Shown one piece after another: positions 1-64,000 of a DNA stretch of 64,000 nt. Positions within the stretch are counted from its first letter, which is position 1, and each line of letters opens with the position of its first letter. Both the position numbers and the translations under genes were made by a program. The notes below the pieces were generated by a model that saw nothing but the letters and a program-made list of their open reading frames with translations, was not told the origin of the DNA and searched no databases. The stretch comes from Octopus sinensis (lineage: Eukaryota). Location: NCBI RefSeq assembly GCF_006345805.1, contig NC_042998.1, forward strand, positions 81,592,001 to 81,656,000. The letters run 5' to 3'.

Positions 1-1258
1 CTCAACTGCTGGCCCTGATGGACATCCAGCAATCCTCCTCAGGTCGTGCAACTAAGTCCTTGCAAAACCATTGCAGCTTCTTTTTCAGAGCATCCTCGCA
101 AATGGTAAGATCCCGGACAAACTAAAGAAGGAAATAATATGCCCAAGACATAAAGGAGGAAGGAGAACAGATGCTAAAAATTATAAGATTATCTCTCTGA
201 CCTCAAACATCAGCAAAGTCATCATCGAACAAATAGTCCGAATGAAAGTGATTGCATTCCTTGAAGACAATGACTTGCTGACTGACACCCAGCATAGTTT
301 TCCACCAGGTAGAAGCTGTCTGATACAGCTCTGGCAGATTTACGACTGGGTGCTAAAACAGCTGCTCAACAACTCAAACGTGGACGTGATGTACCTCGTC
401 TCTGCAAAAGACTTTGACAGAATCGACCATGTTATTATCTGTCACAAGCTCCGAAATCTTGGTAAAATTGGAAATCCTGGAGAATGGCTACATGACTTTC
501 AAAAAAAGATAGAAGTCAGGTAGTGGTAGTCAATGTGGCCACCATCAAGATAACACAAATAATAAGTGGTGTTCCACAGGGAACTGTCTTGGGGCCTCTG
601 TTATTCATAGTGACCCCTTTGACATGCCCTTATCTGATTATGTAACTACCTTTACTAGCCATGCAGATAATACAAAGGTCTCTCAGAAGATACAGAACCC
701 TGGAGACATTGTGCATCTGCAACGTGGATTGAACGCAATATACAGGTGGGCTGAAGGAAATAACATGTCATTTAATGCTAGAAAATTCGAAGCTCTGCAC
801 TACAAACACAGGAAGCTCAATGAAAAGCAGATAGGATAGACTGGCCCAGGTGGGATTCCTTAATCAAAATCAGTGCGTGACCCGGGCATCGACATGGATT
901 ATGAGGCATCTTTCCAGTTACACATTACCAATTTGGCAATAAAATGCAGACGTCTTGTCTGGCCTGGTGGATCATTCGAACTTTCAAAATAAGGGAAAAG
1001 AAAACCATTATGGTCCTCTGGAGGGCTTTCTTTCTCACCTGTCTGGATTATAGCTCCCAACTGTAGTTACCAAAGAGTGTGTGTAAACTAACGACGGACT
1101 TCGTGGCGATCCAGAGAAGCTACAAGAGGAAGATCGATATAATCCCACATATCAGTTACTGGGAGAGACTGAAAGGGTTAAGTCTCTACTCACTGGACCG
1201 AAGGCGGGAAAGATATGCAGTAATATACAACTGAAAAATACTAGACAAACTTGTTCCA
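1..1258 (+). mobile_element. Degenerate CR1/L2-group LINE ORF2 (reverse transcriptase) fragment
   Basis: ORFs 71-523 and 624-839 plus intervening frames give RT motifs: GPDG, NYKIISLTSNISKV, QHSF..GRSC..QL, VDVMYL..KDFDRIDH, SGVPQGTVLGPLLF (~565-605) and HADNTKV (decayed YADDTK). Stops and frameshifts are present. Confidence 0.85.
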
Positions 1259-1259
1259 A

Positions 1260-1420
1260 ACTTTATTATATGGTAAGACAACAAAAGAAAGAAAGAGACC
1301 TCGATATTATGTAAATAGAGGAATTTATCTCTAACTGTAATATGTGGCAATTATTCGGTTGCCATGATAAAACTCCGAGTTTTATCATGGCTACCGAATA
1401 ACTGCCATATATTACATTTA
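1260..1420. mobile_element. Short PLE-like fold-back element (same family as 40540-40825)
   Basis: Near-perfect palindrome 1336-1416 centred on AAAACTC-C-GAGTTTT. The reverse complement of 1262-1380 aligns with 40709-40825 (GATAAATTCCTCTATTTACATAATATCGAG...TCTTTTGTTGTC). Confidence 0.7.
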
Positions 1421-1435
1421 CATATATATATATAT

Positions 1436-1685
1436 GACCTGGTGGTTAGGATGTTGCACTCAGAATCGTTAGGTCGTTGTTTTAATTCCTAGAAAGGTTG
1501 GTGCGTTGTGTTCTTGAGCAAAGTACTTCACGTTGCTCTGCAATCACTTTGATACCTGACGTGTGGTACACAGGGTACCTGTTCAGATAACGTTGATTTG
1601 ATGGAAGCTGTGGGCTAATGTGTGACACGAACATTTGATCACTATAAATAAATCATTTGTACATTTAGATTGGCAAAAGACCATC
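1436..1685 (+). mobile_element. Decayed tRNA-derived SINE
   Basis: tRNA-like head with A box (TGGTGGTTAGG) and a decayed B box, followed by a TGTGTTCTTGAGCAAAGTACTT core. Ends in microsatellites. Confidence 0.55.
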
Positions 1686-1739
1686 ATATATATATGCGTG
1701 TGTGTGGTGAGGGGTATGTATATATGTGTGCATGCATGT

Positions 1740-1753
1740 ATTACACACACACA

Positions 1754-1808
<55 letters not shown>

Positions 1809-1821
1809 CACACACAACCAC

Positions 1822-1887
<66 letters not shown>

Positions 1888-1900
1888 GCATATATATATC
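1740..1900. repeat. (CA)n/(TA)n compound microsatellite
   Basis: Read directly; representative of dozens of such tracts in the window. Confidence 0.95.
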
Positions 1901-3569
1901 CATATTAAATATTGTAATAGGGAGGTACGCATATGCCTATACACTTATAAATATATATAGACCTATGAAAATGAATGTGTGTGCGTGTATGTGCTTGTGG
2001 TTGTCCGTGTTTATATTGTGTGAAACGTTTCCTGTTTTACATTCAAACACTTCTTAGTTTACCGTTGGATGATTTCCTTCTTCACCAAAAGTGTTTTAAT
2101 CACTAGAAATATAGACTTTAGGGAGATAGCATTACATATTGACGAGGCGAAGATGGATTCTTTTCATATGGAACGCTTTCTAGGCGTTGTATTCAGAGTA
2201 ACTATTAACGTACTATTATTTCCCATTTACAGTTGTTGAACCATATAAACCTTTCTCGTAATTTAATTGCTTTTAATAGTCAATGCTTCGTTGTCGATAA
2301 TTTATTTCACATTTTATCGGGTCAAGAACTGAACGCTCATGTCAAATTTCATTCAGTTTTGGAATATTTATTATAGATAAGATGTTAATCGTGAATGTGA
2401 ATTCTTCACTAATTATCACCTTTTATTACGTTGCAGACATGTAGATAATTTTCAATAAAATCCATACAAGCTTCTCATAAAGAGCAAACAGCTTTCATTA
2501 GAATGTATAAAATATTCGGCGACAAATAAAATCTGAATATTCACGAAGAATCCTTTGACTGGTTTGTTTATTTATGATGTTAGATGAATTTAATATGTTT
2601 ACGTATGAAGTTGGATGAAATTACTGTATACACATCCATGTTTGAAAACCTCATACTGTCAGAAATTATGGCTTGCAAGTAGGTAGAAATAGGCCGTGAA
2701 ATATTTTAAAATTTGATGAATGGAAGCAAATATGTTTGGCATCTGAAATTCGTTTTTCTTTCTATAAAACAAATACCGAAATACTTCGCTACCATCTACC
2801 GGGTTTGCCATTAACAAACTCAATGCATTAAACACAGACTAAGTTCTTATTTTGCAAGTGACATTCATTTTATTTCTCCACTCTTCTATTTATACCATAT
2901 CACGTAATAAATTTCATCAACCAATTTCACAAGGCTATCTATAAATCTTCGAAGCCAACGTAGTCTCTTAATTTCGAACTCAAGTCTATTTGCATCATTC
3001 TGTTTTTTACGATAAATTTTAAAACTGCTATAGTGAAACAAGTACTATATTTCAATATTTTACATCGCAAATTCCACAGAGGCCGATTTTGCCTTTCATC
3101 ATTTAGGGGTTGTTAAAACAAATGCCAATTGAGCACTGGTATCGAGGTGGTCGACTTATCCTCTCCTCGAAATTGCTGGTCTTGCGCCAAAATTTGAATT
3201 TAATATTTTACAATGAAACCGATCTTTTGCAAAAGGAATCTCCGATCTCTTAACCATTGTAAATCTTCTCATTTTCAAAGAACATCGGTTGTATATTCAC
3301 GCGGATACAATTTGCGTTTCATAGCGATGCACATGTACTTTACTGCATATAAATAAATGAATATCTAACTACACATCCATAGTTATTAACAGACAGTATT
3401 CATTTTTCTTGATTACATTTGCTTTCTAATTGTGTTTTACATAATCTGTCAGTACTCAGTGCAAAATGATATGATTTTTCTAGTATTGCTTTTGATTTGA
3501 TTTCTTATTCGAATTGTATAGCATTGTTCACAGATCGAGAAGATATAGTTTCCAAACAATTACGCTATT

Positions 3570-3606
<37 letters not shown>

Positions 3607-3607
3607 T

Positions 3608-3641
<34 letters not shown>

Positions 3642-4535
3642 TTCTTTACCTCCACCATCACCATCACCACCATGGTTACAATTGTAAAATAAAAAATTGT
3701 GACTAAATTGTTATGCCATTGATGATATAGATCACCATTTTTATTTCGGTGATGATAAGATTTCAGTGCACAAACATGAGTAATCATTACACATATGTTT
3801 AAGTAACATTGTTTAACTAACAGTGGTAGTTGTCAGTCAGCGGTATATTAACAATATTAACATCATTTACAATATAATACACCGCTTGAGTTATATTTAC
3901 TTAGAAATATATCATTAACTGTTTAAATAATACATGTGTAACGGGATTCAGGAACATATACATATTTACTAATGGAAGTGGTTATATTTCGTTAAATGCT
4001 ATTTGAAGAAATAGCGTTTGAAAGCATTGTCAGCTTTTATCCGGTATAAAGAACCTTTCACTTTATGCAAAAAGGGTTATATCTTCTATTTGCTTCAGTA
4101 ATTTAACTGTGGCCATGCTGGTGCATGCAGAATTTTAAGTAAATGAATCTACCCCAGTACTTAGTTTTTAGCCCGGTACTTATTCTAGCGGTCTATTTTG
4201 CCGAAGCGCTGTGTTGCGGGGAGGTTAACATATCAACACATGCTGGCAAGCGGTGGCGGGAGAGCAACACAGACATAAATACACACGCACACGTGTATGT
4301 ATATATATATATATATATACATTCATACATACATACATACATACATACATACATACATACATACATACATACAAATCAATCTATCTATCTATCTATCTAT
4401 ATATATACATATATATATATTTACATATATATACATACATATATATATATATCTAATGCAGGATAAAATTTTTTCGAAAAAAAATTCTATGAATCGCCAG
4501 CATATAAAAAAATACCTTTAAAGGTTAATTTATAA

Positions 4536-4755
4536 ACAACTTATTAATAAGGGCAAACGAAAAAATTTCTAATGCCAAATATGCCGAAAATTGGACATAT
4601 TGTCCATTTACCATATACTTTTTTTCCTCAGTACGTACGCTACTGTCGAGTAGCGTGCGTACTGGGCAAAAAATATGTGGTAAATGGACAATATGTCCAA
4701 TTTTCGGCATATTTGGCATTAGAAATTTTTTCGTTTGTCCTTATTCATAAGTTGT
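4536..4755. mobile_element. 220-bp palindromic MITE-like element
   Basis: ACAACTTATTAATAAGGGCAAACG... pairs with ...CGTTTGTCCTTATTCATAAGTTGT. Centre is CTACTGTCGAGTAG. No HHR core seen. Confidence 0.75.
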
Positions 4756-4757
4756 AC

Positions 4758-4806
<49 letters not shown>

Positions 4807-4827
4807 GATTTGTATGTATATATGTAA

Positions 4828-4882
<55 letters not shown>

Positions 4883-4883
4883 T

Positions 4884-4926
<43 letters not shown>

Positions 4927-4938
4927 TATATATATAAT

Positions 4939-5164
4939 AAAAATAAGTAACAGAATGTTAAGTAGTAATGCAGTACGACCGTTTCAAGCAGCACCATTTA
5001 GTAAGAAAAGTTATATTAATATATCTTATCTGTTGAAAATCTTTATTTGTGCAGTTAAAGATAGCGCTGTATTTAAATTGGTGTCATGATTACCTTGTTC
5101 ATTTTAATGGCGCCGCTTCAAACGGTCGTACTGCATTACTACTTAACATCCTGTTACTTATTTT
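4939..5164. repeat. Inverted repeat (~60-bp arms) carrying an HHR 3'-half-like motif
   Basis: 4939-5000 is the reverse complement of 5104-5164. The minus arm reads GAAACGGTCGTACTG. Abuts (TA)n. Confidence 0.6.
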
Positions 5165-5259
5165 GATTTTATTCACCTTATTTCGAGCTGTGTGGATAAT
5201 ACCGGACTGTTTGTCCGTCTCTCTGTCTATGTCTCTCTCTCTCTGTCTCTCTCTTTCTT

Positions 5260-5336
<77 letters not shown>

Positions 5337-5974
5337 GACAGGCTTTTTTCAGTTTTCGTCTATGAAATCCAGTCAAAAGTCTCCGGTCAGTCCGACGCAG
5401 TTGTAGAAGACACGCAGTGGGACTAAACCTGGAACCATGTGGCTGACAAACAAGCGCCTTACCACACAGCCACGCCAATATGGAAACGCTCATAATATTT
5501 CAACTCGAAAATTTCTCTCAACAATTATATAATCTATAACTAAGCCTACCTTTTTATAAGTAGTATGAGAACTATTGTAAATTTTCAAATTCCAATTATT
5601 TGTAACAATTATCAGAAAAAACGAATCTTTAAGGGAGATGAAATAGAAAGTAACCCTACAACAATCCTCAAGAGGATATAAAGAAAAGAAACAAATAACT
5701 CTAAAGAAGATTTCAATGAATCAGTTAATATTTGTTGCTGACTTGTGAAATTCAAGTAGAAATATATTCTTTTTCATTTTTTTCTTTTGTAAATTCTGTG
5801 TTGGTAGCAGGAATTCTATTGGGTTATTACGTGCATGATTGAAACTGATAACGGTGTGTCAAATACCAAACGATATAATGGTAACAGTTACATGTTTGAA
5901 AAAATATATTTATATATTATATGAATATAGGTACATTGTAACAATTTATACAGTAACATTTTTGTTTGTATATT

Positions 5975-6312
5975 ATTCATTAGCTGTCCATCTGGCGCTA
6001 CCTCAGTTACGGCTACGAGGGTTCCAGTTGATCCGATCAAGGGAGCATAGAATATCCTACACGTGAAATTAACGTGCAAGTGCCTGAGCATTTCACACAC
6101 ACGCGTAGCTTTTACGTGTTTCTCAACGGGATTCAGCGTGACACAGAATGTGATAAGGTTGGTTCATTGAACTACAGGCACACCTCACTTTTGTTATCTG
6201 ATTTGACTGGAGCAACGTGAATTGAAGTTTCTTGCTCAAGGACAGAGCGAACCGGCAAAAATCAAACTTACGACCTTACGGTCAAGGCCGAACACCTTAC
6301 CCACTAAGCCAT
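5975..6312 (-). mobile_element. SINE family D copy (related copies ~13550-13800, ~25440-25560, ~53150-53390, ~54080-54210)
   Basis: Shared blocks AACGTGCAAGTG(G/C)CTGAGC, GATTCAGCGTG and CTGGAGCAACGTGAA...CTTGCTCAAGGAC. tRNA-like head at the right end on the minus strand. Confidence 0.6.
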
Positions 6313-6553
6313 AGACAACAAAAAGACAGAAAGAGGGAATAAGTTCACCGCAACACATTTTGAATAGCTTATATCGTATACTCTCAGCGGAAAAAGAGAT
6401 ATCAAAAGCTTTGAGGAAATCCTGTGATACCCATGTCCCCGTCAATCAGTCACTAACTTACTTTACCATATTCCACTACTACGCATGTTATGAAGAGATC
6501 CACGTAAAACTCATCGGAGTGGTCAATGCTACTGAGATTGAAACTATAAAACG

Positions 6554-6631
<78 letters not shown>

Positions 6632-6785
6632 CATAGGAGGTTAATAATGATTAACATCCTGTAAATACATTAGTTTGTTAACTTTTAGAATGTTCTTCTT
6701 TTTGGAATATATTATCCACTGACGATACACGCACGCACGCATACAAACACATACACAAATTCACAAACACGCATACAAGCATACA

Positions 6786-7075
<290 letters not shown>

Positions 7076-7698
7076 ACCTCTCTCTGCCTTTCTTTAACCT
7101 CACCATCAGAACATCACCCCTCCATTAAAATTATATTTTTAAGACTACTCCTATTTGGCATTAACTTGAACTAACGTTTTAAACCATATAATCAATATTA
7201 CGTTCCTCCTACTTCATATCATGTATACTTCTCTCTCCCTCTTTTTCTTTCACCCTCTTTCTGTCTCAATCATCGCCTTATCCTCTTTTTCACTCTCCTC
7301 TTTCTTTTCTCCCTCTTGTTCTATCTTTCCCCTCAACTAATTACGTGTAAATTTTACAATTACATACCTATCTACATCGCGTCATGGACGCTTCTCTCTC
7401 CTTTTTCACTCTCCATCTTTTCTTTCTCCATCTTATTCTCTAATCACGCGAAAGCGCTACCGACGGGCTAAGTAACGGAATGACGAGCAGTATTATTATA
7501 AGTTATTTATATAAGTTGTATTTAAAATTAAAGTTTAGGTAGTATACTTTAAGGTTAGTATCCAAACCACGTTATGGGAATGTCTCTTTTTGTGTGCCTG
7601 TAGAGTATATTCACCGCCTACGGCTACCAGGCGTCCTCAGGGATAGTGCACTTTCGTTGCTAGATGTACGTAAGGAATTCCTCGGAGCACGTTGAGTG

Positions 7699-7912
7699 TA
7701 TTCTAAATGATTAATACGGAAGACAGTGTACTGGAAGCTTTATTTCGGACAAAAATCGTTTCGGCTAACTTCTGCACTGCTTCCTGGTGGGTGTATTCTA
7801 TTCCATCACATCGCTCTCCCCCGTCAAGGGAGCTGTGCAGAAGTAAACCGAAACGATCGTTGTGCGGTATAAAACTTCCAGTACACACTGTCTTCCGTAT
7901 TAATAATGTAGA

Positions 7913-7915
<3 letters not shown>
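7699..7915. repeat. Fold-back element with ~90-bp arms and an HHR 3'-half motif
   Basis: TATTCTAAATGATTAATACGGAAGACAGTGT...TTCTGCACTGCTTCC pairs with GGAGCTGTGCAGAAG...CTGTCTTCCGTATTAATAATGTAGAATA. GAAAC-GATC-GTT at 7850-7861. Runs into (TA)n. Confidence 0.65.
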
Positions 7916-8003
<88 letters not shown>

Positions 8004-8379
8004 TACACATACATACACACACACACACATACTCGCTCTCTCTCTCTCTCTCTCTCACACACACGCATACAGACACAGACACACATACATATTGGAGAAC
8101 AGAATTTTAATAATATAACATAAAGAAAATCGAGTGTGAAATACATGTCTAAGAAAGAGCTACCACTTTCCATTCAAAACTATATATATATATATATATA
8201 GATAAGAAAGTTTGTTTGGTAAAGCACGTGGGTGAATATATAAGAAAATAGTAAAGTGTGAAAAAACGACAGAAGGCTTAAATGTTAAAAAATATATATA
8301 TTTGTGTAAAAATGTCTGGAGAATATTGGAAAAATTTTTTTTCCTTTCCTTAAAATGACATAATTTTAAAAATTTTTAA

Positions 8380-8417
8380 AGAAATTACCGGTTTCGCGTG
8401 TAGCTTTTCAAATTTCT
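8380..8417 (-). ncRNA. Minimal type I hammerhead ribozyme, U3-A8 core variant
   Basis: Minus strand: AGAAAU-UUGAAAA-GC(UACAC)GC-GAAA-CCGG-UA-AUUUCU. 6-bp stem I, 2-bp stem II, palindromic stem III. Lies in the PLE 3' repeat. Confidence 0.75.
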
Positions 8418-8554
8418 TGTGACGTTATGTTTATATTGCATGGAATTATCGTTGTTTTTATTTCCAGGAGATTTCTAAATAAGGGGAGGTAGTGAGTGAT
8501 TTTTTCCGGTGTAGGGGAGATAATCGCTTAAAAATTTTTTTTCCTTTTTCCTTG

Positions 8555-9590
8555 TTAATTTCTCTGTGTCAGTATGTTCGGATGGTTGAGTCTGGGTTTG
8601 TACTTTTCAATGAAGAATGTTTCCTTGTTCAGTCTCATTTGTGTTGATGATCCGAAAGCACATTGGTAAAATGGGAAGATTAAAAATTGTGGCAGTAGTT
8701 GCTTTGCGCATTTCTCAATGTGCTCACTAAAAGGTATCATTCTATATTCTGGGAATGCAATCTGTTGTCGATGCAGTGTGCATCTGCGCCTGAGTGATAG
8801 TCCCGTGGAACCCACGTAGTCTTGGTGGCAGCCCGAGCATTTAATAACATAAATTATGTTTTCAGAGGCACAAGTAAAGTTAGATTTGATCTTAAATTTC
8901 TGTCCCTCTTTAAAGAAGAATTCTGATCCTCCCAATAGGTTAGGACATGTTGCACAGTTCGATCTACCACATTTTTTTACTTTTGCATCCGTAATTTTAG
9001 AAGACAATTTTGCCTTTGTGAGAATCTTTTTAAGTGATTTAGGCTGTTTGTAGCTTTTAATGATTTGGTGTATGTTTAGAATTTCCTTTAATTTTGGTTT
9101 TATGAAGTATTGGTAAATTCTGGGTGATGATGGTGAAGGCTTCTTTGTTTCTGGGGTTGTATGTAGATATGTAAGGTAGTATTTTCGGGGAAGGTGTGTT
9201 GTTGTGTTGAACTTTTCTTAAAGTTTCTATGTTGATTTCTGTTGCACGTCTGAACCCATCCTCTATGAGTTGAGCTGGGTAATGTCTGTCAATTAGGGTG
9301 TTTTTGAGTTCTTGCAGTCTAAAGTTCCTGGTATTTTGTTCTGACACTATTGTGCATATCCTTCTTGCAAGGTTGAAGGGGATGTTTGTTTTAGTGTGTC
9401 TTGGGTGGCATGAATTAAAAAGAAGGTATTGTTTGGCGTCTGTGGCTTTGTAAAAATGTCTGTTTCTATTTTAAGGTTAATTTTTTTAATTAGTATATCC
9501 AAGAACGGGAGCTCCTTTTGGTTGTATTCCATTGTGAACTGTATATTTGGGTTTATGCTGTTCAATAGGTTTTTAAATTTTAGGTTTTTA
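8555..9590 (-). pseudogene. PLE ORF C-terminus: RT end/thumb, Cys-rich linker and GIY-YIG endonuclease (frameshifted)
   Basis: LNSINPNIQFTME..ELPFLDILI..TDIF; SCHPRHTKTNIPFNLARRICTIVSE; CGRSNCATC; CASENIIYVIKCSGCHQDYVGSTGLSLRRRCTLH; E..FIEKYKPRLN. Confidence 0.9.
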
Positions 9591-9591
9591 A

Positions 9592-10011
9592 AAATGTGGT
9601 AGATCGAACTGTGCAACATGTCCTAACCTATTGGAAGGATCAGAATTCTTCTTTAAAGAGGGACAGAAATTTAAGATCAAATCTAACTTTACTTGTGCCT
9701 CTGAAAACATAATTTATGTTATTAAATGCTCGGGCTGCCACCAAGACTACGTGGGTTCCACGGGACTATCACTCAGGCGCAGATGCACACTGCATCGACA
9801 ACAGATTGCATTCCCAGAATATAGAATGATACCTTTTAGTGAGCACATTGAGAAATGCGCAAAGCAACTACTGCCACAATTTTTAATCTTCCCATTTTAC
9901 CAATGTGCTTTCGGATCATCAACACAAATGAGACTGAACAAGGAAACATTCTTCATTGAAAAGTACAAACCCAGACTCAACCATCCGAACATACTGACAC
10001 AGAGAAATTAA
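9592..10011 (+). pseudogene. Inverted duplicate of the PLE GIY-YIG endonuclease domain
   Basis: ORF 9631-10011 translates identically to the corresponding part of ORF 8555-9007 apart from its first residues. Confidence 0.9.
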
Positions 10012-10146
10012 CAAGGAAAAGGGAAAAAAAATTTTTAAGCGATTATCTCCCCTACACCGGAAAAAATCACTCACTACCTCCCCTTATTTAGAATCTCCTG
10101 AAAATAAAAACAACGATAATTCCATGCAATATAAACATAACGTCAC

Positions 10147-10184
10147 AAGAATTTGAAAAGCTACACGCGAAACCGGTAATTTCT
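10147..10184 (+). ncRNA. Minimal type I hammerhead ribozyme, U3-A8 core variant (mirror copy)
   Basis: AAGAAU-UUGAAAA-GCUACACGC-GAAA-CCGG-UA-AUUUCU. One A shorter in stem I than the 8380 copy. Confidence 0.7.
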
Positions 10185-10419
10185 TTAAAAATTTTTAAAA
10201 TTATGTCATTTTAAGGAAAGGAAAAAACATTTTTCCAATATTCTCCAGACATTTTTACACAAATATATATATTTTTTAACATTTAAGCCTTCTGTCGTTT
10301 TTTCACACTTTACTATTTTCTTATATATATATATATATATATATAACTTCTGTGAAGTTTCTGTAAACTAGTGAACAAAGTTGAATTAGACGATCGCACG
10401 ATTCCGTACAGCACAGGAG

Positions 10420-11290
10420 CTCTACATTTCAACCTTAAAGACCACAGAGCGGATTTCATAACCAAACCCTCTATAAGACTCATCTACCCTACCCAATCGG
10501 ACTTAGGACGAATAGTAAGAATATACTTGATAATACTATACCTATAGTTGGACAAATTAAACGTCAAATTATGGTCTCGCACAGGTGGAGTTATAACATG
10601 GTTTCACCTCCTTGAAAATTTGATGTACTATAATTTGATATCAACAATTATTACACATTTATATACCTCGTTTTCCTTGACAAAGTTCTCATTCTAGCTA
10701 AAATGCTAGCAAGCATGACTCCCTTAGAAACATACGTAATTCAAACTGCCAGAAAGACACTCATCTCCTTCGATGATAACCTTTGGTGCTGTGCATCTAT
10801 TATTAATAATAATAGTAACAATTTCTTCGATATAATCATCGACTCCTCTGACTCTGCTCATGTCACTTATCTGGTCGGACTATACCTCCTGCAGCGACTC
10901 GGCGTGTATTTCCCTAACATCGAATGGGGTTTGTATAGGGACAATGCATTGTTGGTTACTACGGGTCTATCTAGATCCGCATTAGAGAAGACTAGATGAT
11001 TTACATAAATTTTTTGCTAATTTTAATCCATCCTTCACTTTTGAAAACACTCCCAAAAAAGTTAATTTTCTAGATGTTACTTTAGATTTAAAATCTTCAC
11101 TATACTCCCCCTACCGTAATCAATACCTCAGATACATTAGCATAAAATCTAATCAGTGTAAATCTACCTTCGATAGAGTAATCAACGACATATCTATAGA
11201 GATATCGGGTCTCTCAGCCACGGAGGAAATCTTCATTAGCCATGCTACATACTATAACCAGGCGCTAGCTGCTAGCAGCTTTAAACAGTT
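10420..11290 (+). pseudogene. Degenerate PLE reverse transcriptase of a second lineage (GLYRDDGL type)
   Basis: KPSIRLIYPTQSDLGRI, ARKTL, FDII.DSSDSAHVTYLVGLYLL, GLYRDNAL and VNFLDVTLDL..YSPYR across frames, with many stops. Confidence 0.8.
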
Positions 11291-12761
11291 ATAGAGATAC
11301 ACAGTTACTTTAAAGTGTGTCGCTTCTTGTTTCTTTTTCCACCTTATTTCTTCCTTACTCTACTTTGATAAAGGGTTAGTCTACTTCTTTTATGGTGCGT
11401 TTATTTGTTGTGGCGTACAATTCACATTGGACAACTTTTTATGTTAACTTTATTTTGTATACATTGTTTCCAACACCTTTGAAAGATTTTGTAACATTGT
11501 GGTAATCTCTCATGTTGTCCAACTGTCCGTTTCTTATTCCCATGGTTCTATTTGTGCCGTTTTCTCTATACATATGCATACATACACACTCACATACACG
11601 TCCTCTCTCTCTCTTAAACACACACACACACAGACTCATACACACACACACACGCACGCGCACAAACACACACACGCACACACACACACGCACACACACA
11701 CACACACACACAAGCACAAACACACACACACACTTATATATACTAATTCTTCAAACTAGTATTTGAAAACAAACAGTAAAATTAGCTTTCTAATTTATTC
11801 ACAATAGTCTACAGTTTGATTTATCTCCACAAACATCTTTGAAATATAAAATGAAAAAATATAAGCTACAGAGAATACATAAATATATAATGCCTAATTG
11901 CGAAATATATTAGTTTACTGTCTGGCTTCGATAGTTTTACTCTCCCCTATTTTCTGTTAGAGCTTATTGCTAAACAATTATGCCATTAGAATAATGATGT
12001 CTAGCTTTTCCCTTTAATCCTCTATTTAACCAGTAATATATAAATTAATGCTTGCAAACTGGGTTCATAGTTCAGTAGTGGTAATACAAAGTAAGAAATA
12101 CTTGTCATAGTTTACATATTTGTAACATTTCTGAAAACAATGCAAGACAGAACAAACAAAAAAAAGTGCAAATCAACACGCTTTCTCGAAAGATTGTATA
12201 AAAAAATAAGTTAAATTTGGAGGAGACAGCGAATCAATTCATTTTTCTATTCATCACAATATGAATTACGTTATAATTGGTATTGTAAATGTGATTCATA
12301 GTTTCATTATGGTAGACAATATCTATTTTAATATGATTATAATATTACTATTATGTATATCTAGTCTACAAGATGGTTGTAGGTTTTGTGATAATAGCTG
12401 TTTGAATCAAATCATATTCAATATGATGAAGATCACACAAATTTTTTATAACAACGAGACAAAGAGGAAGAAAACTTCACAAACTACTGCTATGCGGGCA
12501 GAGGGAATTGGGGTTACACTTTTTAGTCTTTGATATTTATGTGACATTGCTGGCATCAAGCGAGTCACGGAAGCTTCGTGCTCCTGAATATTTTGTTATA
12601 AAATGGAATTTTATAATACAAAAATTACTTAAAAGTTGACTCGTATAACGATGGATGACAATGAGGGAAGTATGTTAAGCGTTACGGAATGCATATTACG
12701 GCCAGAGTTTTTATAAATGCTATGTCGCCATGATGCAGGAGGTAGTTGCACTGTGTAACTA

Positions 12762-13265
12762 AATATCGAGGTCCTAATTCTTTACATGACAAAATGCTCT
12801 AAAGATTTGCAAAACCTGAAATTGGATAGGACATGCTGGGAGAGACTTAATATCTTTTGTGTACAGGGGTTTATTGAGACGGAAGGTTGTAGATTCTTTT
12901 TCTTATTGAAGTGCGATAAATTCAAAACGTTCTTTTTATATTTCACGTAGGCAACCACTTGTTTCCAGGAATGCGAATTAGAATACAAGAGTTAAGGAAT
13001 GGGGTAGATAAGATTGGTGCTACATGTGTTTCATAGCGAGATGAAACTCAGGTGTGGTAAATCCAAGCGAAGTGTATACCACTGGCTACACGCCAGGCCA
13101 AGGATATTTTGATTAAATGCAAGTTTAGATTGTCGCAAACACATGGAAAATTCAATCAGAATATCGAGGCCCTAATTCTTTTTATAACAAAATGCACTAA
13201 AGGTTTGCTAAACCTGAAATTGGATTGAATATGCTGGGAGAAACCTGCGAGCTTTTGAACACAGG
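12762..13265. repeat. Diverged ~100-bp direct repeat with ~400-bp spacing
   Basis: AATATCGAGG(T/C)CCTAATTCTTT...AAACCTGAAATTGGAT...ATGCTGGGAGA at ~12762 and ~13160. Confidence 0.7.
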
Positions 13266-14035
13266 TGTAACTCACAGGAGGGACATTTTTGTGTGTGTGT
13301 TTGCATGCTTGTGTGTGCCCGTTTCATATATATATACATACATACATACATACATACATACATACATACATACATACATACATACATACATACATAATAC
13401 ATACATACATACATACAAATACATTTACATTTAAGAGTGTCGATGTTACAATGCAATAAAATCTCTTATTGAAACAACTGTAGCAACACCATATTATCCA
13501 TTGGTTTGTTTTTATTGCTTTATACATACTTTTAATATCACTAAATGTAGTCCGTCGATTACAACGACAGGGATTCCATTTGATCTGTTCAACGGAAAAA
13601 ACCTGCTCGTGAAACGAGCATCCAAGTGACTGAGCACTCCACAGAAAAGCGTAACCTTAACGTCGCTCCCGAGGAATGTAGATACTATTCATTTTTGCTG
13701 ATTGAGTAGACTGGAGTAACGTGAATCACATTGTCTTGCTCAAAGACACAAATCGCCGCCGGTTGTCGAATTCACAACCTTACGATGGTGAACTAAAACA
13801 TTGAATAACGTTCTATAGACTAATAAGCAGTTCAGTTGCAAGTAGCTGGATGCAAATGCAATTGTGAAATGTCTATCCACAGAAACGTGTGTCGGAAGCA
13901 TCTGAAGCAAATAAGCGATGTAATTGATCGTAGAAATGCAAAGTACGGAGATGTCCATTTCTCTGTATTCTTCGATATAAACACCCGCTTTGATACTTTA
14001 TTCCTATCTATTCATTACATACGTACATACGCATA

Positions 14036-14261
14036 TATTATTTCTTTACTGCCCACAAGGGGCTACACACAGTGGGGACAAACAAGGACAGACAAAACGG
14101 ATTAAGTCGATTATATCGACCCCAGTGCGTAACTGGTACTTATTTAATCGACCCCAAAAGGATGAAAGGCAAAATCGACCTCGGCGGAATTTGAACACAG
14201 AATGTGGCGGCAGACGAAATACCGCAAAGCATTTCGTCTGGTGTGCTAACGTTTCTGCCAG
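14036..14261 (-). mobile_element. SINE family A copy
   Basis: Reverse complement matches 14636-14856. Confidence 0.85.
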
Positions 14262-14431
14262 ATATATGATATGTGACATACATATGTATGTGTGTATATA
14301 TAGATACATACACACATACATACATACATACATACATACATACATACATACATACATACATACATACATTCATACATACATACATACATACATACATTCA
14401 TACATACATACATAATACATACATACATACA

Positions 14432-14462
<31 letters not shown>

Positions 14463-14623
14463 GTATATCAAAATAGTTTGATTCAAACTGACTGGCAATC
14501 TGAGATTCAAACGTATCGCTAGTTTTCGGCCGTTACAGCTACTGAATGCAATGTGTCTCTTCCTAATTTAAGACAATAGAATATGATTTGACGAAAATTT
14601 CATTGCTATACCTAGCAGGTTGA

Positions 14624-14856
14624 AAGGCGGCGAGCTGGCAGAAACGTTAGCGCACCGGGCGAAATGCTTAGCGGTATTTCGTCTGACGTTACGTTCTGAG
14701 TTCAAATTCCGCCGTGGTAGACTTTGCCTTTCATCCTTTCGGGGTCGATAAATAAAGTACCAGTTTCGCACTGGGGTCGATGTAATCGACTTGATCCGTT
14801 TGTCTGTCCTTGTTTGTCCCCTCTATGTTTAGCCCCTTGTGGATAGTAAAGAAATA
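14624..14856 (+). mobile_element. SINE family A, full length, with 17-bp target-site duplication
   Basis: GGCGGCGAGCTGGCAGAAACGTTAGC...GAGTTCAAATTCC (B-box-like)...GGGGTCGAT... TSD TATACCTAGCAGGTTGA at 14607-14623 and 14857-14873. Confidence 0.9.
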
Positions 14857-15191
14857 TATACCTAGCAGGTTGACACCTCTACTGAAGATCTCCTCATGTC
14901 AGCTTGAAGTAGACTTTGTTTTATATTCTCAAATCAGCCGTAATCGAACAAAGCATAGGTGTTCCGTGCGTGACAATCCCGCCGTGTTCATAATAACATT
15001 TAATACGCTAGGCTCCGATAATGAGAGACTACGCTGGTTTTATCGAAACGAAATAAACGAACGACTAATTGTTAGTCGTCTCTACCAATAAATGATTCAC
15101 ATTCTCACCCTCTTCTTTCTCCTGTCTTAATCTTTGATATAATCAAAGTAAGAATTTTAACTACAGCGGTTTCGTCCATTACAACAAAGGG

Positions 15192-15267
<76 letters not shown>

Positions 15268-15269
15268 AG

Positions 15270-15314
<45 letters not shown>

Positions 15315-15318
15315 TATA

Positions 15319-15366
<48 letters not shown>

Positions 15367-15456
15367 GTATGTATGTATATATATAAATCTATATATATAT
15401 AAGAGCATGTGTGTGGTTTGTGTGCTTATGTGTTTTTTACGTGTTTCTATATATGT

Positions 15457-15496
<40 letters not shown>

Positions 15497-15502
<6 letters not shown>

Positions 15503-15821
15503 GTGAAATAGAAAGATGAATAATCTTGTAGTAGATTAATCAAAAGTTTAACCGATACCTTAGTAGCAAAAATCACAGCAGTAAACAGCACGGTTGGAGG
15601 TACAACCATCTGGCGTTGCAACCGTGCGTTGGTGCGGATAATTGAAATTAAAACATTATTGGTGAATTGAAGAAATTCACCCTGAAGAGAAAGACACAAT
15701 ATGGTCCCATTATTCAATCGGATTTTGGTAATTTGTGCCTTTCGAAACACGTGTAGAATGAAATAAAACGATTTCTGTTCAATCTGCGTTCAGCTTCATT
15801 TCTTCAATTCACCAATAATGT

Positions 15822-15822
<1 letters not shown>
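15497..15822 (+). mobile_element. Non-coding HHR-bearing PLE-like element within (TA)n
   Basis: Bounded by TA tracts. A 24-bp inverted repeat ACATTATTGGTGAATTGAAGAAAT (~15652-15675, ~15799-15821) encloses the HHR. Confidence 0.65.
15674..15764 (+). ncRNA. Type I hammerhead ribozyme (intact core, weakened stem I)
   Basis: CUGAAGA (15682-15688), stem II GAAAGACACAA/UUGUGCCUUUC, GAAA, C-ACGU-G, UA. Confidence 0.75.
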
Positions 15823-15853
<31 letters not shown>

Positions 15854-17716
15854 TATATACATATATATATATATGTATATATATAGAGAGAGATGTATAT
15901 AAATGTTTATAGATGTATATAGATGTATATATATACATCTAAATACATATATATACATCTATATACATCTATATATATATATAAATCTTCATGTAATTAC
16001 GTTAATATGATCAAACACTATCTTCAAAAATATAGTCCAACATCATTCATAGCTGCTAACATGATAGCAGGATTAACTCTTCTTCAAATGCTGTCGCACT
16101 GGACTTGCCTCTCGTCTTTAAGGAGTCAATAAAATATAGCCAGTTGAGCGCTAGGGTCGATGTAATCGACCAGCTGCTCCTCGCAAAATTTCAGGCATTA
16201 TCCCTAAGAAGAAAGGATTAAGGATGAAAGTTTGGCCTTGAATTCCTCTGTTATTGCCTTGGCGTTGAGTATCACTAATACGCAGGTAACATTCCCGTTG
16301 TTAAATTAAATAGATAAATAATTAAATTACGATCAATTAAACGCTTGCATTTGTTACAAATACCTTGCTAATTATCTTTCAAACATTACGTCATAAGCAA
16401 AATAGTGACAAAGATCATTTATAAGGTGTTCGTATTTGTTTGATATGTTGTTTATATTGCTTTCCAAAATTCTATTTATTCATACTCTTAATTACATAAT
16501 TACATTAGTCTTTCGAGTAGAGAAGACCTGGAGTAGATATTTTTTACATATCGTTATCACCAAAATTACTCAATAATATTAATAAGTATGTAGGACGCTA
16601 AATAATTTCGTCATTGAATCGTGATGAACATTTAATATAATTGTTTTGGTGACTCCATTATTAAATTAGTTTGCGCATTTAGCTCTGTCCGTTTGTCACT
16701 ACTCTTGCTTGGAGAGTTACCGCATGTTATAGTGATAAAGGACTAACAATCGAGAATATATACAGAGAGATACTTAGGGAATATCTAAAGTGCTTTAAAG
16801 AAACTTTTATTTCGTAAGCTATTGCATTTACAGTCAGTTAGATTGCTCATGTTTTTCTTGCTTTATAATGGTAGTTTCGTTTGGATTACTATAATGAGTT
16901 ACTATGATATAATCGCAGCTTCTGGTTTTTGTGTGTCTGTACCATATCTGTAGTATATATTTGGCTTAGCGTCTTTGTACCATGCATACATCTTTACTTC
17001 ACAATTACATGCAGAGTGTGTTTTAGTGAATGTATATATTCGTTGTGTGTTTATGTGAACGTATGAATTTGTTACGGTCGCCGATAGTGCTAGCTCATGT
17101 GATATCAGTCTGCTATGGATTTCCCAATGATGGATGTCCATCAGCACGATAGCAGTCAAACTTCACGTCAACTATATATAGAATCTCAGTGCCTATTCAG
17201 GTACTATTTTAGCACAGTCGACTATTCTCGAGTTCTTACAAGAAATCCTCTCAAGGTAAACAACACAGTAATTTGTGTTATGATACAAACTCCACGTTAG
17301 GTCGGAGATTAAGATTACGTACTAGTTTAGATGTATCTTTACTCGATTTAGAGTTGAGGTATCTCAACCAGACCTGGAAAAGGATTACTTTATAAGTAAT
17401 TACAGATGTGAACGAAAATAAATATTGACTCATCAGAAGAGTGTTGAAGAAAAGTATCGAAAAAGCCAATTTTTTCGTGATAATCACAGATTTTAACTAA
17501 TTTAGTTGTACATCTCCCCCGGCAAATATATAGCCTAATTTTTTCAAAGTTTGAAAATTTTGTCGCCTTCTAGGAAATTAATTCTGCTGTTCAACATAAC
17601 CGAGGGCATTTTCCCCAACAATTCATCTACCATTTATAACAATTCTAATTTATTTGGAGTTACCACTACTATTCCAGTCTTTTCAAACTTTCCAGCAGCA
17701 GTTAATGAACTTCACC

Positions 17717-17793
17717 TCTTCTTCTTCTTCTTCTTCTTCTTCTGCACCCTCCTCTTCCTCCTCCTCCTCCCCTTCCTCATCCTCTTTCACATT

Positions 17794-17838
<45 letters not shown>

Positions 17839-17900
17839 CTTCTTCTTCTTCTTCTTCTTCTTCTTCTTCTTCTTCTTCTTCTTCTTCTCCTTCTTCCACT
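17717..17900. repeat. Compound trinucleotide microsatellite (CTT/CCT/GTT)
   Basis: Read directly. Confidence 0.95.
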
Positions 17901-18264
17901 TCTTTATTTCTGTAGCCCAACGTGGAGGATAGGATAACGGAAAGCGATACCTATCTGTCTTGTGTTCATTACTGCTTAGAAAAGTAAGATCTCGTTCGGA
18001 TGAGCACCACTAAAAAGACATCGAAAGTCTTACATTTATTCATTTATCGCAGTACAAACTGTTAACTCTGATCCATAGTGAACAAAACTGCCCAGAACGT
18101 TCAAATCCGTCACTATTTCAGTCATTTGACAATGTTGATATGAATGTCTGTCACTTCAGAAATATGATTAGAAAACAAAAAACTGGAAATTTGATATTTA
18201 TATATCATGCAATAAAACTTTTTAAAATATTTCTTTGATCGTCTCTAAATTCACATAGTCGCAA

Positions 18265-18650
18265 GCGTAGCACTGAAGTAAGGAGTTCGCTTCCCAACTA
18301 CATGGATGTGGGTTCAGTCCCAATGCATCACATCTTAGGCAAGTGTTTAGCAAAAGTCCTGGTCCGGCCAAAGTCTTATCAGTGGATATGGCAGACGGAA
18401 ACTGAATGAAGTCCGTTTTGCATATCTATGTATATATTTTTGTCTGTGTATGTGTGTGTATGTGTCTTTATATTTGTGTTTATCCACCTCTACTTGTTGG
18501 CGGTGTTAATTTGTTTACAGTCTCGTAACTTGACGGTTCGACAAAAGGAAATTGGTGGATTAAGTATCATGCTTAAACATGTAAGTATTGGGGGCGATTT
18601 GTTCGACTAAAATCTTGAAATCGGTGCTCCAGCAAGACCGCAGTTCAATA
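18265..18650 (+). mobile_element. SINE family B, decayed
   Basis: Collinear with 60956-61360 (GGGTTCAGTCCCA, GGCAAGTGT, GACGGAAACTGAA, GATTTGTTCGACTAAA). Confidence 0.7.
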
Positions 18651-19109
18651 ATTGTATATTGTATATTGGCCAACGTGACAGATGTACTGAAGACGTTCGC
18701 TTCCCAAGCATGTCGCTGGAGGTTTGGGCCTATTATTACCTGGTATTTGTGCAAGTGCCAACTGCCAAACACCCATCACATCGATGATGGCATTTGACGT
18801 ACAAGAACAATGAAATAAATATCAGGTCGATTATTGGAGTCGATATAATTGTCTAAGATCCTTCAAGTTGGAACCTTAGTTTGGCAGCAGTCCAGTTATT
18901 GAAACCAAAAAAAGATGAAACACAAAAATATTCTCAAAGAATCAAAATCATTTGCTAAATAATATGAACACGTTACACGTTGAGGTCAACCCTTGTATAA
19001 TTTGGACTTATTCCATCTAGAGTGTCTACAGTATAATATACGTAAAAATTGGAGACAGTATTTGATAAGCTAAACATATTTGATAATACTCCAATCGACA
19101 TTCTGAAGA

Positions 19110-19213
<104 letters not shown>

Positions 19214-20510
19214 GTCTGTCTATCTATCTATCTGTTTATCTCTCTCTCTATATATATAAATATAGGGTTGGTATTATTAAAATACCGTCACGAGTGGCAA
19301 GCGAATTATCAGCGGTACAGGCAAATTAATAAAATATATATATACAATATTAGACATGTACATATATACACAAGGGCACTCCATGAGCACCTACATCGCT
19401 AAAAATTAGAAGTCAAAAATACTTTTGTACCACCGAATAGTCACAAATTTACTACAGACATGATAGGAAAAAATATCAGTCAACAATAATAACGCCTTAC
19501 CTCTACTATGTCAGAACAAGTAAATACTGGTCAACTTAGTACCGATACTAAGTTGACCTGTAACATACTTTTCTTTTCGATGCCTAAGTAGTTTGTGTGC
19601 ATACTCTCGATCATCCACGAATCGAGGAAGAGGCAGATGAAGTGAAAGGAATAAACTACCACTGGACGGGGTTACGTTTGTTCCTAAACATATTGGAAAG
19701 ACGGCAAATAAAGTGCTTTGCTTATGGACAACCTCATGGAATAGAGCCCATAAATTTACTGTCGGAAACAAAGAACCTTAATCACAAGGCCTCACACTTT
19801 CACACACATACATACACGCACAAACACACCACACACACACACACTTACACACACACACACACTTACACACACACACACACACACAACACAACACGCGTGT
19901 ATGTGGCATATGTGGATACATCTATGTGTGTGTACGTATTTGTGTATAGATTAATAAAATGAAAGATAATGGTCCATACCCAAATCATATGGATAAATAA
20001 GGCCGGTTTACGAGTTTTCTGGCGTGTGTAAAATAGAACCGAATGCTGCAGATTATTCATTTTTGTCTGGTATGTGGAATGAGGTTACATGGAACGAAGT
20101 GTTTTGCTCAAGCGCACAATGCATCGCCCAATCCAGGAATCGAAGACACAATCTTACGATTCTGGAGACGAGCACCCTAACCGTGCCTCCACTACTACAC
20201 ACAGACAGAAAAGCACACCCACACATATGTATGTGTGTGTGTACACAAACACACAGACAGATACATAGTTATAGACATAGTATATATGTATTCTGAGATA
20301 TTTGTATAATAATACTTAGATTTTCGAAAGCTGTGCGTGTCGATTGATTAGTTGATATTATATAGATACATTTCTATCAAAATTTAATAGAAATGAACAT
20401 CAACATTTTAAAAGTGTCCCTCTTGCTTTGATATCTTCGTATATAACATTACACTCAAGTCGTTATTTTTGTATGAGTGGGAAGTATATATATGTATATA
20501 TATATATATA

Positions 20511-20566
<56 letters not shown>

Positions 20567-20568
20567 GG

Positions 20569-20619
<51 letters not shown>

Positions 20620-22494
20620 CGTTAACGCTATACAAATGTAATATCAGGAATAGTCAGGCTATATGGTATTCAAAAATAAATTTGAAGTAAAATTATTTTA
20701 GCGATAGTAGTATAGTTGTAGTTTACTTGATTAGGTTTATAATGGCAGAATATAAACTGGATAACGTTATTAGCAGAGTGAAATAGTTTTATCTATAATT
20801 ATGAATATCCAATTACTTTCTGATATCACATTATTTCTTCAATTTTGCTTCAGTTTTACAAATGTTATCTTCAATATCTGATGATTTGTTAAGGAAATTT
20901 TTTCAGCTATTTGAAACGTTTCACATAAGTTTGTTACTTTAATCTTTTAATCAAATGGAAATTCTCAATCATAAATATTTCAAATATATAGCAAACAGAA
21001 ATGTAAGCTATACTAAATTTGCTTTACTGTTGCTCACCCCGAGTTTGTTTAGTCTTTTTACTGTTGTTTAGCGATATTTCGAATGATGGAAACTTCAAAT
21101 AGTCTTTAGGGATAAACTTAATTTATTATGCTTGTAACTTGATTATTCATTGCATACATTATCTTCTAACAACGTCACTTCCATTAAATGCAGCTAATGT
21201 TTTAGGAACATTAAGAACGTTGGAATGTTTATGTAAATATCTGTATAACATGAATTGATTTAATGATTCGGGTTAGGAAAAAAAACAGAACAATATTGTG
21301 AGTAGAAATATATAATATCGTTAGTGAATCTTTGAGTAGTTACTAAGTTATGTGAATTTCTGTTCGTGAATTGAGACATTAATTTTGAATAACAATGAGA
21401 CTGAATCTATCTCCGGTTTCCATAAATTTATTTTGATAGATTACAAATCTTTCTTTGAATAGGATGGTAAAGATCATAGTTAACTTTACGTTAGTTAGTT
21501 GTTGAAAAAATTAGAGTCGTCAATTCTCGGCTGTTATTGCTGCCACAGTACCCACAACAGTTACTTAAAATTTGAATTCTGCAGTTGGTATTGAATTTCC
21601 ATGTTCGTGCATCAGACAAATGTGATCGACTAATACTCGTCGGCTTATCTAGTACATCGTGCACTCGACAGTCTTCAATATTATGTACCGTTAGTGAAAA
21701 TGTGAGCAGGTAATAAAATATTTGAACGTTGATAGCTGTACGCATTTATATATTGTTCAGAAAACTCATTATTAAATTATGGGGCTATGATAAGTATGGA
21801 AATGCTTTTAAAGTGAGTTGAGTTGGATTTATATGGAAGAATATTCAGAGGAGCATTATACTGTAATATAACACTCGTTATGGAAGCGAATAAGGGTCCT
21901 TATTCTAGAAGTATTTGATAAATAGCGAAATCTGTTGTTACTTAGATGGCTACTGAAAATACAGTTGTGCATGAAAACTATAGCTGTTCAGTCTACAGTT
22001 GAAAACAATTAAGTTTATTCTTAGTTTTTACTAAATATAGTAAATTTCATTCATAATTACATCGATCAGTAGCTTTCATTGAGAGATAATCAGCATTATT
22101 AGATTAAAGCACAGATGGAATTAGTCTTTGTCTTTTCGAACCACAACAGTAGGGCAAATAAAATAGCTACAACTACCAAGGAAAAATAATTAAATGATTT
22201 TTTTTTTGCCGGCTGCGAGTTACTTATGATTTGTCACTCGCCATTTTTGAAAACATACACGCTTGAATGATTACATAATACTTACAAACTCACATAAATG
22301 CATACACATAGACAGGCATACATACACCCAAACATACATACATACATACATACACACACTTACATATATACACACACATACTTACATACATACATGCATA
22401 CATACATACATGATAATTGCTTAATCTTGCCAAATGATAGCCGTCTCATTAACACACATATCACACTCCATCATACAGCACAATCCCTCCGTCG

Positions 22495-22955
22495 GTGAGC
22501 CCTCAAATGACTTTAAGACCAGCTGTTGACTGATGGTTTAAAACACAAGTAATAGATATTATTCTAGTTTTTTTCTATATCTTTGCTCTTTGGAATCTGA
22601 TTCTGAATTAATGCTTTTGTGAACTAGCCTATGTCTTTTAAGTCCAAATATTGTCTTACAAGTTTTGTGACATATGACACAAGCTGTAAGAAGTCGTCGG
22701 GTTTCACGATTATTACTCACATGGGCATTTCGATTTTCATGTAACTCCATATGATTCACGTATCCTGCTTTTGACAAAAGAACACGATCACACATAATAC
22801 ATATCCGGTTTTCACAGTTGAGTTCAGTTCCAATTATACCTTTTCAATAGGCCCTTTTAAGCTCAGAGTGCTGAATCATCTTTTCGGCCCAGGCGTTGCA
22901 ACCAGCCCTAACAACACCTCTCCACTTGTTCCGATCCAGAACATCAAATTCCCAA
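22495..22955 (-). mobile_element. RTE-clade LINE 3' fragment
   Basis: WEFDVLDRNKWRGVVRAG..E.KR, followed by two C2H2-like motifs (CDRVLLSKAGYVNHMELH; CVICHKTCKTIFGLKRHRLVH). Confidence 0.7.
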
Positions 22956-23789
22956 TGCATACACACATACATAGATACACATACACACGTATTTAAGGTC
23001 ACAGGCAGATTGTCTATGTAATAAAAAGAAGGTAAATTTATATTTAGAACATATCGCTTAACGGTTAAATCATGATTACATAATGAAAACAGAATAGACA
23101 TGCTTAGATGACAATTCTCAATAACTCTGAAGATGAAAATTCTCAATATCTTTAGAGATGACAATTTTCAATATCTCTGGACCTACAGTAATTTGCCTTA
23201 CTATAATCAAATGGATCAGCAGGTAAAACTAATGGAGTTTCTATATGCTGTTGTAGAGTGGAAGAATTATTGAACATTTGTATTTTTCTGGAATATCGAA
23301 ACCAGCAAGAGCAAATATAATGTAACGCAGATGTAAGATGCGCTGCAACTTCATTGAGAAGCGATATCTGTCGATTAACAATGTCATTTTCAAACCGCTA
23401 TCTAACAACAGAAATTATTTATAGAGAATATCGGAAAAGCTGAGGTTTTCAAGAAGACAACAGAAAGGTCAGCCTTGCATCCTCCGGATACAATCGATCA
23501 CTTGTAGTATGAACATTTTAAAAGCATTTCAAAATCCTTCTATTTTAGTCGAAAGTAGTGACACGTAAAATGGATATATATGTGAATGTGCTTCATGTGA
23601 TAACGCTCAGATATAGAGAATGTCAATTAGAACATACACATATGCATGTAGGAATCTGTACAAACTCCACATGAACACACAAGGGAGTTTACTGATGACG
23701 ACAATTCAAACACGTCATATTATCTACTATTATCAGGTCCAAAGAAGCCCCGACATTGTATGAATGCATATATACATACACACACTTTC

Positions 23790-23949
23790 AGGTTCATACC
23801 TATTTTTGGAGAAGCTGGATACATACCAACACGTCTGGAGTAAAATATGGCTGAACTTGGATTCAAAGAACGCAAATCGTAGGTTACAAACGATCACGAT
23901 GCCTGGAACTATAAACATCTGCAAGACCTTCCTGAGATTTAAAAGTTGA
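23790..23949 (+). mobile_element. Small 3' fragment of a restriction-like-endonuclease LINE (same type as 27558-28110)
   Basis: RLQTITMPGTINICKTFLRF* resembles RLQIQSVTGNINICKSFQKF* at 27558. Confidence 0.55.
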
Positions 23950-24040
23950 TGGCTAAAAAATAAAAAAATGCTTTCCATCACAGTTTTGCTTCCAAGTAAG
24001 TGGTAGGTCAAAATTTACTGTAAATTAGAAAGAGAAAGAG

Positions 24041-24116
<76 letters not shown>

Positions 24117-24629
24117 CATACATACATACGTGCATACATACATACATGTAAAAGATATTGCTGGAATTTTCGCAACAAAACTTCTCGCAAGGAAATCATA
24201 GCACGCTGGATATCATTGTTCGGGACAGGTAAATAAATGTATGCACTCTCACGGACGTCAGCTGCTTGTGTACAATTCTTCTACTTTTCCTGTAGTTGCT
24301 GGTGGCTCTTCGTTTTGCTAAGAGTGTTCTTCTTGGACACGCAGTCGTCTAGAGTATTAATGTTTTTTGTTAACTTCCTTTCTCACAGAATCAATTTGAC
24401 TCTTCACGGATTCTGTTGAGTTAGTTGGCAGTTATTTACTAGGTTTGCCTTTTTGTCTTTTAACTTTTTAGCTTCCAGGACACCGCCCAGTAATTGCATG
24501 TGCGGATTGACAAAGGCATAACAAACAAATAAATTCGTTCTTTTTTCTTCCTAATTGAGTCAAGGTTCGAGGAAAATCCAGAGCTCTATAAGGTCTCTGT
24601 GACCAGCTTGTTCGACGGTGATCATGCTG

Positions 24630-24659
<30 letters not shown>

Positions 24660-24667
<8 letters not shown>

Positions 24668-25040
24668 AATGAAAGACGATAGATGGAATTTAGGAGAATT
24701 TATCATTAATCACAACAATTGTTTCGACACATCTAGTATCGTTCCCTCACTGGTGGGTCACTCAACAACTGATTCAGGGGCATCCGGCGGTGGAGATATA
24801 TCACAGCGGGTGTAAGATAGACACGACTCGTTAAAATAGCAGTTCTGCAATGTAACTTTTCGTTTTGTAGAAAGAAATACAGCTAGACGGAATAATTTTT
24901 TATATAGAAGAGCAAAAATAAAATAACAGACGGAAGAAAAGAAACGAACACGCAATACAGCTAGCTGTGTCTAACCAATTATCGTGATTAATGATAAATT
25001 CTCGATTATTCCCTCTTCCGTCTTTCATTAACCAATTCGT
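24660..25040 (-). mobile_element. Decayed HHR-bearing PLE-like element with inverted terminal copy (family shared with 48140-48450)
   Basis: Minus strand AGAUGUGUC-GAAAC-AAUU-GUU-GUGAU at ~24708-24735. 24961-25035 is an inverted diverged copy of 24662-24736. Flanked by TA tracts. Confidence 0.6.
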
Positions 25041-25227
25041 TTTATATAGGTATATATATCAATTCTTTTTGACAAATTCCTGATGGGAAATCGTGAGTTG
25101 AAACAGATAATGTTGTTTTTCACGATAGTCATTTAAGTTTTTATTTTTCTTGACAAAATAAACAGACACACAGTGTATATTTATTCACACGTTTATTATT
25201 GTTATTTTATTATTTTAACACCTGTCC

Positions 25228-25306
<79 letters not shown>

Positions 25307-25919
25307 GCACACACACATGATGAAATCGACCAGACTATCGGATGCTGCTATACATCGCTGATAAACAAGGCAGTTTGAATCGCCTTACCTTTCGAATGTT
25401 GCCACACCACTGGATAAGCAGTCAGGCAAACTTTCTACCCGGCAGGAAGATTTGTTCATTGTAAGGTTACCCATTGGCAGCTGAGTGGAGAGGAGCAACG
25501 TGGGGTAAAATATTTTGCTACGGGGAATCGAATAAGCAATTACCAGATTGTGAATGCAACACCCTAAATAACATTTTACAAGAAATATTATTACATACAT
25601 GTTTCCTCAGGAACACACAATCATGTGACTACATAATTGAAGATATAAATATTGAGGTCCATATATATATATACACATATATATGTATATGTAAATGTAT
25701 ACATTTGTTCTAATACCTTCATACACGCATACGCATAATTACTAGTGCGTTGTGAGTGTGCGTGTAAACGATACACATATAAGCTAATCACACATACATT
25801 CATATGTATATGCACACACACATACATATGTGTTTGTATGTATATATGTATGCGTATTACGCACACACACACTCACACACACACACGCACATGCACACAC
25901 AAAGATTATATTATATATT

Positions 25920-26305
25920 CTTGGCTGTGTGGTAAGTATCTTGCTTACCAACCACATTGTTCTGCGTTCAGTCCCACTGCATGGCACCTTGGGCAATTGT
26001 CTTCTACTATAGCCTCGGGCTTACCAATGGCTTGTGAGTGGATTTGATAGACGGAAACTGAATGAAGCCCGTCGTATATACATGTGTGTGTATGTTTGTA
26101 TATTTGTGTTTGTTCCCCCACCATCGCTTGACAACCGATATTGGTGTGTTTACACTCAAGTAACTTAGCGGCTCGACAAAAGATGCCGATAGAATAATTA
26201 CTAGACTTACAAAGAATAAGTCCTAAGGCCAATTTGTTCGACTAAATGTGTTGCTCCAGCAAGGCAGCAGTCAAATGACTGAAACGAACAAAAGAATAAA
26301 AGGAT
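25920..26305 (+). mobile_element. SINE family B
   Basis: Collinear with 60956-61360. Confidence 0.85.
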
Positions 26306-26671
26306 ATTAAATATGGTGTATATGAGAATCGATTGAAATCTCTAAATGTTTGTATGTTGTTGTAATGGTGACTTTAAATGGAATTTACGTAATTATAAAT
26401 CCCGTTACTTTAAAAGAAAATGAAATGAATGCTGAAGATCTCAGAAGTGTAACAGGCACCACACCAGTTACGACGATGTGTATTCCAGCTGTGTTTACAA
26501 GACTATAAAATAGCGGTTCGGTCAAAATAACCGATAGAATAAGTACCAGGCTGGAGTCGATTCGTTCTACTAAAATTCTTCTAGGCGATGCCCCACTATT
26601 GCTGTAGTGTAATGACTGAAAAAAGTAAAAGATACAAGATACATACATACGTACGTACCTAACACACACAC

Positions 26672-26706
<35 letters not shown>

Positions 26707-26751
26707 AAATTTATACATATATATGTGTATTCATATACATATATATATATA

Positions 26752-26794
<43 letters not shown>

Positions 26795-27557
26795 CTGTGT
26801 GTGTGTATATATACAAGTATGCAGAGTGTATACACGTTAATCATTTACCACTGTCAATATTTTATGGCTTTTAAAGCATTTTCTTTTTATTTAAGGACTC
26901 CATAATATTTGTATGTTGATTGTATTACTGATATTTCTAAATGTATCGTTACGCAGAATATATATTTGGCTTCTTTAAAATTTGTCTTTAAAAACAGAAA
27001 TCAGAAACTTTGCGTAGTGTCCTTCCCCACGAATCGTATTTATCTGAAAAGTTAAACAAAGTCATAAAAAAAGTATTATAATAGAATCAACAAAGGTATA
27101 GTAGGATTAATGATACCATCATGAGTAGTATAGTTTTTATGATTTTCTATACATTGCAGAAGACAGAAACCTTAAAATATTGTGTACAGTTATTTTTATA
27201 GATATCATATTGTAAATCACCATATATACTGGACAACATTCATATAGACAACCAGACAAATATACATCTTTGCATGTATGTATGTATATCAAAATTCAGT
27301 TTTATTTCAATATATCTTGCACATAAAGAAAGAACTGGTTTCCAACGTAGATCCAAGGTTCCTTCATTGGAAATTCAAAATCAACAACAGGGTATTTTTG
27401 TATGTATGTATGTATGTATGTATGTATGTATGTATGTATGTATGTATGTATGTATGTATGTATGTATGTATGTATGTATATGGGCAGATTTGTATGTTTT
27501 GTTAAGTGTATACATTCTCAATAGTATAGTTGCATATCTAGATATGCTCATATATAT

Positions 27558-28110
27558 TTAAATGATAAACTTCTGGAAACTTTTACAGATGTTTATATTT
27601 CCAGTAACTGATTGGATCTGTAGTCTTCGAATTAGCTTTCTCCTTTCTGGTTTTGAGAAGCCTAATTTCTCAATATTGGTATTTAGGTAGTGTGTTACAT
27701 ACCCCAAAGCCCCAATAATTACAAGTATAAACCTGAACTTGTAGACTACATAGAGTAACTGTAGATTTCTCAATAGCTCAGCGTAAGTATTGTCTTTTTC
27801 ACTGATCTTCAGCTTTATGTTAAACATATGCTGGGTAGCTAATTTCCACAACTGTACACAGTTTCTTGTCTCTATCCCAAATAATTATTTCATGTCTGTT
27901 GCGCTTACATTTTATTTAGGTCTTCGCTGGGACATTCCACCAGTATTCCCTTTTGTTATGAGTGGCTATGGCTTCTATTATACTGTAGGATTTTATTTCT
28001 TTGTCCTCGGGGTTATCCTTCCGACGGATTTCTTTATAGAGCGTCCTAGCCACAACATCGTGCTTCATTAGTAGATGCAACCATGATGCCATTTCCGGAC
28101 AACTACTTAC
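27558..28110 (-). mobile_element. R4/Dong-like (restriction-like endonuclease) LINE 3' fragment
   Basis: KISEKDNTYAELLRNLQLLY..YKFRF..VIIGALGYV..LGF..RLQ..G..ICK. Upstream HDVVARTLY and WWNVP-like motifs. Confidence 0.65.
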
Positions 28111-28349
28111 GATGTGGGTGATAAATTCTGTGTTACGGTATGTATGTCATTGTTCAGTTTTATTTCAAGATTACCTGCCAATAGAGAAAGAGTCGGTTTC
28201 CAACATACATTCATGGATCCTTCATTGGAATTTCAAGATCAACAACAGGTTATTACTGTTTGCTTGTATGGATGTATATATGTATTTATGTGTGTGTGTG
28301 TGTGTCTGTGCGTATAATATATATAAATATATATATAAGTTATGGTACA

Positions 28350-28424
28350 TAAACACACCAGCATCGATTGTCAAGCAATGCTAGGGGGACAAACACAGAC
28401 ACACAAACATACACACACACACAC

Positions 28425-28493
<69 letters not shown>

Positions 28494-28652
28494 CGACGGG
28501 CTTCTTTTCAGTTTCCGTCTACCAAATCCACTCACAAGGCTTTGGTCGGCTATAGTAGAAGACACTTGCCCAAGGTGCCACGCAGTGGGACTGAACCCGG
28601 AACCATGTGGTTGGTAAGCAAGCTATTTACCACACAGGCACTCCTCCGCCTA
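28350..28652 (-). mobile_element. SINE family B, 5' two-thirds
   Basis: Reverse complement matches 60956-61215. Confidence 0.85.
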
Positions 28653-28917
28653 TATCTATATAAACCTATAAAATTATTTCATAAGCCTTCAGCAAGTAGA
28701 AAAGTCTTCGATTAACTAAGACCATAACGTAATAAAAGCACAAATCTTGTCAAATACAGCTACCCAGGGTTTCTTGTAGGAAATGATACATTTCGCCATT
28801 TTGCAGGCTGAGAACAATATCGTTTTCAGATGTATAGCCGAAGCGCTAAGTTGCGGGGACGTAAACCCACCAACATCGGTTGACAAGCGGTGGTGGGGTG
28901 ACAAACACAAACACACA

Positions 28918-28980
<63 letters not shown>

Positions 28981-29161
28981 TATTTGCTAAAGGCAATATA
29001 TATTTTTCATGAGTTACTATTACCTTCATACGATGAAAACACCTGAGACAGCATTTCTTAATATTTCTGGTATCTTCACGCAATCCTGAGGCTGTGCCAG
29101 ATAGTATACTTTTTTGTTGACCTCATCATCACGGACCAATGCACTATATACATATACATAC

Positions 29162-29205
<44 letters not shown>

Positions 29206-29500
29206 TATCATCACGGACCATGCACTATATACATATACATACATAACATACATACATACTATATATATATATATTATATATTATATATATATATATATAT
29301 AATATGTATTATGTATGTTGTATATGTATATGTATATAGTGCATTGGTCCGTGATGATGAGGTCAACAAAAAGTATACTATCTGGCACAGCCTCAGGATT
29401 GCGTGAAGATACCAGAAATATTAAGAAATGCTGTCTCAGGTGTTTTCATCGTATGAAGGTAATAGTAACTCATGAAAAAATATATTGCCTTTAGCAAATA

Positions 29501-29540
<40 letters not shown>

Positions 29541-29950
29541 TGTGTGTGGTGTTTGTGTGTGTTGTGTGTGTTTGTGTTTGTCACCCCACCACCGCTTGTC
29601 AACCGATGTTGGTGGGTTTACGTCCCCGCAACTAGCGCTTCGGCTATACATCTGAAAACGATATTGTTCTCAGCCTGCAAAATGGCGAAAGTATCATTTC
29701 CTACAAGAAACCCTGGGTAGCTGTATTTGACAAGATTTGTGCTTTTATTACGTTATGGTCTTAGTTAATCGAAGACTTTTCTACTTGCTGAAGCTTATGA
29801 AATAATTTTATAGGTTTATATAGATATAGGCGGAGGAGTGCCTGTGTGGTAAATAGCTTGCTTACCAACCACATGGTTCCGGGTTCAGTCCCACTGCGTG
29901 GCACCTTGGGCAAGTGTCTTCTACTATAGCCGACCAAAGCCTTGTGAGTG
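28529..29950. repeat. Large inverted duplication (~640-bp arms, AT-microsatellite spacer)
   Basis: 28529-~29170 is the reverse complement of ~29320-29950. The arms include SINE B pieces and unique-looking DNA. Confidence 0.9.
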
Positions 29951-30029
29951 TGTGTATGTATGTATGTATATATATATATATAATTTTAGGCTTATATATA
30001 GTTTTAGTTTCTAGTTTTAGGCTTAAACA

Positions 30030-30674
30030 TTAGGCGGGTTGCACAACGCTGTCCAGTAAAATTTGGTAATTGAAAGAAAAAATATCGAATTTAACCTAAA
30101 ATGGGATATAATAAGAAAGGCCCAGCCTTATAAAAATAGTAGGGATGGATGTGAACTTTCTTCTATGGAGACATGAAATTTTGAAACATAGGAATAATAT
30201 AAACTTATTGAATAACCGTTCTGAATTAGAATATCCTGCATACATTGTGCCACCCGTACTTTTAAGTATTTTAAATAATAGCATTCTGACTATTCCTAAA
30301 TTTTCAAATCTTAATATTTTGTAACCAATTAAAGAATTAATATACCATACTAGCTTTATTATTAAGATTATTAAGAAATTTTATAATATAAATAAATTTG
30401 AATAGAGTGAATTTAGAATCTTTTGATACTTTCCTATATAGGACTGCATATATTCTATATATATAGTGAAATTATTTAGTTCATCTTGATTACCTCTCTT
30501 CCATTACATTTTGATATAGCTTATAGATTCTTGATATATGTGCTAATTGATAAGGTTTTATTTTTACTGTTAAAAAAATTATGTCTAACATATTCTTTTA
30601 ATTTAACTCATTAATAAAATAAATCACTATTTACTGACTAACTATGAACCTATATTAATAGAAATTAATATATA

Positions 30675-30729
<55 letters not shown>

Positions 30730-31489
30730 GAAATATAAAATGATTTCTATATTTTCTACCCCCTATATAAGATACTAAAATTCATTAGAATCCTTTGGAA
30801 AAAACTATCTGAGGGATATGTATTTCAAATTCGCAAAGTGAATTGTGGCTGTTAAATGGTAAACGATGTTAGGACTCTCTAGAGCATTTGTAGTCTCTAT
30901 TCTCCCTACTCCACTAGCTTCAGCCTACCAACTTTAGCTAAAATATATTCGAATATGCCTAAGTTAAGTTCCTCATAATAGGAAGGATTTATGGCTTTGA
31001 CATTTGTACTACCCCTTCCTCTATCTATAAATACAAAAATGCTTCTTTGTCTCCATTGAACCAGATGAAGAAACCCCCTCCCCATTGATAAATCTAAATA
31101 ACAAAGTGAACTCAGTGATAACAAATCTACAGATGGAGAAGGACCTTCTACTACCATGTTCTTAATGATAAAATTAACCTCTCTGTCTATATATCTACCA
31201 TCTTTGTAATGTTGGCAAATGAAATAAGTATAAAAAATGTACATTGTCCATTTAATTAAAAGAAATTCTATATGTGGCTGAAGATTGCTTTACATTTTAA
31301 AACTGATGTAATACTTACATTGTTTAATAAAATGAAGTAGGATGAAACGATTGTACCACACTACCTTGAATATCCTTGTTGCTTATTTTGATTATAATCA
31401 CCCCATTTGATTTATATGGATAATACCATACCAAATTCTGGTGCCTTTAACTTAAGTACCAAATTCATCTGAATCTAAATTTTGCTGAA

Positions 31490-31490
<1 letters not shown>
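30030..31490 (-). mobile_element. Possible highly decayed L1/Tx1-like LINE 3' region
   Basis: Strand-biased composition and fragments such as RLFNKFILFLCFKISCLHRRK. No firm catalytic motif seen. Confidence 0.3.
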
Positions 31491-31531
<41 letters not shown>

Positions 31532-31537
31532 TTCAGG

Positions 31538-31752
31538 AGGCGCAGGAGTGGCTGTGTGGTAAGTAACTTGCTTACCAACCACATGGTTCCGGGTTCAGTC
31601 CCACTGCGTCCCCGTCACTTAGCAGTTCGGCAAAAGAGACCGATAGAATAAGTACTGGGCTTACAAAGAATAAGTCCTGGAGTCGATTTGCTCGACTAAA
31701 GGCGGTGCTCCAGCATGGCCGCAGTCAAATGACCGAAACAAGTAAAAGAGTA
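31538..31752 (+). mobile_element. SINE family B with internal deletion
   Basis: Head ...CCCACTGCGT joins directly to CCCCGTCACTTAGC, lacking ~190 bp relative to the 60956 copy. Confidence 0.85.
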
Positions 31753-31825
31753 TATATATATATATATTATATATATATAATATATATATATATGTATATA
31801 TATATACAAACACACACGCACACAC

Positions 31826-31891
<66 letters not shown>

Positions 31892-31904
31892 CATATATAT
31901 ATAC

Positions 31905-32700
31905 AGGAAAAAGGAGGCAGTTAGAATTTGAGTTAATAGTTTATTACCGCTTTCGTCCGGTCTTAAGGACTCTTCGGATAAGTTTTACCGAAACTTTCTT
32001 TACCTTTTCCACAAATCGAAAAGTTGTTTTTCTGTTTAGAAAAGGAGAAAGAGTAAAAGAGAAAGGGAGGGAAGAGAGGAGGAGAGAGGAATATAGAGAG
32101 GCAGAAAGGAGAAAATAAAGTAGGAGAAAGTATGTATTTCAGGATGGCTAAATGGATGATGCTAAATGTCATTTCAAGATGTCGATTTTGTTAATTAAAA
32201 AAGAGGGAAAGAAAGGAAGGACGAGAAAGAGAAAGAAAAGAGAACAGAAAAAGAAAAGGGACAGAAAGCTTGAGAGCAAGTGGTTTCTTTTCAATTACAT
32301 TGTAACGATGTGATCAACCTGTTGAAGTTTAATTCGAGATTTCATTCTTGATACAGTCGTTACTTTTCGGAACTTTGCTAACGTGCACGAAACCACAGCC
32401 AACACATCCTACAAAAGGAACTACGTAAGACTCCACTATTTCTAAACGCCTAGAAATATATGGTGAAGGTAAATTCAAGCCCCTTCCCTTCTAGAAATTT
32501 CTAAGGGATGACCCTAAGTAATCAGATGTGGATTCTTGTGAATTCTTGTAGGTTGATAATGGGAAAGGAATGACCCAAAATCCGAAAGCCAATGAAACTG
32601 CATTTTATCAAAAACGTCTCACCAAAACTAAACGTTTCAAAGAAACACAAAGACAATATGCATAAACACACTTCCAAATGAGACAGACTATGGACACTAC
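31905..32700 (-). mobile_element. Decayed PLE 3' end (GIY-YIG remnant plus HHR-containing 3' repeat)
   Basis: FIG..HSF.., GLEFT, CRMC and KRNHLLS fragments in PLE endonuclease order, upstream of the HHR at 31941. Ends at (TA)n. Confidence 0.5.
31941..31981 (-). ncRNA. Minimal type I hammerhead ribozyme, decayed
   Basis: Minus strand: UUAU-CCGAAGA-GUCC(UUAAGACC)GGAC-GAAA-GCGG-UA-AUAA. Two deviations from consensus (U4C; C to G in stem III). Confidence 0.6.
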
Positions 32701-32845
32701 ATATGTATCTCACACAACTACCGTACCTATCTAACTTTCCCGGAAAATACGACCGGAACAAAATAATACGAGTACTTGAATACTCAAGTTTGGCCCTCTC
32801 CAAACATCATTTTGTATGAAATCAACCAAGAGAGGAGTGAAAATA

Positions 32846-33404
32846 CAGGGTTATTAAAAATGAAGCGATTTCATTGCGTGATATTTTAATAGGGAAAAGT
32901 AATAGAAAGCTCCATCTAAGTCATAAGTATTTACTCAAAATCAACTTTTGTTTCCTGTCTTACAAGTGTTCAATGTGGCCACCACCTGCAGCAAGGGCAA
33001 CATTAATGCAATAAGAGAATTCCTCCCAGACGCGTATCAGCATATCACGATCCACTAAGTTGATCGCTGTTGTTATTCGATGTTTTTGATTTTTGTTTTT
33101 GTGGGGATATGCAAAAGATTGCATTTATGTTCCACCGCTACCCATTAATCTCGATGGCCTTAAACATTGAATAACAACAGCAATCAACTCAGTGAATTGT
33201 GATATGCTGCTACGTATCTAGGAGGAATTCTCTTATCATATTGATGTTGCCCGTACTGCAGGTGGTGGTCACATTGAACACTTGTAAGACAGGAAATAAA
33301 AGTTGATTATGAGTAAATATTTGACTTAGCTGGAGATTTCTATTGCTGTTCTTTATTAAAATATTTCATAATGAAATCTGTTCATTTTGTTTTGAATAAC
33401 CCTG
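32846..33404. mobile_element. Tc1/mariner-derived MITE with ~240-bp inverted arms
   Basis: TA|CAGGGTTATT...AATAACCCTG|TA. The right half encodes a transposase C-terminus remnant (D.FLWGY.KD..YVPPLP...GGHIEHL*). Confidence 0.85.
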
Positions 33405-33829
33405 TATGTTGTCATTGGAAGTCGGACATTTTAGATTTATTTCATATTTTATAATTGTGACTGTACTTACTTAAGAATCACCTTTTCAATCTTCAACTCT
33501 CGCTAAAATGTAATGTGCATATTTACAAACATGTTAATATATATATATAATAACAGAAGAAGAGGGAGAGAGAAAGAGATGCTTTCAAAATCAATGGCTG
33601 AATCAAAAATGACATCTTGAATTGTAATTAAACTTGATCACATCGATAGAATATAATCGAAAAGAAGCTTCTTTCTCTCTGATTTTTCCCCTTTCATTTC
33701 TTTCTCTTTCGTTCTTGTCCTTCTTCCTGTCTTTCTCTCTTATTCCTTTTGTTCAAAAACAAAATTAACATCTTGAAATATCATATCACGCACGTTATAC
33801 CAAACATAGAAATGCTTCAAATCATTAAC

Positions 33830-34915
33830 ATTCTCCAGATGGTGCTCATATGAACATTTTTAAAAGCTTTGGATAAAATGAAGACTAGAGCCGAACAAAC
33901 AGAAGGGATACCAAGCAGTGTAATTAATAATGTCATGGAAAAGTTGCATTGCTGATTCTCTGCCTAAAAGGAAACGCTTGAGAGAATGATAAGGCGATCG
34001 ATCAAGAACGATTGACGATAGAAAAAACTTGGGCATGACAACACGTGGAGAAAATTTTCAGCTTTACGAAGCTACCACTGTTTCTATTTTATCGTCAGAA
34101 AAAATAATTGAAATTGCTCTGTAGTAAACAAACATGGTTTGGCGATGGCACATTTGACTCTGCTCCCCTAGGCAAATAACTGTATACTATACACGCTATT
34201 GTTTCAGGGAGTAAAGCCTTGCCATTGATGTGTTGCATTGCAAGAAACAAAGAAGAGAAAATGTTTGACGAAAGTTTTACATTTTTGAAAAGCAAAGGTG
34301 TTCAGGATCCGGATACAATAGCAATTGACTTCGAACGAGCAACTTTCCTAATATATCAATATTGGGTTCGTTCTTTCATTTTGTGCAATTTTTATGGCAC
34401 AATACCCAGTTTTGTGGACTGCAATACAAGTATGTTGAAACCAGTCGCGCCTTATTCATCAAGCAGTTACAAGCATTTGCTTTTGTCCCACCTGTAGATG
34501 TGCATCAATTATTTAACGAATTGGTGAATTCCTTAGATGTCGAAACTGATGAGTTATTAAAGTAATTATCTTGTTTAGGAATAATCCAGAGAAGGTGTCG
34601 AAGGAAAGCAATTATTGATGTTGATTTGTGGACTGTTCACACTCGAGTTCATGATAATTTGCTGAGAACAAACAATTCTCTCGAAGGCTGGCATCAGGTT
34701 TTTTAAAAAAAGACTTTACGTAACTCATCCCACAATCACCAAGGTTGTTAGAAATGAGCAGGCATCCCATCATATGCTAATGGAGCAGGCTACTATAGAG
34801 ATGTATCACGACCTAACAAAAATATGATACAATTAGCGATAGGATAAAAACTATTTGTGGTTCTTGTAATAAAGAAGGCTTGGTGTTTCTATGATATTTG
34901 GCTCACAAGTTTTAA
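33830..34915 (+). pseudogene. MULE (Mutator-like) transposase remnant
   Basis: WFGDGTFDSAP..LYTIH, LPLMCCI..NK, PDTIAIDFERA, FFHFVQFLW, AFAFVPPVDV and RTNNSLEGWH, with stops and frameshifts. Confidence 0.85.
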
Positions 34916-35087
34916 ATACCCCTATCTTTTCTCTTGTACATTTTAATATGCTAATTGTAATAATTTTAAACTCAAGATCTGATCATATTATTTTTGTATG
35001 TTTACATCGTATATTCAGTAATGAAACCTATTAAAAAAGTGGCTCTATGCATCTATTTTTCTATATCCTGTCCGTGTACCGTGTACC

Positions 35088-35123
<36 letters not shown>

Positions 35124-35854
35124 CCAGCAAATCACGCATGTATATATATGCGTGTATGTGCATATAGTGACCACAAACTAAGCTATAATACTTGAAATAA
35201 GTAAGAGATGGATTTATTTAAGATTTATTTGTTTGCCTGTCTGGGAAAATACAGCGTCATGAAAATAGCCTAACTTTCTCGCAATTATAACTGCAAAATA
35301 GCTTGGAATTTTTTTCGCTATCTGCTTAAGCGTGGACTGTCACCTACTTTTCCATACAGAATGTTCTTTTACTCTTTAGTTAAGAATAGTAAAACTTCTA
35401 ATTGTTATATATAACAATTAACAGGATATAAATTAACAGGATATATTGGACTGATACCTTTTACTTTGCATATAACATACTGGATGGCTATGAATTTCAT
35501 GTAACAGTATTTATGTATGGCAGAAGCTTAACGGCACATAATAGAAATGATTGCCTTTGATCAGCATGTAACACATTCTCTGGCTCAAAAACGTTGACCT
35601 GCTAAATGCAGAAGAAGGGTGTCTAAATTTTTGTTGTACAGAGTCAATTATAAGATTAAAATAGTTACAAAGATAAACTGATGCAATTGCAGACTGCGCA
35701 ACTAGTTCTATTAATCAAGTGACGACATTATTTTCCTCTGGTATAATGTTGACATGCCCGAGCACATTCACATCTCAAACGAGTTAGAACCTATATTCAC
35801 TGCATAATATGCCGACACTTCATTCTAAGAAACGTTCAGAAATGTGTAATATAT

Positions 35855-36570
35855 ATCCTTTTCTACTCTAGACACAAGGCTCGAAATTTTGGGGGAGGGT
35901 CCAGTCGATTAGATCGACTCCAGTACGCAACTGGTTCTTAATTTATCAACCCCGAAAGGGTGAAAGGTAAAGTCGACCTCGGCGGAATTTGAAATCAGAA
36001 CGTGAAGATGGGCGAAATACCTATTTCTTTACTACCCACAAGGGACTAAACACAGAATGGACAAACAAGGACAGACAAACGGATTAAGTCGATTGCATCG
36101 ACCCCAGTGCGTAATTGGTACTTAATTTATCGACCCCGAAAGGAGGAAAGGTAAAGTCGACCTGCGCGGAATTTGAACTCAGAACGTAACGGCAGACGAA
36201 ATACCGCTAAGCATTTCGCCCGGCGTGCTGACCTTTCTGCTAACTTATGTGTAATATATATTAGTGACAAACACATTACATGACAACAATGAAGGACATG
36301 CCTTAGGGCGGCGAGCTGGCAGATTAGGGCGGTGAGCTGGCAGAAGGGCGGCACGCTGTCAGAATTGTTAGCACGCCGAACGAAATGTTCAGTGATATTT
36401 CGTCTGCCGAGGTAAATTTCCGCCGAGGTCGACTTAGCCTTTCATTCTTTCGGGGTCGATAAAAATAAGTACCAGTTACGCACTGGGGTCGATGTAATCG
36501 ACTTAATGTCTTTGTCTCTCCTTGTTTGTTCCGTCTATGTTTAGCCCCCTGTGGGCAATAAAGAAATAAA
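35855..36570. mobile_element. Cluster of SINE family A copies (two minus, one plus)
   Basis: 35855-36020 (-), 36020-36242 (-) and 36306-36570 (+, with a tandemly repeated GGCGGCGAGCTGGCAG head). Confidence 0.85.
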
Positions 36571-36637
36571 TGTAGGGCATACTTTTCAGGAAAGGCAAGG
36601 ATTTATTATCAGTTTGCTTAACTGAAATGTTGCAGTA

Positions 36638-36751
<114 letters not shown>

Positions 36752-37839
36752 AATATATATCTAAATATCTATCTCTATCTCCATCTATCTATCTATCTAA
36801 TTTCAAAAATTTAAGAAAAATACAGCAAACGGAAGATTTTAGAAAAACGTAACAGGAAATTCGTAGTCAACTAAAACACACACCATCATTCACATATACA
36901 TAAGAAACGCCAGCAGTATGCACTAATTACATAATTTACGCTGCCCATAAACTGAGGGACACACAGAATATCGAAGTAGTACAAGATAATTTAATTTGAT
37001 ATAAAAATGCAATATATATGCTTCTCGAATGGAGGATGCTACCCACACCAGGCAATATAAACATGGAGATACTGATATAAAATCTCCGTTAGAAGTTTAA
37101 AAATTAGCGATAAACAACAACTATGATGATGATGATGATGATGATGATAACAATTATTACCAATGCTCTTAGTTCGAGTAGAATTTTATTGTTAGTATTA
37201 TATGAATGTTAGACATGCATTTTCTAACCGTGACAATTAACAAAAGAGCTTGGGAAAAAGTAGAAAGCAGCAAAGTGCTAACGGTGTAAGTGATACACTC
37301 ACTTCAAAATTTATTGATTTTTTTTTGTTACCACATATAATTAATGTTTTACAAGTGTTTATACTAGTTTACATTTCTATACCAATTGTAAATAAACTAT
37401 CGAAGCACCAGACTGATTCTGTCTACGTGTACAAAGTTAATGAAGCATCAGACGGCTTCAGTCTTTGTATACTCAACAAATGACAAGCTATATAAACAAA
37501 AAAGCTGTATCATTTAGCCCAAGGTCATAAAGAGAATACGAACATTACACGTGGTTCATAAAAAGTTCCAAGCACGGATAATGCAAGCGACTGCCATGCT
37601 GGAAACAAACAAACCGGCGCCCAGCACCAATGATAACAATAAGAAATTCAACTTTACACCTCAAATCAGGTAGCTAAAACAGAAGGAAATAATGATACGA
37701 GAGGAACGCGTTTGTATTCTGCATGCATATTTTACAGCCGCATTCTACACAAGATCCAAATGATACTAAGCCAATTTTCTTGAATAAAATTGTAGAGAGA
37801 AAGTGATCGATAAAATCAAACTATTTAGTAAGGAGATCT

Positions 37840-38292
37840 CTTATCTTTTACCAGTTTTGGATAGCAGCCATCTGGGACAGCGACTTGAACAATTCAATAC
37901 CAGTACCTATTTGTTAAGTCTGGTACGTACTCCATCGGTCTGTGTCTCCAAGCCGCTTACGTTATGGGGTTGTGAACAAATGCTAGAAGAGCTTGTGAAG
38001 AGATGATGGGGGAAAGCACAAACTTAATACAAAGATTTGCTCACCTAAACATACAATACAAAGATTCGCATACACAAAATACAATACAAAGATTTGCTCA
38101 CACAAAAATATAATGCAAACATTCGCACACACAAGTACAAGGATTTGCACACAGGTACACACCCAGTTTCCGCTACGAACGAAACTCAGAAAGCATTTGT
38201 CGGTCTGGGGCTGTAGTAGATATCATTTACTGTAGATGGCGATCAGTTGGATTGAATCTGAAACCATGTGGTTACGAAACAAGCTTCTTAAT
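37840..38292 (-). mobile_element. Decayed SINE family B containing a 28-29-bp minisatellite
   Basis: SINE B blocks flank about five copies of AATACAAAGATT(T/C)GC.CAC.CAAAATAC at 38026-38152. Confidence 0.6.
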
Positions 38293-40356
38293 TACAATTT
38301 AAAAGTATTAAGAAGTGAAGCAGATACCCACAAAATGTAAAAACATTCAGCAGTACATAATTTCTAATATAATCAGAAGAACGTAATATTGGAAGAGTTA
38401 ATCAATTACAACGAATATAGTTCTTCAGTGGTTTTTATTAAACGATTACATAAAAGTGAAAGGCAAAGCTGATTATAGCAGGATTTGAATTCAGAAAGTA
38501 GCTATTGATTAATGGTACGTAATTTTTTAAAAAATCGGGTATGTATTTCTAATTACATTTTTTATGTTCACTACATGAATGCTTAATATCCTGTAAGACA
38601 CAGTACCACGCATGTCTGAATTCGTCAGTCCTGAACAGCACGGTATCTCGCAAACCGTAATAACATTGTTTACATTAATTCTGAAATAAGCTGAAATTAC
38701 CGACTACAAGGAAGAAAACTGTAATTCCTTTTTTTCTATCATTCATTTCTGTTATGCAGGAAGATCGTTACAGAAGTCCGCTTTTGTATTATAATAGTAA
38801 AACCAAATATTATGATTTAAATTATGTAACCTTGGTATAAATAGTATGTTTTGTTCGCGACGTAATTCCTCTCTAATACATTCTTCAGAATATTCTATCT
38901 CTACGAGTTAGTATAAAGTAGGGTGCGTGTTAGTGACGCCCTCGTTGCTACCGTAATAAATACATTGGAATTTCTGTTTTAATAAAGAGGTCCAATGAAA
39001 CCGAGAGCCTACAGTTATGTCTTTTACTTTCTGGAATAATTAAAATAGCACTAATTATTGCCTAATATTCTATATTACTCAATGATTAATTAATGATCAT
39101 TAACTCTTAATGTTCACTGCATATGCAGAAACCTGCCTAGTTAATAAGTTTTGATAAAGTAATAAAGATAGATTAATAATTCTGTATCACAGGCTATGAT
39201 GTCATCATACAACTCAGTTATCTTGACAAGTTTATAATTATTGTCCAGAGACCTCAGCTGTTAAAATCCAATGCTTTCTTCATGCCTATAATGATGATGT
39301 ATACGTTTGCAGTTTTTGCCAGCAGTACTTTTGTATCATTAGCTGGAGAACTACGGTTTACTGTGACAACCCAATTAACGTTTCAAAATATAATTGATAA
39401 TTGATTCATAAAAGGGCATTGACCACACATCTAAAGTCAGAGCCTCTTTATAATTCATTTATGATATCCTTGCCTGACATCACTCATTGATGGTATGAAG
39501 ATATCGCCAGATAGCTAAGTATTATGCTACACAACCTAAGTCCGTGCTATTGCTTGCTAAAACTATGTGTTACCTCCATTTAGATAATTAAAAACAAAAT
39601 CATTTATAGGAAACCTAGAATTAACCAGTTTCCATCGTGTGTAAAGTGACTGAAAGTATAACGTTCCAATGAATGGGGGCGGCTGCCCTGTTACAGAATT
39701 CAACACTAGCCATTTTGTAGGGAAAGGGCATGTCAATCACAAAGATCCCAAAACCTGACTGGTACGCTATTTGTAATGACATCAAAAGGATTAACAGAAT
39801 ACGGAACTTCGACAAGATTTGAATTCAGACCTTAAAAATCTGGAAGAAACACACTAATCATTTCGTCCGGCGTGCTACCTGTTCTGTCAACTAGATATCT
39901 TAAATAATTTTTCAATTTAATTTTGACACACAGCCGGTAATTTCGAAGTGAGCATTGTCCTCCAATATTTAACTGGTACTTATTTTACCAGCCCCGAAGG
40001 GATGAGCGGCAGATTCAAATTTGGTGGCATTTGAACTCAAACCGTAAAGAGCCGGAAGAAATACCATTAAGCATTTTCGTCCGCCATATAAACGATTCTG
40101 CCTGCAAATCGCCTTAGATGATTTCTAGCATTTATACGCATTCCTATACGTATGCATATACCATTATCTGTATAGCAATACTACGTTTTGAAACTCTCAA
40201 GCAGTTATAGTTTAATTTTTGTCTATGAGCCTCATATGCATTTAAATTACATTACAGGTATCAAGAATACAGAAAGATTTATGTGTGAAGTAGTTATTTA
40301 GATACAAATAACTGAAAACCGAACAAAAAGAATATAGTGACTCTTCTGTTTCTTTA

Positions 40357-40388
<32 letters not shown>

Positions 40389-40567
40389 TAATACCCACGT
40401 CGACTTTCTTTTGCTGAAGAATGTAAAAATGCTTTGGTGAACACAGGATTTAAAACTGTGCAAACATACAAACATACATATATACATATATACATACATA
40501 CATGAATGCATATATGTGTGTGCTTTTGCGTGTATATATATAATATGTGATAATTAGTTGGTTGACA

Positions 40568-40630
40568 TAATAAAACTCAGAGCTTCGGATGCTGGGGCTG
40601 AAGTCTGCTCCGGCATCTCATCAGTAATTA
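40568..40630 (-). ncRNA. Mirror hammerhead-like motif
   Basis: Minus strand: UAAUUA-CUGAUGA-GAUGCCG...CAGCAUC-C-GAAG-CUCUGAG-UU-UUAUUA. Confidence 0.55.
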
Positions 40631-40660
40631 AGACTGACAAAAATACATTTTTGTTTGTCT

Positions 40661-40723
40661 TAATAACTGATGAGATGCCGGAGCAGTCTTCAGCCACGGC
40701 ATCCGAATCTCTGAGTTTTATTA
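40661..40723 (+). ncRNA. Type I hammerhead ribozyme-like motif (position 15.1 mutated)
   Basis: UAAUAA-CUGAUGA-GAUGCCG(16 nt)CGGCAUC-C-GAAU-CUCUGAG-UU-UUAUUA. 6-bp stem I, 7-bp stem II. Confidence 0.6.
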
Positions 40724-40874
40724 TGATAACCACTAATTGTCACGTATTATATTTATAGATAAATTCCTCTATTTACATAATATCGAGTTCTTATTCATTC
40801 TTTTGTTGTCATGTTACTATTAATATATATAAATTTTTTATATATATACACATATATATATATATGTATATATG

Positions 40875-40928
<54 letters not shown>

Positions 40929-41054
40929 ATATATATATGATGTTGAACGTTACAATCAATATTCATATAAATATATATAATATTCCTTATTAAGTAGTTG
41001 TCCTTAATTGCAAAATATATATAAATATATATATATATATATATTACAAAGTGT

Positions 41055-41360
41055 GGAGGCGGTCGTGGGATCGCGGTGTCGATTCCCAGACCGGGCATTG
41101 TGAGTGCCTATTGAGCGAAAACATCTAAGGCTCCACGAGTCTCCGGCAGGGGTGGTGGTGAACCCTACTGTGCTCTTTCCCTGATGCCAAGCTGCATCGG
41201 CCTTTGCCTTTCCCTTGGATAACATCGGTGGTGTGGAGAGGGGAGGCAGGTATGCGCGGGTGGCTGCTGGTCTTCTATAAACAACCATGCCCAGACTTGT
41301 GCCTCGGAGGGTAACCATCTAGGTGTAATCCCATGGTTATTCATGACCTAAGAGGGTCAC
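41055..41360 (+). mobile_element. SINE family C (head partly deleted; 3' part differs from the 41600 copy)
   Basis: GTCGATTCCCAGACCGGGCATTGTGAGTG..TTGAGCGAAAACATCTAAGGCTCCACGAG is shared with the reverse complement of 41785-41870. Confidence 0.7.
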
Positions 41361-41599
41361 AACAAAATATTACAAAGAGAAACTATAGGCTATCAGCTTT
41401 TATCATTTTATAAAACTTGTAATGTTTTTGCTTTAAAAACAATGAAAAACATTTATATTTCGGGAAATGCTTCATGTAAACTATCTAAACTCACTAAAAA
41501 AACATTCAAACAAGTTGTACGTATATCCACTCATCTACACGTTCGCCCACACGAGAATAGGTACATGTATCTTTATATATATATATAAATATATATATC

Positions 41600-41904
41600 A
41601 CGTCATCATCACGTGACCGACCAGGCCATCAGATGTTGTTACACATCGCTGGTCACAATGCGTTCGCATTGTTTTAGCCTTCAAATGACGCCACCCCGCT
41701 GGCTAAGCGAGCAGGCCAACAGAAGAAAGAGTGGGGGAAAGTTGTGGTGAAAGAGTACAGCAGGGATCACCACCTCCTGCCGGACCCTCGTGGAGCTTTT
41801 AGGTGTTCTCGCTCAATAAACACTCACAACGCCCGGTCTGGGAATCGAAACCGCGATTCTACGACCGCGAGTCCGCTGCCCTAACCACTAGGCCATTGCG
41901 CCTC

Positions 41905-41905
<1 letters not shown>
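41600..41905 (-). mobile_element. tRNA-derived SINE family C
   Basis: Minus head GGAGGCGCAATGGCCTAGTGGTTAGGG (A box)...GGTTTCGATTCCC (B box). Confidence 0.85.
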
Positions 41906-41952
<47 letters not shown>

Positions 41953-42037
41953 TATATCTGCACACACACACAAGTACGCACACGCACGAACACACTTATA
42001 CACACTTACACACACACTTACACACACACACACACAT

Positions 42038-42088
<51 letters not shown>

Positions 42089-42599
42089 GTGCAAATATCA
42101 GGTTAATGTGACAGAAGTCTATTTAAGATAAATAGAAAATAAATACATCACGTTTTTGCGTGATTCGAAAGTTTATTGTTTTCGGATGAATAGAAAACGA
42201 AATTTAAAATGTTTTTAATTAATAATCAAAGTTTAAGATAAATTTTATGTTTAGCATGTATTTTTAACGTAAGACACATTATTGGTTTTATAATATCTTC
42301 ATTTTACATCTCATTCTGCCAATGCGCGGCCAAGAAGCACTTAAGTATTACATAATATTTAGTTCGATGCTTACTCATCTTTGATAACCATATTTGTGGT
42401 AGAAGGCCAAAAGTTTTGAGGGATGAGGTTAGTCGATATAATAGATCCTATTACTTGACTAGTACGTTACTTCATCGACTCAGGTAAGATGAAATACAAC
42501 ATTGACCTTACAATGATTTGAACACATAATGTAATGATTCTAAGTTATACAGCAAATAATTTTGTCTGATGCTGTAACGACTCTGAAAATTCACCCAAC

Positions 42600-43245
42600 G
42601 TAGAGACTGAAGAATTCCTGAGAGTAGTGCATGACCAAAGCGTGGGCACCAGAAATTAGAGGAATGAATAAGGAAGAATGTCATGAGTAACGACAAAATC
42701 TGTACCAATGAGGGAAGAAATATTCAACCATATTAAATAGGTTTGTCTAGTGTTAGCCAGTTAAGAATACGCCCACAGGAATGAGAGATATAAGACTTAC
42801 ATAGGCTAGGACACGTACCAACTCTATGAAAGATTAACAGAAAAGAAAAATGGCCAACATGAAAATCATTGCAACCATATGCTTGGATATGTTAATGTAG
42901 AGAGATAAGGATATGAGAGTTAATCGCGCAGGAATTTTTTAAAATTAAGGACCAGAAAAATCAAAGCCTTTTACTCAACATATTATTAGTCTTAAGAAAT
43001 AATACGATGTCTCTAAAATAGATGGAGAAATTATACACATAAAAAGATATGGGAAGAGAAATAACATATATATGGGGCCTGAACATAGATATAATCCCTA
43101 AAATATTGGGTTATTTGGGAAAGGTCAATAAATTCGATACATACCTAAACAAAACTATAACCTCGGAACTTACGGAAATGCATGTCGTGAAGTAAATAGC
43201 ATTACTACACACTGCACTGATATTACATTGAGCACATCGCTATAC
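42600..43245 (+). mobile_element. Highly decayed R4/Dong-like LINE 3' fragment
   Basis: Remnants of the IQHI...C..LA..EY..H zinc-knuckle region, IIP.ILG.LG and IALL.TA.IL. Confidence 0.5.
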
Positions 43246-43324
43246 AGTAAGAATAACATATCCAAAAGAAAACAGTGCACGTACTCATAGCACTGAGAGT
43301 TGCCCTCTATAGAGCAATGAATTG

Positions 43325-43880
<556 letters not shown>

Positions 43881-43924
43881 TAATAATAATGATGAGGATG
43901 ATGATGATGATGATAACAATAATA

Positions 43925-43956
<32 letters not shown>

Positions 43957-43972
43957 AACAACAATAATAATA

Positions 43973-44004
<32 letters not shown>

Positions 44005-44038
44005 TAATAATAATAATGATAATAATGATGATGATGAC

Positions 44039-44075
<37 letters not shown>

Positions 44076-44129
44076 ATGATGACAATAACAATCCTTTCTA
44101 TACTATCTACAAAGGCCGACAAAAACATG

Positions 44130-47018
44130 ATTGTGCATTACAAAACATGAAGGCCAAATTGGAGCTGCATAAAGTGTCGTGTAAAAAGATAATCGCAATG
44201 AAAAATATAAGAAAGAAAATGCCTTAAAGAGACAAGCAACTCATGGAGACCTCACGAAAAATACACATGCACTCCGACCATTAGCGCAAGAGCACTCTCC
44301 CCATCTTTCTCTCTCTCTCTCTCTCAGCCTTGGTAACTCAAAAGTGCATGCTCAAAGTAGGCTATTCGACACGGACCATCTTTGCTACGTTCACCCACCT
44401 TTCATCAAATTTGCTGGAAGTCAGCACTTCTCTCTCAATCTTCACTTTCCATTTCAGATAGTATCCGAATATGTTGATAAGGGGGTAAGCCAAAGAGAAA
44501 AGACTCTGTCTTCCGCCCTTTCAGTCTAGACCACCACACAGCTTCTTTCGTTACAGCCACGAGACAGATGAAAAATGCCTTCCTTTGACGGCCAAAGGAA
44601 GGCGGCGGGGCAATCTTCATGATGGAATCAGCCGACAAGCGGACATGTCCTACGCGTGACAGCAAGTGTTCGACATATACCCATATATCAGTTATGCTTA
44701 AGCACGTCTCCGGCAGGTCTGACTGACGGTACTTCCGTGCCTGCAGAGTTCATCTCGAACAAGGAAAACCTGCCAGGCCAGCGAATTTTGGGTGTTGTCC
44801 ATAGGCCGTAGCACGAAAGTCCTCCGGGAATGACTGGTGAGTTGAAATTCTCGATGTCTAGTGTCTCCCCAGGAACGTCGTCGGTTTCTTTCACCACTAA
44901 CACTCTATACAACGCCATAGGAGAACTTCCTATAACTGCATTGCCCAACTGGCTGAGGAGCGTATGGCACCTTTCGATACTCAAGGTGCCATACGCCCAC
45001 CCTCGGTCTACGCTTGAGCCAAGATTGTAGTTCAATCAAAGAGACGAGCTGCGGAAAAGTGAGTCTGACAAACGTCTACCACATCTGCTCACCGTCGTCG
45101 AGGAGACGCTGGATGCGCCGCAACCTCAGCGCTTGTCTGCGCATCAATAGCCATGGCATACCCAGTCCATCGTTTGCTGTTAGCAAATGGAGCGCCTGAC
45201 CAGCGGAGTCCGTCCCTTACATGAGAGGCAGAAAAGCAAACGCTCCAGCTTGACGAGGCACGAATTGAGGCAAGGTACAACGGTGAGGTGGTAGTATATG
45301 ACGGAGGCGACGTATGTGTTCGCCACCTCTACTCGACCGTCCAAGGATAGCTTCCTCTCGGGCAATTTCTGGGTGAGACTGGCTACCCTACCCGTCACCT
45401 CGCTCCAATTTTTCTACAGTTCGATGTCCGGTCCGAACCAGACTCCAAGAAATTTTACGGGCCCGACCGTCCAAAGTCCTTCAACGCTATCGGTCGGCAA
45501 GGATCTGCTTCTCTAAGTCTCGAGCTGAAGGCCCACCCACTTTTCAGGATTAATCTTTGCGCCCGTCACTTCCTCGTATTCTTTCACAGCAGTTCTAACC
45601 AGGTCTATTTGCTTGTCGTCCGATAATATGACGGTGACGTCGTCTGCGTATGCTGATACACTCTCGACGTCTCCAGTTTCCGAGGTAATCGCTCGAGTAT
45701 CAGTACATACAGAAGGGACAAAGTTGGGTACCCTTCACGGTCCGAACGCACGATGTTGAATGGTTCCGATATGTTACCATTCACCCGGAATACCGAGCAG
45801 ATGTCGCTGTACATGGCAGCGATCCAGCCACGGAAACCAGACCGAAACTGGTCCCCTTGAGAACAGCCGTCATGAGAACAGCCTCCAGATAGTGATAGTC
45901 ACCCCTATCAAAGGCTTTTGGCTGATCTAAATTGATCACAACTCCACCCACACTAGGTTTCTTGACTACCGTATCTACGATGTAGCACATGAGGTAGATG
46001 TTGTCGTGGATGGACCTGTTTGGGACAGTGCATGTTTGTGCATCTCCAACAAGTTTCTAAACAACTAGCACCAACCTCTTCAATAACACCGCTTCCCTAA
46101 CGCCAAAGTTTCATGTCTGCGTTAAGCAGTGATGGACCTAGAATTAAATAATACCTCCTTCTTGTTTGGATCATTTCCCAGCATTAGCACTGCTCCTCAG
46201 CTCACAGATTTGGGAATTCTCTGATTCTGTTGCCAGTTGCACTAGATATCTGCCAAGAGGCCTGCAAACAAGTCTGGCATACTAGGATAAGCTCGTAGGG
46301 CAGACCATTAAATCCAGCGACATGCCCCCCCCCCCCGCGTGCGGCCCATTACCTCGTCCCTTATTTCCTCAGTTGTAATCTGGTTTTCGTTACACTCCGC
46401 ATCTCTTGCTGATAGTCGTAGCAAGCCATCGTGGTAGGCAGTGAAATTTGTCATGCGATCTGGCTCACCGTTCGTCCCAAGCAATTCGGCAAAATGCTGC
46501 TGAAAATCTGCACACATTTGCTCCGACTCATTCACCGTGCGCTCATTTTGGTCCACCAAAGACCGAATGGTGTTTTTATTGCCATTTTGCGCCTGAACCA
46601 CCCGGGCCATTTGGGCAGCTTTGGTTCCCTCTTGTCTCAGAGTATGTGCCTTAGCTCTGATAATGCAACCTTGGTGCTTCGCGTTGAAGTGTTGATCGAG
46701 GGCCAACAATGCTCTCAGCACGTCAGTTGTAAAGCATTTCTTAAGCGCCTCTTCTAACTTTCTCACTAAATCAACCTGTATTCTATTTCTTTCTACAACT
46801 AAAACTTTGCTAAACCAAACGGATTCTATTTTGTTGGCACTTTTTATATTATACCACCATATATTGTTAACGATTCCCCCCTCCACCGTCAAAGCTTTCT
46901 GAAGTAAATCTTTAAGGTGGGTACCCTTCACGGTCCGAACGCACGATGTTGAATGGTTCCGATATGTTACCATTCACCCGGAATACCGAGCAGATGTCGC
47001 TGTACATGGCAGCGATCC
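44130..47018 (-). mobile_element. Tx1/L1-clade LINE, 5'-truncated, degenerate ORF2
   Basis: GLPYE, CTVPNRSIHDNIYL, INLDQPKAFDR, R.G.P.LS.LLYVL.LE, SAYADDV, LSLDGRVEVANTYVASVIYY. GC-richer than the flanks. Confidence 0.85.
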
Positions 47019-48053
47019 CAAACTGAAATAAGTGTTGCTATGTATGGTCACATTTCCTCATACTAAACATGCAGCTTCCATATTTTTCGATGTGCATATG
47101 TAAAAATAGCAAAAAAGAAGGACTACAACTGAAAAAGCATTTAATAGAATTTCGTTTCAGGCTATATACATATATTGGCTTCATTTTGTTTTCTCTTATT
47201 TTTCAAAAGAAAAACAGATTGTTAGTTTTAATCATGACTATTGTCTCAAACATTTCACAGATATTTTTGCTGTATAACCTCACCGAAGAAAAAACGATTG
47301 TTAGTTTGACTTCTATAGAATATTGTTTATAATTCATAACGCAGAAATGAATTCAAAGACTGGCATCATAAAAACTATGAAATAGATAACAGACTTCTCC
47401 AGACTTTGAAAATATATTCCCCTTATCTAGCATAACTATACTAACTCAAATAGTGATCATGAAGTGGAATATTAACGGCATTTGTTTGTTCTAACTGTCA
47501 TTCTGAGATATCGACTGTAATATGGATACACCTAAATCTATTTCTAATTACTTTAGTGTTAAGAGTAAAGTAAGAGAATAAATATTCTGCGGTGTTCAAA
47601 TCAATTGTAATCTAAACATGAATAATTTCAAATTAAATTGTTTATTTCTGTCTTTAAACATTTTCTCTGTCGATAAAGTAAGAATAGATTTTACAACGTC
47701 ACCTTGATCAAATAATTGCTAACATTTAATTGAAAGCACATTTTGATTACAAATGTCTTTGCGCTATACAGTCGGAATCATCATAGATATTCGATACTGT
47801 CAAATGCATTGCACAATGTTTATCTGAGTGGCTGAGTTACTTGTAAAACTATTGGAAGAAGACATTTTATTGATAAACTTTAATTATTTAGATGTTTTTA
47901 AATAACGATATATTTGTCATTTACAATATCGTTAAAAATATATATGCAGATAAGCATTCAGTATATTTACGTAACTAAACATACATAGATACATACATAC
48001 ATGAATACATACATACATATATATATATATATACATATACACATATATATATA

Positions 48054-48133
<80 letters not shown>

Positions 48134-48139
48134 CGCCTG

Positions 48140-48450
48140 ACATATGGTAAATGAAAGACAGAAGATGGAAGATGCAAGAATTTTTCTTAATCACGTCAAT
48201 TGTTTCGACACATCTAGCATCCATCCCTCACGAGTGGGATATTTAGCAACTGGTTCAAGAGCATCCGGCAGTGCAGATGTGTCTCTTTGGGTTGTGATAT
48301 AGCTCGTTAACTCATTAAAACAACACTTCCGCAATATATCTTCTCAGTTCGTGTAAAGAAAAGCAGCAAAACAAAGCATATATCTTCATGTATATAGAAG
48401 ATCAAAAATAAAATAACAGATGCAAAATAGAAACGAACACGCAATACATA
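48140..48450 (-). mobile_element. HHR-bearing PLE-like element (family of 24660-25040), decayed core
   Basis: Minus 48190-48298: AUCAC..CCAAAGA-GACACAUCU...AGAUGUGUC-GAAAC-AAUU-GAC-GUGAU. Abuts (TA)n. Confidence 0.6.
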
Positions 48451-49875
48451 ACAATTTATCTATAATCATACTGTATATAGAAATATATTGTTACACAGTG
48501 GGAAAATTCTTATAAGACCTACTGCCTTGTCTACTAGAAAGATGAACTGTGCCTTGATCTCCAAACAATACTTGATTATATTCTTTCATAAAGGTCAAAC
48601 CACATTATAGAAGCTGTTGAATTCAAGGTCAATATCCATTCGGATGTAATCTAAATAAATATTAACAACCTCAATGAATCCTGGTAGCTCCCGATGAGAT
48701 ATCAGTAACCTTCCTTAGATGAAATGAAGCTGTGTTCATACATATCGAGTAATACGTTTATAACCACTGAAATTTCACATGCTTTAAACAGCTGACCGTA
48801 AATTTAAGACATATGGTTCATTTACGAGCAGAGAATACTATAGGGAAAATTTTGCTAAATACAATAAAGTTTAAGTGAGACATGGTGTGCCCCAACGAAA
48901 TCACAGTTGAACATCTTTCATAATATTGCATTGAAAACAAAGTAGGGGGTAGCCTTGAGACTATGGTAGAAAAACAACAGGGAATAGCATTTTATTTACG
49001 ACACCTAGTAAACTTGTACCAGCAATCATTCAGTGGAATGACTGATAGACTAATGTCATTGACTTTATCAGGGACAGTGTAAAAGTACATAATTTCTAAC
49101 TCGGCACATTATATCAGTTGGTTAAACTGATATAATATACATAGCTTCGTAGAGAGCTTAATGAATTCCACGAAAGTTTACTAAAACAATCAATACTATT
49201 ATTTCAACAGTAAACGCATTTAGAGATCCGATGAAGAAATTCTGATCAAAGTACTGCTCCTTGATATGTAGTGTGGCAGCTAAAGTGGAATCTGGCATTA
49301 TCACAACAAAGGCATTCCGTTCTGTTCTCTACTATTTGACGATAAAGTGATTTCGTTCTACTAAATACTGTAAACAATGCTGACAGTTATAAAAATGTGA
49401 GTACTTTTTGATTATCTATCATAAAGGTAAAAGCCGGAAAGAGTGAATATAGACTTTTACAGCAGATAATGTCAGTGAAAATATTATCGTGAATTCCGGG
49501 AAAGGCTAGCGGGTATAACGTTGTATTTTGGAAAAACAGAAACACAAATCTAACCAGTTTCTTTGATGATGACTCAAATACAAGATGAATATCGAGAACA
49601 TATAAAGCTTCTGTGAGAAGAAATCTGCAGTAACGCTGTTGCACTACCGAATTTAACATTATCAAATATTTTTAAAAATAAAAAAGAACAAATATACGTT
49701 GCACAGGTTCCTCTCCAAAAAGTAGTTTCGGATGTGGTTTGAAAGAGTTCAACAACGTCAATGTATTATTCATCACCTGAATGAGAAAACTATATTTGTA
49801 TGTCGGTGTGTGTGAGTGTGTATGCGTGTGAATATGTGTCTATTTGTATATATATATATATACAAATACGCATAT

Positions 49876-50038
49876 ATTTCACCACCTATTTCGGAATTAG
49901 AAGCTTTTGAAAACGATCTTTTCGAGATTATTAGAAGAATTAAATTCCACAAATTCAACAACCAAATCCAGAAAGATATGAAGGAAAAAACTGGAGACAT
50001 AAAGAATTTGGATAAGATCTTCGTAAACTCCGACAAAC
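49876..50038 (+). pseudogene. PLE ORF N-terminal fragment
   Basis: PPISELEAFENDLFEIIRRIKF...NQIQKDMKE...DIKNLDKIFVNSDK matches the pre-RT region (ADK motif) of GLYRDDGL-type PLEs. Confidence 0.65.
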
Positions 50039-50094
50039 AGCGGAAACCGTCCTCATCGTTTGAGACGCTAACAGGCGGGTGGTGGGGGTCATGT

Positions 50095-50892
50095 TTTAGG
50101 TTGGCATCTTTGGTGATATGATGGTCGGACTATGAAAAGTCCCTGATGGCATTAAGATGACATCCGAAACTCTTACTTTCTTAAAGGACAATTTCCAACC
50201 ATGGTTCAAAAAAGAAAACTTTCAATCATGAGAGAGCTGGTCTTCATGCAACGAAGAATTCTAAGGTATACCTGCAGCAAATAGGATTCTCTGGAGGTCA
50301 TTTGACTGAGTGGCCACCTTGTTCCCCTGACTTAAACCTAATTGAGAACCTGTGGAGTGTCCCGATGAGGCTCGTTTACCAAGATGGACGGCAGTTTTCA
50401 AGTAAAGTTGTCCTCTGGGATGCTATTGTAGGTGATGCTCAAAGCATGACACAGGAGGAAATAATCACCTTGATAAATTCGATGGATCAGCGCGTAAGGA
50501 AGGTTATTGCATGTGGAGGATCATATGTCAAACATTAGAAGCTGTATGACAACGTAATCCCATGATTATTTTCATTTGAACGTAATATTGGGTTTATAAC
50601 TAAGCCCTTTATGAATAGGTTTTTGTTAAGCCTTTATTGTGGGATTAAATAAATGTTTGTTCTGATACAATTATCACTTTCATTATAATTGCCTAATAAT
50701 TTCTAACAGTGTAAATGTTGCCCAATGACAAACATGGCCGCCATTCGTTGGCGTCTGCGTAGATCCGAATTATTTTAACAGAATATGCGCAGATAGGTGT
50801 TGTGAACACTCAATGGGAAAACAACTGGTTTTGAACGAATATGCATTCATTTATTGAGAGAAGGTTGATTTGCCTAATAATTTGGGACTATG
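50095..50892 (+). mobile_element. Tc1-like transposon right half (transposase C-terminus plus right terminal repeat)
   Basis: ORF 50302-50538 contains EWPPCSPDLNLIENLWS...LINSM..RV..VI..GG. Direct repeat TTGCCTAATAATTT at 50689-50702 and 50870-50883. Confidence 0.8.
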
Positions 50893-51439
50893 TGTGTGTG
50901 TGTATAATGTTACAATAAAAACCACAAATCTTGTGAAATATAACTACGCGGGGCTTCATTAATTTTCTCGCCATTTTTCCAGCTGATAACAAGACCGTTT
51001 GTCAGTTAATTTACAAGCCGATGACGTTTGTACAAGGAACGTTCATTACCAAGAAGACAAAAAAAAAAACAAAAAAAAAAAACAACAAAAAAGCAAAACA
51101 AGGGCGATAACCAACGTTAAAATAAACAAATCGCAAAAAGTACGTAAACCAAGTGTCTGGCGGACCATTTCAAAATTACGCCAAGAAGTATTTCGTAAAA
51201 TGCAGAAATAAAGAAAAAAAATATTTCCTGGAATTTACGTAGTAGTTGGAGGCTCGCAAGTTCTTTAAAAGATAAGGTTTTCCAAGAGAACATATTGAAT
51301 TCAGACCCCAATAATCGAAGACTAGTCACACGCTTGAAACTCTGCGTACCAAGTAGTCTGAATCAAACTACTTTGATCTCTCTCTCTCTCTCTCTTTATC
51401 TCTCTCTCCCCCTCCCCCCCCTCTCTCTCTCTCTCCCTC

Positions 51440-51483
<44 letters not shown>

Positions 51484-51659
51484 CAACAACTATATACGCG
51501 TTTCTGTGTATATGCCTCTATATGTGGGTGTACATACATCGGTGTTTAAAAGAGGTTCAACTTACATTTTGTTACTTGTAGCAAATCGTGCCAATGGAAA
51601 ATCTATATTCAGATAAGAACCTATTTAACCTTGTTCTGAACGAGATAAATATTTGGTAC

Positions 51660-52036
51660 TATGGTAGGCACAAGGCCTGAAGTTTTGTAGGAGGGATATT
51701 GTCAATTACATCGACCTCAGTGCTTGACAGTTACGTATTTCAACGTCCTCGAAAGGATAAAAAGCAAAGGTGAACTCAGCGGATTTGAACTCAAGATGTA
51801 AAGACGGACAAATGAGATATTAGATTCGAATTTTCGTACAAAGCCAGCAAAGTCGGAGATGGAGTTTAATTCCATTACATTGATTCCAGTGTTTACTTGG
51901 TACTTATTTTATTGACCCCAATATGACGAAAGGCAAAGTCGATATCGTGAAATTTGAACTTAGATCGTAAGGACTCACGAAATGCTGCTTAACATATTTC
52001 CCGGCCTGCAAACGATTCCGCCAGTTCGCTACCTTA
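51660..52036 (-). mobile_element. Two decayed SINE family A-related copies
   Basis: GGCAAAGTCGA..., ATTTGAACTC and TACTTATTTTATTGACCCC blocks. A similar pair lies at 39790-40115. Confidence 0.65.
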
Positions 52037-52481
52037 AAAATGAGATAAATATTAACTAGGAACTCTAGTTCTGAATTCAAGCCCCCTTATTAATATTCTT
52101 GTTTCTCCTCAATGTTCTAGTTTCAAACCGCAACATGTTTCCGAGAAAATTTCCACTCTTTTTGCGTCAAGATATAGATGATTCAAACGTATAGATTTTA
52201 TTTAAATCCATTTAATTTCCTACGCAATTCCATCCCACGTATTTACGTGTGAGAGTATTATTTAGATTAATAGGATTTAAATTATAGTTTATACTTTAGA
52301 CAAGAATGATAAAAACTTCATGCAAATTTCATGCAGACATTGTACTCGGCTTTAGATGTTATTCAAAAGAAAGTTTAAGGTTTAGTCTAAAGTAATATGA
52401 TGTAAAATTTCTATACATACATTGATATGTTTATTTAATACAGAGGATTAAACTATAAATTCATGATTAATAAAACTCTTG

Positions 52482-52526
<45 letters not shown>

Positions 52527-52579
52527 CGTATATATATATGCACAAATATACATACGTATATATATATATGCATACATAC

Positions 52580-52727
52580 CGTGGTAAAAAGCTTGCTACC
52601 CAACCGCATGGTTTCGGGTTCAGTCCCATTGCGTGACACTTGGGCAAGTGTCTTCTACTATTGCCGCGGGCCGACCAAAGCCTTGTGAGTGTATTTGGTA
52701 GATTGAAGCTGAAAGAAACCAGTCGTA

Positions 52728-52782
<55 letters not shown>

Positions 52783-53077
52783 TGTGTGCATGTGTGTGTG
52801 TGTGTGTGCGTGTGTGTGTATGTGTGTGTGCGGGTGTGTGTGTGTGTGTGAATGTATGTATGCGTATGTCTGTTATTTGTATCTGCGTTTGCCTCTCCAC
52901 CACCACCATCACTTGACAACCGATGTTGCTGTTTTTACGTCCCCGTCACTTGGCGGTTCGGCAAAGAAACCGATAGAATAAATCCTAGACTTACAAAGAA
53001 TCAGTCCTGAGGTCGATTTGTTCGATTAAAGGTGGTGTTCCAGCATGGCCGCAGTCAAATGACTGAAACAAGTAAAA

Positions 53078-53080
<3 letters not shown>
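52580..53080 (+). mobile_element. SINE family B with expanded internal microsatellite
   Basis: Collinear with 60956-61360. Confidence 0.85.
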
Positions 53081-53111
<31 letters not shown>

Positions 53112-53648
53112 ATTGTATTCATGATCGTAAAATTTTCCATTCCTGGACCGTGCAATACGTTGGGTTTTGCTTAAGAACATTGCTGCAATGCACTTGGCTC
53201 GCAGAAATGAGTTGTACCTGTAATTCAAGGGGGCACTTTTTTCAGACTCTGTATCAAACTGAATCTCCCTGAGAACTACGTTATGGATACGTGAATCTGT
53301 TGAGTGCTCATCCACTTTCACGTCAATTTCACGAACAGCCTGTTCTGTTGATCAGATCAACAGAAACCCTATCCGTCCTATCAGACAGAGTGCCATTTAC
53401 TCTGCCGTACTCGAATTTAATATACATATTTTACCGAATGTTAATTCCATTTACTGTTCAAGGTTGTGAGCTGCAAGAATGCTTAACAGAATTTCGCCCA
53501 GGTTTATGCTCTGAGTTCAAATTCCATCTTTTCGAGGTCGATAAAATAAGTGCCAGACGAGCATTAGGATCGATGCTATTGACTTGCCCCTTACCTCGAA
53601 ATTGCTATCTTGTGCCAAAATTTGAAATCCGTATATATAAATATGTGT

Positions 53649-53713
<65 letters not shown>

Positions 53714-53761
53714 GCGTGTGCGTGTGCGTGTGTGTGTGTATGTGTGTGTGTGTGTTTATTA

Positions 53762-53798
<37 letters not shown>

Positions 53799-54503
53799 TA
53801 ATATATAATATAATAAATATACACATGCAATATATGTGAGTATGTAGGCCTGCATTATAGTTGATAGCTTTTGGAAAATCAATAATCTGTGGTCAAATAT
53901 ATTTTCGTTATTACGTGGATAAATTGTATTACAAACTATTTGAAATCAAATACACTGTGTATGACAATATGTTGTTGCCATGATGACTTGAAATGGAATT
54001 TACATGATTATAAATCGCATTACATTGAAAGAAAATGAGATGAATGCTTAAGATCTCGAAAGTTATGTAACTGGCACTACGTCAGTTACGACGAATACAT
54101 CAGTTTATGCGACCAACAGAATAGACAGCTCGAAAACTTAACGTGCAAGTGGCTGAGCCATACACAGACACGCGCATCCATAATGTTCTAAGGGAGATTC
54201 AGCGTGCACGATCTTATGGTTGTAACCCAATTACACTTGAGGTTTAGCCACGCACCTTCTCCAGGCATATTGTAAACTACAATACACATGCATACATACC
54301 AATGTCCTCCCACTAAATTTTTTTCCCACGACAGTTCCGGACCCCAGTAATGAACCCATTTTCACAAAACCAATCAGAGGTCACCTTGGCCTTGTCAACT
54401 TAAAAGTGTTGCCATTCAAAGCGGTGTTTTAAGTCGACCGATCGCTAGGTTATGCCTGATTTTAGGAGACAAGTAATTAAATAGGTTTGCATCTATACCT
54501 ATT

Positions 54504-54937
54504 GCTTTATTACCCACAAGGGGCTAAACACAGAGGGGACAAACAAGGACAGATATAAGTATTAAGTCGATTAGATCGACCCCAGTGCGTAACTGGTACT
54601 TAATTTATCGACTCCGAAAGAATGAAAGGCAAAGTCGACCTCGGCGGAATTCGAACTCACAACGTAACGCAGACGAAATACCTCTAAGTATTTCGCCCGG
54701 CGTGCTAACGTTTCTGCCAGCTCGCCGCTTTACCGTATGTTACCGTATGTTAATTCCATTTACTGTTCAAGGTTGGGAGCTACAAGAATGCTTAACGGAA
54801 TTTCGCCCAGGTTTATGTTCTGAGTTCAAATTCCATCCTTTCGAGGTCGATAAAATAGGTGCCAGACGAGCATTAGGATCGATGCTATTGACTTGCCCCT
54901 TACCTCAAACTTGCTATCTTTGTGCCAAACAGGTATA
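54504..54937. mobile_element. Composite insertion: SINE A (minus) plus a copy of 53431-53620, inside a 19-bp direct repeat
   Basis: GTTTGCATCTATACCTATT at 54485-54503 and 54938-54956. 54740-54929 duplicates 53431-53620. Confidence 0.75.
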
Positions 54938-55422
54938 GTTTGCATCTATACCTATTATCGGATTTTGTTAGGGCTTCATATGGTACACATGTGAACAAGA
55001 AAAATGTGGGTAGAGGGTGATGTACTAGGAACTCTCCCCTTACTATTTTACAAAGTATACAACACAAATAACTACGCAGAGGCAGCCTTGGTTGAAATAA
55101 GAGCAAGAACAACAGGCAGTATTAAAAGAGAAAAGAAGCATGGTCATTCCTTACCCAAGTGACCTTATCTTATCGCCCATCACTTGTTATGCGGTCATAA
55201 ATTAGTTTGATATTTGAACTCTGATTGGCTGTATGCACACGAGTTCATAACTGGGGTTCGGAATTCTGGCGTTGTTTTAGGCCCAGGAAAACATCTTTTC
55301 CAGCAGGCTAACGACACTCATTCTGTGTCCGTATGTAGCTAAAATAAAAGTAACATGGTCTTTTACATATAAACATTGTTACGGTATTGTTTCGCTCAGA
55401 TATTTAAAATACGTTGTTTTTC

Positions 55423-55472
<50 letters not shown>

Positions 55473-55519
55473 GTGTGTGTGTGTGTGTTGTGTGTGTGTG
55501 TGTGTGCGTGTAGAAAAGC

Positions 55520-55632
55520 GTATGCTCGAAACGTAAAAGACTTTTTCTATTCCTGAGCGTTATACTAATACATCTGTTTGTTTTGTACACCACCAGTCTT
55601 CGTCTTTTGTTTTTTACGTAAACTTTCCCTAT
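55520..55632 (+). mobile_element. Truncated PLE-like tail with a partial HHR
   Basis: AGC-GTAT-GCTC-GAAAC-GTA-AAAGAC followed by a ~90-bp tail between microsatellites. The CUGANGA half is absent. Confidence 0.4.
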
Positions 55633-55641
55633 ATGTATATG

Positions 55642-55710
<69 letters not shown>

Positions 55711-55712
55711 GT

Positions 55713-55743
<31 letters not shown>

Positions 55744-55798
55744 ATATATAAATTGATCAAAATAAAAATAAAAATAAAAACATGAGGCGAAGGATTCA

Positions 55799-55876
55799 GC
55801 GGTACATATGTTTCGGGCCTTTATTAGACAGATTCATAACAAATCATAATGTATGTCTGTGGCCTTCTTCAGCCGC
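55799..55876 (-). ncRNA. Type I hammerhead ribozyme (mirror of 59733-59810)
   Basis: Reverse complement: GCGG-CUGAAGA-AGGCC...GGCCC-GAAA-C-AUAU-G-UA-CCGC. Confidence 0.85.
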
Positions 55877-57427
55877 GCACAACAGCTTCCACAAGGACAT
55901 GTGTTAACTTCCGAAATTCTTGGTTGGGGATGCAAACTTCTCGTTCCCGTACGACATAATGCGGCAGCAGCATCGAATTGAATCGTCCATCTCCTTCTTC
56001 TCTCAGTGTAGAATGAGAAAACTTGGATGTTGAGGTAATGTAAATAAATAAATACGTATATAGAGGTGAAGATGGAGGGGCGAGAGTTCGGGATGAGGGA
56101 TAAAAATATAAAATAATATAAAATAATATAAAAATGTAGAGGATAAAGATATAAAGAGTTGTAAGGAGATGTAAAGGGGGTATAAAGAAATATAAAGAAA
56201 ATAAATAAATGTAAAGGCATAATGTTGTAAAGTAAAAATAGAAATGGAAATAATAGTAAAAGAAGTAAAAGAACCTGATAAAAACATGATAAAAGTGTAA
56301 AAGAATGTAAAGATAAGGGATGTATAGAGGTCGCGGACCCAGCATGGTGGTCAGGAGATTGATAAAACCTAGTTGTAGAACTGTCAGTAAATTAACGGTT
56401 TCGTCGTAAATCAGAGCTGATGAGAGTTTAATCTGGTTCCTTGAATTAAATGGACTTCCAGTACATACATATCATCATGGGTACATACACCCACATACAC
56501 GCGTACATATACGTCTCCAAGTCTATAAGCAAACACACGCACTCGCGTGTAAACACGTACATAAACACACACGCACCCACACGCACACGCGCACACACAC
56601 GTACATACAACAGAATATCCGCATATATAGACGGACATTACGCGCGTACACGCTCACATGTATATACGCGCGCCCCTCACTACATACGTACACGTATATG
56701 CCCACGTCTCTAGGTCTAGGTATAAGATATTAAAGGATGTGTATAAGAACGTTGTAAAGAATCCCGTACTCATTTTAATACGCGCACGCACACACGGCTG
56801 TGTGTCCGTATGTGCGTGCACATATATATATTCACATACACACACAGAGACACACGCGCCCATGGGTATAGTCATAAGATATCGAAGTATGCATGTACAT
56901 ATACGCGCGCGCATATGTATGTATGCGCATACACACGTACGCGGACGCTCGGATACTCAAAAGGCGGGTCCATAGGTAAGTAAATAAACATATATAGAGG
57001 TGTAAAGCGATAAATTAGGGGTAAGAATGAGGGTAAGGGTAAAGATTAGAAATAAAAAATACAGTATAAATAAGAAATACAATGTAATAGTTAGAGATGA
57101 AATATAAGAATTATAAGGGTTATAAGAGTTAAGGTAAGGGATGAAAATGAAAATGAGAGTAAATGGCAGTAGAATAAACGTAAAAATAAAAGTAAAAATA
57201 AAATTAAAAATAAAAATAAATGGAAGTAGGATAAAAGTAAAAATAAAAATGAAAATAAAAATAAAAATAAAATAAAAATAAAATAAAATAAAATAAAATA
57301 AAATATAAAAATAAAAAAATAAGGTAAAAATATAATTTTGTAAAGTTTAACATGAGATGGAGGTGGCCCACATATATATATATATATATGTGTATATGTA
57401 CACACACATACACGTGTGTGCACATAC

Positions 57428-57463
<36 letters not shown>

Positions 57464-57548
57464 ACTCACATATAGGAAAACGGGATGTGCTGGAGCCGAC
57501 AGGTTGCACCGGGTGGGAGGAAATAGCATGGGGGAGTTGGTATAAGAC

Positions 57549-57866
57549 CTAAGCATTGTAGTATTTGAAAGTATTAATAAGTTTATGTATACAGGATGGT
57601 TTGAACTCTGACCTTTTGTTAATAAGAATGTGTTTGTCTTTGAATTTCAAGATGTTCAGGAGTTCTACACAGCATAGTTGGCATCCTGCTCTTTATTTAA
57701 ATAAGGTGCAGCTGATCCGATGATGGACCATCTGAGTTTGAAGCTTATGCATTTGTCTTTTAATTCCCAAATTCTTTTAGAGAGGGAGGTGCTGTTAGCC
57801 TTATGTCTATGTCTCAGCGAGGACCGGTGGTTGTAGTATCTGGATTTCCAGGAGGTTGAGCAACCA
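57549..57866 (-). pseudogene. PLE GIY-YIG endonuclease C-terminal fragment (not in the ORF track)
   Basis: Manual translation: GCSTSWKSRYYNHRSSLRHRHKANSTSLSKRIWELKDK..FKLRWSIIGSAAPY..GCQLCCVELLNILKF...LINKRSEFKPSCIHK...YNA*. One 1-nt indel relative to the mirror arm. Confidence 0.85.
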
Positions 57867-58057
57867 AACTCAGATGGTCCATCATCGGATCAGCTGCACC
57901 TTATTTAAATAATAGAGCAGGATGCCAACTATGCTGTGTAGAACTCCTGAACATCTTGAAATTCAAAAACAAACACAATCTTATTAACAAAAGGTCAGAG
58001 TTCAAACCATCCTGTATACATAAACTTATTAATACTTTCAAATACTACAATGCTTAG
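57866..58057 (+). pseudogene. Inverted duplicate of the PLE endonuclease C-terminus
   Basis: KLRWSIIGSAAPYLNNRAGCQLCCVELLNILKFKNKHNLINKRSEFKPSCIHKLINTFKYYNA*. Confidence 0.85.
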
Positions 58058-59732
58058 GTCTTATACCAACTCCCCCATGCTATTTCCTCCCACCCGGTGC
58101 AACCTGTCGGCTCCAGCACATCCCGTTTTCCTATATGTGAGTGTGTATGTGTGGTGTGTGTGTGTGTGCGTGTGTATGTGCACACACGTGTATGTGTGTG
58201 TACATATACACATATATATATATTATATGTGGGCCACCTCCATCTCATGTTAAACTTTACAAAATTATATTTTTACCTTATTTTTTATTTTTATATTTTA
58301 TTTTTATTTTTATTTTATTTTATTTTTATTTTTATTTTTATTTTTATTTTTATTTTCATTTTTATTTTTACTTTTATCCTACTTCCATTTATTTTTATTT
58401 TTAATTTTATTTTTACTTTTATTTTTACGTTTATTCTACTGCCATTTACTCTCATTTTCATTTTCATCCCTTACCTTAACTCTTATAACCCTTATAATTC
58501 TTATATTTCATCTCTAACTATTACATTGTATTTCTTATTTATATTGTATTTTTTTATTTCTAATCTTTACCCTTACCCTCATTCTTACCCCTAATTTATC
58601 GCTTTACACCTCTATATATGTTTATTTACTTACCTATGGACCCGCCTTTTGAGTATCCGAGCGTCCGCGTACGTGTGTATGCGCATACATACATATGCGC
58701 GCGCGTATATGTACATGCATACTTCGATATCTTATGACTATACCCATGGGCGCGTGTGTCTCTGTGTGTGTATGTGAATATATATATGTGCACGCACATA
58801 CGGACACACAGCCGTGTGTGCGTGCGCGTATTAAAATGAGTACGGGATTCTTACATACGTTCTTATACACATCCTTTAATATCTTATACCTAGACCTAGA
58901 GACGTGGGCATATACGTGTACGTATGTAGTGAGGGGCGCGCGTATATACATGTGAGCGTGTACGCGCGTAATGTCCGTCTATATATGCGGATATTCTGTT
59001 GTATGTACGTGTGTGTGCGCGTGTGCGTGTGGGTGCGTGTGTGTTTATGTACGTGTTTACACGCGAGTGCGTGTGTTTGCTTATAGACTTGGAGACGTAT
59101 ATGTACGCGTGTATGTGGGTGTATGTACCCATGATGATATGTATGTACTGGAAGTCCATTTAATTCAAGGAACCAGATTAAACTCTCATCAGCTCTGATT
59201 TACGACGAAACCGTTAATTTACTGACAGTTCTACAACTAGGTTTTATCAATCTCCTGACCACCATGCTGGGTCCGCGACCTCTATACATCCCTTATCTTT
59301 ACATTCTTTTACACTTTTATCATGTTTTTATCAGGTTCTTTTACTTCTTTTACTATTATTTCCATTTCTATTTTTACTTTACAACATTATGCCTTTACAT
59401 TTATTTATATTCTTTATATTTCTTTATACCCCCTTTACATCTCCTTACAACTCTTTATATCTTTATCCTCTACATTTTTATATTATTTTATATTATTTTA
59501 TATTTTTATCCCTCATCCCGAACTCTCGCCCCTCCATCTTCACCTCTATATACGTATTTATTTATTTACATTACCTCAACATCCAAGTTTTCTCATTCTA
59601 CACTGAGAGAAGAAGGAGATGGACGATTCAATTCGATGCTGCTGCCGCATTATGTCGTACGGGAACGAGAAGATTTGCATCCCCAACCAAGAATTTCGGA
59701 AGTAACACATGTCCTTGTGGAAGCTGTTGTGC

Positions 59733-59810
59733 GCGGCTGAAGAAGGCCACAGACATACATTATGATTTGTTATGAATCTGTCTAATAAAGGCCCGAAACA
59801 TATGTACCGC
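59733..59810 (+). ncRNA. Type I hammerhead ribozyme, intact core
   Basis: Stem I GCGG/CCGC, CUGAAGA, stem II GGCC/GGCC extended by AGAC-containing pairing, GAAA, stem III C-AUAU-G, cleavage triplet GUA. Confidence 0.85.
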
Positions 59811-59940
59811 TGAATCCTTCGCCTCATGTTTTTATTTTTATTTTTATTTTGATCAATTTACTCCACCACCTACACCACCAAACGGTATACACAGGTGCTT
59901 ATAATTATCAAGTACTCAGCCCGAATTTCTACACTCAACT

Positions 59941-59986
<46 letters not shown>

Positions 59987-60696
59987 CATATGTGTGTGTG
60001 TTCGGCCCGCACCAACGCCTGACAACCGGTGTTTGCGTCCCCTTAACTTAGCGGTTCAGCAAAAAGAGACCAATAGAATATGTACTTGGCTTCAAAAAAA
60101 CGTCTTGGGGTCGATTTGTTCGACTAAAACCTATTGAGGCGGTGTCCCACCATGGTCACAGTAAAGGACTGAAATATGTAAAGGATAAAAGATAAAAGAC
60201 TTTGTCGACTTTTTCTTTTCTACAAGTTTGAAAACAAATACATCTCTCAATGTGTAAAACGTCTTATTTTTTATTTTTATCTCAATCAATAATTGCCTTT
60301 TTATAGAATATTTACGAGGCATTTATGAAAGTGACTTTCATTTGATTCTTTATTCTAGATTACTGTTCGAGTGCAATACACCTCTTATTCAAAACTACTT
60401 ACTTTCAAGAGTTGTTAAATAAACACTGATATTTATATAATTAGAATGCATCAGCAACAGTGATCGATACCGAAGGGAATATATAAGTTTGTAGCTGAAT
60501 ATAATAGTTGAACTTCAAACAGGGTTTAGTTAATACGTAGTTGCATAATTAAGCATTTCTCGTGGGTTTGCAAACAAAATATCTCATCATTATACACGAG
60601 TGTACCAGTTGCTTAGATATGATTTAAGAAATTAGATATGAAAATGAATACGGTTTATTGTATAACGATATCAAGAATACGTGTTTCATACATTAA

Positions 60697-60928
60697 TATC
60701 TTTATTGCCCATATGGAGCTAAACATAGAGGGAATAAACAAGGACAAACAAACGGATATTAAGTCGATTATATCGACCCCAGCGCGTAACTGGTAGTTAT
60801 TTAATCGACCCCGAAAGGATGAAAGGCAAAGCCGACCTCGGCGGAATTTGAACTCAGAACGTAACTACAGACGAAATACCGCTAAGCATTTCGCCCGGCG
60901 CGCTAGCGTTTCTGCCAGCTCGCCGCCT
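60697..60928 (-). mobile_element. SINE family A, full length
   Basis: Reverse complement of the 14626-14856 type. Confidence 0.9.
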
Positions 60929-60955
60929 TATATGTGTTTCATATATGTATATATA

Positions 60956-61360
60956 GGCGCAGGAGTGGCTGTGTGGTAAGTATCTTGCTAACCAACCACA
61001 TGGTTCCGGGTTCAGTCCCATTGCGTGGCATCTTGGGCAAGTGTCTTCTGTTATAGCCCCGGGCCGACCAATGCCTTGTGAGTGGATTTGTAGACCGAAA
61101 CTGAAAGAAGCCTGTCGTATATATGTATATATATATAAGTGTGTGTGTATATGTTTGTGTGTCTGTGTTTGTCCCCCTAGCATTGCTTAACAACTGGTGC
61201 TGGTGTGTTTACGTCCCCGTCACTTAGCGGTTCGGCAAAAGAGACCGATAGAATAAGTACTGGGCTTACAAAGAATAAGTCCTGGGGTCGATTTGCTCGA
61301 CTAAAGGCGGTGCTCCAGCATGGCCGCAGTCAAATAACTGAAACAAGTAAAAGAGTAAAG
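60956..61360 (+). mobile_element. tRNA-derived SINE family B, full length
   Basis: GGCGCAGGAGTGGCTGTGTGGTAAG (A box)...GGGTTCAGTCCCA (B box), internal TA/TG tract, GTAAAAGA tail repeat. Confidence 0.9.
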
Positions 61361-61467
61361 AGTAGATATGGATATGAAAGTCATTAAAACAAAAAAGGTT
61401 ATTTGAAAGCAAATTGTATTAGTTAAAACTTCAATATCTGAAATAGAAAGGGCATGCTCAACGTATC

Positions 61468-61509
<42 letters not shown>

Positions 61510-63238
61510 ATACTGATGCTGCTACTGCGGTTTCTGCTGCTGCTGTTGCTGCTGGTGCTGGTTCTGCTGTTGCTGTAAAGTGTGTGAGCAAAAACTATGT
61601 AGTAAACTTCTAATCAGGAAAAGAAAATCCATACATAAATTTATACCTACATACATACACATATACACACACACATACATATATACATATAAATATTACG
61701 TTACATATTTGAATTTGTCTGTTGCCAGAAGAAGAAGAAGAAGAAAACAAAGGAAGTTGAGGTGGAGAGGGGAGAAGAAGAAGAATCTACTAGGTGATAG
61801 TACAGTATTATCAGTTTGTTTAAGTTAATTCCATACCAGTCAATATTAACCTTACCAAAACATCATTTACTCAATGACATCCTTATATTATCAGTTACGA
61901 CAGACAGCACCGTATTACCAATTACTCTTGGTAACGAGGCGGTTCTGATAGTGTGGCTCGATCTAAGTGCAACAAGAATTTATTATCCTTTAGATATCAT
62001 CTCACCAGTTTTTAAAATAAGGAGTGGCTCCTTTTTCTGAGAAAACCATACAACATGTTGATATCAAGGAAGCCTTTCAACTTGGCTAAGTCAGTTTATC
62101 CTTAGCACTATCAATTGCCATGTGCTACTCGTGATTTTAACAAACACAAATGGGCAACAATTAATCCTTTTCTTTCATGTCAACATAATTTTAATTGTTA
62201 GTCCAACGAATCGAACTGATCACCATTTTAATTTTTCTTATTTGCATTTAGTTACTTGAGTTTCCAGGGCTGATCTCAAGAATAAATAATCCTAAGTTAA
62301 TTGATTCCCCGTCATCTTCGAACAATCAATGAGAAAAAAAAAACGACTTCAGTAATATGAAAATGACTGATTATATTTTTTAGGGCATTATGATCGTTGA
62401 AGATTCTCTTTCCTTATTTAAACATTTTGATTTTACTCTTGTTATCATCAACACACAAAAGAGCACATTTAGAACTGATTTTTAGCTGAACTGAAGCTTC
62501 AAAAAATATTATCTGCTGCTAATGTTAACTATACACATGAGTTAGAAGATGAAGGAAAGTGAAATATATATTTCTGATGAAAGGAAAAAATTGCATTCTG
62601 GTTCACTTACACTTCACCTCATGCTTTTAACACTCATTTCTTTTCCAAACAAAATCTTGGTTTAAACAAAATTTCCAAAGGAATATCATGAATTTGGACT
62701 CTATTTTCAATCTGTGACCAACGATGCGCATGCCAATTGTAAAATGGCATTTTCAGCAAATTATCAAGGAAAATATTCACGGTGAAATAAAAGACAATTA
62801 TTGATTTTTTACATCATCAGGAACTCTCATATTTATCACAGAGGCCAACTGGAGTATTGTGACTAATCTGAATCCGAGTGCAAAAATTTGCTGCAGTTGA
62901 GAATCGTTATCCATCGGTTATTAGATCACATGGCGCAATTGATGTTGATTTCGATCTCAATAGCAGCAGTAATCTTTTACTTAAATTGTTATAAAAACTT
63001 TATACTTTCTTTACTGAAATGATAATATAGTTGGAGTCTAAGCTTTTGTTAAATGTATGATCATTAATACGTTCTCTTCATATGAAATATTAAATGTTCC
63101 AATAAGTGAAGATGAACGCCAATTTAATATCTATCTCTCTGTCTGTCTGTCTTCTGTCTGTATGTCTGTTTGTCTGTCTCTGTCTCTGTATCTCTCTCGA
63201 TCAGTCTCTCTATATATAAATACATATATACACACACG

Positions 63239-63287
<49 letters not shown>

Positions 63288-63349
63288 CTATATATATATA
63301 TATATATATACATACATACATACACACACACACATATATATATATATGT

Positions 63350-63424
<75 letters not shown>

Positions 63425-63539
63425 AATATTATTTTAATAATAATGGAGGGTAAAATCCAAAATGATTTTACCAAGTAGCCAGTGTGGACATAAAAAAGCA
63501 TTTAGGTAAATTTTACAAATTATTTTAGAATTACATACA

Positions 63540-64000
63540 TAATTATAATAGGGGGTCAGCTTAATTCGTCATCACGCATTGCTAGAAATAGACGTTAGTC
63601 TTTTTTACTAGCTTAGAATCTCCGAGAATAACACACTTATTGTAATAAAAATAATGAATCGAACTTGGTTGGCTAACCATGGACGCGTTTCCACCTTATA
63701 TTAAAAGTAATTTTACTTACAGTTACTCTTCAGCGCGGTATCCCTTATGAGTATAAGTTCGCGAACTTATGCTCATAAGTAATACCGTACTGAAGAGTTA
63801 CAGTAAAATTATTTTTGATTTAAGTTCTAAACGCGTCCAAGTTCTAAACGCGAACCAAGTTCGACTCATTATTTTCATTTTACTTGCCTACAATAAGTGT
63901 GTTATTCTCGGAGATTCTAAGCTAGTAAAAAGAAAAGACTTTAACGTCCATTTCTAGCAGTAGTTGGTGAGGTATTAAGCTGACCCCCTTGTTATAATTA
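63540..64000. mobile_element. Loopless fold-back PLE-like element with mirror HHR motifs (runs off the window end)
   Basis: Palindrome centred at 63761/63762 (ATAAGTTCGCGAACTTAT), with diverged arms of at least 220 bp. Confidence 0.8.
63676..63739 (-). ncRNA. Type I hammerhead ribozyme (core intact, stem II decayed)
   Basis: ACCGCG-CUGAAGA-...-GAAA-C-GC-G-UC-CAUGGU. The mirror at 63784-63843 has CUGAAGA but UAAACGCGUC. Confidence 0.65.

What the first reader, a model, noticed from the sequence alone, without database searches (positions are those of the whole stretch)
8380..10184. Ultra-minimal hammerhead pair with a compensatory U3-A8 core (UUGAAAA)
Seen: both arms of the Neptune-like PLE have UUGAAAA instead of CUGANGA, a 2-bp stem II and GAAACCGGUA, about 38 nt in total. 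Known: positions 3 and 8 form a tertiary Watson-Crick pair, so C3U with G8A preserves it, and palindromic stem III HHRs cleave as dimers. Inference: a functional variant that standard CUGANGA searches would miss.
Basis: partly seen in the sequence, partly recalled or inferred. Interest (0 to 1): 0.7.

Follow-up and report, generated by a model that had tools for sequence, protein, structure and literature searches.

The report
Minimal U-A hammerhead in Penelope retrotransposons
Both arms of a broken jumping-gene copy carry a 40-letter motif of a self-cutting RNA type already described in such elements, with an unusually short second stem; about 850 sister copies share it, and a modest excess of copies starting at its predicted cut point suggests that it likely cuts in living cells.

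Summary
The motif is real: a type I minimal hammerhead (UUGAAAA core, 2-bp helix II, palindromic ACCGGU helix III, 7-bp helix I) in the pLTR of a young Neptune-like Penelope element. It is the family state, not decay: 857 copies, none without A8, 4 without U3. Related U3-A8 motifs number 5,200 (control 2). It is not new: U3-A8 is published for Schistosoma Penelope elements (the same UUGAAAA heptamer), and U3-A8 and 2-bp helix II for natural hammerheads generally. Two corrections: the arms are inverted, so the two motifs lie on opposite strands and cannot be a cis dimer; and 144 copies of sister subfamilies carry U3·G8, so compensation is not strict. Added here: insertions begin at the predicted cut more often than at control positions (11 events in 2 windows, 16 in 7; p about 0.006, but 0.13 for this family alone). 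Three of them repeat one junction head-to-tail, as a circular or end-jumped template would. Cleavage itself is untested. The scan noted U3-A8 Penelope hammerheads before in three other genomes.

The parts
8194..9590 (-). Left arm: 5'-truncated Penelope-like element (RT thumb remnant, Cys linker, GIY-YIG endonuclease, pLTR, tail)
   Evidence: 98% to full-length copy L034; translation; frameshifted
9590..10328 (+). Right arm: inverted, shorter copy (linker, GIY-YIG endonuclease, pLTR)
8379..8418 (-). Minimal type I hammerhead, family-typical copy; core UUGAAAA 8411-8405, predicted cut between 8386 and 8385
   Evidence: sequence; folding
10147..10185 (+). Minimal type I hammerhead, one A missing from helix I; core 10153-10159, helix II 10160-10168, ACCGGU 10172-10177, predicted cut between 10178 and 10179
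   Evidence: sequence
9592..10011 (+). Open frame with C-x4-C-x2-C linker and GIY-YIG domain bearing the CCHH residues
   Evidence: Pfam PF01541 E 0.0026, below the curated cut-off; motifs read from translation
8555..9217 (-). Same linker and endonuclease frame on the left arm
   Evidence: PF01541 E 0.0066
9057..9470 (-). Reverse transcriptase C-terminal (thumb) remnant
   Evidence: 98% to L034 peptide that carries a weak RVT_1 match
8194..8235 (-). ~40-bp tail extension present on the left arm only
   Evidence: feature described for PLEs in PMC8557442
8181..8200 (.). (TA)n target, left flank
10322..10345 (.). (TA)n target, right flank

Best explanation
This is the pLTR hammerhead motif of a young Neptune-like Penelope retrotransposon family, with a U3-A8 core and a 2-bp helix II, and it likely self-cleaves slowly after GUA when two same-sense copies pair through their ACCGGU palindromes. 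Shown: the motif, its fixation in the family, its place 208 nt before the ORF start and again 3,981 nt later in a full-length copy. Predicted: a monomer cannot fold actively; two copies form a 6-bp shared helix III and swapped helices I. Inferred: partners are the 5' and 3' pLTR of a full-length or tandem transcript (or two RNAs), possibly helped by the element's protein; cleavage trims the element RNA out of read-through transcripts; some cut RNAs are reverse-transcribed to their new 5' end or circularised. The two motifs in this window are passive by-products of an inverted, truncated insertion: a transcript through both arms would form a long duplex that buries the motif and is likely A-to-I edited.
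For: Family fixation. The core, G10.1-C11.1 and GAAACCGGU recur in families with different helix I and II; 10.2-11.2 switches C-G to U-A in a sister group (65 of the first 100 of 412 listed, my count); position 17 is A, C or U in 42 of 43 motifs listed, G in one. C3-G8 relatives with 2-bp helix II sit behind the same endonuclease (L032, L033). Active dimer -14.1 kcal/mol, active monomer +3.1. Direct pLTR pair in L034. 5' ends of insertions at the cut: 4 events in this family, 7 in a U3-A8 sister family, against 7 in 4 and 9 in 3 control windows; stratified p 0.006. Three of 11 repeat the same junction in tandem or on both arms, 0 of 16 controls. U3-A8 active in vitro and 2-bp helix II common in nature per PMC3088659.
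Against: No cleavage assay. This family alone shows no significant excess (4 of 11 events, p 0.13), and the sister family against its nearest downstream control gives p 0.27. Under 1% of copies start at the cut, and most full-length copies extend upstream of it (only L104 and L105 of 30 loci start within 1 nt). U3·G8 subfamilies (144 copies) and a group with only one helix II pair (35 of 100 listed) amplified, so the motif tolerates degradation or cleavage is dispensable. The lowest-energy dimer pairs U3 with A17 (-15.5), a likely inactive register. Published metazoan minimal hammerheads cleave weakly (PMC4209133); in Anolis Poseidon cleavage needs protein, is not needed for insertion in vitro, and no RNA ends were seen at the site (PMC11167929).
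Confidence: 0.65

Rival explanations
1. A vestigial or structural hammerhead: the fold is kept as a protein-binding or dimerisation element (or by inertia) but no longer cuts at a useful rate; U3, A8 and the shrunken helix II reflect AT drift.
For: U3·G8 and 1-bp helix II lineages amplified; most copies read through the site; U3-A17 mispairing; cleavage dispensable in vitro for a Poseidon element.
Against: G5, A6, A9, G10.1-C11.1, GAAA and the palindrome persist across families whose flanks have diverged (these letters were part of the search pattern, but 5,200 against 2 control matches); non-U3 with A8 are 149 mostly scattered copies; junction excess at the exact site.
Confidence: 0.27
2. The 5' junctions at the site come from a transcription start or a reverse-transcriptase stall next to the palindrome, not from cleavage; the motif may cut or not.
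For: Foldback junctions cluster at near-palindromes in control windows; four events at +8..+10 in the sister family.
Against: 7 of 11 junctions abut position 0 in two families with different downstream sequence; a stall would be expected at the 3' edge of helix I (about +7), not at 0 (inference).
Confidence: 0.2
3. One reading: the two copies in this window form a functional dimer pair.
For: Two near-identical motifs 1.7 kb apart.
Against: Opposite strands; arm-arm duplex -396 kcal/mol over 250 nt; right copy has a helix I deletion.
Confidence: 0.03
4. Decayed canonical hammerhead or chance match.
For: AT-rich context; no Rfam match.
Against: 857 family copies with U3-A8, no C3-G8 among them; control counts 0-3.
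Confidence: 0.01

Closest known systems
Minimal hammerheads (min-HHR) of metazoan Penelope-like elements, including the U3-A8 variant of Schistosoma mansoni Cercyon (Cervera and de la Pena 2014, PMC4209133; read: main text parts 1-2 of 4 and the supplementary PDF text)
   Same: Type I, in pLTRs, palindromic helix III, G10.1-C11.1, predicted dimer; U3-A8 (about 1,300 hits); family Sm4 in Fig. S3 has the same UUGAAAA heptamer; Aedes entries have 4-nt palindromic inserts.
   Different: Helix II is 2 bp here, against 3-8 bp in Fig. S3 and a 3-bp minimum in their descriptor; no extra nucleotide between 9 and 10.1; U3-A8 is the majority state among CCGG-type motifs of this genome (5,200 against 302 with G8).
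Natural core and stem variants of hammerheads (Perreault et al. 2011, PMC3088659; passages only)
   Same: U3-A8 covariation in several natural examples, reported active in vitro; stem II commonly two base pairs, once one.
   Different: Their fast examples commonly have pseudoknots or loop contacts; none was evident here (not tested systematically).
Poseidon hammerhead of Anolis carolinensis (Frangieh et al. 2024, PMC11167929; passages and second half of main text)
   Same: pLTR hammerhead upstream of the tail where reverse transcription starts.
   Different: C3-G8 core overlapping the start codon; here the cut is 208 nt before the ATG. They found no RNA ends at the site; here genomic junctions hint at cleavage.
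Small dimer-cleaving hammerheads of Penelope-like elements (Lunse et al., RNA Biol 14:1499; not held, seen only as a citation in PMC6765202)
   Same: Short palindromic stem III, dimer cleavage (per the review passage).
   Different: Unknown: I could not check whether it already includes 2-bp helix II or U3-A8 forms.

Membership tests
Type I minimal hammerhead of PLEs | Core (C/U)UGAN(G/A)A, GAAA, UH with a 3-8 Watson-Crick pair | tested here: met
   U3-A8 in both arms and about 853 of 857 copies
Type I minimal hammerhead of PLEs | Open helix I flanking the core | tested here: met
   7 bp in left copy and family; other families have other pairing sequences; 3-4 bp plus bulge in some
Type I minimal hammerhead of PLEs | Helix II with G10.1-C11.1 | tested here: met
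   2 bp; C-G to U-A switch at 10.2-11.2 in sisters; one group keeps only one pair
Type I minimal hammerhead of PLEs | Helix II of 3 bp or more (published descriptor) | tested here: not met
   2 bp; descriptor Fig. S7. A search setting, not a catalytic requirement
Type I minimal hammerhead of PLEs | Palindromic helix III allowing a dimer | tested here: met
   ACCGGU; dimer -14.1 against monomer +3.1 kcal/mol
Type I minimal hammerhead of PLEs | Located in both pLTRs of a full element | tested here: met
   L034 positions 1650 and 5631 around the ORF
Type I minimal hammerhead of PLEs | Self-cleavage after UH | not testable with these tools
   Indirect only: junction excess, p 0.006 combined, 0.13 for this family
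EN+ Penelope-like element | RT followed by C-terminal GIY-YIG with CCHH | tested here: met
   (Pfam matches weak, below cut-off); CCHH definition from PMC8557442
EN+ Penelope-like element | Partial tandem or inverted arrangement, tail at one end | tested here: met
Neptune clade | CX2-5CxxC linker between RT and EN; (TA)n targets | tested here: met
   KKCGRSNCATC; (TA)n flanks; the linker is shared with Nematis
Neptune clade | RT phylogeny with Neptune rather than Nematis | not tested

The most novel reading that the evidence does not exclude
A radiation of natural 'minizymes' (helix II of 2 bp or even 1 bp, U3-A8 or U3·G8 core, about 40 nt) cleaves Penelope RNA in vivo, and the genome records it: insertions start at the cut, and some were copied round and round a template whose 5' end is the cut, direct fossil evidence for the cut-and-circularise model of Penelope retrotransposition.
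Probability: 0.4. Interest if true: 0.62.

Novelty: new member of a known kind. Interest (0 to 1): 0.38.

Why it matters
The core variant itself is known. What could matter: (1) PLE hammerhead function in vivo is described as unclear (PMC8557442) and RNA ends at the site were not found in Anolis; genomic 5' junctions and repeated head-to-tail units give a cheap, general test of cleavage and of circular templates. (2) At least 2,732 motifs with 7-9 nt between A9 and G12 escape published descriptors and Rfam, so hammerhead counts in such genomes are too low. (3) Closely related subfamilies with U3-A8, U3·G8, C3-G8 and 1-, 2- or 4-bp helix II form a natural series for measuring how small a dimer-dependent hammerhead can be.

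Tried and rejected
Rfam scan: only microsatellite-driven miRNA matches. No RNA holder listed as RNA on record; only contigs, which cannot show molecule ends, so no direct test of cleaved RNA. Look-up of earlier findings by sequence: nothing. Lunse et al. and Przybilski and Hammann 2007 are not held, so measured rates for U3-A8, U3·G8 and small PLE dimers were not seen; their supplements may bear on novelty of the 2-bp helix II. Paper searches 'U3A8' (0), 'U3-A8' (1), 'C3U G8A' (1, irrelevant), minizyme (0), template switch (6, none on PLE junctions by title or abstract), two base pairs/Tuschl (2 listings, not read). The flank tree (30 of 80 rows, 5 of 27 branches well supported) is too weak to order the C3-G8, U3-A8 and U3·G8 states; it only places U3·G8 rows among close relatives of this family. 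Rows dropped from junction counts as indels, substitutions or duplications: L122, L127 (test); L141, 18 of 20 loci, L162, L163, L173, 16 of 19, 26 of 30 (controls); 1 match and 4 were judged from four letters only. C3-A8 copies of the GAGG family are likely CpG decay of CUGACGA (inference), not a third core state. Structure prediction and protein searches were not run: they do not bear on the question.

Full report
Observation. The window carries the motif twice: + strand 10147-10185 and - strand 8418-8379. In hammerhead numbering it reads U3 U4 G5 A6 A7 A8 A9, helix II GC/GC closing UACAC, G12 A13 A14, A15.1 CCGG U16.1, A17, with helix I AAGAAAU/AUUUCUU. The right copy lacks one A of helix I. 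The arms are a ~740-bp inverted repeat. Rfam finds no hammerhead here.

The host element. Translation shows an RT thumb remnant with frameshifts, a C-x4-C-x2-C linker and a GIY-YIG domain with the CCHH residues. Both ends lie in (TA)n and the left arm has a ~40-bp tail. These match the description of Neptune/Nematis EN+ Penelope-like elements and their inverted 5'-truncated insertions (PMC8557442, passages). A full-length relative, L034, has the motif at 1650 and 5631 on the same strand around the ORF, the first cut 208 nt before the ATG, plus an inverted copy upstream.

Fixation. The family pattern with positions 3 and 8 free has 857 matches, control 0. None has a letter other than A at 8; 4 have a letter other than U at 3. 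Copies are about 98% identical, so this is a young family descended from a U3-A8 master; fixation inside it says little about selection. Across families it says more: 5,200 matches have U3-A8 with G..C-GAAACCGGU and varied helix II, control 2; 302 have G8; 149 have non-U3 with A8, mostly scattered. Short-helix forms total 2,732. One sister group changes 10.2-11.2 from C-G to U-A, another keeps only G-C (65 and 35 of the first 100 of 412). Three C3-G8 matches with a 2-bp helix II exist, two with the same endonuclease upstream. Against strict compensation, two U3·G8 subfamilies total 144 copies.

The pair is not a dimer. Folding the left copy gives +3.1 kcal/mol for the active monomer and -14.1 for the active dimer with a 6-bp ACCGGU helix; the lowest dimer (-15.5) pairs U3 with A17 (secondary structure only). 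A dimer needs two same-sense copies. The window's arms are opposite-sense, and 250 nt of arm-arm duplex score -396 kcal/mol. Contigs of runs guessed to be RNA show clustered A>G and T>C changes over the pLTR (A>G places 28, 11, 14, 35, 12 and 1 in six such runs, 3 and 3 in two large runs of unknown kind), which looks like hyper-editing of double-stranded transcripts of this family; no matched DNA was available and the reads cannot be assigned to this locus.

Footprint of cleavage. Among 30 loci holding the ORF start, two begin within 1 nt of it (L104, L105); most extend upstream, which a circular or tandem template would also give. I then searched the genome for post-cut sequence lacking the upstream GG. 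This family gave 10 matches: 4 independent junctions and 2 non-junctions. Four control windows gave 3, 2, 2 and 0. A U3-A8 sister family with a 4-bp helix II gave 7 junctions among 935 anchors; its controls gave 2 of 1,286, 3 of 1,825 and 4 of about 950, the last total assumed. Stratified test: p 0.13, 0.019, combined 0.006; against the nearest downstream control alone p 0.27. Events were classed by eye and windows chosen by me. Three events repeat one junction: units 0 to +1844 on both arms (L135), 0 to +392 four times (L137) and a sister-family case on both arms (L165); none of 16 control events does, though one (L184) is a single head-to-tail junction and one (L139-140) a duplicated foldback unit. 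The simplest reading is reverse transcription round a circle, or by end-jumping, on an RNA whose 5' end is the cut. This is suggestive, not proof.

Comparison with print. Cervera and de la Pena 2014 report U3-A8 minimal hammerheads in Schistosoma Cercyon elements, about 1,300 hits; their Fig. S3 lists UUGAAAA for family Sm4 and a U3·G8 case in Saccoglossus; their descriptor needs helix II of 3 bp or more; activity in vitro was low. Perreault et al. 2011 report natural U3-A8 and 2-bp stems II. Frangieh et al. 2024 found a protein-assisted PLE hammerhead, dispensable for insertion in vitro. I did not find the combination of U3-A8 and 2-bp helix II in a PLE in the papers seen (searches), but the most relevant survey (Lunse et al.) was not available.

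Verdict. A real, family-wide, probably weakly active member of a known class. The headline feature is published and the window's pair is not a functional dimer. The short helix II series and the junction footprint are the parts worth following. Interest 0.38.

Noticed in passing
window 10360-11340 (+): Decayed reverse transcriptase fragment of a different Penelope-like family directly behind the right arm; motifs resemble the Naiad type (recalled, not tested). Translation.
   Followed up: no
G000:C4:158033759-158034646, C2:188530505-188531246, C3:138197538-138198052: C3-G8 hammerheads with a 4-bp GAGG/CCUC helix II in direct repeats about 355-360 bp apart, like non-LTR retrozymes; relatives show C3-A8 and U3-A8.
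   Followed up: no
L135 (G000:C2:128,178,000-128,182,300) and L137 (C12162:32,600-34,700): Insertions built of head-to-tail units that start at the predicted cut and end inside the ORF (+1844, +392), same junction on both inverted arms.
   Followed up: partly
window 10040-10315, runs X1, X2, X3, X5, X8: Dense A>G and T>C changes, in single contigs including the core adenosines and position A8 (10158), consistent with hyper-editing.
   Followed up: partly
L054-L065, L035, L042: Several subfamilies have one nucleotide less after position 17, leaving an extra U between helix I and U3.
   Followed up: no
L144 (G000:C1:208,932,700): Counted as a control foldback, but its other arm starts at about +1 of the cut; not counted for the cut.
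   Followed up: no
window 7700-7900, 14095-14801, 4528-4763: Other inverted repeats (167 nt at 89%, 96 nt at 93%) and repeat fragments near the element.
   Followed up: no

What the first reader, a model, noticed from the sequence alone, without database searches (positions are those of the whole stretch)
55749..59940. Young 4.1-kb palindromic Penelope-like insertion with two outward-facing intact hammerheads
Seen: ~2-kb arms with only scattered differences, a 124-bp spacer, a GIY-YIG C-terminus missed by the ORF track and an intact HHR core ~50 nt from each arm end. The ~1.8-kb non-coding 3' region contains its own (TTTTA)n, (CA)n and CpG-rich tracts. Inference: recent insertion by template switching. 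Read-through transcription would give a ~2-kb dsRNA (a possible ADAR or siRNA substrate) cut by an HHR near its 3' end in either direction. The CxxC...LNKRSE...CxH ending resembles Naiad-type PLE endonucleases.
Basis: partly seen in the sequence, partly recalled or inferred. Interest (0 to 1): 0.75.

Follow-up and report, generated by a model that had tools for sequence, protein, structure and literature searches.

The report
Twin-primed Hydra-type Penelope palindromic insertion
This 4.2-kb mirror-image stretch is two truncated copies of a young Penelope-type jumping gene joined head to head, a common form for this family, and the short tail found on only one arm of nearly all such insertions suggests that each end of the cut DNA likely primes its own copy.

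Summary
The palindrome is there as described: arms 55749-57740 and 57865-59860 (4 substitutions, 12 small indels), a 124-bp spacer and one hammerhead motif per arm. It is two 5'-truncated copies of a young Penelope-like element joined head to head through a 3-bp microhomology. It sits in (TA)n and has an 80-bp family 'tail' on the right arm only. Intact parents (836 aa, 4.44-kb unit) have RT first and GIY-YIG last, with Hydra-clade motifs. So it is not a Naiad, and it has no in-frame UGA. The form is ordinary here: 1,373 exact hammerhead copies, and 25 outward pairs among the first 100 listed. In 44 of 48 palindromes exactly one arm has the tail, on the longer or the shorter arm alike. This disfavours simple fold-back and points to priming from both target strands at two start sites (inferred). 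Ribozyme cutting of a read-through hairpin is unlikely: the motif is dimer-type and would be locked in duplex. Independent reads neither confirmed nor refuted the junction. This scan has already noted the same kind of element and mechanism on other DNA of this genome.

The parts
55749..57867 (-). Long, 5'-truncated copy of a Hydra-clade Penelope-like element: starts at codon G732 in the GIY-YIG domain, has a 1-nt frameshift near 57700, runs through the 3' UTR and hammerhead, has no tail and ends in (TA)n
57865..59940 (+). Short, 5'-truncated copy: starts at K774, runs through the 3' UTR and hammerhead, then the 80-bp tail
57741..57864 (-). 'Spacer': endonuclease-coding sequence present only in the left copy
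57865..57867 (.). Head-to-head junction with 3-bp microhomology; the 24-mer across it occurs once in the assembly
57866..58057 (+). Last 63 codons and TAG of the ORF (CxxC, conserved E and N, CxH)
58058..59860 (+). 1.8-kb 3' UTR and pLTR with (CA)n, (TTTTA)n and CpG-rich tracts, mirrored at 55749-57548
59593..59598 (+). Initiator-like motif at which short stubs of the family begin; predicted transcription start of the pLTR, mirrored in the left arm
   Evidence: initiator consensus recalled
59733..59810 (+). Type I hammerhead motif: 4-bp helix I, intact core with an extra A, long helix II with a bulged C and a ~40-nt loop hairpin, 2-bp helix III with a palindromic loop; predicted cut after 59806
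   Evidence: sequence
55799..55876 (-). Mirror copy of the hammerhead motif
59861..59940 (+). 80-bp tail, equal to the first 80 nt of the next tandem unit; right arm only
55629..55748 (.). Left target tract, (TA)n/(TATG)n
59941..59990 (.). Right target tract, (TA)n; no target-site duplication can be read

Best explanation
The palindrome is two 5'-truncated copies of a young Hydra-type Penelope-like retrotransposon joined head to head in a (TA)n tract, likely made in one insertion event in which each cut DNA strand primed its own reverse transcript. Shown: identity, truncation points, 3-bp junction overlap, one-sided tail, target tract and family-wide regularities. Inferred steps: (1) an autonomous copy's RT-GIY-YIG protein cuts both strands of (TA)n; (2) one 3'-OH primes at the far start site (tail end, +70 or +80 nt into the next unit) and the other at the near site (pLTR end); (3) both cDNAs, from the same parent's RNA, stop about 2 kb upstream, 127 nt apart; (4) their 3' ends join by microhomology and each serves as template for the other's second strand. 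The insertion is dead on arrival because it has no RT. Its hammerheads are passengers of the pLTR and are predicted not to cut a read-through hairpin.
For: Parents with an intact 836-aa ORF in L032 and L035. The best structural matches of the model are telomerase RTs (Foldseek E 4e-9; Z 17.1, rmsd 4.3, 301 aligned). Hydra motifs are present. 25 outward pairs, 0 inward and 1 tandem among the first 100 of 1,373 hammerhead hits. Exactly one tail in 44 of 48 palindromes (nominal p 8e-10 against 0.5); the tail arm is longer in 18 and shorter in 25 of 43. Junction overlap averages 1.9 nt against 0.69 by chance in 29 junctions. (TA)n follows 57 of 57 and 67 of 68 ends. The window's arms differ by 0.18%, against 0.45% to the nearest other copy, and share 3 variants absent from all other fetched loci. 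In vitro, a Poseidon PLE cuts and extends both strands and starts at two internal sites that define the tail (PMC11167929).
Against: No read or contig bridging the junction was found in 5 public runs (contigs only, so inconclusive). The mechanism is inferred from end products only. 4 of 48 palindromes break the one-tail rule. 10 of 39 measured junctions have 1-38 unmatched bases and were left out of the microhomology mean, and 8 of 47 gave no value. Arm 5' ends lie closer together than chance (17 of 47 within 150 nt against 6.9 expected; 6 of 25 against 2.0 without stubs), which fold-back also predicts. Some 5' positions in diverged loci were mapped by k-mers and may be off. Variants shared by the arms fit a shared parent, copying of one arm from the other, or later gene conversion equally well. 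No tree was built.
Confidence: 0.72

Rival explanations
1. Fold-back or template switch: one cDNA primed at (TA)n folds back over a 124-nt loop at the 3-bp microhomology and copies itself. The one-sided tail then arises later, by endonuclease resolution or by a jump back to the RNA.
For: Arms share 3 private variants. 5' ends of the two arms are often close. Junction microhomology. Self-priming was proposed for rotifer Penelope palindromes (PMC3846280), and endonuclease resolution for tails (PMC8557442).
Against: A copy cannot hold sequence that its template lacks: the short arm alone has the tail here and in 25 of 43 loci. Differences in arm length reach more than 3 kb, too long for a simple loop. 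An extra step is needed in about half of the events.
Confidence: 0.17
2. Assembly or long-read fold-back artefact.
For: Arm differences are mostly homopolymer indels. The junction was not bridged in 5 runs. No second haplotype of the flanks is in the assembly.
Against: The flanks are not mirrored. The right arm has an 80-bp tail that ends at a family-typical point (9 of 52 tails end at +80). Both ends meet (TA)n. 47 other loci show the same anatomy with different junctions. The form is in print for PLEs.
Confidence: 0.04
3. Two separate insertions, or a later rearrangement, brought two copies together head to head.
For: The family is abundant, and nested or tandem loci exist (L035, L049, L075).
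Against: There is no (TA)n at the junction. 0 inward against 25 outward pairs. The arms are closer to each other than to any other copy. The one-tail rule would not hold.
Confidence: 0.03
4. Whatever its origin, the locus now works as a ribozyme-processed dsRNA source (ADAR or siRNA substrate).
For: A read-through RNA would form a near-perfect 2-kb stem. The hammerhead core is intact.
Against: No convincing host gene was found in 102 scanned frames of the window (4 weak Pfam hits). The predicted pLTR starts point outward, away from the stem. Each strand has one sense hammerhead, of the dimer type; a single minimal motif of this kind did not cleave in vitro (PMC4209133). The duplex is about 140 kcal/mol more stable than the ribozyme fold. 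RNA cannot be assigned to this copy among hundreds except at the junction and 3 private sites.
Confidence: 0.06

Closest known systems
Hydra clade of C-terminal-endonuclease Penelope-like elements, including Hydra-1_Obim and Penelope-13_HM (Craig et al. 2021, PMC8557442; read: passages, sections 11 and 15, supplement rows)
   Same: Single ORF with RT then GIY-YIG; RW(K/A), DKT, CxCX5C linker, CxxC and CxH around E and N; hammerhead in the pLTR; (TA)n target. Penelope-13_HM is listed with a 5'-truncated inverted copy and a hammerhead on each strand.
   Different: Unit of 4.44 kb against 'generally <3 kb', because of a 1.8-kb microsatellite-rich 3' UTR and two N/R/T-rich disordered inserts (residues about 486-550 and 630-693). 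Tail of 70-80 nt against 30-40 nt. Hammerhead loop II about 40 nt. Its hammerhead and protein differ by eye from Hydra-1_Obim, so it is another family.
Poseidon element PAc of Anolis (Frangieh et al. 2024, PMC11167929; read parts 1-2 of 4)
   Same: AT-rich target; the tail is the stretch between two internal RT start sites; both strands are cut and extended; predicted dimer.
   Different: Other clade. Its start sites lie inside the ORF, here in the 5' UTR (ATG at +150). That paper does not show which strand uses which site; the one-tail-per-palindrome count here bears on that.
Minimal and dimer-type hammerheads of metazoan PLEs (Cervera and de la Pena 2014, PMC4209133; read parts 1-2 of 4)
   Same: Type I, short helix I, extra base after A9, G10.1-C11.1, palindromic helix III, a bulge in helix II as in Drosophila virilis; pairs on opposite strands were already noted there.
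   Different: Much longer helix II extension; activity untested here.
Naiad elements (PMC8557442)
   Same: Inverted and tandem insertions, tail, (TA)n target.
   Different: Naiads have the endonuclease at the N-terminus, lack canonical hammerheads, and some encode selenocysteine; none of these holds here.
LINE-1 twin priming (recalled, no call)
   Same: Both target strands prime, and the cDNAs join by microhomology.
   Different: In L1 the inverted part is a different stretch of the RNA, so no palindrome forms; here both arms copy the same 3' end from two start sites.

Membership tests
Penelope-like element (EN+) | Telomerase-related RT and GIY-YIG endonuclease in one ORF | tested here: met
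   Parent 836 aa; telomerase RT tops both fold searches. VIY715/YIG730 present; 2 of 15 aligned members hit Pfam GIY-YIG and 2 hit RVT_1; one Atlas cluster with GIY-YIG on 33% of members. The parent itself has no Pfam RT or EN hit.
Penelope-like element (EN+) | pLTR, partial tandems, inverted 5'-truncated copy, optional tail | tested here: met
Hydra clade | Endonuclease at the C-terminus | tested here: met
Hydra clade | RWK motif and DKG changed to DKT | tested here: met
   RWA at 39 (RWK/RWR/RWQ/RWP in aligned relatives), ADKT at 125
Hydra clade | Linker CxCX5C; CxxC and CxH either side of conserved E and N; no CCHH | tested here: met
   CNCRCASEC 696, CQLC 793, CIH 823; only one, unconserved Cys between VIY and YIG
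Hydra clade | Canonical-type hammerhead and (TA)n target | tested here: met
Hydra clade | Generally short (<3 kb); a tendency, not a criterion | tested here: not met
   4,440-bp unit
Hydra clade | RT phylogeny groups with named Hydra families; no IFD | not tested
Naiad | N-terminal GIY-YIG endonuclease | tested here: not met
Naiad | No canonical hammerhead | tested here: not met
   full core in 106 of 129 fetched copies
Naiad selenoprotein type | In-frame UGA | tested here: not met
   0 TGA in 2 of 2 intact ORFs, both ending in TAG; SECIS not searched
Type I hammerhead ribozyme | Core CUGANGA, GAAA, UH with helices I-III | tested here: met
   sequence; the MFE of 59728-59815 forms helices I and II, z -0.04, so fold energy is no evidence; Rfam gives no hit
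Type I hammerhead ribozyme | Covariation of helices | not tested
   family too young; variation seen only in loop II and flanks
Type I hammerhead ribozyme | Self-cleavage | not testable with these tools
   needs an in vitro assay

The most novel reading that the evidence does not exclude
Head-to-head Penelope insertions are made by an asymmetric double priming rule: a dimeric RT-endonuclease primes one target strand at the far (tail) start site and the other at the near (pLTR end) site, so each palindrome gets exactly one tail. This young family, with intact masters and hundreds of such scars, offers a direct test of how PLE inverted repeats and tails form.
Probability: 0.55. Interest if true: 0.55.

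Novelty: new member of a known kind. Interest (0 to 1): 0.3.

Why it matters
The locus itself is an ordinary dead insertion of a form described for Penelope-like elements. Its family matters more. How PLE tandem and inverted structures and tails form is named as an open question (PMC8557442 section 15). The one-tail rule (44 of 48) links the two in vitro start sites of PMC11167929 to the two target strands. The family has intact 836-aa masters, so it could be the first Hydra-clade element tested in vitro. Hundreds of near-perfect 0.3-4 kb inverted repeats are also a plausible, untested source of dsRNA in this host.

Tried and rejected
Rfam at gathering and E-value thresholds gave no hammerhead, only microsatellite-driven miRNA noise. 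Pfam on the window peptides: 0 of 2; on the parent only a spurious Desmo_N hit. PDB sequence search with the alignment: only weak RT hits, E 0.34. The single-sequence model of the endonuclease failed (pLDDT 36.7), so its fold was not searched; the whole-model search was filled by the RT domain. Run search: no RNA holder listed. Laying contigs of X1, X2, X3, X5 and X6 on the junction showed no bridging record. Runs were partly read, piece tables were cut, and the source sample may not be among them, so this shows neither absence nor polymorphism. The 'opposite strands' joint in X6 is just a contiguous parent contig. The search for an empty allele or haplotig of either flank found none. A second CTGATGA (56417/59192) lacks the GAAA partner and was rejected as a hammerhead. 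L034 (overlaps L035) and L068 (flank) were left out of counts, and L075 (double palindrome) out of length comparisons. No age in years is given, since no rate was available.

Full report
Observation. The inverted repeat is real in the sequence: arms 55749-57740 and 57865-59860, with 1,979 matches, 4 substitutions and 12 small indels, and a 124-bp spacer. Each arm has a hammerhead motif whose predicted cut lies 54 nt from the arm end, facing outward. Both outer ends meet (TA)n tracts.

What it is. A DNA search of the window's genome gave 284 candidates; the 40 scored were 98-100% identical over the endonuclease end. Two fetched loci, L032 and L035, hold an intact ORF of 836 aa ending in TAG with no in-frame TGA. 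The window peptides match its C-terminus at 62/63 and 55/55 residues. The protein has 379 relatives at E up to 1e-30 in the representative library; none of the 8 looked up is named. Its model (pLDDT 78.7) matches telomerase RTs best. The order is RT, linker, GIY-YIG, with RWA, DKT, CxCX5C, CxxC and CxH. These are the marks given for the Hydra clade (PMC8557442 section 11). Naiads have the endonuclease first and no canonical hammerhead. The supplement lists a Hydra family from an octopus with another hammerhead, and a Hydra family with an attached inverted copy. I compared these by eye only and built no tree. Earlier notes of this scan call the host an octopus; I did not test that.

Anatomy. 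Against a real 4,440-bp copy, the left copy starts at position 2341 and the right at 2468, and they overlap by 3 bp at 57865-57867. The spacer is therefore the longer copy's extra reach. The 80 bp at 59861-59940 are the start of the next tandem unit, the PLE 'tail'. The 1.8-kb 3' region with its microsatellites is family sequence.

How common. A 27-mer of the hammerhead has 1,373 exact matches, control 0. Among the first 100 listed there are 25 outward pairs within 10 kb, 1 tandem and 0 inward. 4 of 17 apparent singles that I fetched (of 49) were also palindromes. So at least a third of loci look like this one.

Mechanism. I classified 48 palindromes: 21 from the set chosen by the endonuclease match, including the window, and 27 from the contig-1 list. 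44 have the tail on exactly one arm, 2 on neither, 1 has tail plus partial, and 1 has two partials. The tail arm is the longer in 18 and the shorter in 25 of 43. Tails end at +69-71 in 34, at +80 in 9 and otherwise in 9 of 52. In 29 junctions without extra bases the overlap averages 1.9 nt against 0.69 by chance; 10 junctions had unmatched bases and 8 gave no value. The window's arms differ at 2 of 1,121 unmasked columns (0.18%), against 0.45% to the nearest copy, and share 3 variants found in no other fetched locus. A fold-back copy cannot gain a tail that its template lacks, and independent choice of start site would give one tail in at most half of cases. The simplest reading is priming from both target strands, one at each of two start sites, followed by microhomology joining. 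This fits the in vitro finding that a Poseidon PLE cuts and extends both strands and starts at two sites bounding the tail (PMC11167929). It remains inferred. Against it, or neutral: arm 5' ends lie closer than chance (17 of 47 within 150 nt against 6.9), which fold-back also predicts; self-priming has been proposed before (PMC3846280, passages). 13 of 96 arm ends fall at 4174-4191, starting at an initiator-like motif (consensus recalled). This suggests run-off at the RNA 5' end and an outward-facing start at about 59595.

Hammerhead. The core is intact, with the extra A and palindromic 2-bp helix III described for dimer-type PLE motifs; a single minimal motif did not cleave in that study (PMC4209133). 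A transcript through the palindrome has one sense copy, and pairing with the other arm (-157.6 kcal/mol) far outweighs the ribozyme fold (-15.6). Protein-assisted cleavage was seen for PAc, so activity in parent transcripts stays open. No clear host gene was found in 102 of the window's 118 listed frames; the 16 inside the insertion were not scanned.

Artefact check. The flanks are not mirrored and occur once. The junction is unique, and the asymmetries match the family's rules. Contigs of five runs did not bridge the junction, which is inconclusive.

Novelty. Inverted PLE insertions, opposed hammerheads and one-sided tails are in print. Four full-text searches listed no PLE paper that uses 'twin priming' or counts tails per palindrome, but the library lacks most subscription papers. 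The retrozyme preprint (10.64898/2026.07.22.740005, passages) does not mention octopus. Earlier notes of this scan reached a Hydra identity and a two-copy mechanism on other DNA of this genome. I had formed my reading before that call, and they are not independent evidence. Verdict: a new member of a known kind, an ordinary locus, with a useful family-level clue to mechanism.

Noticed in passing
window 54935-55270: Copy of another abundant repeat (87-89% identity to many loci), often with a 53-bp inverted partner about 120-240 bp away; possibly another PLE-like palindromic family.
   Followed up: no
window 55510-55628: Looks like the end of an older hammerhead-type stub (second half of a core only) running into the (TA)n tract that served as target; read from sequence only.
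   Followed up: no
L057:4146-5348 (-): 401-aa frame resembling the thumb, linker and endonuclease of a second, diverged Hydra-type family; no Pfam hit.
   Followed up: partly
L034/L035 (G000:C19:25.71-25.73 Mb): Two nearly identical 4.65-kb full units separated by about 0.7 kb of TA-rich sequence; either a tandem duplication or an assembly duplicate.
   Followed up: no
L059:7299: Another copy truncated at exactly the same position (2341) as the window's long arm, and three more within 40 nt; possible pause site.
   Followed up: no
L075: Two short palindromes in tandem, each with one tail.
   Followed up: no
L032:2386-4893 (-), residues about 486-550 and 630-693: Two low-complexity N/R/T-rich disordered inserts in the intact ORF, recalling the N-rich inserts of rotifer Penelopes.
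   Followed up: partly
window 22562-22843 (-) and 50185-50535 (+): Weak C2H2 zinc-finger hit and weak DDE_3 transposase hit.
   Followed up: no
protein library: 379 clusters at 50% identity match the parent at E up to 1e-30, so Hydra-type elements are likely far more diverse than the two dozen or so families described.
   Followed up: no
window 54560-54730 and 60757-60930: Two copies of a common dispersed repeat (91% alike) flank the region.
   Followed up: no
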